Below are positions 1 through 64,000 of a stretch of DNA of 64,000 bases, in pieces (position 1 is the stretch's first letter; each line of letters begins with the position of its first letter). Made by a program: the position numbers and the translations under genes. Source of the stretch: Botryllus schlosseri (taxonomy: Eukaryota); NCBI GenBank assembly GCA_051294905.1, contig CM119379.1, forward strand, positions 26,908,001 to 26,972,000. The letters are read 5' to 3'. The notes under the pieces are model-generated. The model worked only from the letters and a program-made list of their open reading frames with translations, had not been told where the DNA came from and searched no databases.

Positions 1-252
1 ATAAATTGTTGTTGGCAATGCACAGTTCATTTTGCGTATCAGTGCTCTATAGTAATGTTTGAGAGCCACTGCGATAAAGTGTGCGCTCTGACTATATTCG
101 ACTTGATGCAAGGTTCGTATTCGTATGCTTTCTTGCCGAACGGATTGAAGCAGCGCTATTGCGGGATGCATCAACACCGCCATCTTCCGAATGAAAACAA
201 TTGGAACTGTGACACAACACGAGATGAGTTAGCGCCAACTGGCTGATGCAAA

Positions 253-380
253 AGAGCGAACGAATCACATTCAATGAATAGTATATTCAATTTTTCATAT
301 TGAAATAAACTCGTCGAAATCCACTAATAGAGAATTTGGAAAAAATATTTTATATCAACAATCGTATCACCGAATTGCAT
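253..380 (-). mobile_element. Hammerhead-repeat subfamily 1 copy with ribozyme core deleted
   Basis: gaatagtatattc..atattgaaataaac and tatcaacaatcgtatcaccg flanks present; core missing. Confidence 0.5.
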
Positions 381-901
381 TCAGCATGTGTAGCAGCTGT
401 CTCAGCAGGGTGCCAATATTCTTCCACCAAGTAGCCTATACCAACCCAACCTCAATTCCAATGACCTTAATCTTGATGACAAAGTATTCTGCGAAGCACA
501 TGCTTTGAGATATTGGCAAGTGTAGCTGGCGTGCTCGCGCTTCAGTCGCATAGACGTATATGGACAATTAGATTCATTTCACTTTGTTCTTTGATATTTG
601 TCAGTATATTGCAGTATGATTTGATCCTGGTAAATCTACAAGTTTCTGACCACTATACTTACTACTATCTGGCTGTTCTGTGTTATTGAAGAATGCTCCT
701 TGGACCGGCGTGTGTGATCAGGAATGCAAAAGAACTAGAGCTGTTATTTGCCAGTCGGCTAGTGCGGACAACAGAAGCATCGACTCCAATCGAGCACTAA
801 ACCAGCGTGTCTTGCAACACGTCGTTAGTCGTTACAACGACCACTACAGCATGTATACTGCAACCCTTCACGTCTTTGCCAAGAAAATAAATCGGACTTA
901 C

Positions 902-958
902 CCGAGTTTGAGGCATATTCGCCGATGAATCTCTTCGTGAGATATCTGACGATCAACG
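902..958 (-). CDS. RERG/RERGL/RASL11-12 family small GTPase, coding exon 4 (switch I region); gene continues beyond window start
   Basis: ttttcag acceptor, GTAAGT donor, 57 nt, phase 1/1; encodes (A)LIVRYLTKRFIGEYASNS, matching the RERG-subfamily motif ALxVRFLTKRFIGEY (EYASN is RERGL-like). Confidence 0.92.
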
Positions 959-3900
959 CTGAAAAGCAAGAAAATGGAAGCAGTCAGAAAATATCATGTC
1001 GTGAAATCACCATTGCATTGTGGTGATTGACGAACGCTCTATTAAAGTAAAAGTATCTAATGTGGCTTTAAAGAAGATGACACACTACCGACAGCAGAAG
1101 ATAAGAGAATGACACGGTAACGTTGAACTGTGAACTGTGCAACTGCTAACGAAATGAAAGATCTCCGCATATCAGTTCCGATTTACACCTCTTGTTGATA
1201 AACCTACCAGGTAGCTAAAAAGTTCAGCACAACTGCTCTAGAGCGACGATAAAATTTCCAGGACACAAAAAAATGAAACAGAGCACGAGAATCTCTAGCA
1301 TCCCTAAATGTAAGTCTAATAAAGTGTAACTTTGAAGTCAAACTCCAAAGTTCAACAAATACCCGTGATGTACAATGTCAACATTTCAGATTGTTGGCTT
1401 TAGTGCTGTATCGTGAATGACGCTCGACTATACAAAAATAACCAATTATAATCACAAAGCGTGACGTATTAGTGACGTAATTGCTGCAAAACGTTCCACA
1501 GACAACATTAGTCCAATATCAGTGACATTCTGATTTCGTGTTACGTAACACAACACCGATACACATTTTCATAATACATTCATTGCGTAATTATATTAAC
1601 ACTCTGAATATATTATTTTCGAATCCCCAAAAGTATCTTCAAACAACGACAGAAGAGAACAACACGGCGGGAAGATACTCCCGCACTTTATCCGCCGCAT
1701 ATGGTCGAATAATTCTGGTCTAATACAGGGGTGCCCAACCGGCCAAAGGCCGCCGAACAGCCGTTTTTCATTGAGTTACAAAACCTCGATGCATGCAAGG
1801 ACCTGAACAACTAAATATGTCTAGTTGTCTAATTAGACCGAAATATCTTAATTTAATTCGTGAAATGTTTCTATGCTCTTATTTTAATTGTAATCCTATT
1901 TATGTTTGTCATGAAAATGCCGCAAGAGAACTGTATCGCAAAAAACAATCCAAGCTCGTTGTACAGACATTTGCCATTATCTTGCTTATGAGCACGAATT
2001 GTGATTTGATATGAAGTGAATTTTATTTTAGTCGTATTTCTTTCCAGTTTGGTATCGAATTCAATTTCCAACGTTTTGGCGAATTCAGTAATTTTAATTC
2101 TAATCTAACTTGAAAAATCTGAAAATTTGTCAAGTTGTCCAAAACTGGCAGGAAGCCTCTCCCACACTTAACGCGCAGATGCTTCCACAGAGGCACATCG
2201 TAACACATCAAGTCACCCGCGCATAAAGTGTATCGAAAGAGGATATCCGCCATTGCTGTTGAGATTGTCGATGAGATATTCTGAGGTTTGACTGCGTTAC
2301 GAGCAGTTGGTTTCTTAACAGAAGGCTGAAAACTATTCGCGTAACTTCTGGGAAGTAACAGGGGCTTGGCTCAAGGGGGCGAATGAAGTCGTTCTGGGTG
2401 ATTTATAACTATATCTAACTATACCTATAAGCCATTACATTGAAACCGGCCAAGCCTCAAGGTATTTATGAAGTAGCATGAAGAGTGTTTATTTTTTTTT
2501 TGTGGCAAAATTTTCGGCAAAAATCTATACACTGACATAGTCGGGCAATCCTCCGAATAAGATACCCGAAGCGCAGTCAAGCGAACCGAATCATAGACGA
2601 ATATATTCGAACACGTGGCAACGCATTTCCTTCGCCTTTTGGTGACCTTTCACAATTGAAGTCATAGTAGTCAAAATTTCTACTGCAGTAGAAGTAGAAG
2701 TGACATCGTAAATTTAGAAGTATCAATTTCCAAGTAAGTATTCTAAGCCTGATTTTGTCAGGAAAATTGAAAACCGTCAGGATGAAGAAGAATTAATCTA
2801 AAAAGAATTGAGTAGCCATGTAGTGCGAATCAGAAAAATTTAATAGGGTTGTTAAAAAATAACTTATGTTTTCCAGGTTCCAGCGATTCACTATTAAAAT
2901 GTTAGGTTGCCTAAAAAAACTGTCCAACAAATTTTTCTCGATTCCAACTATGGTAGATGTGAACGAACAGTGTTATAAACTTACGCACATTGTTTAAAAA
3001 GGAATTACTGTCAACCTCTTGAAATTGTTAAGTTGTCTAAAAGAACGATGCTTAACAAATCTTCTCGCTCCCTACTGGTAGAAGCGAAGCTATTGCAGTT
3101 GAAAATTTTGGATTTGCAAAACTAGCCTGGACGATGGGTAATCCCAGAATTGAAAAATGAAGAAAAAAAACAATGACCAGTGCCTTGATCGCTTCTTTAT
3201 GCTTCTCGTGATTAGTAGCGAGTTTATGACCGAATTCTGCGTGAAATCGTTGCAAACGTATATCCACACCCAGATTTATTTCATTCTCGAATATTCGGAT
3301 TCTGCCTATCCAAGTCTATTCATGAGAGCGTAGTATGCTTTTCCCTATTTCCCAAAAACCACGCAACGCAGCAAATCATCAACAACTCCCTTGGAGGGTG
3401 AAGTTGTTTTCACGCGGAGATGATTCTCTTCGTGAATCACTCCAAAATATTTATCAAACCATACAATCGATGAAGCGACAATGATGATTATGAGCCGAGA
3501 GAGAAAAATACTCATTGACGTAAACATTGTGTGTGGACGTGACGTCACGTAGCGCGAAACGAGTCAAGCTTGGTGTGCAGACATTCTTCCATTCTCGTGC
3601 TTTTTTGCGAATTCAGTAAATGTAATTCTGATCAAATTTGGAAAGAACTGTGCAGGTATAATTCTAATTCTAATAAGATTTGGAAAAGATCAAAATTTTC
3701 TAGTTGTCCAAATCTGATCGTCTCGCGTCTATCATTCAGTTTCAAAGCAAGTCGCGTCAGTGGTAACAGAATCAGTATGAATTCGATTAGAATGAACGGG
3801 GATAATAGGATTAAGTGCGATTCTCCTGCTATTCAGCTTAAAATCGCTTTTCACTGCGCCTTTTTATTAGTTTTAAAACACGACCAGTTCGATTATATAG

Positions 3901-4065
3901 CGTATCCTAACAAAATGCTCATCTCTTCTGACTCTTGTGAGTAAATGAGAAATTTACGAAATTGAGTGAACAATTTCTCCTAAAAAATCGGACGGAGCAA
4001 ACAAGCCAAGAACGCCACTCCAGTAAAAGTACAAGCAGCGAGGTGAAATTAGGCTAAAGTACGGG

Positions 4066-4305
4066 ATGTTGTTTGTGGTATTGAAGGTGCCTGTCGACTG
4101 CTATGGTCATTTACACCAAGCCGATATTATTTGTGTTACATTCCACAGGTTCTAGGCTTTTTGTAAGACACCGGTTACGCGAATGAGATTGCGAGGAGGA
4201 GCCTAGATTAACCTCCAACACTTATATAGCTAGAAATTCTGGAGTCGACCTCGTCGGACTCGAACCCACGATCCATTGGTGTCACTAAAGTACGGGTAGA
4301 CGTAG
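4066..4305 (-). mobile_element. tRNA-derived SINE
   Basis: ggactcgaaccc (reverse B box) at ~4256-4268; body ggtcatttacaccaagccgatat. Confidence 0.75.
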
Positions 4306-4316
4306 TGCTTCTAGAA

Positions 4317-4556
4317 CAGGGGTTCCCAACCTGTGCCCACTCCTAGCGGGTTATAGGTCTTTTTCAAGGGTCATGAAAAAATCTGTAACGTGATAATTTT
4401 CAACTCCAGTGGAATTTTGTACAGAAGCTTTTTAATTTTTAAAATGACGTATTTTAAAATAAATTTTCGATGGTATGAGAATAAAAGGTGGACATTGTTT
4501 TTTTATATATATTTTCAAAGGGGGCCACGGTATTAAAAAAAGGCGGGAACCCCCTT
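4317..4556. mobile_element. hAT (Buster-type) MITE
   Basis: caggggttcccaacc ... gggaaccccct; left flank TTCTAGAA, right TSD degenerate. Confidence 0.7.
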
Positions 4557-5125
4557 TTTTAAAAGCACCACCAAGTAGAAGTATAATTTACTCGCTTTGA
4601 AAACTGCCCGAGTAAGCAAGCAGTTGTGAAATGCGGTCGTCAATACTGTCCTTAACAAGCTTCGTTTCTGATCGCCTCTGCGAAAGACTCACTGATTACA
4701 ATATTGTCAACAAAATTAGTTTCGGCATGAATCGGACATCTTTTTCCAGCGCTTTCTTTATTGAACAGAAATCAATTTTCACCCAAGTTTTACCCAAGGG
4801 CGAAACCGAATCTGTCCGCACATCGTCATAGAGTCGTGACGTGTTTGACTTTTAAGAGGCGTGTTGTCCGATCACGGTTGAACGGCTGTGAAAGGATTTG
4901 TTCTCATCGATTCGCGACTCGTAGTTGTCGTGGATCGGTGATAGCACGTCATCATTCAAAACACACATAATGAAACCGAACTCTTTGCATCAATAGGAAA
5001 ATCTCATTCATAAATCACCGAAACTGGTTGTTTTGGGGCAGAACACCGGAATATCGGTTGGAGCATCAACTAAGAAGCAGTATTTCTCGACTTTTTCTAC
5101 ATCGTATTTGGGTGGCTGCGTGGAC

Positions 5126-5735
5126 TAGGGTTGTAATCAAGTTACAAAGTTACAAGTTACAAGTCAAGGCGAGTCATTTTCAACTCACCGCCGAGTCAAG
5201 TCCAACTCGGGGAACAAAGTCATAGTGTTGAGACTCGAGTCCTATAGTCCAAGTGATAGTGTTCCTGTTCACTGTTTATTATCGAGTTCAAGACAGGCCC
5301 AAATCACTTTTCTGAAACTCTTGGGTGATATCGAATGACTTGTATTTATAATATATTCATTTTTCTCATTATTAACACGTTCATTCAACTGATAAAAAAC
5401 AGTTTATGCGCCTATTTTTCAAACATCGCTCTTGATACACGAGTCTTAAATCAAGTCATATATAAGGTCTCGAATGATATGACTTTGTCGAGTCATACGC
5501 TATGACTCGTGTACAAGTTGAGTTAATACATGAAGTGACTCAATTTGAGTCGAGTCCTTTGCCATTTTGAAAAAACGACTCGAATCATTGCATTTTGGGG
5601 AATTGATTCCGAAGTTTTAAGATGATTTGGTTGCGTTACGAGTCAATCTAGGATCTGAATGACATTCTGGAAGTCGTGTACTGGTCGTTCTAGATTCAAG
5701 TCAGCGCATTACATCCAGTCACCACCAGTCCTCTA
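5126..5735. mobile_element. MITE with gactcga/gagtc subterminal repeats
   Basis: End tagggttgtaa(t/c)caagt; partial copies at 8221-8501, 28583-28867 and 29950-30120. Confidence 0.65.
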
Positions 5736-6739
5736 GAAAAAAGGATCATATGAAGCCAAAGAAATGAGGTATTTAGGCTGAGGAGAACAAGCGGATGATT
5801 GTTACATTACAGGTTCATTTTATGCATTCAGAATTAACCGTTATGTTGATTCCCAAACACGCATGAACAAGGAACATTGAATGAACAATTGTGGTGATTG
5901 CATAGGATTACTGTAATTAGTTTGCTTATGTTCGTTTCTCAGTTGCTCATGTCTGTGCTTGCGCGTTTATGTTTTGGTTTCAAGCTGATCGTAGCCAAAT
6001 TTTACCTAACTAAAACCTAGAAAGATATCAAGCAAAAACAGAGCCATCGTGAGCCTCGAACGATAATGGTGAACAAGTTTATGGTCTTTTACCGACATCT
6101 AGCGGTCGCGCCTACCGTCGCAAAGCAGCACGTTCTCACAGCGACAACTCGCGTGATCGATATAATATGATTTTATGATGCCCTTCGAGATATGCTTCTT
6201 ACTCAGAACCCTTGGGGCTGCGTGAACAGCGTCTAGATATCCCAGAAGCAAACAAGAACAATTTCTCGTGTTATCGTTTCCATTATCTGATGATGTACTC
6301 TGGACTGCTGTTCGCAGGTTCAACTTCCTCCGAATGGGAATAAGGTGAAAATGGTCTAAATCGGTGTTCTTTAACCTTTTCGCGCTCGTACCCTGTGAGC
6401 TTTCAATAAAATTTATCGTGCCCCTGTCCATTATCAGGCCGCCATCAAACTATGGTCTTGTCCTCCGTGGGTTTCTACACAACTTATGATTTGGGGCCAA
6501 CCCGTCACAAACGTTCCGTGAAAACCGGGTTTTTCAGGCACTGCAACAAAAGGTCAACTCAGTATCAATTCCCCGTTTTTATGTCTGTTACTGAAACTTT
6601 AAATTGTCCTATTTTTCGCATATGAAAATATGGTAAGTACTTGGTCTCCGAAAGTTGTCGTAACAAAATATATGATTCCATGAATCTGATGAAATTATTT
6701 CTGCAAACAATTGAAAGTTAGTAAAATTTCTGCCCTCAC

Positions 6740-6994
6740 CTGACTTCCCTACTCCGTCAGCTCCGATCACTAAAATATTCAAATCTCCGTCGATCTTTGT
6801 GAGATCACACGCCTTTATCTTGTCGCAAGCTTGTTCGCTGCTGACATCACTATGATCGTTGCACGCGTCATCGAAGTAAGCACGCGGAGTTCGCTCCAAT
6901 TCCGGACTCGAAGGAGTCGAAAATGTTTTCTCCAGTTCTTCAAACCACGGACTCACGGAATTCACGGAACCGGAAGAGTACGATTTTCTCGCCG
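6740..6994 (-). CDS. RERG-family GTPase, coding exon 3 (Ser-rich linker plus P-loop G1)
   Basis: acctag acceptor, G|GTGAGG donor, 255 nt, phase 1/1; ends LNILVIGADGVGKS (GxxxxGKS); phase matches exon 902-958. Confidence 0.9.
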
Positions 6995-7284
6995 CTAGGT
7001 TGAGATAAAGAGGTAATTTATACAGCGTCGCAAAAATGCAAACCTTGGTGAGCATTGAATAGTTTTGTCTAAAAAACTGAAAATTGTCACGTTCCAAGTA
7101 GTCTACAATCATAACCACAGATTTTACCCAAAAGCTTGATTGCATGCAGTACATGAAATAATCTCGATATATAATTAATATGTATAGATATATGAATTGA
7201 ATATATGGTTATTGTAATTACGAGACATTTTCTTGTGGGAAAGATGGAATTGGAACGCGTCCTGCGATTCGAACTCGAACTCAC

Positions 7285-7432
7285 CCGAATGCGGCCTGCT
7301 GGCCACCGACTGTTCGTGGGTCCTCCTCAGTCTCGGTTGCGAAAATTTCTTCTGCAGGTTCGGCGAGGAGTCGCTGTTCGATTCGAATTCGGCGATTCCG
7401 AACCTCCCAGAATTTCTGTTAACCGACGAGTC
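7285..7432 (-). CDS. RERG-family GTPase, coding exon 2 (N-terminal extension)
   Basis: cttcag acceptor, G|GTGAGT donor, 148 nt, phase 0/1, open (DSSVNRNSGRFG...ASRPHS); phases fit both neighbouring exons. Confidence 0.8.
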
Positions 7433-7476
7433 CTGAAGTATATAGTGAAAATTTGAGGGCCTGAAAGTGTGTAAAG

Positions 7477-8212
7477 CAGGGGTGTTGAACTCAACTTGCG
7501 TCATGGGCCGGATTTAAACCTACAAATCGCTCGCGGGACGCACCAGTCAAATGATTGCAAAATATTACCTCAAAACTCATGACATTGATTTTAATTTGGA
7601 TACTTCATAATCAAGCCTATACACACGATGGTATATCACATTCTATTACGGCTCGTAGGGGTTCTATTCTTGCTACACTTGTATTCGCAAACAATGGAAT
7701 TATGGCAATAATACGACGACTGGGGATGGAATAGAGTTATAAACGGCTAAAACCGAGCGTTTTGACTTATACAATAGCTGACCACGGATATTTGAATTAC
7801 AATTCCGCTTAACCATTCTATTATCCATGTAACCTGCATATAAAGGTATCGCATCATTGGCGTTTTCGCTTCTGTGAATAACTGGTTTTGGGTCCTTTTC
7901 CCATAAAACTCCGTATGATTTTTTTGCCTTCTCGAAATTGGGTGTTAACGTGAACGACTTGTTCCTAGTGGTGACTGAAGTAAAATCACAACACCGCTGT
8001 CGGATGGCTATGGCCTATGAACAAGAACATACTGTATTTTCTGTCGTGAGGGATTATTTAATTGACGTATTTCTTACTAGAAATAACAACATTTGCTGTT
8101 AGAAATATGCTCGATAATACACGCATTTTTCAATCTACTCAAAATTGCTTCGTGGGCCGGATGCCGCCCGCGGGCCGTATGCCGCCCGCGGGCCGTATGT
8201 TTGACACCCCTG
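7477..8212. mobile_element. Non-autonomous hAT (Buster/Charlie-type) element in GTPase intron 1
   Basis: TIRs caggggtgttgaac / gtttgacacccctg; perfect 8-bp TSD GTGTAAAG; 18-bp tandem duplication at 8161-8198. Confidence 0.9.
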
Positions 8213-8644
8213 GTGTAAAGTGAAGAAAATTACTTTATTATGAATGCGAGGCATTCAATATCAACCAAGTGGTGTAGTAAAAATGTGGGCTGAAGAGGAT
8301 TGAACTCGAAAATGAACAGAAAACACAATGACTTGGACTCGGACTCGAGTCTCAACATTCTGACTCGCACTCGCTCCTTTGAACCCTGACTCGGACTAGG
8401 ACTTGACTCGGAGTTGAATTTAAAATGACTCGACTTGACTCAAAACTAGAAAAGTAGAATTGACTTGTGACTCGGGACCTTACGACTTGGTTACAACCCT
8501 ACACAAGAGTATTGTGGATGTGAAAGCAGCGACGTCCTTCTACTCAATTGCAAGTATATAGGAGTCGCGTTTTACAAGCCTTGTCAAGACTACTTCAAGT
8601 GGAAGTAGAAAATAAACTTGTTAAAAGCACTTAAGTAATATAGT

Positions 8645-8775
8645 TTCAATTAAATAGTATATTCATATTGCAATGAACCCGAATATTTTCGGCTGACACT
8701 CGTCAGGGGTAATAGTCAGCAACTAGTTAAGAATTCAAAAGAACATCGTATATCAACAATCGTATCGCAAACTAT
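8645..8775 (-). mobile_element. Hammerhead-bearing short repeat, subfamily 1 (retrozyme / Penelope pLTR-like)
   Basis: Shares ctcgtcaggggtaatcgtcagcaactag...aacattgtatatcaacaatcgtatc with copies at 42110, 49812, 55660, 58258 and 63195. Confidence 0.7.
8675..8721 (-). ncRNA. Minimal type I hammerhead ribozyme, intact catalytic core; predicted cleavage between 8681 and 8680
   Basis: 5'-GCUGAC UAUU ACCC CUGACGA G UGUCAGC C GAAA AUAU U C GGGU-3': core CUGANGA, G10.1-C11.1, GAAA, palindromic AUAU helix III, UC cleavage site, helix I ACCC/GGGU. Confidence 0.8.
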
Positions 8776-9212
8776 GATGTCACCAGCATTTTCCAAATCA
8801 CAAAAGATGAAGCATTCATTGACACGGGGAATTTGAAAAATTTATTGCCGTTCGAAACCAGATTTCACGGACATTATGACGTCTGTTAGTTGTCACCGTA
8901 CGATCGCCTGGCTCTTAAAGCTATAAATGAGAACAAATTCTGAAAGATGATGCAATTTGGGCGTCCTCGGAGGACATTTTATATTTCTTGAAAATGGGGG
9001 ACAAAACCTAGTAAAAGAGGACATTCGGTAACCCTGCAGTTTCTATTCTGCCAAATCCAAAGTCTGACTACCTGAAGAAGTATAATATGTTAGTGCCTTC
9101 TTACTGACCACCTCTATGTATGACCAATGCCTACAAACCGTTTACTTTCTACTTTACAAGACAAAAGTTGAGTAAGTCAGAGAAATCTCGAACGTACGAG
9201 GCTAGAATTTAC

Positions 9213-9506
9213 CTGCCATCCTTCGAAGGCATTCTTGACTTTACTCGCAAAATTGGCGATGAACGACAATGGCCTTTTGACGCTGCCGCTGCTGTTGCTT
9301 CTCGCGAACGAATGCGACGCGTACGTGGCCGATGCGGGCTCAGTCTGGTAATACCGCGGGATATCCGCCTGGATTCTGCGGTACCGCTTCATGCCTCGGC
9401 TCGCCGGGACGCTGCCTTGGTAGGCGAGGTCGAATACGGCTTCGGAATGACGGCGCGGGTTGCCGGAAAAGTAGCGGCCATGATCGCTGTCTTGAGCCGC
9501 GTTCAT
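9213..9506 (-). CDS. RERG-family GTPase, coding exon 1 (start codon, N-terminal extension)
   Basis: ATG at 9506 with an in-frame upstream TAG; 98 codons, GC-rich relative to flanks, ends WQ|GTAAAT (phase 0) matching exon 2. Confidence 0.78.
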
Positions 9507-9533
9507 CCTCGGATCTATGTCGCTATACTAGAT

Positions 9534-9580
9534 CTGAAATAGGATCGATAGGAGTTGATGTGAGGTGATTTTAATTAGTG
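9534..9580 (-). other. Splice acceptor (TTTCAG) with branch-point-like CACTAAT, 27 nt upstream of the GTPase ATG; cis or SL trans-splice site
   Basis: minus strand ...cactaattaaaatcacctcacatcaactcctatcgatcctatttcag|ATCTAG...; no upstream exon identified. Confidence 0.6.
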
Positions 9581-9819
9581 CTTTAATGCAGCAAACAAAC
9601 ATGTTTAATTTCATTGCCACACTATATTATGTGTGAGTGAGGTGTGTCAGAATGTTTGTGTATGGAATGCGTAGCGGAACTCACATCTGATAGCATTCTC
9701 TGATGATATGAAGATAAACACAAAAATTATATCGTGACACTTAAGATTTTGTCGCAAGTGACTCTACGAAATTTCATCCTGACAAGAAATGCTATACCAG
9801 CTATGCAATACAATAGCAC

Positions 9820-10209
9820 TAGGGTTGCATTTAAAACTAACGGTGTTTTAAAACACATTGTTTAAAACATGTTTTAAACAGTGTTTTAAATAAAGTTGTA
9901 AAATGATGCTATAATTTTGTAAATACTTTCCAAAAACATGTTGTATGAGCCTACAGTCAATTACAAGCCGATATAGCCGACGTATATCGACATGGGATGG
10001 TTGGAACGCGCAAAATAGTGGGTTCAACATTAATAGTACAGATATCACATAGGAGCTATATTTACCATATAATTTCAATTGTCAATGTCAATCCACTATG
10101 GCGTCACAATTGAATATTGGTGACGTCATGGCTTAAAAAATGTTTTAAATAAGGGCCTTGTTTAAAATATGTTTGTTCTAAATTGATTTTTGTTTTAAAT
10201 GCAGCCCTA
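9820..10209. mobile_element. hAT MITE
   Basis: TIRs tagggttgcatttaaaac / gttttaaatgcagcccta; perfect TSD AATAGCAC; subterminal tgttttaaa repeats. Confidence 0.9.
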
Positions 10210-13200
10210 AATAGCACCAACCCTGAACCGGAATTACAACTCAAACCCAAAATTGGCCCTTATCCGAAGCTGAGCACTCATCCTAACTTTAGCCCGCATA
10301 TTCAAGTGCTACTATTTGATGTTTTATTATTATTATGTCGCATGCGCAGATACCCCATCAATTTGTTTCGTTCTATGTATTGGTAGAACCGTGAACATGA
10401 ACATGAGCTGAACATATACACTATACAGCGACAATCCAATGCATCAACAGCAGTACTATTTTAGGACAGGCGAGCACCATATACGATCACAATCCGGATA
10501 GCGCATAAACCAAAGCGCGTGGATCATAGAACACAGGTTATAAATACAAAGGCACAAGAGTAAATAATGATTGGATCTAATTACTATAGTCTGCGATCAA
10601 GTACAACGCGATATTTTTCAAGCTTAAACGCAAGCTGCCTGTCTGACAGGAATAGATCGGCCGACGAGGCTTCATCTCGTCGAAGGCTAAATCCACAAAT
10701 CAAGATAACGTCGCCCATAGTTTCCGCATGAGACTTTATCTTGATTTATTAGATACGCTTTCCGGGGCCTAGCATGCTCTTGCGAATGGATCACGATCTC
10801 AACCGTACCACGCAACGTGAACTTCAATACAATTAAAGCGTTGACTTATAGAAACCGCATTGTAGATTGGTACACGCAATATGATGCTAACACCTCACAT
10901 TTTCGTTTTAAAACATCACAAAACTGCGATACAATGAAAAGATAGGAAGGTGTCGAAACAACTTGGAGTAGTCTGTAAGATCCTTGGCCTAACAACGGAA
11001 CTTGATCCAATATCTGAGTTTTCGCGAATGCAGTAATTCCAATTCTAATGTAATTTGGAAAACAAACTGCGTAGCTATAATTCTAATTTTAATCTAATTT
11101 GGAAAGAATCTTTGTAGCTGTAATTCTATTTCTAATCTAATTTGGAAAAGCTGAAAATAATAATAAAGGATATTATAGCGGGCATCGCTACTACGTGATG
11201 TTGTACGTCAAAAAATCCGGATTTGGCGTGTTTGTTTGGTACACTGGAGCACGGATTTCAATTTAAAGTGTATTGACAGACATTTCGAGATACTGCACTC
11301 GGCAAGCAAAATGTAGTCCTTTGTTATCGACATATTCAGTCCCGGTTACAAATTTCGTATTATTTCCGTTCGAAGCCATTCGCACGAGAGTGTACATCGT
11401 TTATCCGTATCTGTGACCCCACTATATTATTTCTATCTCTCTGCACACTATGCTCTTGTTATTCGTGCAAAAACTTGAGGTATTTTATTTGAACGCCAGC
11501 ACGCTAACCAGAACAAACACGAGATAGATTCTTGTCATGGTCATGGGCTGAAAAACAAGGCGCTGCTTCTTATACATCGTAGAAATATTACATAAGCAAC
11601 ATTGCACTGCCGCGTATATAACTATAGTTAACCGTTGAAATGAATGCGAATAGCCTCCGGTATCAGTCGCTAGTTTGTTGCAAAACAAATAATCTCGGGC
11701 GAAATAGAATCGCTTAGAACGCGCGGTCTAGCGCATCATCTTGATATGAATCGATAGAATCGTTAAGCTGCAAATTGCGAAGATAATCGTGACACGTCAA
11801 AGGACTCTTTACACTGAAATTGACTTACATTCTAAAAGGAAGCATCTCGCACCGCCATTCAATCGGAGAATTTATACCGCACGGAATTTATTGCATTCGC
11901 GAAGTACAATTCCCTTCTCGTGTGTGGCCTCCTATATATCACACTCGGACAACCATAGATAAATCTATATAGCTGTTTAATTAGTTGCTAATTTTAGTCT
12001 AATTTGTCGAAGGCTCCTTGTCAAATGTTCCTGTGCCCCAATTTTAATACTAATCTAATTTCTGGCATTCTTGAAACTGCTACAGGAGATAGTGTGCGTG
12101 CGAAACGAGCCAAGCTTGGCGTACGGACATTTGCCATCCTCGTGCTTATTTTTTCACATGAACCGAACTCGAATATTTTTGTATTTCTTTCTAGTTCGGA
12201 ATTTAAATCAATTTCCAAGATTTTTTTGGAATTCGGCATTTCTAGTCTGATAAAAACTGTGTAGCGATAATTCTAATCCTAATCTAATTTTGGACAAGCT
12301 GAAAATTTTCTATAGTCGTGCAACTCTGTCCTATACACGTAATCGATGTAGAGTGGGTTTAATCCAGACTGGTTGACAGGCACGCGTTGATTGTCTGTGA
12401 AACTATTCGGCACCATTGCTGTCAGCTGAAATAATATCGATATTTTGACGCTACACTGGGGGTTGTGGTTTACTAATCGGGCTTGGGCGGCCTTCAGGCG
12501 TAGCGATTTTCGCGGTAATTTTATCTTGACCAAAACCGCAGTGTTATGAAGAACGAGACAGTCGATGTTTATAATCCGTTCGTTTAGAGCACGCAACTAC
12601 CGGCTGTGTTTTTATTTTAGGAAACAAACGGTTATAACCACGTCGCCTTGAAACGATCCACGTTTAGATATTTGAATATTGTCACCTTACTGTAGATGGA
12701 AGTTAATAGTCAATAGATCGACGGCTCTTAACCTTTGCTAACACGGCGAACTTTACGCTAATCTGCAAATCCAAATTTTCGTCTACACACAAGAACAAAA
12801 ATGTACAGCATGACGCATCTCGTACAGAATACTGGTGCATAAAATGAACTGTGCGTCAACAACATTGTTAAAAGAGCAAAACCATTAAAATATGATACTC
12901 ACATAAAAAAGATGATAATGAATGTGTACTGCGAATCTGTGAGACTTCTGCAGTATTACTCGGGTGAGTGTCTTACGTCCAGAGAGCCCTAACCCTAACC
13001 CAAACCCACTGCTATAGATGAAATGCTCTCGACATGATCTATTGCATTTAACTTTGGCGGACTTCCCGTGCATGTACCTACACCTAGCTCATGATTTGTA
13101 TCCCGACTCGCGTGGCAGTTTCGCGCTTGTTTTGACAACAAATCACTGCGGGCTAGAAATCATACAGAGCATGACGTCACAATTATTTATACCTGATCCT

Positions 13201-15576
13201 GAATTCCGGGAAAGGTCGCAGACTCCAGTCTTGCGAGCTTAACTCGCGTTGAGTGCTGGTCTGATATCGAAGATATATCTAATCGCATTCATAAGGAGGT
13301 TTGGTCAAATTCAAGTTTACTTGTGGGACTTCGAGTCGACTATTACTCACTGTGATATCAGGAAAGATGTGGAAAAAATCTGCGCCTTCCACGAGAACAC
13401 AAAGAATATAATGCTATTTCTGCATCAGTAGCATCACAATAAAGATTGTTTATCACAATAAAGACTGTTTGATATTTCTTTGACCATGCCTATTTCATTG
13501 CACTTTGTGACAATGCCATGGGTTGACCACGACTTCACAGATATGTCATTTCCATTAAAGTATGTAGATTTGAATAGCCTAAAATTTCGTATGCCGCGAT
13601 ATGACCGATCCAGGTTGTAAGGATTCCACAGTGGAGAATAGTATTGAAACTATGATTATATATTGTTGAAAAATTAACTCTTACTGGCACGGACCGTGTC
13701 ATTTCAGCATACTAGAAACAATCATCAGTACTCGACTTGAATCATTAAAATTATTACTCGATTCAGATTCGAGTATTGTGCCCAACCCTTTTCATAGCAA
13801 ATCCCTGAGCCGTAATATTATAAAGGCTGATCCCAACCCAAAGCGACGAGATGTTCTCGCGAGACCGTAACGAAAATAAAGGACATTTCCGGGAAAGTAG
13901 AAAATATCGAAATTCCTGCGCATAAAACTGGTCTTATTTGGTGTGCGATTTTCGTAAAGAAAGTTTTCTTCTCTCTTGGCGTATATCCGTAAACTCACTC
14001 CATGCAAATACTTAGGCGAAACATAAGACACCCGTACCCATCCAGAAACACACGAAAATAACGAACTGCATCCAAAAATGGGGACACCTTTGTTATACAG
14101 TCGAAATGCGATTCTCTTGCTTATTTGCTCACATTTCACCCGATTGCATTTTTGTTCTGTATGTTATTGATTTGCACAGTTGACAAAAAATAATCACTCT
14201 CTTTCTCCCTCCGACAAGCGATTAAAGCGAGGAAAACACCATGACCTAAACAATGTGTTCCAATATCACCAAAGAATTATCAATTCAAATCTTTGTCGCA
14301 GTTTAGGATTCTCTAACGAAGACATGGGCATCGTGCGGCCCACGACGCGATTCTGAGCGGCACCCGAAATGTTCCTTGGAAATTAGACTATAAAATATAT
14401 TTAATAAAGTTGATACGTGAACAAAAACTATCGGCTGTACAAACTGGACCCGAAATGCGTTTACTTTGAAGTCTAGTTTGTTTTAGTACCGTGATTACGT
14501 AACCTGCACGCTGTATAAGTATAATCCAGGTTCAAAATAAAGCCAATATATCAAAGTATGTCGTAACAAATAAAGTTACAAGTCACTGTTTCCATATTCA
14601 AGTTCAAATCTCGTTTGTTTACAGGTCTGCGCTTTAAACTGTTATGTCACACGTTTCCAACTCCTAATTCGTAAAATAATACAATCAGTGCACGACTGCA
14701 GGTGATTAGCGATCATCCTCACTCACAAGCGATGTTATGTCAAGCAATGAAAGATGCGACTGATGAGGGCCGAATTTTTTACAAGATTTTGAGCACTGCA
14801 TATTTGTTTAATGAAGTCAGCTCTGCACCGGTCTTTTTAGCTCATGATGAGCACCGAGCGGGTCTCTGTGTTTAAAGCAATATAATTTGAGTCGGCATTA
14901 TGAGAAAAATCATGTAGGCTATAGTGAAATACAGGCAAAGCTCGGCTGATGTGGACCGGCTATTAGCAGCAATACTATTTTACCAAGGCCCTCGGAGATA
15001 GGGACGCATTCTAGTATTAACACATCCACCCCTGTTCTAACGTATAGGCTATATCGCTTACTGTTCAGAACTGAACAGCGCCGATGTCCGTATACAGCAG
15101 GGGTTCTTTTTAACCATGTGTGCCGGTTTAGAATACGGCATGCAGTATGAAATTATACGCTATTTATGCCTAGAATGTGTAACAATTTACTTTGGTATAT
15201 GTCCAGTCCATAGCTTGACCCAGCTATAGTCTCGCCCAAACTCTACTGATATATAAATATATATTGATGCATGTCTGAAGTGATATCATAATACCAAGGC
15301 CATTATGGCGGCGGTTATTGGCATGCTGAAGCTGTTTTGTCAGCGACGTTGCTACTGGTGCATTTGCAACCATAATTGAAAACGTAAATGAGAATGGAAT
15401 CGAGTAAATAGAGGATTAGTGTTGGTGGCGTGTTCAATTCTCATTGGGGCTGGCAGCTTCAGAACGCTTTGCGAAGAACCTGAAGGTATAGTTGCATATT
15501 CACTTGAAACTTTGAGTCGAAAATACTTGCCTGTTTTTGGTGTACGGCGTTCGAGTCAAGTATAGACACTTTAGGG

Positions 15577-15841
15577 CAGTGGTTCTCAAGCCTTTTTAGA
15601 CACGACCCCTTTCCCCTTATCGTGATATCACAAAATATCATAGAGAGAAATCAGAATGCTAGCAATCTCAACGGATAGTTTGATGGCAATGAAGGTTATG
15701 CCAGTTGATGAGAGAATTATTAAATATAAAATTCGGGCAGTAGAGAGCAATAATGATGAGGCGGAGGTAAATCGCGCGGAGCACGAAATTTTTTCTGGTA
15801 GCTGCGGCTTCGCCCCCCCCCCCTCAGATTGAGAACCACTG
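15577..15841. mobile_element. hAT (Buster-type) MITE
   Basis: cagtggttctcaa ... ttgagaaccactg; TSD ctttaggg/ttctaagg degenerate. Confidence 0.75.
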
Positions 15842-16170
15842 TTCTAAGGTATAACGAGTCTACTAAATAAAAAAAAACGTTGCTCGAGTCAAGTTATGGC
15901 TGGAGTTATCCCAACACTGCTTACATGACTCTTTACAATACATGTGTTCAACACGCCGACGCGTTGAGCTTAATTCATTATATTACAATGAAATTTACAT
16001 TTCTCTGCGATTTTAGACGGGGAACGCAAGAGTATTTCATGAAAAATGTGAGGGCACGAGCGCGAAAAAGGTTAGAAATCACTTCTCTAGATGTCTAATA
16101 TGTCTAGTTTATGCGAAATACCGATAATCGGATTCTATTCTAAATTGTGAAATACTTCTATGCTCTAAAT

Positions 16171-16502
16171 CAATGGTGTTCAAACTGGGTGGCGCGCCCC
16201 CCTTGGGGGCGTGGAAGTATCTGAAGAGGGGGCGCGAAGTCGCAGTCAACTGAATTTTTTTTTCGCGCCCTGTGCGATTTGCCTCTGTTTCCTAGTTATT
16301 GCACTGAGTCTATAGTCCGAATTTTATATCCGGGAACTCTCTCTTCAACAGCCATAACCTTTCATGCCACCAAACTAACCGTTGACGTTGCTAGCATTCT
16401 ATTTGCTCTTTTTAATATTTTGTGATATCACGATAAGGGGGGGGGGAGAAATTTTTCACTATGATAAAGAAGGGCGTGTCTTAAAAAGTTTGAGAACCGC
16501 TA
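16171..16502. mobile_element. hAT MITE nested in a family-B repeat
   Basis: caatggtgttcaaact ... agtttgagaaccgcta; perfect TSD CTCTAAAT. Confidence 0.85.
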
Positions 16503-17779
16503 CTCTAAATTAAATTCCAATCTGATGTGTAGTTTTCCTGAAAATGCTACAGGAGAGCTGTATAGTGCGAAACGAGCCAAGCTTGGTGTACAGACATTTG
16601 ATATAGTCTTGTGCTTATGAGAATTAAATCTAATTTTGTATGAGCTGGGCCTGATTCTTGTTGCGTTTCTTTCTGATTCGGAAATGAATTCAATTTACAA
16701 GATTTAACGAATTCAGTGATTCTAATTTTACTCTAATTCAGAAAAGCTGACAATTTTCTAGCAGTCAAACTGTTCTCTATCAACCTGCCGAATCAACATA
16801 ATCTGAATATATAGCGAGCCTCTTCTTCTGTAAATACAATCTCAAATCTGAACGAAGTATCAACTTCTTGCCAGCACTGATCTCGTGGTGTGTGCTTCAA
16901 GGAGACTGCTTTTCGTCCCTCCACTCTGCACGGTCGCCTTCGCAACAATAACCTTCATTTCTCGCGAAGATCAGAGGTCGACGCGCGCCATTTCTGTCGC
17001 GTCTGCCAAACCTTGAAAATGAAATTTCGCCGAATTCTCAAGTTCCGTCGTGGGAATTTTTATCTGCATTACGGACAACAAATGAAACGTTCGTTCATTG
17101 TCAGATTTCTACGCACTGCATACGAAAATCGGTTTATTCACCGTATTCCCATCATATGCTATTGGGTGCTAATCTGTACACTTTCTAAACTAGAGAACCG
17201 GAATTACCAATCCAACCATATTCAAGTTTTTCAAGTCTGCCAATTACACTCTTGGACTATATATCTCCATCAGGACTTGACTCACTTACACAAATTGGAA
17301 TGAGTGCAGAATTTGGTACCTGAAATGCACATTATACTTGATTTGTATCCTACGCACGGCCGGAAATTCAATTAATACACAGATTTTCGACCCTTGCATT
17401 CACAACGTGCGTAATGCTGACGTCACTACGCGGGTTATTGAATTACAAAGCCTTCCCAGCTACAAAGCAAAGTCTCATCTGAAATTTACGCAATCGTAAA
17501 CGGAGTGTCCTGGTTCTGAAACTCGATCGTGCGATTATATCTGGCTTAGCAGAAACATGAATTCTTATGTTCATAGCGCGTATCGCCAGTGTGGCTATTT
17601 TTAGGATCATAATTTTACTCGATATCTTTCTAGAACGGAAAACAGCCGTGAAGCGCATCTCGAGATGATTGTTTCCGCTAGGCTTGATGATTGATTTCGT
17701 AAAGGGGGTTATTTTGTGGACAACAGCTTATCTAGGCATCGTTACAATTAGATTCTGACCTATATCGGGTTTTTGAGTC

Positions 17780-17990
17780 GATTCCGATAAAATTAAAACG
17801 ATAACTAGCACCTTCGCCGATAAAACCGATATATTCAGCTGATAAAAAATATGGCATCTATAGCTCACATTTCCGAAACTTACAATCATTGGTGAGAACA
17901 GATTTGCAGCCATTGCCATGCTTGGGCATGTACATCAAATAAACTAGAAATGCCGCATCTGGGTGGACACCTTGAAGCTAATGTTGTCAG
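17780..17990. repeat. CCGATA-subterminal dispersed repeat
   Basis: Homologous to 52880-53110 and, in reverse, 51690-51830. Confidence 0.5.
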
Positions 17991-20236
17991 TACCGTAAGC
18001 ACTTCTACTTTTCAAAGTAAGTAGATAATAGCTGTTACTTCAGTGGATCACGTGGTTATGATTTTAAACTGTTTCTACTACAGCTCACAGATTTCAGTTT
18101 TTAGGCAGCGCTAGGGTTGGAACACTTACTTTTTACGACGTAACTCTACTTGAGTTGGCCTACCAACGATTGCTACCTTGACTACTTCTGCCTGTACGCT
18201 GTACGAAATAGATCGATATTTCCAGTGTAGCAGTCCCGCAATATAGTTCTCCGATTTCCTACTACCACATTGTCACAAGATCGACGATTTTTTTTATCGA
18301 TGTTCTTTCAAGGAGTGGTGCCGACTTGATATGATCGCGGTACAGGCGATGCTTAGTAATCGGTCTGTTCCTAGGCACAATACTGAACTGAACACTCGCT
18401 AATTTTGGCGTCGTCTCAACAAACTGAATGAAAAACCACAGCACGCAACCTGACAACTCAGTCAACGTAATATCAGTATATGCAACATTTCAGTCTGTAG
18501 AGTGTAGACTAAAATATAGTGCCTAAAATGCGACAGAGAAACAGCTGGTAATGCCGACACCTAGCGGTTCGTTGTTACGAAAAAATTTTCAGCACTTGCC
18601 GGCGTGATCAAAATCGAAATCTTGGGGATTCGATTCCGAATTGAAAAATAAGTTTCGATTAGAGTATTCTGTAGTAATAGATGTGTAATCTGCTAAATTA
18701 TTGTTTTGTCGCTCAGACAAAATTTGCGACGGGGTTCACCAGGTTACTAGGTTAAGAACCAGTTACCAGTGCTCTTCCATCGAACGTTTGCATGTTAAAT
18801 CGACAATTTACTGATCATTTCCGAAATATTACCTGATGTCGCAGAGTTCTTTCTGTCGTGTGGTAAATATTTGGAAATTTCTACTTGTCTGCATCTCCCT
18901 GAATATCCAAAAGATTTCGGAACGCGTTCGATTCGACACGATCTAAAATATAGGAACCGTGCATTGCCTATTCTTCGGAAGACCTTGAATGCGCCCCTAG
19001 AGTAATTTACAATTGGGTTCAAAATCACAGCATATGTTCTGTAATTTCGATAGTTCATTTTCAATCGTCTCTACCTTTAGAACCCTTACCAAGTCCTTAT
19101 CTACCGCAATTCCGTAATTTAGCAGTTTCGTTAGGGGGTCGGGATAATCCACGGACTGTGCGTATATCCACCAGTTCACTGTGAATAAAGAATATCATCA
19201 CAACTGGTCTAATCACTTATACGTTCGTCCATATGCAGGCCGTGTTATTTTTGGCATATGCCAAAACTGCCAAAAATAACTTATTTTTGGCATTTTTCGA
19301 TATTTATTTTTGGCAGTTTTGGCATCGTCCTCTAGTTAGATAGTTTCAGCCTTGAATTAGTAACAAAAACGCTTTATTCGGGCTAGTCTGTCCAAAGACA
19401 CCACAAAATGTGCAGCATCCACGTATAATCAGTGCCAACAAACAATAAGAAGAAGAAAAACCTAACGATTTCATAGGCCAATAATATCAAACGAAAAAAC
19501 AAAATGTGCAGTATCCATCGGAATCGGTGCCAATAAGCAAAAAAAAGCCTAACAAACACGCTCAACAGCTGATTGTTACAGCTGTTGAATAGACTTAAAT
19601 CGTTTGCACTGTAACAGTGCTTCCAAACTCGGGTCAGCTAAGTTTCTCTTAAATTCATTTCTCGCCCAGCGATTCTGGGAAATATCGGCTTCAACAATAG
19701 CCGTTTAGAGAAAGAATGTTGCCAGTGATCCACAAAAGGTTTTCAGAGCTTCAAAATCTTTGGAGGGCCGAACCGCCTTCCATGCATCATCAAAAGAGAT
19801 CACTTCGCCAGTGCCATCGGTCTCATCGCGGAAATAATTTTCTTAACGATCCTTTTCTAGGAGTTCCCTGTGTTGTCTCTCAACACATTCTATTTAGTTA
19901 GGCTTACCATACGTCCTCTTTTAAGAGGATTTGTCCTCTTTTTTGAAAGTGTCCTCGGAGGACGCCCTTTCGTCCTCTTTCTTGAGATTTTGTCCTCCTT
20001 TTTGAAAATTTAGGCCGATTTAGAGCGAATTGCGAGTGATATGCCGCATATTAGCACAGAAGTGAAGCTCCGGCGGGTATTTCGGAGTGAAAAACGGTGA
20101 TTTTAGCTCTGGGCGAAAATATGACCTTTTTTTTAGTCATCCACCTGGCAATGTGCAGTAAAAAACGTTATATTTTGAGCTCTGAGCAGAAGTGATGACC
20201 CTTTTTTTTAGTCAACCGATCACAAAGTAGGAAAAA

Positions 20237-21240
20237 AACGTGCGACATGATTAAGATAAAGGCCCTATCGCGTATCGAAGAACGGGAGAGTTCTGGCATC
20301 AATACGCGGCATACCAACTGGGCTCGAAGATAAAAGAAATAAACCCAGGAATATACGATAATAGTATGCCACATAAGGGAAACCCAGACGAGAACTGGAA
20401 GAAACTAGTTGCGATGAACAGAAGATTGAAATGGAACACAGAGCAATGGAAAGACACAAATTTTAAGGAGCTATATACAGAATTGAATAGGACATATGAA
20501 AAGAAAATAGACGATACCATGGTTAAAAATTGGAACGCTATACAAGGTTCTAAGAGAGGATCAAATTCAAAACTTACTAACAAAGAAAAGATTATCAACT
20601 ACCGACTGTGCAATAACGGATATATTTTTGGCAAGCAAAAAGATCAAAGAAACATGCATGGGGAGAAAGATAAATGGGAGAAGAGAATTAACTAACTGCA
20701 AATTCTGCAAAACAAAAGAAGACACAATCACGCATGTATTCACCACATGCGATATTACGCAACAGGTCTTCAATGTTATTAAAGAAAGATTGGAATGGAC
20801 TCCAAGGAAGGAAGAAATTATATACACCAAAAAAAGAAGAAGTCAGAATGACATACTGATGGTATCGATCTTTAAATCAACGATATTGAAATGGAAGCAA
20901 TATCAAGACGCGAAGAACGATTACATCGAAAACGGACGAAATTGGAGAAGAACGATGGCGTTGAAAATATTAAATAAAACAAAAAAAAGAGTAGAAATTT
21001 TTACATCCGGACCAAGATGAAGCAACGGGACGACGGAGGAATGACGAGAACGGGTGGCGACGATGATGAGAATGAACGATGCTGGATGATGATGCTGGAC
21101 GATGACGACGAAGGATCCAAAGGAAAGAAATTGAATTTACACCCTTTTTGTGTTTATGCAAATTTTACTCGACTTTATTGTACTGAAATTTTGATATAAG
21201 AAATAAATATATGGGTGACCAAGGTCACCACGATAAAAAA
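20237..21240 (+). mobile_element. 5'-truncated non-LTR retrotransposon (L1/Tx1-type)
   Basis: 13-bp TSD AAAGTAGGAAAAA (20224-20236, 21241-21253); AATAAA at 21202; A-rich tail; purine-rich sense strand. Confidence 0.85.
20255..21020 (+). pseudogene. LINE ORF2 C-terminal region with CCHC zinc knuckle, frameshifted
   Basis: ORFs 20366-20695 and 20628-21020 overlap via a frameshift; CKFCKTKEDTITHVFTTC = CX2CX8HX4C. Confidence 0.8.
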
Positions 21241-23248
21241 AAAGTAGGAAAAATTGAGAATTTTACTCCGGTTTTGCAAGTTGCAAATTTCTGAAAGTGT
21301 CCTCTTTTTTGATTTCCAAGATATGGTAAGCCTAATTTAGTAGCCCGGCTATCATTTCTCCTTCAGTCTACCGATATATTTTCGGATGACTTTTGTCACT
21401 TCAGCTGGCTTTAATATTACCAACTCGCATGGAAGAGTCCTGGGAAGGTTAGCTTGTTTAAGAACATTGACGCAATAAGACTGTCTGGCAAAACGAGACT
21501 ATGCAGCTCAGAAATAGCCAGACAGTTTATTGCGTCACAATGTTCAACTCGATCAAAAGGCAAAAATCATGGTCGATTTTGGGGGTTCCAGTTCCATGAG
21601 CAGAATATAATTTATATTTTATTAATCAGTAGGCCTACTGCGGCAGCTTCTCATTGATACCCGTTTTATCAAATTTGCGCTCGACAAGCCGGTAAAAAAT
21701 GGTCGTAAAATTGCCTTTGGACAAATTTAAAGTACGACGTAAACCAAATGCAGTCAGCCGTTCAATCTCGCTGTGCCCACATCATTTAGGACACCATGCT
21801 TTAGCCCCTAATGGGTGGGTTTGACCCAGATTAAGAAACCTGTCCTTTACAAACGCTTTTTTCGCTTGTAACGCGGTCCTGTTAACACAACACCATGAAC
21901 AAAATACACTATTTGGCAGGCCGTGTTATTTTTGGCATAAGCCAAAAATTGCTTATTTTTGGCATTTTCAAATTTTTATTTTTGGCAGTTTTGGCATCTG
22001 GCTCTTGAAATGCCAAAAATAACACGGCCTGTCCATATGTGTGTGACATAACAACGGAGACTCAGTACAACCAGGCTGCACAATATTTGGATGACCCGTT
22101 GCTTTCACGGGTAACACTATACGGCGAGGGGCTCTCAAACTGGGGTTTATGGAGCCATTTGGACTTGACTGGTTTCATGAGTGCATTGAACGCTAATGTC
22201 GAAGGTGCCATTATAAAACGACACATTATATGTGAGATCGCAGCTCATTTTTGACTACCGTGTTTTCTGTATGTCTTATATTCAAGTTTCAATACTGGTC
22301 ACAATAGCCACTATTGCACTCGAATGAGAAAGTGACGAGGGCCGGACAAGAGTCATTAGCTTCCCGAATCCCACAGCCGAACATGTGCATGAGCGATGTG
22401 CACCTATTCACTCTGATCAAGGTTTACCATCATCTATTATGCGAACATTCAACACTTTGTTAAACGAAACTTTGTTTGTCCTAAGTAACAAAGAGTAAGT
22501 TATCCAGGCGTAGGGTTGTGCCTGTTAACCTGAAAACTGTGGAGAACGTGGTCTAAAAACACAGCGACTTGAGTTAGTAGTGTAATCAGACAATGCATAG
22601 TTGAGTAGGCTGCTGTGACAAAATAGAAATAGTTTTAGCATTAACATTAAAAAGTACGTTTAATGTTCTAAATTCCAAACAAATTTTCGCGGGCCGGTCA
22701 GAATCGCGTCGCTTGAGATTGAGTCGGAATTTTACCTTCGAGTCCTGAGAAGTCAATGTTTCGAAATGACCCAAGTCAAGTAGGCCTATGTTATGCCATG
22801 ACTCTGCTCGAACCCACTGGTCAAGGAATGGATTCGAGCCGACTCAAGTCATTTTGTTATCCAGGCATGCCACGTACAATCCATTTATGATAATAGAAGG
22901 ACGTATGGTGCATATGCGTAAGATACAGCAACGAACATATAAGCTCCAATCAGCACCGCGACTTCAACGGCGTTAGACGAATAGAATCGATATCGTCAGT
23001 CGAAATAATGCTAATTTCCTGGATTTTGAAGTTCGGCACTGAATTTATCTTTCTGCAACATGCCCCAGAGTTGCCAACTGCAAGATTGCTCTTGGTGCCA
23101 ATTTTTTCGTGAAATAGTACCTCTGAAACATTGCCAAGTTATCATTTTAATTCGAAATATCCCTTTCAACAGTTCAATTAAGCTGCAGAAGGAAGATCGT
23201 ACGACGTACGTCTTTGTGGAATTCATTTTTTCAAATAGGGCCGTCCAG

Positions 23249-23525
23249 TTGTTGTTTGTGGTACTCGTGGAGATTTTCAATTATACCCTGGTCATTTACA
23301 CCAAGCCGATATTCATTGTTATGATTCCCCTTGCTGCCGACTGATAGCACGGCCCACTTTTAGGCTTTTTTAAGACACCGCTTACGTGGATAAGATGGAG
23401 AGGAGGAGCTTAGATATATGCCTCTAACGCTTGGGAAGGGATTCTGTCGTCGGTATTGGTCGAACTCAAGCCCGCAACCTATTGATGTTGCATCTGCGGT
23501 TCATACTACTATACGCTATATCTCA
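23249..23525 (-). mobile_element. tRNA-derived SINE, 1.1 kb downstream of the COUP-TF stop
   Basis: Colinear with 45580-45834 including the head tatagcgtatagtagtatg. Confidence 0.75.
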
Positions 23526-24182
23526 CCGTCAAATTAAATTACCCACAATTACCCGCCAAATCGGTACGAAGACATGGCAACGATTCATAGAACGTGAGGC
23601 ACCAATATGTTTTCATAATCATATTTTAAACAACCTCAAATACTTCCTTAGGTGCACGAGTAAACAGAACTTGTTACTGATCGTATATACTGAAAGCAAG
23701 TTTCCACTGATATTCCCTACAACTCGTTCTCGTGTCATGAACTCGATTGCGAAAGAGAAAATTTATTCAGAGATTTGCTTTGGTTGTTCTGTCATCACTC
23801 AAAAACGACCTACATTTTTAAATACGAGGTATGGCCAAATCGAAGTGGAATAGGGCATGTGACGTCACCGTGCAATTCATAACTATACTGTAGAATAGAT
23901 AGTAACAATAAAATAACATGTTCCCTTCGTATCAGAAAGGAAAATTTTCAGGCTCAAATCAACGGAAGGGATATCACGAATAAGCGTGACCAGTGCGCTT
24001 TGTTGTAGTTTGAAATATTTGGCGCGAAATCGTAAAACGAAAACAAAAAGTGCGACAAAAACACTGGAATCGATCTTAAATCTCTGGCAGTAAAACGCGA
24101 CAAAAAACTTGTATGATGTTACTATGTCGTCAACGCTACATCTTCAACTGAAAAATTGCCACTTTTGAAAATAATAATCATT

Positions 24183-24530
24183 CCGTAATACATTTGCATA
24201 ATAAATTCATATTTATCATCAGAAGATTTTTGAGCTGACATCCATCAGGGGTTAGGCTGCAGTGCCAAAATTAAAACTTCGTTAACAAAACTTTGCTTAT
24301 CCAAAGTAAAAAATAAGGCCTAGTTTTGCCTAAAAACTGAAAATAGTAAAGTGTAGGTTATCCGAAATCATTAGAAAGTAGATCAAGTAGGCAAAATCTA
24401 CTTGAGCACTTTGAAAAGGTAGAAGTACTCCGATTCTGACCTCCTATGGGGCAACCCCTGATAAGTGTCAGCTCGGATAGCTTCGATAATAAATACAAAT
24501 ATATTACTCAAATACATTATGAGGATCTGT
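24183..24530. mobile_element. Hammerhead-repeat subfamily 2, head-to-head inverted pair, 105 bp downstream of the COUP-TF stop
   Basis: plus aacccCTGATAAgtgtcagctcGGATAgctTC (24453-24484); minus aacccCTGATGGatgtcagctcAAAAatctTC (24253-24222); shared AT-rich tails. Confidence 0.6.
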
Positions 24531-24634
24531 ACTCCTAAAAATCCATCCGTAATAACTCTTCACTCTTGGAAAGCTTTGCCGGCCGACTGCAGCTCTTACG
24601 CGCATCTCCCGCGCGCATGACATCAGATCCGTTA

Positions 24635-24915
24635 TCATTGCAAGGGCATGGGTGGATACTGCCATCCGTATGAGCCTCCAGAAAGCAACATGTCTCGTAT
24701 CAGCGTCTCGATCGGAGTTTTTCCTACTAGGCGAACGAAAAACAGTTGTTCGATCATTCCGGCGCTCACGGTTCGCAGAGAAGGAAGTCGAAGCAAGAGC
24801 TTGCCGAACCGAGTCGGTTGGTTCGGGTACTGGGTGCGAACGTATTCTTCCAGGGCGCATTGAGATTTCTCCTGGACGCTTTCGATGTGGGAAGCGTCGT
24901 TCAAACCGTGCGCGT
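24635..24915 (-). CDS. NR2F: COUP-TF nuclear receptor exon 4 (LBD C-terminus, AF-2, stop)
   Basis: ttacag acceptor phase 1; (D)[50 protein letters not shown]...[20 protein letters not shown]; TGA TAA stops. Confidence 0.98.
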
Positions 24916-25529
24916 CTGTAACAAGATGTGACCACAGATAACAAACATACGCCTATATGAGCAACAGTAACTGCACGGTTGGGTAACCAGATGACACTAG
25001 AAATCCGTAGTATTGACCCATTCCTTATTATAGCTTACAGACGAAAGTCGATAAAAATGTCATCATTGGTGTTCGGATAGAAGTAGAACGACGTAAATTT
25101 ATACACTAGGGTACAAGAAGAATTGGCGGTTTCCGAGTAAGTAAAAAAGTAAGTAATCTAGGCCTGGACTTGCCGAAAAATTGTTCAAACCAGTCCGTAC
25201 GCGTCTGAAATAAGAAATCTTGACCATGGATAGCTAACCTCGTGTTGATGCGCAACGCGTGAGTACAAGTAGGCCTACATCTAGAAGTAGCGATTTCAAA
25301 GTAAGTATTCTAAGGGTTGTTTCCCTAAAAAAAAACTACGAACTGTTGAGTAGAAGTAGTCTGAAATCGTAACCACTTTAGCAATGATCGGGAGCAGCCC
25401 CAAACCATTTTAGTACTCTGAAAAAGTAGGCGAACTTTACTGCATACCACTAGGTTTGCAAACTTTGTAACTTATTTTTTTTAATTTCATCGGGTAACCC
25501 ATCAATCAATCAGGTTTATTAATATTTTC

Positions 25530-25850
25530 ATCGTTTCAAAACATCACAAGACTGCGATACAATGAAAAGATAGGAAGGTGTCGAAACAACTTGGAGTAGC
25601 CTTTAAGATCAGACACCCACCTGCGTGTCGTTCTACATCCTCCTATCTGTTCATGACATCGCATTGTGTCTTATCGCATTGTACATTGTGTGTGACTTGT
25701 TCAGATAAAAATATAACCCAACCATGTTATGTTATGTTAAGCCTAGGCGAAGTAAATAAAAGGCATGCACAGTCTGCACACTGAATGAAAAGTAATGCAG
25801 AGAATTAATACGCAAGCGACAAAATGAGGTGGCATGTGGCGGATTATTGG
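25530..25850 (+). mobile_element. Unclassified ~300-bp repeat family E
   Basis: Core actgcgatacaatgaaaagataggaaggtgtcgaaacaacttggagtag; copies at 10905-10985, 46720-47625(-), 48490-49060(-), 58780-58980, 61860-62360(-). Confidence 0.65.
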
Positions 25851-28243
25851 GTTGCCTAAAACGACCGCTGCACATCGATGCATTTGTGTATCATAATGCA
25901 TGTGTTCGTTACTGATCACCAGTGCTTACTCGTGTCCAGATGAGGCCTTTCTAATTTCTGGTATTCCATGTCAAAACGTAGCAATGACTGCAGGACTGTT
26001 CTAATAAATATTCCAAAGTGTTGGAAATGCACCTTAAGTTAGATGCCATACGTTATCGACTGAATAGATCAGGGTTATCTGTGAAGGTGCTAGTTATCGT
26101 TTTATCGGTATCGGCTAAAAAAACAATAACGGTCAGGTTCAAGTCGCAAATTCGGTAATACGGAATTAATTATTCACCGGGAGATGGCGAGTGAGAGTCA
26201 AAATCAAAACTCTCGGAATGTCGAGATTGTCTTGGCTAAATCGCTACAGATACAATCGCTTGAGGCACACAGGTCAGCTCAACAAGCCTACGTTTTGAAT
26301 ACTAATATTGTAAGATCCAATAAACGAAATGCCATCGCGTTTGATTGACTGATGCGCACGACACGCAGAGACATATCTAATTACTGCGTATAGCAGCTCA
26401 GCGTCCCTCTGGGAACAGACAACTTGCGGTTCAAGGCTGCCTTGTAGGCTTGTAGGATTACGATAGCTGTCATTTATCGCCTTGTTCTTATTGTAGGCGG
26501 CAATCAAACAGGGGCGACAGTTCACAACCTCGCCATTCGCAGCCCGGTAAGCCCAGAACAGCGTTCGCTTGAGTGTAATAACTCGCATGCGAATTCCTAC
26601 GAGAGGCCAGAGCTGGTCACGCGGTGATGAATTCATATTTCGGACGCCATTTTGAATTTCAAGACTCTGTTGCATTTGATGGCGTGTCAAGGCCTTTCCC
26701 ACGTTGCACGTTATCAATAGGACTAGGTCTGCGCAAAATCGACAACCTGCGTAATTCGATTCAAGTATTCAAGTATTCAAGTATTGATGATGTGATAAGT
26801 TCAAATATGTGTCTTTTACGCGATCACAATGAATATAATACCAGTTATCCATCACATAAATATAATTTGTAGAATTGTAACACATGAATGCATGGATTTC
26901 TGCATTCGTTGCATTTGAATTTGACCGGCACGCCACCGAATTTTAGGCTGTTAAACTGCAGGTACGATGATCAGATAGACTTTGACCTTTGTATCTGCGT
27001 GTTTGACACAGGCCGTAATCTTAACGCTGATATTTGAACAGAAGTGATAATCGACCAATACTTTAGAAGGGTCAGCAAACAGAATGGTTCGGGGAATACC
27101 AAATGCGATACGACGTGATTGACGGTTACCCGACATTTGCGTATGCGACACAATAAAATACTACAATTTTGCATGTGATGCTTGAGCATAAGACTTTATC
27201 GCCCCGAAAATAACCCTAGCGTCAACATTAACCCCGGAAGTATAACCCTAACCCTTGACCGAACCCTAACCCTGTTTTAACGCTTATGTATATCCTAGCC
27301 CCAACCCTAACCCAAAATCTAGCCGCTCCTACCGTGTGTGGAGAGAGATGAGCAATTGAGAGATTTGGATTCGAAAACACGGGATTTGATGAATTCGACC
27401 GGATTTTGAATCTGGACTTGAAGTAGGACATGAAATTTCTAAATATTTTGAATTTTCCCGCGGCTTTCGAATAAAAATTCCTGGCATCACCGGATTCGGA
27501 CTTGGATCTGAACTTGATATTAATATTATTGTTATTTCTAAAACCAGTGGGCTGGGTACCTATCTAACCGGTCTAAAGGCTTTTGCGCCGCGGACGCTAT
27601 ACGCCATTAGATAACATACTATTGCTAGAGAAAGGACATTCATGAATCATTACCAAAATAACATACTGCATATGTGATATAAACACTATAAACAGGTTTT
27701 AAAATGATTTATTATAACGACTGGTATTTGGATTGGAATCTCAAATCTCACGATACTAAATCCGCTCATATATGGTGTGGATATTATTCGCGAATCACGT
27801 GGTTTATGGAGACGATTTTCTGTGAATTAAGACAAATCCTTCAAACGAAATAAAATCGACTCAGGTTTCATTGATTATTCCATAACGAAGTCGGATTACT
27901 GTGCGTTGATAACGTGAACAAGCGAAATGTTTTGCTACAGATAACTAACCTACGTTATCTTTAGTTGGTTATCTATAGTTTTACGCGGTTTTGATTGACA
28001 GGAATGTATAACGTTAGCAGCAGATGTCACAAATCTCAGAAGCTATCGGCAGATGAGTCAGATTAATAATACAATAATGGCGCCCTCTAAACTGCATCAG
28101 CGCGCACTACGCAGTAGTGGCGAACGTATCAAATTCGCGCGATTGCTCTTACTCACGCCGTAAATCGATTCGGTTCGTAGCGACAAATCGCGCTGCGAGA
28201 TTTTATCTCGTCAACCGCGTCACGTAGTCGACAGCCAACCATT

Positions 28244-29187
28244 CAGAGTTGTGCAAACTAGCGGATTTTCAAATGAGAAACTAGAACTAGAACTAAACAC
28301 TTTTCAAACCTAGCAAGTAGAACTAATCCCTTTTTAAAACACGTAACTAGAACTAGAGCTGGAACTAGTCACTTTTCATAACTCGCAGCTATGACCAAGG
28401 AACTAGAACTACGACCCTTAAAATCCGCAACTTTGTAAATAAAACATAACAAACTGGGTTCTTAAGTAGAGCTGAGAAATATGGGAGATTGGATCGGCAT
28501 TCCAAAAGAACTAGAACTACTAACTTTCGAAATTCCGCAACTAGAATTAGAACTACTCACTTTTCAAAACACGCAACCAGAAAGTGAGAAAATTTGATAT
28601 ATTATTAATGCGAACCATTCAATATCACCGAGCAGAGTTAAAAAAGTGGGTTTAGGAAGACTTTAACTGGAAACTGAGCAGTCAACACAATGACTTGGAC
28701 TCGGACTCGAGTCATAATACCATGACTCGGACTCGATCCTCTGTTCGCTGACTTGGACTCGGACTTGACTCGGTGGGAATTGAAAATGACTCGACTTGAC
28801 TCGAGTCAAAAATATAAAAATGAGATTGACTTGTGACTCGGAGCCTTGTGACTTGGTTACAACCCTGGTTCTTAATTAGAGCTGAGAAATATGGGAGATT
28901 GGGTCGGCATTCCAAAAGAACTAGAACTACTAACTTTCGAAATTCCGCAACTAGAATTAGAACTACCCACTATTCAAAACACACAACCAGAACCATCGAA
29001 CTAGGACTGCGACCCTTAAAAAGACGCAACTAACGAACTAAAACCCAACAAACCAGATTCTTAACTAGGTGTAAGAAATATCAGAGATAGAATCGACGTT
29101 TCAAAATAACTAAAACTACCGCTAGAACTAGAATTAAAATTACTGAAACAAGTAGTTAGTTACTTTATTAGTAGATTGTAAAGTCTG
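28244..29187. mobile_element. hAT-like MITE with internal ctagaact minisatellite, containing a duplication and a one-ended MITE
   Basis: TIR-like cagagttgtgcaaacta / tagattgtaaagtctg; same family as 63276-63495. Confidence 0.7.
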
Positions 29188-31360
29188 CAATTTTTCAGAG
29201 CTGATATTATTAATCGCGCCCCCAAATCTCAAGGTACCATCATGCCATCATGTACGAGGGTTTTAAAATACCTTCGTGACGTCACGTTTCGTATATTTCG
29301 TACGAAATGCGACCACCGAGTTTTGAGATAATCGGCTTCCGACGCGCGTCTACTGTGGCATTGTTTACGTAACAATCGACAAAATTGTTAGTTGCCAGAG
29401 GGCACAGATAACAAGTTCAATCGAGGTTGACCTCGGTTCAACTCGGCGCTTTATCATGACGCGCAAGTTTCGCAAATACTCAAATCTCAATATCACAATT
29501 TCGGGACGACATTGTTTTCCTACAAAATTTCGCAGTATTTTAATTAATTTGTTTATTTTCCACACGCCTGGTCAGTTACATTTTCATTTTTGTCGCCAAC
29601 GCTAGAATGAACATTCATCAAACACAGCACTTGCTGAATATTAATATATAACTATTCTATACAAATTTTAATGAAAATTATTTGCTACTTCCCAAATGGT
29701 TGGGGTCGCATTTTAGGAATTTCAGTCGAATAATCAGCGCGTTTTGGTCGTTTATTGGACATTGTTACATCGAGCTGCAAACTAATTCGATTCAAAGGCG
29801 CGAAAAGGCAGGAATTTCACAGAGACTCTAGTGACCTCATGGTCGATCGACATGATGATCAGTATTTATACAAAGTATTTAACATAATAAGCTAATATAA
29901 TAATAATATTATTAATAATAATATTTTAACTGCCACGAAGAAAATTTTGAAAAAATCTCTGTCACTCGACTCGCGATTTGACTTGAGATACTTTGAAACA
30001 ACTCGACTTGACCCAAAATTTGCGATTCGAGGACTTTAAATTTGCGCGAATTTGAGACGACTTGACTCGAGTCGCTTTGAAAATTTCTGTCATTTGACTG
30101 GTGATTCGACTTTTTAAACGACCCTTTTAGACGGTTTTCAGTTTCATACCCTAAGTTCAGCTAAAAATGCCAACATTTCGAAAACTTTCAGGCACACCTT
30201 CAAATCACAGTGAGATCACGTGACCGCCTCCTTTGTCGGCCATTTTGTCTCAAAATTTTATCAATATTTGATCTTTCTGTTTTGTTCTCGCTAAATTTCC
30301 GCGAATCAACAGTTTTTTTGCTGTCGCTTCAAAGTTTGACCCGAATCGTTTTTTTTTGTTGAATTCAATTACACCACGGCTGCAAAATATTCTACCGTTT
30401 TAGATTTCGCGTTTGCGATGAATATTGATGCTGTTTAGGTTTGACGACTTTACAAATTTGGTCTTTGTCGCGAAACAATTCAATAACATTCGCGAGCGTG
30501 ACTGATTGGTCCCCGAAAGGCTGGCGTAGGAAATAAAATTAAATTTTTCATGAGATTATATTATGAAGCGGCAATTTTTTCTGCCTATATACGTCCGAGC
30601 TGACCACGCAATGCAATGTAAATGAAAATCATGTATTTTAACGATTTCCACCATATCGCAGGCTGTAAATCGGGTAATTTGAACTTTCTAAATACAAAAT
30701 TCTGCTTTTCAATCATTCCAAAGGGTAAAACGAGTCACTATATAACTCAAGGCGGTAGATCCAAGGGATGGGATAGGGTGTGATTTCATATTCCACCCCG
30801 CGAAGGTGCATACAGGTGGTAAATGGAACAATACACCCCTGTGATATAGCTCGATGGAAATTAGTGTATTTACTCGATTTTACACATTGCAATGGGCGTG
30901 AAAGCAAAATATGCACCAGAAAGTTCCGTTTACCTGACTTAAACCCCAAACTACGACGGAAATTTGATTTATACGCCTATTTTACACACGTGTATTTAAA
31001 TAGTTACCACTGAGTTCGGAACTTGGTGCTTTTGACATTAGAAATGTAAAAACTATTATTTTCGTAAAAGCGATGAGTCAATATTGTGTTAATAAATTCG
31101 AAAATGAATATTTCACGGAATATAAACGTGAAATCTGCTATAGGCCTATACGACACTTGGTGACTCCTGCATCCTAAATTTAGCACATGGTATATGTTTG
31201 TATGTATTATTGTTATTGTGGTTTGGGTTACAGTTAGGTTAAGGGTAGGTAGGTACGGTAAGATTAGGGGTCGCCAAGTGCCGATTTTACTAGTAACTAT
31301 ATTTAAAGTGCTCAAATCCCGACTACGGGGCTACAATACGCATATAAGTATACAACCAAC

Positions 31361-31885
31361 CTGCCGTGAACAACACAATAGCCTTGAGACACGAATACTC
31401 CGCAGAGTCGACATGAAGAGCCTTCAGTTTCTCCACTTGTTCTTGAAATACCCGAATGTTTTCCATGAATGTCATCACCCTATCCGCACTCATAGTACTG
31501 TGAAGTCCGGCGGCTGCCAGTAGAGGCGGAACATGCAAGGGCATGTGGCACTGGGCCGCGTTCAGCACGAAAAGTTCGCTCCACACCCATTTCAACATGG
31601 CCACTTGGTCCGTGACTTGAAGGTCGGGGAAAAAAGGTATGTTTCTGGCCCATTCCACAGCGGAAAACAAAAGCCTAGCGGCCAGTTCGCAAATGTTATC
31701 AATTCCCATCACGTGATTAGAAGGGTGACACTGCAGCCCGAAGCGCGATGTCGGGTATGGCTCCGCTCTTAGGAGTAAGGAAATGTACCCGGACAGGTAC
31801 CCGTGTCCCATCACTGGTTCGCCATTCGTGATAGCGTACTGCCCAGGATGGGGCTGCGTTGGGGGCATCCTCCCGCGCTGCACGG
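31361..31885 (-). CDS. NR2F: COUP-TF exon 3 (hinge and LBD)
   Basis: ttcag acceptor, G|GTTGGT donor, 525 nt, phase 1/1; (A)VQRGR...[13 protein letters not shown]...[27 protein letters not shown]...[11 protein letters not shown]. Confidence 0.98.
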
Positions 31886-31959
31886 CTGAAAAACGGATGC
31901 CTTGTATTAATAACAGAGGTTGTATCTCTGTCCTGTTGTAATATTGTTTACTTCTATGC

Positions 31960-32661
31960 CAGTGGTTCTTAATGGGGCATAGATAATTCTAGTTGCAAAT
32001 CATACTATACTAAGAGCAAAATGTGGTTAATCTAATTCTAGTCTATCATTTGTGAAATGTTGATGGTCTCATTTTAATTCCAATCTTATTTCCGGTTTAC
32101 CTGAAAATGCTACAGGAGAACTGTCTATTGCGAAGCGAGCCAAGCTTGCTATACAAAGATGTGCCATTCTCGTGCTTATCAGAATGAACTTGATATGAAT
32201 TTGATATGAACTGAACTTGATTTTTGTAGTATTTCTACCTAATTCGGAATTGCAATATGTTTCAAAGTTTTTGTGAATTCAGAATTTGTAATCTAATTCG
32301 AAAAACAGCGTTGCTATCATTCCAAGTCCAATCAAATTTGGAAAAAACGGTTTTCCTATAATTCTAATTTTAATCTTGTTTGGACAAGCTGGAAATTTTC
32401 CAGTAGTCGAACTCTGCGCTGGAGGTCAAGACTCCCAAACCAATCACACAGGAGAAGTCAAATATTGCAGTAAATATTAAGTGTTATATCTTTGTATAAA
32501 AATCTGTTTAATTACATAGTTCTTCTAACACTGTTGTCATGCGCAGTTCATTTTGTGCACAGTATTCTATAATACCGTATTAGATGTGTAACGTGGTACA
32601 TGTTGTTGCGACTAGGCTATAATTTTGGGTTAGCCAGGTTAGAAAAATTTCAAAACCACTG
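31960..32661. mobile_element. hAT (Buster-type) MITE with nested family-B element, COUP-TF intron 2
   Basis: cagtggttcttaa ... aaaaccactg; TSD ttctatgc/ctctatgc (7/8). Confidence 0.8.
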
Positions 32662-34078
32662 CTCTATGCTAAGGTATAGGTGCCGGCGATTTTATCGCCC
32701 AAGTTCACGCAAGTGCGCGCAATAAAACCGCGAGCTTTGACCTTGAACTTGTCACGGAGAACTTGCTTCAACCCGTGCGCCAAAATTCTCGGCTAAGATT
32801 AGGTAACTAGGTTCGAGGGTCAACTGTTGTGATCTTCGACAATCAGATAGCGTACGACATGATGAAACTTGCGCGTTCAATGCCAACGATTATGTTTGAT
32901 CTCGACCGGGTAATGGCGATTCTCAAATGATACTGGAATCAATCATTGTGGCAGATTTTGTAAGTTGCGAAACTACGGACACTTTCCGGTTTTTACTCCT
33001 TAATTTTTATTTATTTATTCAAGTTTCATTTGCTATCGACAAAGCCCATACGCGGATTTTGAAAAGAGAGAACCATTTTTCTTGCACATCATATTAACAG
33101 ATGCGATCATCACAATCTAGCCCGCTATAAGCCGGTGTCAATCGAGTTCATAGGTATATTATGATTAAATAGAGAAGGGTGTTATTACGTAAATAAACGA
33201 GCTATAAAATGGTCGTTGTGGTGTTTATCTAGATCTCAATAACTGGTCATTTGCGATGACCTTGCCCGAGGGACGCGGAATATCCTGCGCAAAGCTTCGC
33301 TCGGCCGAGATATGTCGAAGGCTGCTGGTCAACTATATAGTATATACGTTCTCACTGACCAGAGTTTGAACAGCTAACTACGTAGTTTTTTTTCGAATGA
33401 TATTACAATCAGAGATACTGAATTCGTAAAAACTTGGAAATTGAATTCAATTCCGAAATAGAAAGAGATATAACAAAAAATTTGGTTCACTTTGTATCAA
33501 ATCATAGTTCTCACAAGCACTAGAATGGCAAATGTCTGTACACCAAGCTCGCACCATACGGTTATCTTGTAGCATTATCTGAAAATCCAAAAAAGTAGAC
33601 GATATTCCAAATGAAAACATAGAAACATTTCACAAATTAGATGACAATATCAATGTACTGATGAACTTTGTAAAATTGTTCACATTTGACGTGCAAGTAT
33701 GAAAATAACCGCGCTGCGAAACGCACGCTTTGCTCTTTGATGTTCTGTGTTAGTATTTTTGAGGGCCCGTATTACAAATAGTTGTTTATAACCCGGATGA
33801 ATATTTAATGAGCTGTTCATTTAAACCGATTGTCGCATCAAATTAATAATGCACATTGTTATAAATTGATAACCCAGTATATCGGTGTTGTAAACAAACG
33901 CGATTTTACGGTTCGACAAAAAAAAGATTCTACAACGCACACGCATCGCAAATTGAGGATAAATATTGGCAAAATTATCTTTCAGACACGGGAAAAAGTC
34001 TTTTTGCTATCGCGAGACGTGGTCCACGATTTGTGGCTGCTTGAAAGTATTTTGTCACAATTTTATGGCCGGTCAGAG

Positions 34079-34417
34079 CAGACTTGGACAACTAGATAAT
34101 TAGACTAATTACCGATAATCTCATTTGTGAAATGTTTCATTCTAATCTAATATCTTTCATTCTTTTACAATTTACAGGAGAATTTTAAAGTGAGAAATAA
34201 GGCAATATTTACGTACAGACATTTGCCATTCTCGTGTCATGGGATTCAACTCTGATTTGATACGAACTGAACTTGATTTTTGTTGTATTTGTTTTTAATT
34301 CGGTTTTTTGCGATTTCAATGATTCTAATTAGAATCTAATTCGAAAAAACTGTGTAGCTATCACTTTAATTCTAATATAATTAGGAAAAGCTGAAATTTT
34401 GTAATTGTCCAAATCCG
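34079..34417. mobile_element. Family-B MITE (most abundant repeat, 13 or more copies)
   Basis: TIR cagacttggacaact / attgtccaaatccg; core gcttggtgtacagacatttgccattctcgtg; other copies ~1810-2147, 3555-3712, 11030-11155, 11955-12330, 16095-16775, 31977-32417, 33345-33700, 39452-39727, 44325-44500, 50270-50645, 54495-54705, 54775-55131, 59030-59372. Confidence 0.75.
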
Positions 34418-34766
34418 GCTCAGCTCCCACACCATGGAAAATATATTAACTACCGATTATCTATTACCTTCGCTGTGGGAATCCATAACGATGACAAAGA
34501 GACAGTGCTAAATGTTTAGTGGACTGTATTTACCTTTCGCAATATCGATTCGATTAGCAGCTGTTAAATCGTGACGCAAAAGACCATAGTTGTAATACGC
34601 GTCACTACAATTTTTTTTAAATATAATAATAATAATAATAACTCCCACACCTCTAACGGCGGCAGAAACAAAATCACCCCATACATCCCTGAAGGTGATT
34701 TAGCCTTAGGTCAACGCACTTAAAGTCTAGGCTTGTAGCTATAATCAAGCTCATGACCCATCACAC

Positions 34767-34968
34767 CTTCCCTCCTCATGCCCACTTTCATGCATTTCCT
34801 CAGCCGGCAGTACTGGCACTGGTTCCTGTGGTGCTGGTCCATCGGGCAGTTTCTGTTCCCCCTGCATGTGTAGCTGAGGTTGCGACGTACGCTTCTCTTG
34901 AAGAAACTCTTACAGCCTTCGCAAGTGTACTGCCCGTAATGCTTGCCGCTGGACTTGTCGCCGCACAC
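34767..34968 (-). CDS. NR2F: COUP-TF exon 2 (C4 zinc-finger DNA-binding domain)
   Basis: gttcag acceptor phase 0, G|GTGTGA donor phase 1; [61 protein letters not shown]2F P-box EGCKS. Confidence 0.98.
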
Positions 34969-35289
34969 CTGAACCGTACGCGCGATAGGGCGAAAATGTT
35001 AGTGCTAGGCAATGAAGCAAGGTTGGAATACGAACATAACGCGTTTACAAAGGGCTACCCGTGATATACACTCGTGGTAATGAAACCAGAACCTACTTCA
35101 GACTACACTTACACTTACACAACGGTATGAATCAAACACAACATTGCAAATGATACTTGCACGTAGGGACGTAGTCAGGTATTTACGTAAGCAGGCAGGA
35201 GTTATTACCGCGATATCATTCTGAGTTAAGTTCTGTTTTCATGTGCCACGTTTTGGATGTGAATACACACTTTTCCGAGAATATAGCAG

Positions 35290-35820
35290 TCGGTCAATCG
35301 GTCAGTAACAATGTGTACTTCTACTTTTTCGGGGTGCTCGAGTGTATTTTGCCATGTGTTGTAGTACGTCTACTTCTGCAATTAACAGATTTTAATTTTT
35401 TCGGCAAAACCCTAGAATAAGTACTTTTTTACTTACGAGGTAGAAATCAGAGAGAGTATGTATCACCTTCCTTCATCATTCATTCAAGTTGTTATGTTTT
35501 TAATACTTCCACTTCTGTACCTTTCAGGTTTTCAGGCAAAACTAGGCCTAGCACTTACTTTTCACAAACTTTACTTTTACTTTCGGGGTAGAAATCAGAG
35601 CCGGTCAGTAACGAAGTACCTTTTCTTTTTTCATAGTAATCAAGTAGATTTTGCCTATGTGCACAAGTGGTTATGATACTAGACTACTTCTACTTCTACA
35701 TAACAGGATATTAGTCAAAACTAGACTTGGATTACTTACATTTTTATTTGTAAATCCCTGCTTCTATTTGTTCTCGAGTAAAAAATGATCACATTACTTG
35801 TACTTTTACTTAAGTACCAA
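35290..35820. repeat. AGTA/TACT-rich dispersed repeat (probable MITE family)
   Basis: tacttctact/aagtaagta motifs; similar tracts at 2680-2830, 25060-25450, 48150-48330, 51250-51700 and 55960-56300. Confidence 0.45.
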
Positions 35821-35856
35821 TAAAACTTTGACCACAGTATACGAAAAGGAACTCAC

Positions 35857-36252
35857 CACACATTCGATATGAGTCTTGTCTCCATTTGTGCTATTCGCAG
35901 ACCCGTTCGGTTGAGGCCTTGTCAACCCCGTATCACTGTTTGCCCCCAAGCTGTTACCCAAACTCCCATCACTAACAACCGACTGTCCTCCCGGGGTTGT
36001 AGGTGTTTGTGGGGGTCCGTTACAGGGAACCTCGCTCATAGGAGGTGGGACTACATGTTGTGGGGTGGTCGGTAATGAGGGTACGTGTTGGGTTAGGATG
36101 GCTCCGACTTGAGCCTGTGGCGTCAAATTATTGTGGTGGGAGGGTCCGGGATCGTGTGGGGTTGGAGGGGGTCGTTGCGTCATGGTCATGTCGTCGGGTG
36201 GGGGATGATGTTGGGGCGGGGGTTCTCGCCACGCACTTGCGACCATCGCCAT
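35857..36252 (-). CDS. NR2F: COUP-TF exon 1 (Pro/His-rich A/B domain); alternative in-frame ATG at 36270
   Basis: MAMVASAWREP resembles the conserved NR2F N-terminus (MAMVVSxWRDP); ends HIECV|GTGAGT, joining VCGDK in phase 0; assembled CDS 1404 nt = 467 aa plus stop. Confidence 0.93.
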
Positions 36253-36410
36253 ATTTGGCGCTAGCTTCATTGTGTCGACATGATTCGTTCCGATAGCGTG
36301 ATAAAATCGATCCGATAAGCAGCACATGAAAATAATGAAACGCAAATTGAACGAAATATGTTGCTTCAATTTGATTTTTCCGTCAATTATATTTTACGTA
36401 CGCATTACAT

Positions 36411-37636
36411 CAAGGATCGGCAACCTACGGCCAGCGGGCCGGATCCGGCCCGCCACGCGAAATCGTCCGGCCCGCGGCATCATAATTAGTTGTCTCAAGA
36501 ATACGGCCCGCCGTTTCTTGTTGAGTTTCAAACTTCAGTGCCAGCACTGTTTAGAAAAATTGTGGCATTGCTAAGAGAGAAGTACGTTGTACTACTCTAT
36601 TGTTACGACATAAAACTGATGCGTAGGCGGAATACTGGTATTATATCGTACTAAGCGCGGTGCAATATTGTCTGCAGAGTTAACGACAGTTGCCAAGAAC
36701 ATTGCTCTTCAACCGAGTGCGTACACCCAATAGTGTACCATATATTTTAAAGGGTGTATCATGTGCCACTCTGATGGGTTGTAGTTGTAGGCCTACCAGA
36801 TATCGCATATCATTCGGCCGATGACTAGCTATCACAACAATTTGCTACAGGTTGATATTTCAGAAGGGGTCGACTGGATGTATAATACGGTATAATGCTC
36901 CCAAGTGTACGCACTACGCAGCTTGTAAATTACATACTATTAGGCATGTCATTAATGGCTCCACTTGTTTGTAGTATTTGTGGTGTTTTCCGACTGCAAT
37001 GTCATTTACACCAGGCCGATATTCCTTATTTTGATTCTGTATAGATATGCCGACTTGTAGCACGGCCTACTAATTTAATTCCTGGATTTTTCTCAAGCTT
37101 TCCGAAATTCGTTATCTACGAAATAAATTCAGGCTATTCAGTACTCCGTTTGCCGTAAAAGTTAATACCATACCCACATAATTTCAAAATGATCTTATTG
37201 AAATCCAATTCAGTGACGAATTGAAGGAAAAATTCCGTACAAAGAGCATATCGCTACTTGACTTTTACAAAAAGTACCTCCATGAAAGTGGTCTTTATCC
37301 CAGCTTGACCAGCCATGCAAAAGAAACGAAGAGCAAACTAAGATCGCGCATTTCCGACGCCCATTTAGAAAATGTTCTGGTTCTTGCATCATCTGACTTG
37401 GTACCAGATGTTTAAAAAACTTTCAAAAAGCAAGCAGCATCAAGTTTCACAGTAATGCTGTGTTGCTGAAGTGTGAATATGCATTTGCTCTTTTTGTGTG
37501 ATTGGTATGGTTGAGATTGAGCAATGTAGCGTAATATACTGAAGTGAGTATGAATTGTAGTATGAAAAGTCCGGCCCGCCTGTGAGTTGTGCATTTGATA
37601 TTTGGCCCGCGACCAGCAAAAGGTTGCCGACCCCTG
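36411..37636 (+). mobile_element. hAT (SPIN/Buster-type) deletion derivative immediately 5' of COUP-TF
   Basis: TIRs caaggatcggcaacc / ggttgccgacccctg; perfect TSD CATTACAT; transposase C-terminal relic; SINE fragment at 36985-37075. Confidence 0.9.
37221..37455 (+). pseudogene. hAT transposase C-terminal relic (SPIN/GTF2IRD2-like)
   Basis: FYKKYL...YPSL...KSKLRSRISDAHLENVL...KQHQVSQ*; matches the Buster/SPIN C-terminal pattern. Confidence 0.75.
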
Positions 37637-37739
37637 CATTACATCATCACACACACACACATTTTACATAAAGCAAAGCGGACATACCAACTATAATTAA
37701 ACTTTAATCGACTGGTAATACAAAAAAATTGTTAACAGC

Positions 37740-38502
37740 TACCAATATCACACCTTGTATATGAAAGTTAAAAATTTGTCAAATTTACCATAAATCTAAA
37801 TTTACCGATAAGGAATAAAACACTTGCTCTTTACTTACTCCGAAAACGCTACTACTACTTTTTTCTTGAGTAGAAATTATAAAGTTACTTCCAGTGTTAC
37901 GTTTCAAGACTACTTTCATCGCTACTTCCACAGTAGTGTCGACAAAAAATCTGAACAAAAACTGTCATAAGCTCGCAATATCACATCTGTATATGAAAGT
38001 TGTTAAAATGTGTCAAATTACCCATAATCGAAATTTACCATCTAGGACTGCGATACTTACTTATTACTAACTCTGAAAACGCTACTACTTCTTGTACTCG
38101 AGTATAAATATATTACGTTACTTCCACCACGATAGGTCTTGCCTAATTGCGTGGAACTAAAATTTCACGCGAAAAAGATTGATCGCGTGCAGTATTCGCG
38201 AAATGCAATTCATGAAATAATTGTGATGTAAAATGAATATTAGTAGATCTATACAGAGACGGTGAGTAATGGAGTACTTTTTACCTTTTCTGAGTACACG
38301 AGTAGGATTTGCCCACTTGGGCCTGTTACTCAACTGCTCATGTTGTTAAACTACTTTCACTAATACGCAAAGAACAACGAACTTTAGACACTACGTCAAA
38401 TCAGATGCTTGAATCGAAGTACGTTATTACAAAGCGACAGTGTCGTCAAAAAAGTGAACGAGAATTATTATAAGCTTCCAATATCACACCTGTATATGAA
38501 AG
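37740..38502. repeat. Degenerate ~235-bp tandem duplication plus partial third unit
   Basis: caatatcaca(c/t)ctgtatatgaaag at ~37743, 37977 and 38479. Confidence 0.7.
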
Positions 38503-41264
38503 CGCCGTCGTTCTATATTTCATTATAGGCAAACCGGTCTGAGTAACATAATAATCTTTTTAACCAGCTTAAACGAACGACCCCTGTAGGCAAGTTTTGA
38601 AAGAAATTTAATTATTCTCCAGCAGTAAAACCGAGAGAATACCCTTTCCCACACACATTGAACGCAATATGTGAGATCGTTGTAGCGACATAATTCGATT
38701 ATCCACAGATATTGCGACACATTTGGTCAAGTTTCCATTTTAAGGGTTTGACAATATAGGGGTGGGTATAGTGATTCTAACGCTGAAATTATAGGACCCT
38801 GTCCACTAAGAGTTAATTTACCAACGAGAATGATATAGTTTCGATACTGGAAATGACAATTCTGCAAAGTCGTGATCAACCCACGGCATTGTTACAAATT
38901 TCGATGAAATATACGTAGGGCTAAAAAACGAATGGTATTTAATACGATGTAGAACTGGTATTATATTCTTTCTGGTTGCATAAAAGGTACATATTTGAAC
39001 TTAGCATATTATTCATACCGTGGTGACTTCGTAATGAATCGAATACTGGACTCGAAGCCTATTATACACGATTCAGAATCACTCAGGTACTCGATTTTGT
39101 ATAGCCCTAGTCGAAATTCTGCAGAGTTCAACTCAAATTATCAAGTTCTACTGTTTCCAAGTACAATGACGCATACCGCCGGTATTTTACTCCAAAAGTC
39201 GTCGTAATTTTCACACGAAAACTTTTTTGTAAATATTTGACGACACGCCACATGACGCATTCTTATCAAACAATCGATCGCGAAAAAGTCTTGAAATGCG
39301 TCGGACGGGGCGTAAAATAAAATCTTGCCGAGTTTACAACAAAATTCTCGATACCCGTAACACGTATTCAAATTTGAGTTATCTTTGTAGATGGAAACAA
39401 AAAACTAATCGGCTTGTTTCAAACTCGATTGCATCACCGCGTCGTGGCATCTAGACTTGTGCAACTGGACAATGATTGTTGCCCCATGAAACTAAATTTG
39501 AGTGAAAAGCAGGTAATTCTAGTTCCAATCTAATTTGTGATATGTTTCTATCCTCAGATTTAAATTCGACTCTAATTTCTGGTTTTCCTGAAAATGCTAC
39601 AGAAGAACTGTATAGTGCCAAACGAGTCAAGCTTGGTGTAAAGACATTTTCCATTCTCGTGCTAACGAGAATGATACTGATTTGATACGAATTGAACTGT
39701 ATTTAAATGTTCTAGTCGCACAACTGTGTTGTTTATAATATCAAAATTCGACTCCATTGGTCCGTAAATCTGATGCATTGTTGCTCCAACAATGCAATTA
39801 ACGCGCCCCAAAAAATGATGACGGAGAATGAGTTGATGTTTAATTTTCATTATTCAGTATCGAGAAAACTTGAAGGGCAGCCACGAAACTATACCACCTT
39901 TTTGCATGGCAATGCAATGCAAAGCAATTATAGCACGTACAGAAAACAACAACTATGACAGAGAATATACCCGTTGATGCTTAGTTTTCATTATTCAGAA
40001 TCGAGAAGACTTGAAAGGTATATGGACCCAAACTGCATCGCATTTTTGTAATGGTATTCAAAACATATGGCGCACATTCTTACCTATGCCACTATGCCGT
40101 GTGGACATCAGTGAGAATGTACGCTAGTTTGAGTCACAGGACTTGCAGTAACACTAATAGCACTACTTAAAACACATTAACAAGTACGATCTTGTTTACT
40201 TTCTCACTTTATTTAACGCCCACTTACGAATGAATATAACTTTATTCGTATCAGGTGTGAAAGCAACCAAGATCTTACTTCATATATATCGTCTGCTGTC
40301 GGCTTAGCAGAGTGGTCAACGTTAACGGTTGTAATATCAATAAGGCAGCGCCAAATTTCTCAATACATTGAAGTGCACAGTATAGTTGCTTTTGATTTGC
40401 ATACCTTTGGTCTCAGTTATATTTTGGGTTAACATTGATTTTCGAAAATGAATCTAAACATATTGAGTAGACCTTTATTGCTGGGATTCTCACGAATGGT
40501 GATGTCACAAATCAGATTATGACGTCACTCATGGTTGGCGTTAAAGTTAGCTTAAACTAAAGCGATCGGAGTTTAATTCCCCGCGCTACCAGCGATGACG
40601 CATTCTTATCGCGGCCAAAATCTCTCTAATTTCCGAGCGGCGCGCAGGAATTGTTTCAACCGGGTTTATTTATTTTTCAACTCGATAATCGCCAATCTTG
40701 TGTTCACGACAGCAGACACCGATCTGATAACGGAGCATTAAAATCGAATAAAGTATTTACAGAGAACGACCGGCCGATAAAAAGGGCAAATAGGTCCAAG
40801 CGGAATATGCGATACTGGGGGGCGATTACACGCGAAATCGGGGAATGGTAGCGTATACACTCGGTGATATTCGAGGTCTATTTGTCGAAGTGATAATCCA
40901 GTCTGTTTCAAGCGAAGTAACATCACCACGAGTTAAAATAAGCGCATTTGTTTCTAGAGGTTTCTATACACCGAGTTTTACCAATGATTGCTTTTACCCT
41001 CAGTCATTAATAGTTTTACGTGTTGGGTTTCGAGACACGTTTGATATCAACCTTCTTTGCTCTACGCGGGCCTAGGGCTAATAAATCTAGGCGTTACCAA
41101 TTCGTACTAAAGAGATTGTGCAGTAGCAAATATGCTCCACATCATCTGTAGTAGAGTCTACAAAATGGAGACGATAAGCCCAGATCGACCTCGCAGACCA
41201 AACGATAAGTGTATGCAATCTGTCTTTGATACTTTTTATATTTTGGGCTTTTGAGCTTCTGGGG

Positions 41265-41350
41265 TACAAAACTTCAATATAAAATTGGATAGTATTTTCA
41301 TATTGAAATGACGATTACCCATGTACATTTAAATATGAATATATTATTCC
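41265..41350. mobile_element. Internally deleted foldback copy of hammerhead repeat
   Basis: tacaaaacttcaatat..atagtattttcatattgaaat joined to gacgattaccc..atatgaatatattattc. Confidence 0.45.
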
Positions 41351-42109
41351 ATTGCCTTGTGTTCAGCACCCCAATGCAGTGATAATATAGTGCTATATTC
41401 GTAGTCTATGAATTAGTATTATGTCATTAAATATTATCATTATTATACGATTCTAAGTCAGTGCTCTACTGGTTGATGTCTCTTAGCAAAAGTGACGTTC
41501 CAAATTTCGTTTCAATCGTTTTTGTGAGTTGGTAATTCAAGGTTTTTAAATTCGTTCCCAGATACAACCTGATTACGGTCAGTTGATAATAATTAGGACC
41601 GAAACTCGGAATCGGCCTGCGGCTAAAATCCGGTTCTAAAATCGTTCTATGACTCGGCGACGAATTCTCTCGTGACTCATCAGCAGACTCATCGCGCATT
41701 ATTTGACTTCAAGTTGAAAATCGGATACATCATTCTTTATATGCAAGCTCAGCACAGAGTTCTCTTCGTTGTGAGCAAATAAAAAAAAAACATGAAAACT
41801 TTATATCCTACGCAAGGAATTCTTAGACCGTGTCACTTAAACAAGATACGAAGCTTGCGAACTCACCACGATATCGGAAAACGCTTTAGCTCCTCAGTGA
41901 TGCTCAGAGGTTTCAAGTTAAGTTCCCCGGTGCAATATCATGTTGCTTAAATTAATCTAATTTTAAAATCTTCACAAATTCAACAACGATCTGTCAAAAT
42001 ACAACAGTTTTTAAGACACAATAAAACGTCCCGGAAAATATGATGCTAAGCCAATCGTTTTCAACTCCTGACTGTCTTGCGAGTTGGTTTAGTCAATTAG
42101 CATCCCAGT

Positions 42110-42245
42110 TTAATCTAATCGAATATATTCATATTGAAACAAACCCGACTATTTCAAGCTGGCACTCGTCAGGGGTAATCGTCAGGGACTAGTAGACAAA
42201 TGAAAAGATCTTTGTATATCAACAATCGTATCACCAAATAATCCA
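42110..42245 (-). mobile_element. Hammerhead-repeat subfamily 1 copy (degenerate helix II/III)
   Basis: minus strand acccCTGACGAgtgccagcttGAAAtagTCgggtt. Confidence 0.65.
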
Positions 42246-42861
42246 AGTTTGCATATATGGCTTGATTTATTGGTGGGGTGGAGAGCTCGTTCATTCCTTA
42301 GCATCTGATGAGTGGATAACTTGTCCGCATCGATTGATTCACCATCACACGATAAAGCCGACAGTACAAAATTTATTGAGATTTATCATCATTACAACAA
42401 ACGACAGACAGTCCGTCTCCTGGCACTGTAAAATATGTTGCAAGATAACGAAAACTATCATCGCTCCCCTAAAGTTATGTCATCAACTTTTCGCTACAAC
42501 CTCCGTTTTGAGATCAATCTCTACGTTGCGCTGTACGTCAGAAGACTTGATTGATGGCGTACTTGATTTTACACGGCTCTTATGCCCCAACATCCAGGCA
42601 GCAGCTTCCAACACCTCGGTCGAGTCTAGATCAGTGGCTGCCTCTCGCACGCGAACCGACTCGACTAACAAGCGGCTTCACGCCGATGTGAATATCAGAC
42701 TCCGCTGCTTCGAGAGAGCCTTCGTAACTCATCAAGTGTACGCGCAGGCTGATCGCGAGAACGGATTAAACCTAAATCGGTTTCCGAACCAGAGAAGTTC
42801 GTTAACGCTTTGCGAAAAGAAGGAGAAATCACACCGTTTTTCGCCAGCAGTCTATATTTAC

Positions 42862-43740
42862 GCTTTGTGGGAGTTCTAGTGCCCTCGTCAACACGACAAT
42901 GGTCTCAATGTCAAAGCCAAGCATCGGAGCACGAATGAAAACGTGTTAAGGGTCGTTATAGTACCGGTATGCGATGTTTGAGGTACACAGCCTACAGAAA
43001 TATCTGCAAGACTAAACCATACAGCGAAACGGTTTCCATTCACAATTTTCACCAACATTACGCTTTGTGTGAGTTATAGTGCCCTCGTCGATACAAGAAT
43101 GATCTCAATGTCAAAATCAAACATCGTAGCACGAACGGAAATGTGTTAAGGATCGTTATAGTGCCGTTATAAAATATGTTCAAGGTACACAGCCCACAGA
43201 AAGGTCTTTATGACTAAACCATATAACGTCGAAACGGCTTGCATTCACACTGTCACAGTTTTTCACCGACAATCTGCATTTCCGCTTTGTGAGAGTTCCG
43301 GTGCCCTCGTTGACACGAGAATGGTCCCAATGTCAAAGTCATGTATCGTAGCACGAATGGAAACGTGTAAATAATTGTTACGGTAGCGGTATCTCCTGAT
43401 CAATGGACAGTACATAGGCCACAAAAAGGACTTTAAGATCAAACCATACAACGTGAAAGGGGCTTGTACTGTATCATTATATATATATCCATGTATCGTA
43501 TAGCACGTATGGAAATGTGAGAAGGATCGATGCGGCACCGGTACCGGTATGCGATGTACAAGACACAAAACCCAAAGAAAGGTGTTCAAGGCTAAACCAT
43601 ACAAAGACGAAAGGCCGCGTACTTTATTATTATGTAGGGCTTGCATGCATTGTATGCGGTAGGATCGCTACAGTACCGGTATGCTATTTTCATGATGCAC
43701 AGCCCGAAGAAAGGTCTTCAAGACTATATCATTCACAGAG
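42862..43740. repeat. Degenerate tandem array, ~200-220 bp units (3 full, 2 partial)
   Basis: gtgccctcgt recurs at ~42880, 43080 and 43301; gactaaaccata/ggtatgcgatg motifs recur. Confidence 0.8.
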
Positions 43741-45579
43741 TGGTGAATATGTATGTTATCTCTCTTGAAATATAACAGAAAAGGACAACGATAATGTATG
43801 CCACACAAGGAATTGATTGGAGCCAACGATCTGCGGCGAGCCATCTTTCATGCGTTTGTACTGAGAGGTCGAAGGCTACCGACAGGCTAACAAATCATCG
43901 CGTCAATAACAAGACCCGAGATGGCACATTCAACACCTTTCCGCGACCTTTGATCCCCAAACCATAAAGCTCACAATAAATTTCAAAACAATCATCTTCA
44001 GCGCTACTGCTGCGTGCGGTAGCATACAAAAGGGCGAGCAGTTAACGCCTTAAAACGCGGCCAAGCTGTCGCGCGAGACAGCCGATTAAAGGACCTGCGT
44101 ATCGAGACGTAACAAAGAAAGTCACCGTAACAATGGCACTGAAAACGATTTCAAAACAACGGTGCTAGCCGGGGTGTGAATAGATTTGATGGATAAACTA
44201 TTTATGATAAATAAATACGCAACAATGATGATCACAATCGTCGATCATTGTGGCGGGGCGGGGGAAGATTTATCAACCGTGTTCGCTGAAATGGAGCTAT
44301 ACCCCTATCGCAAGTCGGATTAGAAAATGCTCAGCTTATCCAAGCTAGATTACAATTATAGCTCACAGTGTTGTTCATTTTCAATTAGAATACAATTGTG
44401 CAATTACTGAATTCGGAAAAACTTGGAAATTGGATTAAATACCGGGATATAGAATGAAAAGCAACACATTTCAAGTTCAGTTAATGTCAAATACAGAGAA
44501 ATGAACTTATAGTAATGATCGACACGATCGTCGATTGCAACTAGTCTGATTGCACCGGCATCAAACAAGTACACTGTCTCTATATGTAAAATATAAAATG
44601 GAAGGCATGGCTTGGATAAATACGGTATCAGTGTTCACTGTTCAGTGTTCATAGAACGATAGGACATACTCATGCGAGTGTTTTCTGGGTCTATTATACG
44701 CCAATCCACGGATCTATTGCGTCATTTATTCCAAGTTATAAGTCCTTAGCAGTCAATAGATTTCTCAGTTACGCGAAAGCCGATAGTTGTATTTGGGAGA
44801 CAGTTTGCAGCCTGGTGTCTTGAAGACATCCTGTACGCCAAACAAATAGTTTGTCGAAGGAATCAACGCGATTAGCAGTCGGCCTGAGAAGGCAATCGGT
44901 TCCGTGCACGCGTGGAAACGAATCCCAATTTCTACGAGGGTCACTTGAGATCGTAGCTAGTTTGAAACAAAGCCGTTTACCATCAACATTGAAAACGTAA
45001 TCCCGGGAGAGCGCTGCCACAAGAGAGTGCTTCATCGCACTTGAAATCCGGGCGTTCCAACGCGTAGATGCCTCGCGCTGTGCTGACTACATGCGACAAT
45101 GTCAAGGTCACATACAGCGCTCGAAGGTCAGACCAATATTATGTGAATGGGTTAAAACGTTCGCCCGACGCGTACGTGCGCCATGGATCACACTTTGTCA
45201 AATAATTTCAAGCAGAATTGTGCAAACTATACTGGATATTGTAGATGTGCAACTAGAACTAGAACCACTCACTATACAAATCTAGTAACTAGAACTGGAA
45301 CTAACGAACTAGATTCAATCCCGAATGCATAATTTAACTATAGTGAGTTCTTGATGAGTCCAAATTTGGCCAAAATATGATTTTAATGTCAAAAACTGAG
45401 CTATGGATCATACTTTATCGAATTGTTTCTTTGCTATCCACTAGCACACTCATTGTCATTGTCAATATAATACAATAGTGTCTCAATAATAGTCAAATAT
45501 TAGTCTCAATAGTTGCAAGACGACGCCATTTTGCCATGCATAACGACACTCGCTCTCAATTCAATACGATAAAGTCCCA

Positions 45580-45834
45580 GCAGATAGCGTAGTGGTATGA
45601 TCCACAACTGCAACACCAATATAGGTTGTGGGTTCGAGTCCAGAATCACTTCCCAGGTGTTGGAGGTTTATCTAGGCTCCTCCTCGCCACCAAATCCGCG
45701 TATAAGCGATATCTTAAAAAAGCCTAGAAGTGGGTAGTGCTAGTCGGCAGATACGGAATCAAAATAAAGAATATCGGCCTGGTGTAAATGACCATTGTAG
45801 TCGAAAGAACCATGAATACCACAAACAAGTCCCA
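45580..45834 (+). mobile_element. tRNA-derived SINE, full length
   Basis: Pol III A box TAGCGTAGTGG (45585) and B box GGTTCGAGTCC (45631); body shared with other copies. Confidence 0.8.
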
Positions 45835-46838
45835 ACATTAGTCACAATATAACATATGATATATTCGCTATGCATTTTCGGTGAAACGACATCTCTGCGA
45901 GTTAGTGATCGATCCACAGGGCGCTATATGATATAATCAAGAAATACGAAATTATTTTTGATGGCGCAACAAAGATCTATCTTCATATACTTTCCCGGTC
46001 ATCGAAGCTGATCGATTTTTCACAAACTGTTTTCGTTTATAAATTGGGAATTGGCTTCATGATAAAATTGTCATGGCTTGCATTTCCGGAGAATTTCACA
46101 AAATGCTACTTGAAAATCACTCGACTGTTATGTTACACCCCGCGGTTCGCGAGCATATGAAAAATAGCGAAACGACCAAAAAATACGATTATATACGAGT
46201 CGTGAAATATTCGCGATTGCTGACTTTGGCCGCGAAATAGTTGGAATCTTCCCGAAAACTTTCGAGATCTGCTTCTTTTAACATAAAATAGACAACTCTA
46301 TATGGAAAGGTACCGAATGTGCGTCCCTACCCCCACCATGATATCGGGCTGTCTGCAGCCGGTTTGAAGAAGCCAGCAAAGACACGGTCATTAGCGCTGA
46401 CTAGCACTATGGTTACTTTGCATGCTACAGGCGCGGTGCGAGAGTGAACCGCTAAAAGGCGTGTTTTCACGTTTAAATTGTAATCGAGCTGTCAAAGACG
46501 GGGGTTTGTTACGGTTCGAAGCTAGGCCGTCAACCGTTCACCCTGCACTCAATTTTGTGCCTTTGCGTATTAAGATCGACCAGACGACGCCGATCTTGCT
46601 TCTTAGAGCGAGTTCTACATGTTACGGTTTAGTCGGTTTACATTCGAGAGTCTCTGAACTTCATCGAGTCAAAAACTGCGTAAATACTAAACAACCCTAA
46701 ACATTACAGGACGATATGATCGAATATATCGACCTCGCCCAAAGACACATGCAACTTCATTTTCACCGCTTTTCGTTTTATACTTTTCTTTATTAATTTC
46801 TATTCATTGTGTATGCCTCTTATTTACATGCACTAGGC

Positions 46839-47066
46839 CAGGGTTTCACATCAGGCCAATGCAGAGATGCAGAAATGAAACTACATTATCCTTTTCAGAG
46901 CATCTGTCCTTATATTTTATTTACCAATTCATTTGGCAGAGCTCACCCACAGGTTACAAGCGGAAGTTATGAACGGTCTCATTTCCGAAATTTGCGGCTA
47001 TAGGGGTTCGCGCATCCATCCGAAAAAATGTAGAGGCCCGTGCTAAAAAATCGGCTAAGAAACACT
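46839..47066. mobile_element. hAT MITE inserted at the family-E hotspot
   Basis: cagggtttc ... aagaaacact; TSD cactaggc/ctcgaggt degenerate; family-E sequence on both sides. Confidence 0.55.
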
Positions 47067-47114
47067 CTCGAGGTCAATGATGTTGTGTATTGAAGAGGTA
47101 CTCCAGGTCGTTTC

Positions 47115-47568
47115 TGGGCCTGGGTAAAATCGAATGAGTGATTTATTAAATTCTGAATCGAATAGTAGGCGTCAAGTCGAGAATTCGAATATTCCTCATA
47201 ATGACGTCACATCAGTATATATGATGTAGAAAATTATAGGTTATTTGGTGTTTTTTCGACCATATGCCTATTTCATTTTGTGCCAATGCCATGGCCTCAT
47301 TACGACTTCACAGATATCACATTTACGCTAACGTGCGTGGTAGCTTTGTATCACTATTTCGTAAGCTGCGTTACCATCAATCGAGGTTTACAGCCTTCTA
47401 CAGCGAAAATTGTATCCAAACTATAATTCTTGTAAATATATAAACTCATAGTAGCACAGACTGTATAATTTCAGTACTCGAAAAAATGATCTCTCGCTAT
47501 TCGAATCGAATCGTTAGAATTATTACTCGAGTCAGATGCTAGTTTTCGAATCATTTTTCCCAGACCTA
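47115..47568. mobile_element. hAT MITE family F (actcga subterminal repeats) nested in family E
   Basis: tgggcctgggtaaaatcga ... tttttcccagaccta; perfect TSD GTCGTTTC; relatives at 13440-13790, 52237-52870, 53704-54172, 57216-57650. Confidence 0.85.
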
Positions 47569-48633
47569 GTCGTTTCGATACCCTCCTATCTTCGCATTAT
47601 ACCGTAATCTTGTGGTGTTTTTATCTTTCGGAAATTTCAGTAAATGACTGACTGACTCACTCATTGACGAACGGACCAACAGAGTACACTTCGCGACACA
47701 TTCTCTTTCGCGGCCGAAAACTGAATATAGACAAAAGCTCTGCATGCATACGAACATCGTCTTCACCTGCTCGTGATTTCATCCGATGAGACTTTCATAA
47801 AACAATCCGCACTTTACATAACAGAACGATTGTGATTTTAAAAAATTCTCCACCTGAGTTGCTTCGCGTGTTTATAAAACAAGGCTGTATCGAATAACGT
47901 GCCTCGATTCCCGTGATAGATTCGCGTCGATACTGCAGGCTCCGCGCCGATAAGAGAATGTCGTTTTGACAGATGGAAGCAGACGTATGCGGTAACGCAA
48001 GCATATGCAGACGGGGTCAATGTTGGGGTCGCAGCGAGGTGCTAAGCCCCAGCAGTGTACTGTGAGGATGACGGATCGGAATCGTTCACTCAGCCCCAGT
48101 CGGGATATACAAGAGCTTGTCACGACCAGAGGGGGTCGAAGAATAGTTTGAATTGCTACTCAAGTAGAAGTCAGATGTAATTAACGGTCAAGATCACGTC
48201 ATTGTACTCAAGTACAAGTAGAAGTAACGTAAGAATTTCTGCTGGATTGAAAGTAGAAATAGCAAACTACTTCAAGTGTACGTAGAAAATATAAGGTATG
48301 GAAAGTACTCGAGTGGGTTTCTTGTTTCAAAAAAGTCGCGAATTCAGGCACGAGCAGAAAAACTCGCCAATGCCAAAAAAATACGGGAGAAGAATGGGGG
48401 CTCTTTCTTCGCAGAGTTACGCGTGAATTTGTTGATTCTGACGCCTAACGGTGAAAATATACATGCAGATTCCACTGAATGAATACTAGTCAGCGTTCGA
48501 GATTATAGATGACAACGATATATCGACCTCGCGTACCTGCACATGCCACTTCATTTCATAACTTGTCTTTTTATGTTATCTTCTTTTACATCTTATCCAG
48601 GATACATGAGAGTTGTATTTACATGTTCTAGGC

Positions 48634-48963
48634 CAGCGGTTCTTATTCTTTGCTAACCCGGCGAAGCCTTGCGCTAATCTGCGAGCCTTCGGCGAACCCC
48701 AAATTTCCGGCTAGTCACAAGAAAAATATATCAAATTATACACATCTAATACATTACCGGTGCACAAAATGAACTGTGTATCAACAGCAGCGTTAAAGGA
48801 ACAAACCCATTACAACATTATCGATTCCAAGCAAAACAAAAAGATGATAATGAATATTTACTGCGAATCAATGTGATGTGACTATACGTCTGTTTCAGTC
48901 GGGTGGTGTCTCGACCTCAAACGAACCCCTGAGACTTGGGTGAACCCCGGTTAAGGACAATGG
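48634..48963. mobile_element. hAT (Buster-type) MITE at the family-E hotspot
   Basis: cagcggttctt ... ggttaaggacaatgg; left TSD ttctaggc; relatives at 12730-12950, 61961 and 63050. Confidence 0.7.
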
Positions 48964-49811
48964 CCCTGGGTCAAGGTGGGTGTCTGATTTCAAACACTAC
49001 TCCAAAACGTATCAATACCCTCCTATCTTTTCATTTGAACGCAATTTCGTGGTATTATGACATGATAGAATTATTAAAAGCTAATAATAAACCGAACTAA
49101 ACTGAATATCTAGACCGGCACTAGCGCCTTCTATCCTGACGACCTCATGCAACTAACTGGGGGATCGGACTTTTGATTATGGAGTAAGACAATCTCCCCG
49201 AATCGAAATTCTAATGCAACAAAACCCAACGTCTGCAAACGTAAACTGACACAGACAGCTTACATTTTGACACAGACCTCCCTACAGGAATTTCCTTTGT
49301 GACGCAGCACCGTACACCGTGTAATTATGATACAACAATCGACCCTCGGCCTGGCGACAGCGTCATTGTTGTGAAACGGGCTTTTCTGCTGTAATTGTAA
49401 AGGAACAATGCAATGAAATATGATTATTTAGCTTTATGAAATATGAATATGATTTTATTGTCTCGTAAAAGAGTACTGATTGTTGTCAGTCTCCTTCAAA
49501 TATAAATAGATTTCGTGTCCCTGAGTTAATTAGGCCACACTTCGGGTATCGATGTTACATTACGTTACTTTATTGATCGAGTAAATTTTGCAGATCATCT
49601 CAACGGCAAATTGTGGTGAGATCACAATGTCACGCGTAAAATCATAACCGTTATATTTGCATTGCATTCCACCTGCAGTAGCTCTAGATCTAGAACTATG
49701 CAATCCGCGTTTTATAGATATCGTCATTTGGAGAGAATCTTGGACTTCAGGACTTCAGTATACGATCGATTACTAAATACATACTTGAAATTGCATGTGG
49801 TGTCAAGTCAA

Positions 49812-49912
49812 CAATGTTCTTTTCAATTCTCTGCTAGTTGCCGACGATTTCCCCTGACAAGTGCCAGCCTAAAATATTCATGTTTATTTCAATGTGAATA
49901 TATTATTCAATT
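49812..49912 (+). mobile_element. Hammerhead-repeat subfamily 1 copy (core mutated)
   Basis: caatgttcttttcaattctctgctagttgccgacgatttcccctgacaagtgccagcctaaaatattc. Confidence 0.6.
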
Positions 49913-51496
49913 GTGTACATATGGTAAAGCACGTTATAATTCATTGCTCTTGTGTACAGCGGCCTAGTGTAGGACGCCATATTCTGCGTTCTATGAATTA
50001 TTATATTATAATTATTATTAATATTGTATCTTGAGCACGCCGATCGCGAGCCGGCGGTTAATAATTTGCGGGGGTCAACTCTAAATCGGGAATCGCAAAC
50101 TCTACGTCGTAATTGCCTCGATTATCATCTGATACGCAAACATTACCTTTTCACCCACTAAGCGTCAACGCAAAAACCATAGAACAGGACGCTGCTGTCT
50201 CGTCAGATTTTGCTTCAAAACGGGATCAAGCGACCCGTCGCAGCCCCACTTGGACTTGATATTCGGCTGGTCTTACCCAAATTAGATTATTATTAGAGTG
50301 ATAGCTACACAGTTTTCACTAACATTAGATTACAATTAGAATTACGAAATCAGCAAAGACATGGAAAGTGAATTCAATTCCGAATTACAAGGAGATGCAA
50401 CAAAAGTCATGTTCATCTCAAATCGAAGTTGATTCTTTTAAACACGAGAATGGAAAATGTCTGTACACCGAGATCGGCTCGTTCTGCACTATACTGTTCT
50501 CCTGTAGCGCTTTCAGTAAAACCGGAAATAAGATTAACACTAGAATTAGAATGAGTATAGAAACATTCCACAAATTAGATTTGAATTCGATTGCCAGCAG
50601 TTCTAATAAGACAACCAGTATTATCTAGTTGCCCAAGTATATGGTTACACCCCCTCCCAACAGAGACCTATATGTTGTCCGATGCATTTGATAATGAGGT
50701 CGGTTCCGTAGCTACAAGGTTTGGACAAACAGCGCTATCTCGTCGCAATACATTAGCTGCCAATTTGTTTTGAATCACTGACGAACAAACTCAATCGTCA
50801 GATAACAAAAGGAAATTCAGTGGCGATCAGAACTAGACTTCAAATATTTGCTCGACCGCCATCTTTGCAACATGTCCCGACGGGGTGTGTCTACGATGTC
50901 GCAGTCCACTGAGCGCAGATATCAGCCCGGATAATTCGGCTTAATGCTCTATAATTTGACAAACTTCATTCGCAGGCGAGGTTAGCCACCCATGGGTGGC
51001 GACACATGAACCCCGTCATTATCGACTTAAAGCTGTTACGTTGGTACGCGTAATGGCGCGATTTTGTGAGCTTCCAAAATTGAGCCGATAATATTGAGTT
51101 GACATCACACTTTGAAAGAAATATAAGTATCAGCCATTAATAAAGTATCGGAAATTATTGTGACGTCACACAATGACAGCAGCACGTATTAGGGACAGTT
51201 AGAGAAGTTTAATCTGCGACTGTTATACTGAGAATATTGATCTATTTTTGTAGCTTACAAGTACAAGTGGTCAAAGTAGTTTTCGGCGGTACTCAAATAG
51301 GAGTAGAAGTAATGCATTAAATTTCTACTCAAGTACACGTACAGGTAGCGATCCCCAAATAAAATTAAGTATTCTAGGTCCTATCTTTGCCAATAATTGA
51401 AAGCGTTAAGTAAAAGTAATCAAAAATCATGAGCACTTGAGTAAGTAAAGCAAGTAAGCAAATTCTACTTAAGCACTTTGAAAAGTGCATGCACTT

Positions 51497-51595
51497 TGTT
51501 GCTGACCACTCCTACGCCAACTCTTGATGAGAGCCAGCTCGGAAAGCATCGGGTAATAAATACGAATATATCATTCAAATGTATTATGAGGTATA
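51497..51595 (+). mobile_element. Hammerhead-repeat subfamily 2 copy
   Basis: gctgac...aactcTTGATGAgagccagctcGGAAAgcaTCgggtaataaatacgaatat; colinear with 24432-24530. Confidence 0.6.
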
Positions 51596-52387
51596 GTGCA
51601 CGCGGTTAATTATAGTACGTATACTCTAGGCAAAACCTACTTCAGTATTTCAGTACAGCAAAAGTACTTCTGCTTACAGATATGCAGAAGTAACCCTTCT
51701 AGTTTATTTCATGTCCAAGCATAACGATGGCTGTAAAGCTGTTGAAACTTGAGTTAAGCTAAAATCCATATTTTCTAATATCAGGCGAATATATCGAGGT
51801 TATCAGTTTTATCTGTGTCGGCTTAAAAATGTGGGTCTGATTGACACCGTTTTCATCATTTTCTTTCTCGTACGAAATGCTATCCACTCAAGCACTCGTC
51901 ATAATGACTTGTCGCTCACAGCGTCAAAGCAGGCATCAAAGTGGACGTATCGTGACTCGATAACGCGCATTAAACTTTAACGGACAGGCGAGCATCGATT
52001 TCTCATTTGTAAATATCGCGAAATATCGGCCGCCCAAACTCCTCTGGGACTCTAACAAGTCTGATACTCGCGTGAGAAGACAATTTGTCACAGAGTGACT
52101 TCTGCCACGAGAAATACCGATAATTAGTGAGCAGGGAATTGAGTAGTCCGGCCTAGGCTTTTTATCCCATTAAAGGCGCGCTTTGGCATATTGCGTTAAA
52201 ACACCCTTAAAAGCAAATCATTCAGTGTCACGAATCACGGGTTGGGCGAAATCGAGTACCTGAGAGACTCAATTCTGAATCAAGTATTGGGCTTGGGGTC
52301 ATCTCGAGTATTTGGATATCATTCATTATTACATCGAAACGGTAATGAAAGATGTAGAAAGTTCGAATATGTAGCCTACCTTTTATG

Positions 52388-52626
52388 TAGCGTTACCATA
52401 TTTTGAGATCCGAAAAAGTGGACACCTTCTAAAGGACACCCGATTTCTTACGGAACTGTAACGTTGGCTGTGTGGAGGTCGGGTTTTTTATGGAAGTGTA
52501 ATACTTTTTCTCTAGAAAAAGAGGACAAATTCCCCAGAAGAGAACAGTTAAGCGTCCTCCAAGGATACTTTTAATTTATTGAAAAAGAGGACAAATCCTC
52601 TTAAAAGAAGACGTATGTTAACCCTA
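52388..52626. mobile_element. hAT MITE family G nested in family F
   Basis: tagcgttaccata ... tatgttaacccta; perfect TSD CTTTTATG. Confidence 0.85.
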
Positions 52627-53703
52627 CTTTTATGCGACCACTGAAAGTATAGAATGCCGGTTCTACATCACATGAACAAATGATAATTTTGTATTTCCTT
52701 GACCATTCTATTTCATCGCATTTTGTGACAATACTGTGGGCCGAACAGGACTTCACATAAATGATATTTCCAGTTACGTACATGCGGCTTAAGCTATATA
52801 CGTGTTTCATTTTGCTGCATTACGAGTAATAAAAGTTTCAAGGCTTCCACAGCGGAAAATAGTATCGAAACTAGAGTCTGACCGATATTGGATTTGTTTA
52901 TGTCGATAGCGATAAAACCGATATCTTCCACCGATAAGGATAACACCGATATATTCAGCAGATATTCAAATATAGTGGAATCAACCTCATAAGGCGCGTA
53001 TTAAAAACTTCGGAGCATTTATACCGACAGCTTTACAGCCATGCATTGTCATACTCGAACATGAAATGAACTAGAAAGGCTGCATCTGAACACCTTGAAA
53101 CTGCAAGCTGTACGAAATATAGCAATATTCCTAGTCTGGCGTTCAAGGATTATAGTTTTCTGACTTCCTACCACCATGTCGTGACGTCACCTGATTTGGT
53201 GATAATTTTTCACCTCCAATGGCCGATACCGATAATGCTTTCAAAGTGTGATATCGACTCGATATTATCGGCGAACCGAATCTGTTGGGCTCTAATCGAA
53301 ACTATATAATTTTCGTTGATAAATGAAATCTTAGTGTCAAAGGGCGTATATACTAGAATCATTAGTATATATACTCGATCCAGAGTTACGTAACTACGAA
53401 CGACCACCTCGTTGTAATAAGAGGTCGAAGTAGCATTCATCTCAGAGGCAGAGGATCATATCATAGATCCATCGGATTACTCGCGCGGATTACCAGATAT
53501 CCAGAAAACAGGCTTGCCTGCCATTAAACGATATTTTTTGCAAAAACTTGTACTTTCTGAGGAAACGGGGATGGAAGTATTAACAATGACGGAGCAAAAC
53601 GAAGGGTTGTTCTATTTCTGATTTTCTTACGAACGCAAAAAGTATATGAGTCTCGGTAATTTTCACGCGTTCGACCTGAATTGAAATGGACACAACAGAA
53701 CAT

Positions 53704-54172
53704 TAGGGCTGGGCGCAATGATTCGGGAACTGAAATCTGAGTCGATTATATTACTTCTCTTGTAAATAATCGAGTGGAGTATAGTGAGACATGATATTTA
53801 CGAATAATGAAATGATACATTCCCTGCCACTAAGAGTTTCTTTTTCGCGGAGAATTAAAGTTTCGTTTCTGTTTTCCACTATATCGAACCTTTGAACCAC
53901 CGAATGGCCGTCGAAATGACATATCTGTGAAACAGTGGTCAACACACAGTATTGTCATAAAGTGCGATGAAACAGGTATGGTCGAAATTATAACAAATCC
54001 TCATTAATGTGACGTAGAACCGGCAATAGTTTTCAGTATTCACATGAAATGTACATATTTGAACTTTCCACATTCTTCCTGTTGCTGTGACCTCCAAACC
54101 AAAGATACTCAAATAACCGATTCGACTCTTAGTTTAATACTCGATTTAAAGTGCTCGATTTTGCCCAGCCTC
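53704..54172. mobile_element. hAT MITE family F
   Basis: tagggctgggc ... gcccagcct; internal core homologous to 47115-47568 in reverse. Confidence 0.7.
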
Positions 54173-55659
54173 GCAAATTACTTTCCGCTCATTACATGAG
54201 TTCGAACGCGGAATTTCTGGCACTTCGCTGAAATGTTTGCGTTCGAGATCAGCGAACTGTCGGTTTTTTCAAGTCTCGCATCGAGGAGTGAGGTAACATC
54301 CCTTTGGTCAACATTTTACCCCTTCCCGCTGCCTTCGCTTCGACCACTCAACATGAGCCAACACTTTTATTAAGCAGTGTCGTCTTGGCGGTAAATTGTC
54401 AAATGTGACCCATATATCATGACATATTATAATTCTCCCTATATATATTATTGTCTTCCCGAAAAAGTCAAGCCTCACATGTCTAATCGATATAACTCTT
54501 ATTGGAAATGTGATTTGCGGTTTTCCTGAAAATGCTACTGGAGAACTATGTATATGGTGCGGAACGAGCCAATTTGGGCGTACAGACAGTTCCCATTCTC
54601 GTGCTTACCAGAATGAACTCTGATTTGCATGAAGGGAATCGAAATATAATTCAATTTGCAAGTTTTTTGCAATTTCAGTCATTCTAATTCTGATTGGACT
54701 TGAAAACCGACATCATTACGAAATACATCGACTACCACGGGTCTATCGGAAGGGGGCATAACCGTGGACCAATAAATAATTCTGTTTAATTACCAATTAG
54801 AGTGATATGCTGGTTATATAATTCTATTCAGATTTGCAAAATGTTTCTATGCTCTTAGTGTAATTCTAATATAATAGTCTGAAATGATACCGAAGAACTG
54901 TATAGTGCTAAACGGGCCAAAGCTCGACCGACAGACATCTATCATCCTCACTTTTATTCGGTGTGAAGTAAACTTTTGTTACTATTCTGTTTAATTGAAT
55001 TCATTTTCCAAGGTTTTTTGCGAATTCATTATATCTAATTGTAATCTAATATTTGTAAATATTGTGTAGCTATCATTCTAATTGTAATTAAAATTAGAAA
55101 ATATGAATATTTCCTATGGTTATCCAATTCTGCTTGGCAGTAAACTGTCAAATGCGACCAAGAGCCTATCTCACGTTGAAGTCCTCCCGGTAAAGTCAAA
55201 GCTCACATGTCTAATCGATCACCCCCGATTCATTCCTCCGAATAATCTCGTCCTAACTCGGAAATGTCGACTCTCGCGGAAAACGGATCCGCAGACCAAC
55301 GTTAAGCGTGACGTAACAGCCACTTGTCGCCGTTCTTATCCCGATCACTCGAAAATCCTCGCGACACTCACGAGATGAGAGCTCTCGATGTGATGGCCAA
55401 GTTCAAAGTGAATGTAGTTGATGATTTGAAAGCGAATTCGCAACCAACCCAGGTACGTCGGCCTTGATGCCGACAGGGTGGTCAGGAGGCTTACTTCTAC
55501 TTTTTCAGAGCCATCAAGTAGATTTTGGCTGCTTCCACAAGTGTTATGTTGGTTGCTGGTATGTTAATTCTGCTTCGGCTACTATGGTCATTTACACCAG
55601 GCTGATATTTTGTATTATTATTCCTGTTACGTCGGCCCGGTCCACTTTAATTCTATACT

Positions 55660-55921
55660 CTTGAAGAGCTTCTTGAAGATACAGAACTTCAATATGTAAT
55701 TGAATAGTATATTGATATTGAAATGAACCGGAATATTTCGGCTGGCATCTCGTCAGGGGTAATCGTCAGCAACTGATAAGTAATTGGAAATAACATTGTA
55801 TTGTATTTATTGTTGCTATACAATGTTCTTTCCTATTTTCTACCATTTGCTGACGATTACCCCTGACGAGTGTCAGCCGAAAATATTGGGGTTCATTTCA
55901 ATATGATTATACTAATCAATT
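55660..55921. mobile_element. Head-to-head inverted pair of hammerhead repeats (~105 bp arms) inserted into a SINE
   Basis: Arms 55698-55803 and ~55818-55921 are reverse complements; SINE sequence on both sides (55560-55660, 55920-55955). Confidence 0.75.
55847..55894 (+). ncRNA. Hammerhead copy intact except cleavage-site nucleotide (C17 to G); probably inactive
   Basis: gctgacgattacccCTGACGAgtgtcagccGAAAatatTGgggtt. Confidence 0.6.
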
Positions 55922-57215
55922 CTAGGCTTTTGTATGATGCCGCTTACGCAGATCACAAATGGTTGTGATCTTACACTGTTTGCACTTCTATACTGAACAG
56001 TTTTCAATTTTTTTGTGGCAAAACTAGACCTAGCATGCTTAATTTCTACTTGATTTGAAAACAGCTACTTCTGATTGTAATTGAGTGGAAATTTACGACC
56101 GCATACTTTAAGTATACTCAAAGTGGAAATTGCAGTAACAAAGTACTTCTATTTTTCCAGAGCACGCAAAGTAGGTAATGCCTGTTTGCAATACTTACTC
56201 AACTAGTCGTCATTTTACACTATAATCCCATTAGTACTTTTACGGTATGTAAGCAAAACTACTTTGCCATTGCAGTAGCTGCAAAATATATTTTCGAAGA
56301 ATGTACCTATTGGTATAGTGGTCATTGTGCGTTGGTCACGAAGATACATCTTGTAATTTCGAAAGCATATTCACCGCAGAGTAGCTTTACCATAATTTGA
56401 GACCGAGAAAAGAGGACACTTTTTTCAAATCGCAAAACTTGTAATATCGGGTGAGAAAACGGGTAATTTGAATTTTTTTACTTAAAATACTGTTGCGTTG
56501 ATTTAAAATTTGAAAAAAGGGTCATTTCTCCAACTGGACTCCCGGAAGGTCCGCTCTATCATCATTTACCTCATGGATGCCTATTTTTATTCATCCTTTC
56601 CGTCCCTGCCGTCGAAATCCACATTTAACGTCATTTATGGCGTTTTTTAAATGCGCCTGTACAATCGCCAGGCTGTCAGGGCTATAAAGAAGGACGAATT
56701 GCGAAAAAGTAGGACATTTGGGCGTCCTCGGAAGACATTTTCGATTTCCTGAAAAAGGAAGACAAATCATCACTCCACGTTAGAGGAACTGCTAAATGTA
56801 TGCGAATCCTCGTCCAGGACCTCTACATGTTATTAAAGCTGCTTACTTTAATACTTTTCAAATCTTTCATTCTCTACTTTCACATGTGTAATTTTGGCAT
56901 GTCTTAGAAACATCGATTTCTATTTGTAATATGGACTAGAAATGTGCGACGTTTGCCTGCATCTTGAATTTGCGTCTCATCGCAATTAGTTTTAACCGCC
57001 ACAGAGTGTTTATCTAGCATTATAGCCGTCAATTTGTTTTATCTCAAGATCTTCCATGCTTACAACTGCTTGTCAAAACCGTAACGACTTTGTTTTACAA
57101 TCGGGTAAATTTCTGGGTTCAGTCTGGTTTGTGATTCTTCCGCATGACGCGGTGAATAGTCTTTTGAACTGTGGAGTCTGACAAAAGCACAAGTTACGAA
57201 GCGTCTCGAATCGCT

Positions 57216-57650
57216 CAGGGCTGGGCTGACTATTAATTCTAATGATTCGAGTCTCAAGTAGTGAGAGACGATTTTTCGAATACTGAAATGACATTCTCCT
57301 TGACAGTAAGAGTTAATTTATCAACGAAAAACATAGTTTCGATGCTATTTTCCTCAGTGGCAGCCTTGAAATCTCTATTGGCGGTATCGCAGAATACAAA
57401 ATATGTAGTTAAAGCTACGCACGTGAGTGGAAACGACATATCTGTGAAGTCGACAAAATACCAAATCATCAGGTGATGTAGAACTGTGATTGTATTCTTT
57501 GTATGATCGCATAAACGGTACATAATTTCCATAGCATATCTATACTCTTATGGCGTCAAATGAGGGATAATCGAATGCTCGGCTTGAGTCGAAGCCTAAT
57601 ACTCGATTCTAAATCGAATCACTCAGGTAATCTCGATTTAGCCAAGCCTT
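57216..57650. mobile_element. hAT MITE family F
   Basis: cagggctgggc ... gccaagcctt; same internal core. Confidence 0.7.
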
Positions 57651-58257
57651 AAACTAACATTGGTGCCCAAATTATCATCAAGCCATACCATGTACTTTGA
57701 AACGAAAATTCTCCCTTCGCATTTTCAAAATATCCTTGTCATTCGTTTCTTAACAAAGCCCCGCTTCACGTAGAGGTCACGCAACAAAGCTAACCTGAGT
57801 GAAAAGTTTGAAAAATGAAATCCGAAAAAGGATCGATTTGTGCGATTCCTGTGTATTTTATCACTCAGCCGTAAACGAGGCAAGACGACTTAGCAGTGGG
57901 GCCGCGAGATGCCAGCAAGGCATAGAAACGTGCACCTTGATTTCTGCACCGTTCGTAAAAGAAGCAGGTTTGCTTTTCAGACGCGATGTACGCATTATCA
58001 CACACCGCTCGTCTCTGACAATTCGATTCACGGTGTTCGGAAAAGCCGCGCCTATACGCGCGCTACTTTCATCGAGATTGTGCATCCGTTAAGAGCCGAT
58101 CTCTCATTCCTGTTATAAATTATGAAAGTCACAAATGATGCGCATCCTCATTCAAGGCGAACCCTTTCCCATGACCGGCACCGTTAATAAATAAGAGGAT
58201 TACCTCTCGTAATCGAAGCAAGACCAAGTTCATATACACATGTTTCGAAATAGAATG

Positions 58258-58520
58258 TGAAGAGCTTCTTGGAGGTACGGAACTTAAATATACATTCATT
58301 TTATTGAATAATATATTCATATTGGAATAAGCCTGAATATGATCGGCTGACACTCGTCAGGGGTAATCGTCATCAACTAGTAGAGAATTGAAAAGAACAT
58401 TGTGTATCATATATTTACTGATACGATGATTGATGTACAATGTTTTTTCAGTTGCTGACGATTACCCATGACCAGTATCAACCGAAAACAATCGGGTTTA
58501 TTTCAAAATGAATATATTAT
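58258..58520. mobile_element. Head-to-head inverted pair of hammerhead repeats (both cores mutated)
   Basis: ggctgacactcgtcaggggtaatcgtc ... gctgacgattacccatgaccagtatcaaccgaaa. Confidence 0.7.
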
Positions 58521-59422
58521 TTAAAAGAATGCCAGAAATCTGGCAACATCTCTGGATAACCTCGAAGCATGAAGGGTAATACTGAATGCTTCTCAGGTCT
58601 GATCTGACCAGACTTGGACAAATAGATAATTGTATTTTTTTTTGTAATTGTCATTTTCGATCGTGACAAAGTGGATGTTAACCCAACTACGAATAAGACT
58701 TGAACAATTTCATGATTCTAGCTGTCCAATGAGACAAATTCAATTCGATTCAATTAATTGCTAACAATTTCTTCATTTCAGGACACCACAAGATTGCGAC
58801 ACAATGACGGATAGGAAGGAGTCGAAACGACTTGGAGTAGTCTTCGGAATCGGACACCTACCTGGCACAGGCGATTAAAAAGGAGGCATGCACACTGAAT
58901 GAAAAGTAAACGAAGTTAATATAAAGGACATGTGACAAAAAACGTGACATGTCTCGGAAGGCGAGATCGATATGTTAAGTCGTGGTCCGGTAAACCAGAG
59001 GACTAACTATAGTATTGATTATGATGAAATGCCAGTAAACTAATTTGTGAAATGTTTCTGCTCCCATTCTGATTTTAGCATAATTTCTGGATTTCATGAA
59101 AATGCCACACTAGAACTGCATAGTGGGAAACGAGCTAAGCTCGGTGTACACTGTACAGACATTTGCCATTCTCGCGCTTATTATGAGGATGAACTTCGAT
59201 TTGGTATGAAGTGAACTTTATTTTTGTTTTGTTTCTTTCTAATTGGGAATTGAATTCAATTCACGACATTTTGTGAATCCAGTTATTCTAATTCTAATCT
59301 GATTTGGTAAAAATTGTGTAACTATAATGCTAGTTATAATCTAATTTGGAAATTTTCTAGGTGTCCAACTGTGACTGGTGCGCCCATACCGCGATCAGCT
59401 TTCACTGCTCAAAGGTATAGAA

Positions 59423-60695
59423 CTGTGGTCGGGAACCTTTTTTGTCAAAAGAGCCATATTGGCTCTATTTTTACCATTTTAACTCCCAAAGAGCCACACA
59501 TGTAAATCAACTGTCGCGTCACAATTGAAAATCCGTGACGTCATGGTGGCACTAATTCGAATTACATGGAATTCGTCGTGTGCGCCACATTTTCTCTGTA
59601 GACACTCCTAATAATCATGCTGGTTGCCTTATTTAAGCTTGAGCTTTAAACTTGAGTTACGAGAACGTAGATCCGTCGTTATGCTCCTTTAAATGCGAGT
59701 AACCATGATCACATGCGTAGGTGGAGCCAAAAATGTTCACTGCAGCAGTATCCATAAGACCATATCCATACCACTGAGCTATAACACCATACCCACTCTA
59801 AGCTGTGATACATCAGTGACGTCAGGTTCAGTGCCTCGCCCGTCGTCAGGATGTTTGAACGAAATTGTGAAACGTTCGATTACTATTGGTATTTTCTTTC
59901 GATGTTCAGTTCACGAATGTCAAGATTTTGAACATTTTCTCCCCAAATCACACAATTTGCATATTTATTGTTCGAAGATAAATAACGAGAGTTTGGCGCA
60001 AGACAGCACAGACGGGACAAGCCTCACCATTGGTAACGCAATTCATCGTAAATAGCTTCAAATATATTATACCTGATAATAATCGAATGAACGATTCCGA
60101 AAATCTAAATACTGCTCGACTTCTCAATTCTCAAAGAATTCGCCAGTAACATATAACGTTGCGCTACGCCTACATTTTATTGCCGGTACTACAGAGCAAC
60201 TTACCAATCAGCGAACGTGGATAGCTATGACATTGTTTGTAATTCGAGTTTGTAATTGTGAATGTAACGTCCACGGCAGTTCATTTCGCGCCGTAGATCA
60301 GGAAGACAATGTGTATTCCAAAACAGCGTTGTCATATGGACGTCGCAATGTCTGCTATTCTATCTGATCAACCAACGTCTCGTGCAATCCAAGATTTCGA
60401 GTCGGGTACATCTAATTCGCGAGTGATATAAGTCGCCGGCGCGACAGCAACATAAATTTAGGTATTTTGAAAAGAGGGGTCCAAGCCCCTAAACCTGAAG
60501 ACGGCATTGTCTTTACTTCTCAAAGACATGTTTATACTCTCACGAGAATAATTATTCTGGCCGTGATGAAAATGTACTAACAAGATGCTGCAATATTTAT
60601 CAATTCAATACAGAAAATAAATATTTGGCAAAGAGCCATATCTTATACCCAAAAGAGCAATATATGGCTCGCGAGCCATAGGTTCCCGACCACTG
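59423..60695. mobile_element. 1.27-kb non-autonomous hAT (Buster-type) element
   Basis: ctgtggtcgggaacc / ggttcccgaccactg; TSD gtatagaa/gcatagaa (7/8); gagcc subterminal repeats. Confidence 0.8.
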
Positions 60696-61960
60696 GCATA
60701 GAAGCTGACGGCTTCCTCTGACCACGGCGAGTAGTTAACTATACAGGTCAACCCAGTTTGAAGGGTTGGTGTAATTTGAGACACTTTTAAAATCATTGCC
60801 CTTGAATTTACAAAGCTGACTAATCGTTTAACCTTGCGATTGTCGTTTTAGGGATTAAAACCTAATTTACTGCACCGTTTCGTCCAGTCATACGCGAAAA
60901 ATTCAAAGTCCAAACAAGAGGCCGGCTGAGTCACGTACTTTTGCAAACCTTGTCATGACAGCAAACACAGTCGGAGCCTCGTGTTGCTGCATGGTGTGGA
61001 TGTCAAAGCGGAACGGGGGCTGACTCACGTTGTTAAGGGTGGAAACCGTTTAGTTCGGCCAGAGGAACGACTACACTGTTGGAAAGTAAGGGACTTCCAT
61101 TGCTACCACCCCATACAAAATGAAACACGGTATCTTCACGCTTGTAACCATACAAGTACTGGAACAGTATTTCACCAGCAATTCGCCAAGTCGTCGAGCA
61201 TTTCCAATGGACATTGTCCGCATTATCGCAAAATACACAATATGCATATTCCTGAATTTCTTCGACTGGAATAATTCCCTCTCTTTCTCATCAGTAGCGC
61301 AAGTCATTCAGAATACACCAGTCAAATTACAATTCATTCGAAAAGCTTTGAGTGAAATAAATTGAGCAATATGAAAATATTCTTGGATTATATTTTGAAG
61401 TTCTGTACTTCTAAAAGCCTATTTCAATACCTGTCCACATTCAAGTCAAAATATAGGGGCAGCTTCAATTGAATAAATACTTTAGTCCTTTTGAGTTCCG
61501 TAATAAAGGACACATTTTACAAATCGCAAAACTTATAAAATCGGATGAGAATACGGGTTGATGCTGTGTTGACTAAAAAAAGTTCATTTTCCAAATCGAA
61601 TCCCGGAAAATCAGATCTAGGGTTATTTTTAGTCATCCTTACCGTCATTTATGCCGTTTTTCAGTTCTGTCAGTACAATGACCCTGCTATCAAAGTTATA
61701 AAGAAGGACATTTGGGCGTCCTGGGAGGACATTTTCGATTCCTTGAAAAATAAGGACAAATCCTCCTAAAGGAAGACGTAGGGCGAAGTAGGGCGACCCT
61801 ACTATATAGTCAGCCCTTGAGAGTTCCTAGCCACGGAGTGAACTACCGATACATACCATATTCAATTTCATCGATTGTCCTTTTATGTAATCTCTCGTTC
61901 CTTTTCATTCAGTGTACAACTTACAGTGTATGCCTCTTATTTAGATACTTTGTTCTAAGC

Positions 61961-62275
61961 CAGTGATTCTTAACCAGGGTTCACTGAGCCAGACTCAGGA
62001 GTTCGGCGGAGGTCAAGAGTATACCGCTGAAGTCACATTGATTTGCAGTAAATAAGGATTATAATCGTTTTGTTTTGCATGAAAATCATAATTCTATGAA
62101 ATATTATTATTTTAAAAATGTAGTTCATTTCCTGCGACTATTATTCTATGGTAGTGTATTAGATTTGTAATCTTGTATATTTTCGTTTATGTCACTCAAA
62201 GAATATATGGGGTTAGCCGAAAGCTTGTAGATTAGCCTAAGGCTTCGACGGGTTTGCAAAGGTTACGAACCATTG
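61961..62275. mobile_element. hAT (Buster-type) MITE at the family-E hotspot, opposite orientation to the 48634 copy
   Basis: cagtgattcttaacc ... ggttacgaaccattg; left flank ttctaagc. Confidence 0.7.
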
Positions 62276-63194
62276 CCTGATTCAAAAAATACTACAGGTC
62301 TTTTCGACACCTTCCTATCTTTTCATTGTACTGCAATCTAGTGGTGTATTGATCGGATGAAATTATAAACAATTGAATTAACGAATGAAACGTGAATGGG
62401 GCGACTTGCCGGCGTCACCAACGCGAATCGATTCCGACAGTTACTCTAGCGCGAAAACAGTCGGATTTGAATTTGACCCAGACCGTAGCGGGGCGACCTT
62501 GCGAGTCGTCTTTAAACCAAAGATCCGCTGAACTGACATCGAAGACCACGACCTTTAATCCCTTTTAAACCCCATCCCGCATTTTCCCATGAAGCGCGAA
62601 CGTGGCTCGCCTTTTCGCCACCCAGCAATCTGCGAGGTGTGATGGCAGTCAATGCAGATAGTATAGACCTTGACTTCGAGTGGGTGATCTATTGATATAA
62701 AGAAGCTTGATGGGTTGACTTTCGCTCATGCTATGAAGCGCAACTTGACGCATTTGTTACGCGTATAACTCGTCCTTTATTTTAACAGGTACTAATACAC
62801 GAGACTTTATTACTTTCATTCAATGTGCCTGGGCCAAGGTCTCATTGAAAGACTACTAAAAAAGTCTTTTCGACTTATCGACGTAACTTTGCATTTCATT
62901 GAAATCAGGATAGCTGTGGATACCAGTTTTCGAATCTCACCTGGCCGGGGATCGAACCCACGACCTACACTATCTCTTTACTATCTCTTTAGTACTAATT
63001 TTACTATGTCTGGCTAGGAAAACAAATTCACAACCGTGACATTTCAAACCAGGGGTTCTTTACCAGGGTTCAAAAGAACCCCGTGGGGTTCTCTGGGCCG
63101 GTCCCAGGGCTTCACCGAAGGTCGAGAGACATAGGCCTACTTGACTCATATAAATGAGAAGTCACATTGATTTACAGTAAATAGTCAAGAGATT

Positions 63195-63582
63195 TTTTGT
63201 ATCTACAGAACTTCAACTTGCAGTTGAATAGTGTATATTTATATTGAAATAAATCCGAATAGTTTCGCCTCACAACAGACTTGTACAAACTAAAAATTTA
63301 TTTAGTTGATGGTCAACTAGTTCTAGTTCTAGTTGAAGAGTTTGAAAATTGGGTAGTTCTAGTTTTAGTTCTAGTTGCGGATTCTGAAAATCGGGTAGTT
63401 CTAGTTCTAGTTCTGGTTGCGAGTTTTAAAAATTGAGTAGTTCTAGTTTTAGTTGTAGTTGCGATTTTTGAAAATCCAGTAGTTTGTACAAGTCGCCTCA
63501 CACTCGTCAGGGGTAATCGTCATCAACTAGTAGACAATTCAAAATAACATTGTATTTCAACAATATGAATATACCATTCAAT
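63195..63582. mobile_element. Hammerhead-repeat foldback remnant, disrupted in loop II by a hAT MITE
   Basis: atattgaaataaatccgaatagtttcg[MITE]ctcgtcaggggtaatcgtc; partial opposite arm at 63561-63582. Confidence 0.65.
63276..63495. mobile_element. hAT MITE with internal ~42-bp tandem repeat
   Basis: TIR cagacttgtacaaacta / tagtttgtacaagtcg; TSD cctcacaa/cctcacac; ~4 units of gtagttctagttctagttg. Confidence 0.85.
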
Positions 63583-64000
63583 AGTAAATATATTCATTAT
63601 AATCCTTTTTGTTTTGTGTGAAAATCATGTTTCAATGGTATTGTTCATTAAACACGTTGGTTGATGCACAGTTCATTCTGTGCACCAGTATTCCTCAGAT
63701 GTGTAATGAGGTAGATTTTTGTTTTTGTGACAAGGCAAAAATTGGGAGTTCGCCCATAGCTTGTAGGTTAGTGCGAGGTTCGCCAAGTTAGCAAAGGTTA
63801 AAATACCACTGATCTACAAACTATGTAAGCCTACCTCGATTTTCAGTAACGTGACGACATTGGATTAGAGAAAGGGGTCGCCAAGTTAGTAGGCTACAGG
63901 TTCACAAACACTGATGACGTGACAAAACATTTGTCGCAACTTCCTGGGTGGCGAGTGTGCGGTGGAAATAGAATTTCGGCGCCGCGAATCAGTCTCATGT

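What the first reader, a model, noticed from the sequence alone, without database searches (positions are those of the whole stretch)
8675..8721. Intact minimal type I hammerhead ribozyme in sense orientation inside a GTPase intron
Seen (minus strand): ACCC-CUGACGA-G(UGUCAGC)C-GAAA-AUAU-UC-GGGU. Known: this is the full hammerhead core (C3-A9, G10.1:C11.1, G12-A14, A15.1:U16.1, H17). Minimal type I motifs with a palindromic 4-nt helix III characterise Penelope-like element pLTRs and metazoan retrozymes and often cleave as dimers. It is the only intact copy among about 12 relatives here and lies on the transcribed strand of intron 1, 532 nt after the donor. Inference: the pre-mRNA may self-cleave, or the copy is simply young.
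Basis: partly seen in the sequence, partly recalled or inferred. Interest (0 to 1): 0.85.

Follow-up and report, generated by a model that had tools for sequence, protein, structure and literature searches.

The report
Penelope retrotransposon hammerhead fragment in intron
The motif is a real hammerhead ribozyme sequence, but it is one of over 3,000 identical copies left by a young Penelope-like retrotransposon. This copy is most likely an inert 143-bp remnant in a GTPase intron, and the notable point is that this retrotransposon clade builds the ribozyme's second helix from an upstream box.

Summary
Observation confirmed. Window 8720-8677(-) reads GCUGAC-UAUU-ACCC-CUGACGA-G-U-GUCAGC-C-GAA-AAUAUU-C|GGGU, with the predicted cut at 8681/8680.

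It lies in sense orientation in intron 1 of a Ras-like GTPase gene. Homology supports this: exon 1 is 9506-9213 and exon 2 is about 7046-6738.

The copy is not special. The 34-nt motif occurs 3,093 times exactly in the 495-Mb genome. It is the consensus pLTR ribozyme of a young Penelope-like element (2,692-bp tandem unit, 848-aa RT plus GIY-YIG ORF, ribozyme 11 nt before the ATG). The window copy is a 143-bp, 5'-truncated, tail-less insertion.

Rfam finds no hammerhead because there is no helix II hairpin. Only G10.1:C11.1 is local. The rest of helix II forms by pairing of "loop II" with a 5-6-nt box 13-15 nt upstream of C3.

Thirteen lineages support this. Three are families in this genome and ten come from marine metagenome or Logan contigs. 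They show 10 different, fully complementary box/anti-box pairs. Helix I, 10.1:11.1, C3-G8/U3-A8 and eight (quasi-)palindromic helix III sequences also covary, which implies action as a dimer.

RNA-seq shows no cleavage-site signature. Self-cleavage of the pre-mRNA is unlikely. The scan had already noted this pseudoknot on other DNA of this genome.

The parts
8647..8789 (-). 5'-truncated, tail-less insertion of a Penelope-like element. It comprises the last 143 bp of the unit: the 3' UTR/pLTR with the ribozyme and the first codons of the next ORF.
   Evidence: Local alignment to the full-length unit L052 2672-2814, with 133 of 143 bases matching. It ends at the family's short terminus ...TATTTAATTG.
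8715..8720 (-). Upstream box GCUGAC. It supplies the 5' strand of helix II (positions 10.2-10.7) by pairing with 8692-8697.
   Evidence: Ten different, fully complementary box/anti-box types occur in 13 lineages, always 13-15 nt before C3. 97% of cells are paired, all 6 pairs change on both sides, and 0 of 500 shuffles reach this.
8711..8714 (-). Spacer UAUU between the box and helix I. The consensus is GAUU. The G at 8714 is nearly invariant across lineages and is mutated to U in this copy.
8707..8710 (-). Helix I, 5' strand ACCC. It pairs with GGGU at 8677-8680.
   Evidence: Helix I covaries across lineages, with 13 different sequences of 2-7 bp.
8700..8706 (-). Catalytic box C3-A9, CUGACGA.
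   Evidence: Other lineages keep YUGANRA, with C3-G8 or U3-A8. The U3-A8 variant is known from PMC4209133.
8691..8699 (-). G10.1, a one-nucleotide linker U, the anti-box GUCAGC (11.7-11.2) and C11.1.
   Evidence: The 10.1:11.1 pair is G:C, U:A or A:U in relatives.
8681..8690 (-). G12-A13-A14, the palindrome AAUAUU (15.1-15.3 and 16.3-16.1, which forms helix III only between two ribozyme copies) and C17. The predicted cut follows 8681.
   Evidence: There are eight different helix III sequences in 13 lineages: seven are perfect palindromes and one has a central U-U mismatch. H17 is C, U or A.
8677..8680 (-). Helix I, 3' strand GGGU. It would be the first nucleotides of the 3' cleavage product.
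9213..9506 (-). Exon 1 of a Ras-like GTPase gene: ATG at 9506 and donor CAG|GTAAAT at 9213|9212.
   Evidence: Homologues are P0121 (67% identity), P0123 and P0124.
7047..9212 (-). Intron 1 of the GTPase gene. It contains the retrotransposon fragment in sense orientation.
   Evidence: The same homologues align to the exons on either side. The acceptor ...ccaag|GTT at 7047|7046 is inferred from reading frame and homology, and was not confirmed by RNA.
6738..7046 (-). Exon 2, ending in the P-loop LVIGADGVGKS. The donor is TCAG|GTGAGG.
   Evidence: P0123 carries a Pfam Ras domain.

Best explanation
**What it is.** The 47 nt are the hammerhead ribozyme motif of a Penelope-like retrotransposon (PLE). 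The window copy is a dead-on-arrival, 5'-truncated 143-bp insertion. It landed by target-primed reverse transcription in sense orientation in intron 1 of a Ras-like GTPase gene.

**In the intact element** (2,692-bp units in head-to-tail arrays), the ribozyme sits in the pLTR, about 100 nt after the stop codon and 11 nt before the next ATG.

**Layout shown by comparison.**
- Helix I has 4-5 bp.
- The core is YUGANRA...GAA.
- One local pair, 10.1:11.1, is followed by a single linker nucleotide.
- A 5-6-nt anti-box pairs with a box 13-15 nt upstream of C3.
- There is no helix III hairpin. A 6-8-nt palindrome starting at A15.1 takes its place.

**Inferred mechanism.**
- The box/anti-box helix stacks on 10.1:11.1 and serves as a 7-bp helix II.
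- The single linker crosses its deep groove, as loop 1 does in an H-type pseudoknot.
- The 3-4-nt spacer ties the far ends of helices I and II together.
- Two ribozyme copies pair through the palindrome to form helix III. Each then cuts after H17.

**This copy.** An isolated copy such as the one in this intron has no partner in cis and a very weak palindrome (AAUAUU). It is most likely catalytically silent and neutral for the host gene.
For: **Repeat and element**
- The motif is the consensus of a repeat.
- There are 3,093 exact copies in the genome.
- The ORF has RT (YVDD; Pfam RVT_1) plus a C-terminal GIY-YIG-like block.
- More than 9,000 candidate ORF copies exist, many of them identical.
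- The tandem unit places the ribozyme at 59-92 and the ATG at 103.
- Insertions end either at the short terminus or with a further 34-bp tail. They carry inverted 5' copies and variable 10-12-bp duplications. This is as described for PLEs (PMC8557442, PMC11167929).

**Structure**
- 13 lineages share the layout, with 40-64% protein identity.
- They show 10 box/anti-box types, all fully Watson-Crick. Own pairs average 6.0 of 6, against 2.6 of 6 when box and anti-box come from different lineages.
- On the alignment, 97% of cells in the pseudoknot helix are paired and 6 of 6 pairs change on both sides. No shuffle of 500 reaches this. Sliding the partner columns gives 27-39% paired.
- Three families inside this genome already differ: GCUGAC/GUCAGC, ACUAAC/GUUAGU and CGUGCC/GGCACG.
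- Box pairing (-7.4 kcal/mol) beats the competing core hairpin (-5.4 kcal/mol).

**Precedent**
[quoted passage not shown] 4).

**Window copy**
- It is a 143-bp fragment.
- It lies in intron 1, in sense, by homology.
Against: - Cleavage was not measured for this architecture.
- Rfam's hammerhead models do not score it, or any of the 13 lineages.
- The lowest-energy monomer folds are inactive.
- RNA reads from four runs pile up on the pLTR but are 92-100% chimeric with other sequence. The tool reports no place where molecules begin or end.
- The only hint is 6 reads in run X15 that run into adapter directly after C17.
- The AAUAUU helix III is extremely weak (-0.2 kcal/mol).
- Within the genome, variants of the anti-box are uncompensated: 66 GCCAGC copies exist and only 2 have a matching box. 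Dispersed copies therefore decay neutrally, and only between-lineage comparison carries signal.
- Coaxial stacking of the pseudoknot as 'helix II' is inferred from topology, not shown.
Confidence: 0.85

Rival explanations
1. The intronic copy is an active ribozyme. It cuts the GTPase pre-mRNA 532 nt into intron 1 and so affects the gene's expression or splicing.
For: - The core, helix I, box and anti-box are all intact, in sense orientation, in an intron.
- Thousands of other transcripts carry the same palindrome and could pair in trans. pLTR fragments are present in RNA at depth of about 70-110 in three of the four runs and about 5-8 in X15.
- Conserved intronic hammerheads exist in amniotes (PMC3088659).
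Against: - There is no helix III in cis and no second sense copy in the gene.
- The AAUAUU duplex is worth about -0.2 kcal/mol.
- Single min-HHRs were inactive in vitro (PMC4209133).
- The copy is one of 3,093 identical motifs and shows no sign of selection.
- Its only change within the ribozyme hits a nearly invariant G.
- Cleavage inside an intron need not change the mRNA.
Confidence: 0.05
2. The motif is a conserved folded RNA of these elements but not a working nuclease. It would serve another step, such as pairing of two element RNAs through the palindrome, recognition by the RT, or translation of the ORF that starts 11 nt downstream.
For: - In a Poseidon PLE, core mutations that abolish hammerhead cleavage did not affect insertion in vitro, and no RNA-seq reads ended at the cleavage site (PMC11167929).
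- Here too there is no end pile-up.
- Insertion termini lie 30 or 64 nt downstream of the cleavage site, so the template RNA was not cut there.
- Reported in vitro activity of PLE min-HHRs is low (PMC4209133).
Against: - Every catalytic nucleotide is kept across 13 lineages, while all helices change sequence.
- The C3-G8 to U3-A8 double change preserves a catalytic tertiary pair.
- H17 is never G.
- This pattern is what selection for cleavage predicts, not selection for a mere fold.
Confidence: 0.1
3. The ribozyme works as a monomer. The pseudoknot stabilises the core enough that the short palindrome is not needed as an intermolecular helix.
For: [quoted passage not shown]
Against: - A 6-8-nt palindrome cannot fold back on itself.
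- Palindromy is kept through eight different sequences, which only makes sense for pairing between two copies.
- The A15.1:U16.1 pair needs a helix III.
Confidence: 0.06
4. Chance resemblance: a transposon consensus that happens to contain CUGANGA...GAAA.
For: - There is no Rfam hit.
- CTGANGA-N-GAAA occurs about 4 times by chance in a shuffled window.
Against: - The position is the same (just upstream of the ATG, in the pLTR) and the layout is the same in 13 lineages down to 40% protein identity.
- All helices covary.
- The link between PLEs and hammerheads is established (PMC4209133).
Confidence: 0.01

Closest known systems
Minimal hammerheads (min-HHR) of Penelope-like elements (Cervera & de la Pena 2014, PMC4209133; Luense, Weinberg & Breaker 2017, which I could not read here)
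   Same: - Type I order of elements.
- Location in the pLTR of an RT plus GIY-YIG element.
- Helix I of 4-5 bp.
- G10.1:C11.1 pair.
- One unpaired nucleotide at the base of helix II.
- An effective helix II of about 7 bp.
- No helix III hairpin, but a palindrome that requires a dimer.
- U3-A8 core variants.
- Thousands of dispersed, mostly truncated copies.
   Different: The described min-HHRs have helix II as a 6-8-bp hairpin between A9 and G12. Here only 9 nt lie between A9 and G12. The 5' strand of helix II sits upstream of helix I, so the helix is a pseudoknot. The unpaired nucleotide follows 10.1 instead of preceding it. Descriptors and Rfam models built on a hairpin miss it.
[quoted passage not shown] 2011, PMC3088659, Figs 2 and 4)
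   Same: Stem II is reduced to a single pair and continued by a roughly 6-bp pseudoknot. The partner strand of the pseudoknot lies next to stem I, and the pseudoknot holds stems I and II side by side.
   Different: In that ribozyme the 3' tail after 10.1 pairs with loop I (type II, bacterial or metagenomic, with a normal helix III, active as a monomer). Here the strand before 11.1 pairs with the 5' tail before stem I. This is the mirror image, in a type I, dimer-dependent, retrotransposon ribozyme.
Non-circularly permuted hammerheads, types SGC and CSG (Eckert et al. 2023, PMC10085705)
   Same: The hammerhead core is kept while the strands are connected in an unusual order, so that pseudoknots are unavoidable. 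A roughly 3-nt linker joins one side of stem I directly to one side of stem II.
   Different: Those permute three intact blocks (C, G, S). Here the block order is the ordinary C-G-S, but block C itself is split: its stem II strand, except 10.1, is moved upstream of stem I. That paper assumed this case does not occur.
Conserved intronic hammerheads of amniotes (RECK, C10orf118; Rfam HH9/HH10)
   Same: A hammerhead on the sense strand of an intron.
   Different: Those are single-copy, orthologously conserved, monomeric and active. This is one recent copy of a repeat, with no helix III of its own.

Membership tests
Hammerhead ribozyme (type I) | Conserved core: C3 U4 G5 A6 N7 G8 A9, G12 A13 A14, A15.1:U16.1, H17 not G | tested here: met
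   Read directly. The core is kept in all 13 lineages, with C3-G8 or U3-A8 and H17 = C, U or A.
Hammerhead ribozyme (type I) | Three helices around the core, with helices II and III closed by hairpins | tested here: not met
   Helix I is present and covaries. Helix II has one local pair plus a pseudoknot with an upstream box. Helix III has no hairpin, only a palindrome.
Hammerhead ribozyme (type I) | Scores above the gathering threshold of an Rfam hammerhead model | tested here: not met
   No hammerhead hit in the window at gathering score. None at E<=10 on 8400-9000. None in 13 related loci.
Hammerhead ribozyme (type I) | Site-specific self-cleavage giving 2',3'-cyclic phosphate and 5'-OH ends | tested here: inconclusive
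   RNA-seq of four runs laid on the full element shows no begin/end pile-up at C17. The only hint is 6 reads in X15 that end at C17 before adapter sequence. Standard libraries capture such ends poorly.
PLE min-HHR (Cervera & de la Pena 2014) | Lies in the pLTR of a Penelope-like element | tested here: met
PLE min-HHR (Cervera & de la Pena 2014) | G10.1:C11.1 pair, an extra unpaired nucleotide at the base of helix II, palindromic 15.2-16.2, helix I of 4-5 bp | tested here: met
   The unpaired nucleotide lies after 10.1 rather than between 9 and 10.1. L064 has both.
PLE min-HHR (Cervera & de la Pena 2014) | Long (6-8 bp) hairpin helix II | tested here: not met
   Only 9 nt separate A9 and G12. 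The 6 further pairs come from the upstream box.
Penelope-like element (C-terminal endonuclease type) | Single ORF with RT followed by a GIY-YIG endonuclease | tested here: met
   The 848-aa ORF matches Pfam RVT_1 and has YVDD and a YEYRCHCDCGYVGRT...H block. Homologues carry PF00078, and some also GIY-YIG.
Penelope-like element (C-terminal endonuclease type) | Partial tandems forming pLTRs, inverted 5'-truncated copies, an optional 30-40-bp tail, target-site duplications of variable length | tested here: met
   Tandem units of 2,692 bp. Inverted 239-bp arms. Termini with and without a 34-bp tail, and 10-12-bp duplications in L020, L024 and L025.
Non-LTR retrozyme (short tandem repeats with type I hammerheads, circular RNA) | 150-450-bp head-to-tail repeats, each with a hammerhead | tested here: not met
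   The window copy is solitary. Other copies in the window are dispersed or in inverted pairs.
Conserved host intronic ribozyme | Single-copy and conserved at the orthologous intron in related species | tested here: not met
   3,093 identical motifs exist in the genome. Orthologous introns could not be examined with these tools.

The most novel reading that the evidence does not exclude
**Reading.** A whole clade of Penelope-like elements of marine invertebrates uses a hammerhead topology that I found described nowhere in the searchable literature. The 5' strand of helix II is transposed upstream of helix I. This is a non-circular permutation that splits 'block C' of Eckert et al.

**Geometry.** The resulting ribozyme has a 1 + 6-bp pseudoknotted helix II crossed by a one-nucleotide linker, and it acts only as a dimer.

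**Why it could have been missed.** Rfam models and hairpin-based descriptors cannot see it. It may therefore also account for PLE groups reported to lack canonical hammerheads although they have a 'HHR_core' (CUGANGA, 7-17 nt, GAAA), such as the Naiads in PMC8557442.
Probability: 0.4. Interest if true: 0.65.

Novelty: new variant of a known kind. Interest (0 to 1): 0.45.

Why it matters
**For this locus: little.** The copy is an ordinary transposon remnant in an intron and should be annotated as such, not as a host ribozyme.

**For ribozyme biology: the family-level result is useful.**
- It gives a natural, covariation-supported case in which a hammerhead keeps its core but supplies one strand of helix II from outside the three-way junction.
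- It combines two known solutions, a pseudoknot on a one-pair stem II and helix III by dimerisation, in one 60-nt RNA.
- It shows why model-based and descriptor-based surveys undercount hammerheads in retrotransposons.
- It gives a concrete descriptor: box, 3-4 nt, helix I, YUGANRA, N, N, anti-box, N, GAA, palindrome, H. This can be used to re-examine PLE clades thought to lack ribozymes.
- The competing pairing of the anti-box with either the box or the core's own CUGAC suggests a simple on/off switch that could be tested.

Tried and rejected
- **Rfam.** No hammerhead was found over the window (gathering score), over 8400-9000 (E<=10), or over 13 related loci. This reflects the missing hairpins and is not evidence against the motif.
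- **MITE or DNA transposon.** The back-to-back inverted copies first suggested this. I rejected it because the internal sequence encodes RT plus GIY-YIG, the two ends are unequal (a tail on one side only), and the duplications vary in length.
- **Pfam GIY-YIG search of the genome for other PLE families.** It found only one unrelated 298-aa frame.
- **Within-genome compensation.** The GCCAGC anti-box variant has 66 copies, and only 2 have the matching GCUGGC box. This is neutral decay and not informative.
- **Selection on the window copy.** Eight of its 10 differences lie upstream of the ribozyme. However, some of these (the "GATGTTCTTTTGAATTC" stretch) recur in other copies, so they look like subfamily markers. 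I make no claim of selection.
- **RNA evidence for cleavage.** Four RNA-seq runs laid on L052 gave no begin/end pile-up. The reads are mostly chimeric pLTR fragments inside other transcripts. Reads were laid on the full element, so splicing of the GTPase intron was not checked with reads.
- **Luense et al. 2017 (PMC5785218).** The paper is not held. Whether it shows this pseudoknot could not be checked.

Full report
**1. The observation**

On the minus strand the window reads GCUGAC UAUU ACCC CUGACGA G U GUCAGC C GAA AAUAUU C GGGU, from 8720 to 8677. All hammerhead core positions are present. The predicted cut is between 8681 and 8680.

A strict descriptor run on both strands finds this as the only intact copy in the window. 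BLAST of the surrounding 800 bp against the window finds eight further degenerate relatives, several as back-to-back inverted pairs.

Rfam gives no hammerhead match, either at gathering score over the whole window or at E<=10 over 8400-9000.

The monomer's lowest-energy fold is inactive. It pairs CUGAC with GUCAG and CCGAA with UUCGG.

**2. What the repeat is**

The 34-nt motif occurs 3,093 times exactly in the 495-Mb assembly, and the reversed-pattern control occurs 0 times. A 131-nt query has more than 2,000 candidate matches at 93-95% identity.

[quoted passage not shown] That ORF has over 9,000 candidate copies, many 100% identical, and stands in head-to-tail arrays of 2,692 bp.

The unit is laid out as follows:
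- the ribozyme occupies 59-92;
- the first ATG of the 848-aa ORF is at 103;
- the stop is at 2646;
- the next ribozyme starts at 2751.

Insertions end either at ...TATTTAATTG or 34 bp further on at ...GAAGCTCTTC. They often carry an inverted, 5'-truncated copy and have duplications of 10-12 bp of variable length. These are the published hallmarks of Penelope-like elements, including the optional 30-40-bp tail (PMC8557442, PMC11167929).

The window copy aligns to unit positions 2672-2814. It is 143 bp long, 93% identical, lacks the tail, and occupies window 8789-8647.

**3. Gene context**

- Exon 1 runs from the ATG at 9506 to CAG|GTAAAT at 9213|9212.
- Exon 2 ends in LVIGADGVGKS at 6738.
- Exon 1 alone finds a 559-aa protein with a Pfam Ras domain, and two shorter relatives.
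- That protein aligns to exon 1, exon 2 and a third exon at 962-906, all on the minus strand.

This rests on homology. I did not confirm the junction with reads.

**4. The ribozyme's architecture**

Between A9 and G12 there are only 9 nt, so there is no helix II hairpin. Fourteen nucleotides before C3 lies GCUGAC, which is complementary to GUCAGC in the supposed loop.

To test this pairing I took homologues of the ORF at 40-64% identity and fetched their contigs from ENA, Tara and Logan assemblies. I also found two further PLE families in this genome.

Every lineage carries the same layout just upstream of its ATG. The box and anti-box differ between lineages but are always fully complementary:
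- GCUGAC/GUCAGC
- UCUGAC/GUCAGA
- UCUAGC/GCUAGA
- ACUAAC/GUUAGU
- UCAAGG/CCUUGA
- CGUGC/GCACG
- CUGGA/UCCAG
- UCCCAU/AUGGGA
- UACAGC/GCUGUA
- CGUGCC/GGCACG

The box always starts 13-15 nt before C3.

On a MAFFT alignment of 12 sequences:
- the pseudoknot helix is 97% paired;
- all six pairs change on both sides;
- none of 500 shuffles reaches the observed values;
- sliding the partner columns gives 27-39% paired.

A box paired with the anti-box of another lineage gives 2.6 of 6 Watson-Crick pairs on average, against 6 of 6 for its own.

The other elements covary as well:
- helix I takes 13 different sequences;
- 10.1:11.1 is G:C, U:A or A:U;
- the core is CUGANGA or UUGANAA, which is the known C3-G8 to U3-A8 double change (PMC4209133);
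- the stretch after GAA has eight different sequences of 6-8 nt that start with A and end with U. Seven are perfect palindromes and one has a central U-U mismatch;
- H17 is C, U or A.

This pattern is what selection for a working hammerhead predicts. It rules out chance.

**5. How it most likely works**

Shown: the pairings above.

Inferred:
- The anti-box is contiguous with C11.1, and the 5' end of the box abuts G10.1. The box/anti-box helix can therefore stack on 10.1:11.1 as a 7-bp helix II with a nick in its 5' strand.
- The single linker nucleotide would cross the deep groove of 6 bp. This is the classical geometry of loop 1 in H-type pseudoknots (my own knowledge).
- The 3-4-nt spacer joins the distal ends of helices II and I, which lie side by side in the active fold.
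- Helix III can only form between two copies, as proposed and partly shown for PLE min-HHRs (PMC4209133, PMC6765202).

The dimensions match those reported for hairpin-type PLE min-HHRs: 7 bp for helix II, 4-5 bp for helix I, and one unpaired nucleotide.

In family 1 the anti-box can alternatively pair with the core's own CUGAC (-5.4 kcal/mol, against -7.4 for the box). This is a possible off state.

**6. RNA evidence**

Four RNA-seq runs were laid on a two-unit stretch.
- Reads cover essentially only the pLTR. Depth there is about 70-110 per orientation in X13, X17 and X18 and about 5-8 in X15. It rises gradually over the last 400 nt or so of the ORF and is near zero over the rest of the ORF.
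- 92-100% of the reads continue into unrelated sequence, so they come from fragments embedded in other transcripts.
- The tool reports no place where molecules begin or end.
- The only hint is six reads in one run whose insert ends exactly at C17, followed by adapter. This is too weak to count.

The result matches the experience with a Poseidon element, where no reads ended at the cleavage site and ribozyme mutants still inserted in vitro (PMC11167929). The insertion termini, 30 or 64 nt beyond the cleavage site, also show that the 3' ribozyme is not cut in the RNA that gets copied.

What the cleavage is for remains open. It could release the ORF RNA from array transcripts, aid translation, or do nothing essential.

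**7. The window copy**

- It keeps the box, spacer length, helix I, core, anti-box and palindrome.
- It has one change in the ribozyme: G to U at 8714. That position is G in 12 of 13 lineages, for unknown reasons.
- It has no partner copy in the gene.
- Its palindrome is the weakest of all (AAUAUU, -0.2 kcal/mol).
- Dispersed copies evolve neutrally.

I conclude that this copy is a recent, inert remnant. Self-cleavage of the pre-mRNA is unlikely, at about 5%.

**8. Comparison with what is known**

Hammerheads in PLE pLTRs have been known since 2014, and dimer dependence is known as well. Pseudoknots that hold stems I and II together are common. [quoted passage not shown] Non-circular permutations are known (PMC10085705).

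What I did not find in the searchable literature is this combination: a type I, dimer-dependent PLE hammerhead whose helix II 5' strand lies upstream of helix I. Luense et al. 2017 could not be read.

Craig et al. note PLEs with a hammerhead core that fit no stem/loop descriptor (PMC8557442). These may be of this kind. I did not test that.

The scan had already noted the pseudoknot on other DNA of this genome (s1-231978, s1-281515) and at this site (s1-300908). I tested it independently with sequences from other lineages.

**9. Verdict**

- The locus itself is ordinary.
- The family-level architecture is a new variant of a known kind.
- Interest: 0.45.

Noticed in passing
L063:543-588 (+): A related PLE from a metagenome contig has a match to the histone 3' UTR stem-loop (Rfam RF00032, 36.7 bits, above gathering score). 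It lies directly after its hammerhead and before its ATG. This may be a way to form non-polyadenylated 3' ends.
   Followed up: no
window 8714 (-); alignment A2 column 9: The nucleotide directly 3' of the box is G in 12 of 13 lineages, although it is outside every proposed helix. It faces the A/U linker at the far end of the pseudoknot. It is U in the window copy.
   Followed up: partly
L052:45-69 and window 8720-8700 (-): In family 1 the box plus one spacer nucleotide (CUGACGA) repeats the catalytic heptamer exactly. The anti-box can therefore pair with either, which could be a switch or a trace of origin by duplication.
   Followed up: partly
L072, L074-L083 (own genome: C37, C23, C2, C11 and others): The genome holds at least two more young PLE families (853-aa and 856-aa ORFs, in tandem arrays) with the same ribozyme layout but different helices. 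The hit list shows further ORF lengths (806-876 aa), which hints at more families.
   Followed up: partly
L065 (Logan SRR29245597) versus L078 (own genome): The ribozyme of this Logan contig is identical to that of the genome's second PLE family. That run probably comes from the same or a very close species.
   Followed up: no
L052:72 and L052:2764, run X17: About 40-50 reads join the ribozyme from position 72 onward to an upstream sequence that lacks the box (TTCTTTCTGTTCTTTCCCCCTGACGAGTGC). This looks like one degenerate copy inside a well-expressed transcript of that sample.
   Followed up: no
window 55698-55921 and 58303-58524: Two head-to-head inverted pairs of degenerate pLTR fragments. 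They are typical PLE inverted 5' copies and look like miniature inverted-repeat elements at first sight.
   Followed up: partly
window 5162-5271, 28662-28866, 56607-56766, 61710-61777: Sequence flanking the PLE fragment in the intron (the parts at about 8300-8500 and 8845-9020) is itself repeated elsewhere in the window at 75-88% identity. Other unclassified repeats therefore surround the insertion.
   Followed up: no
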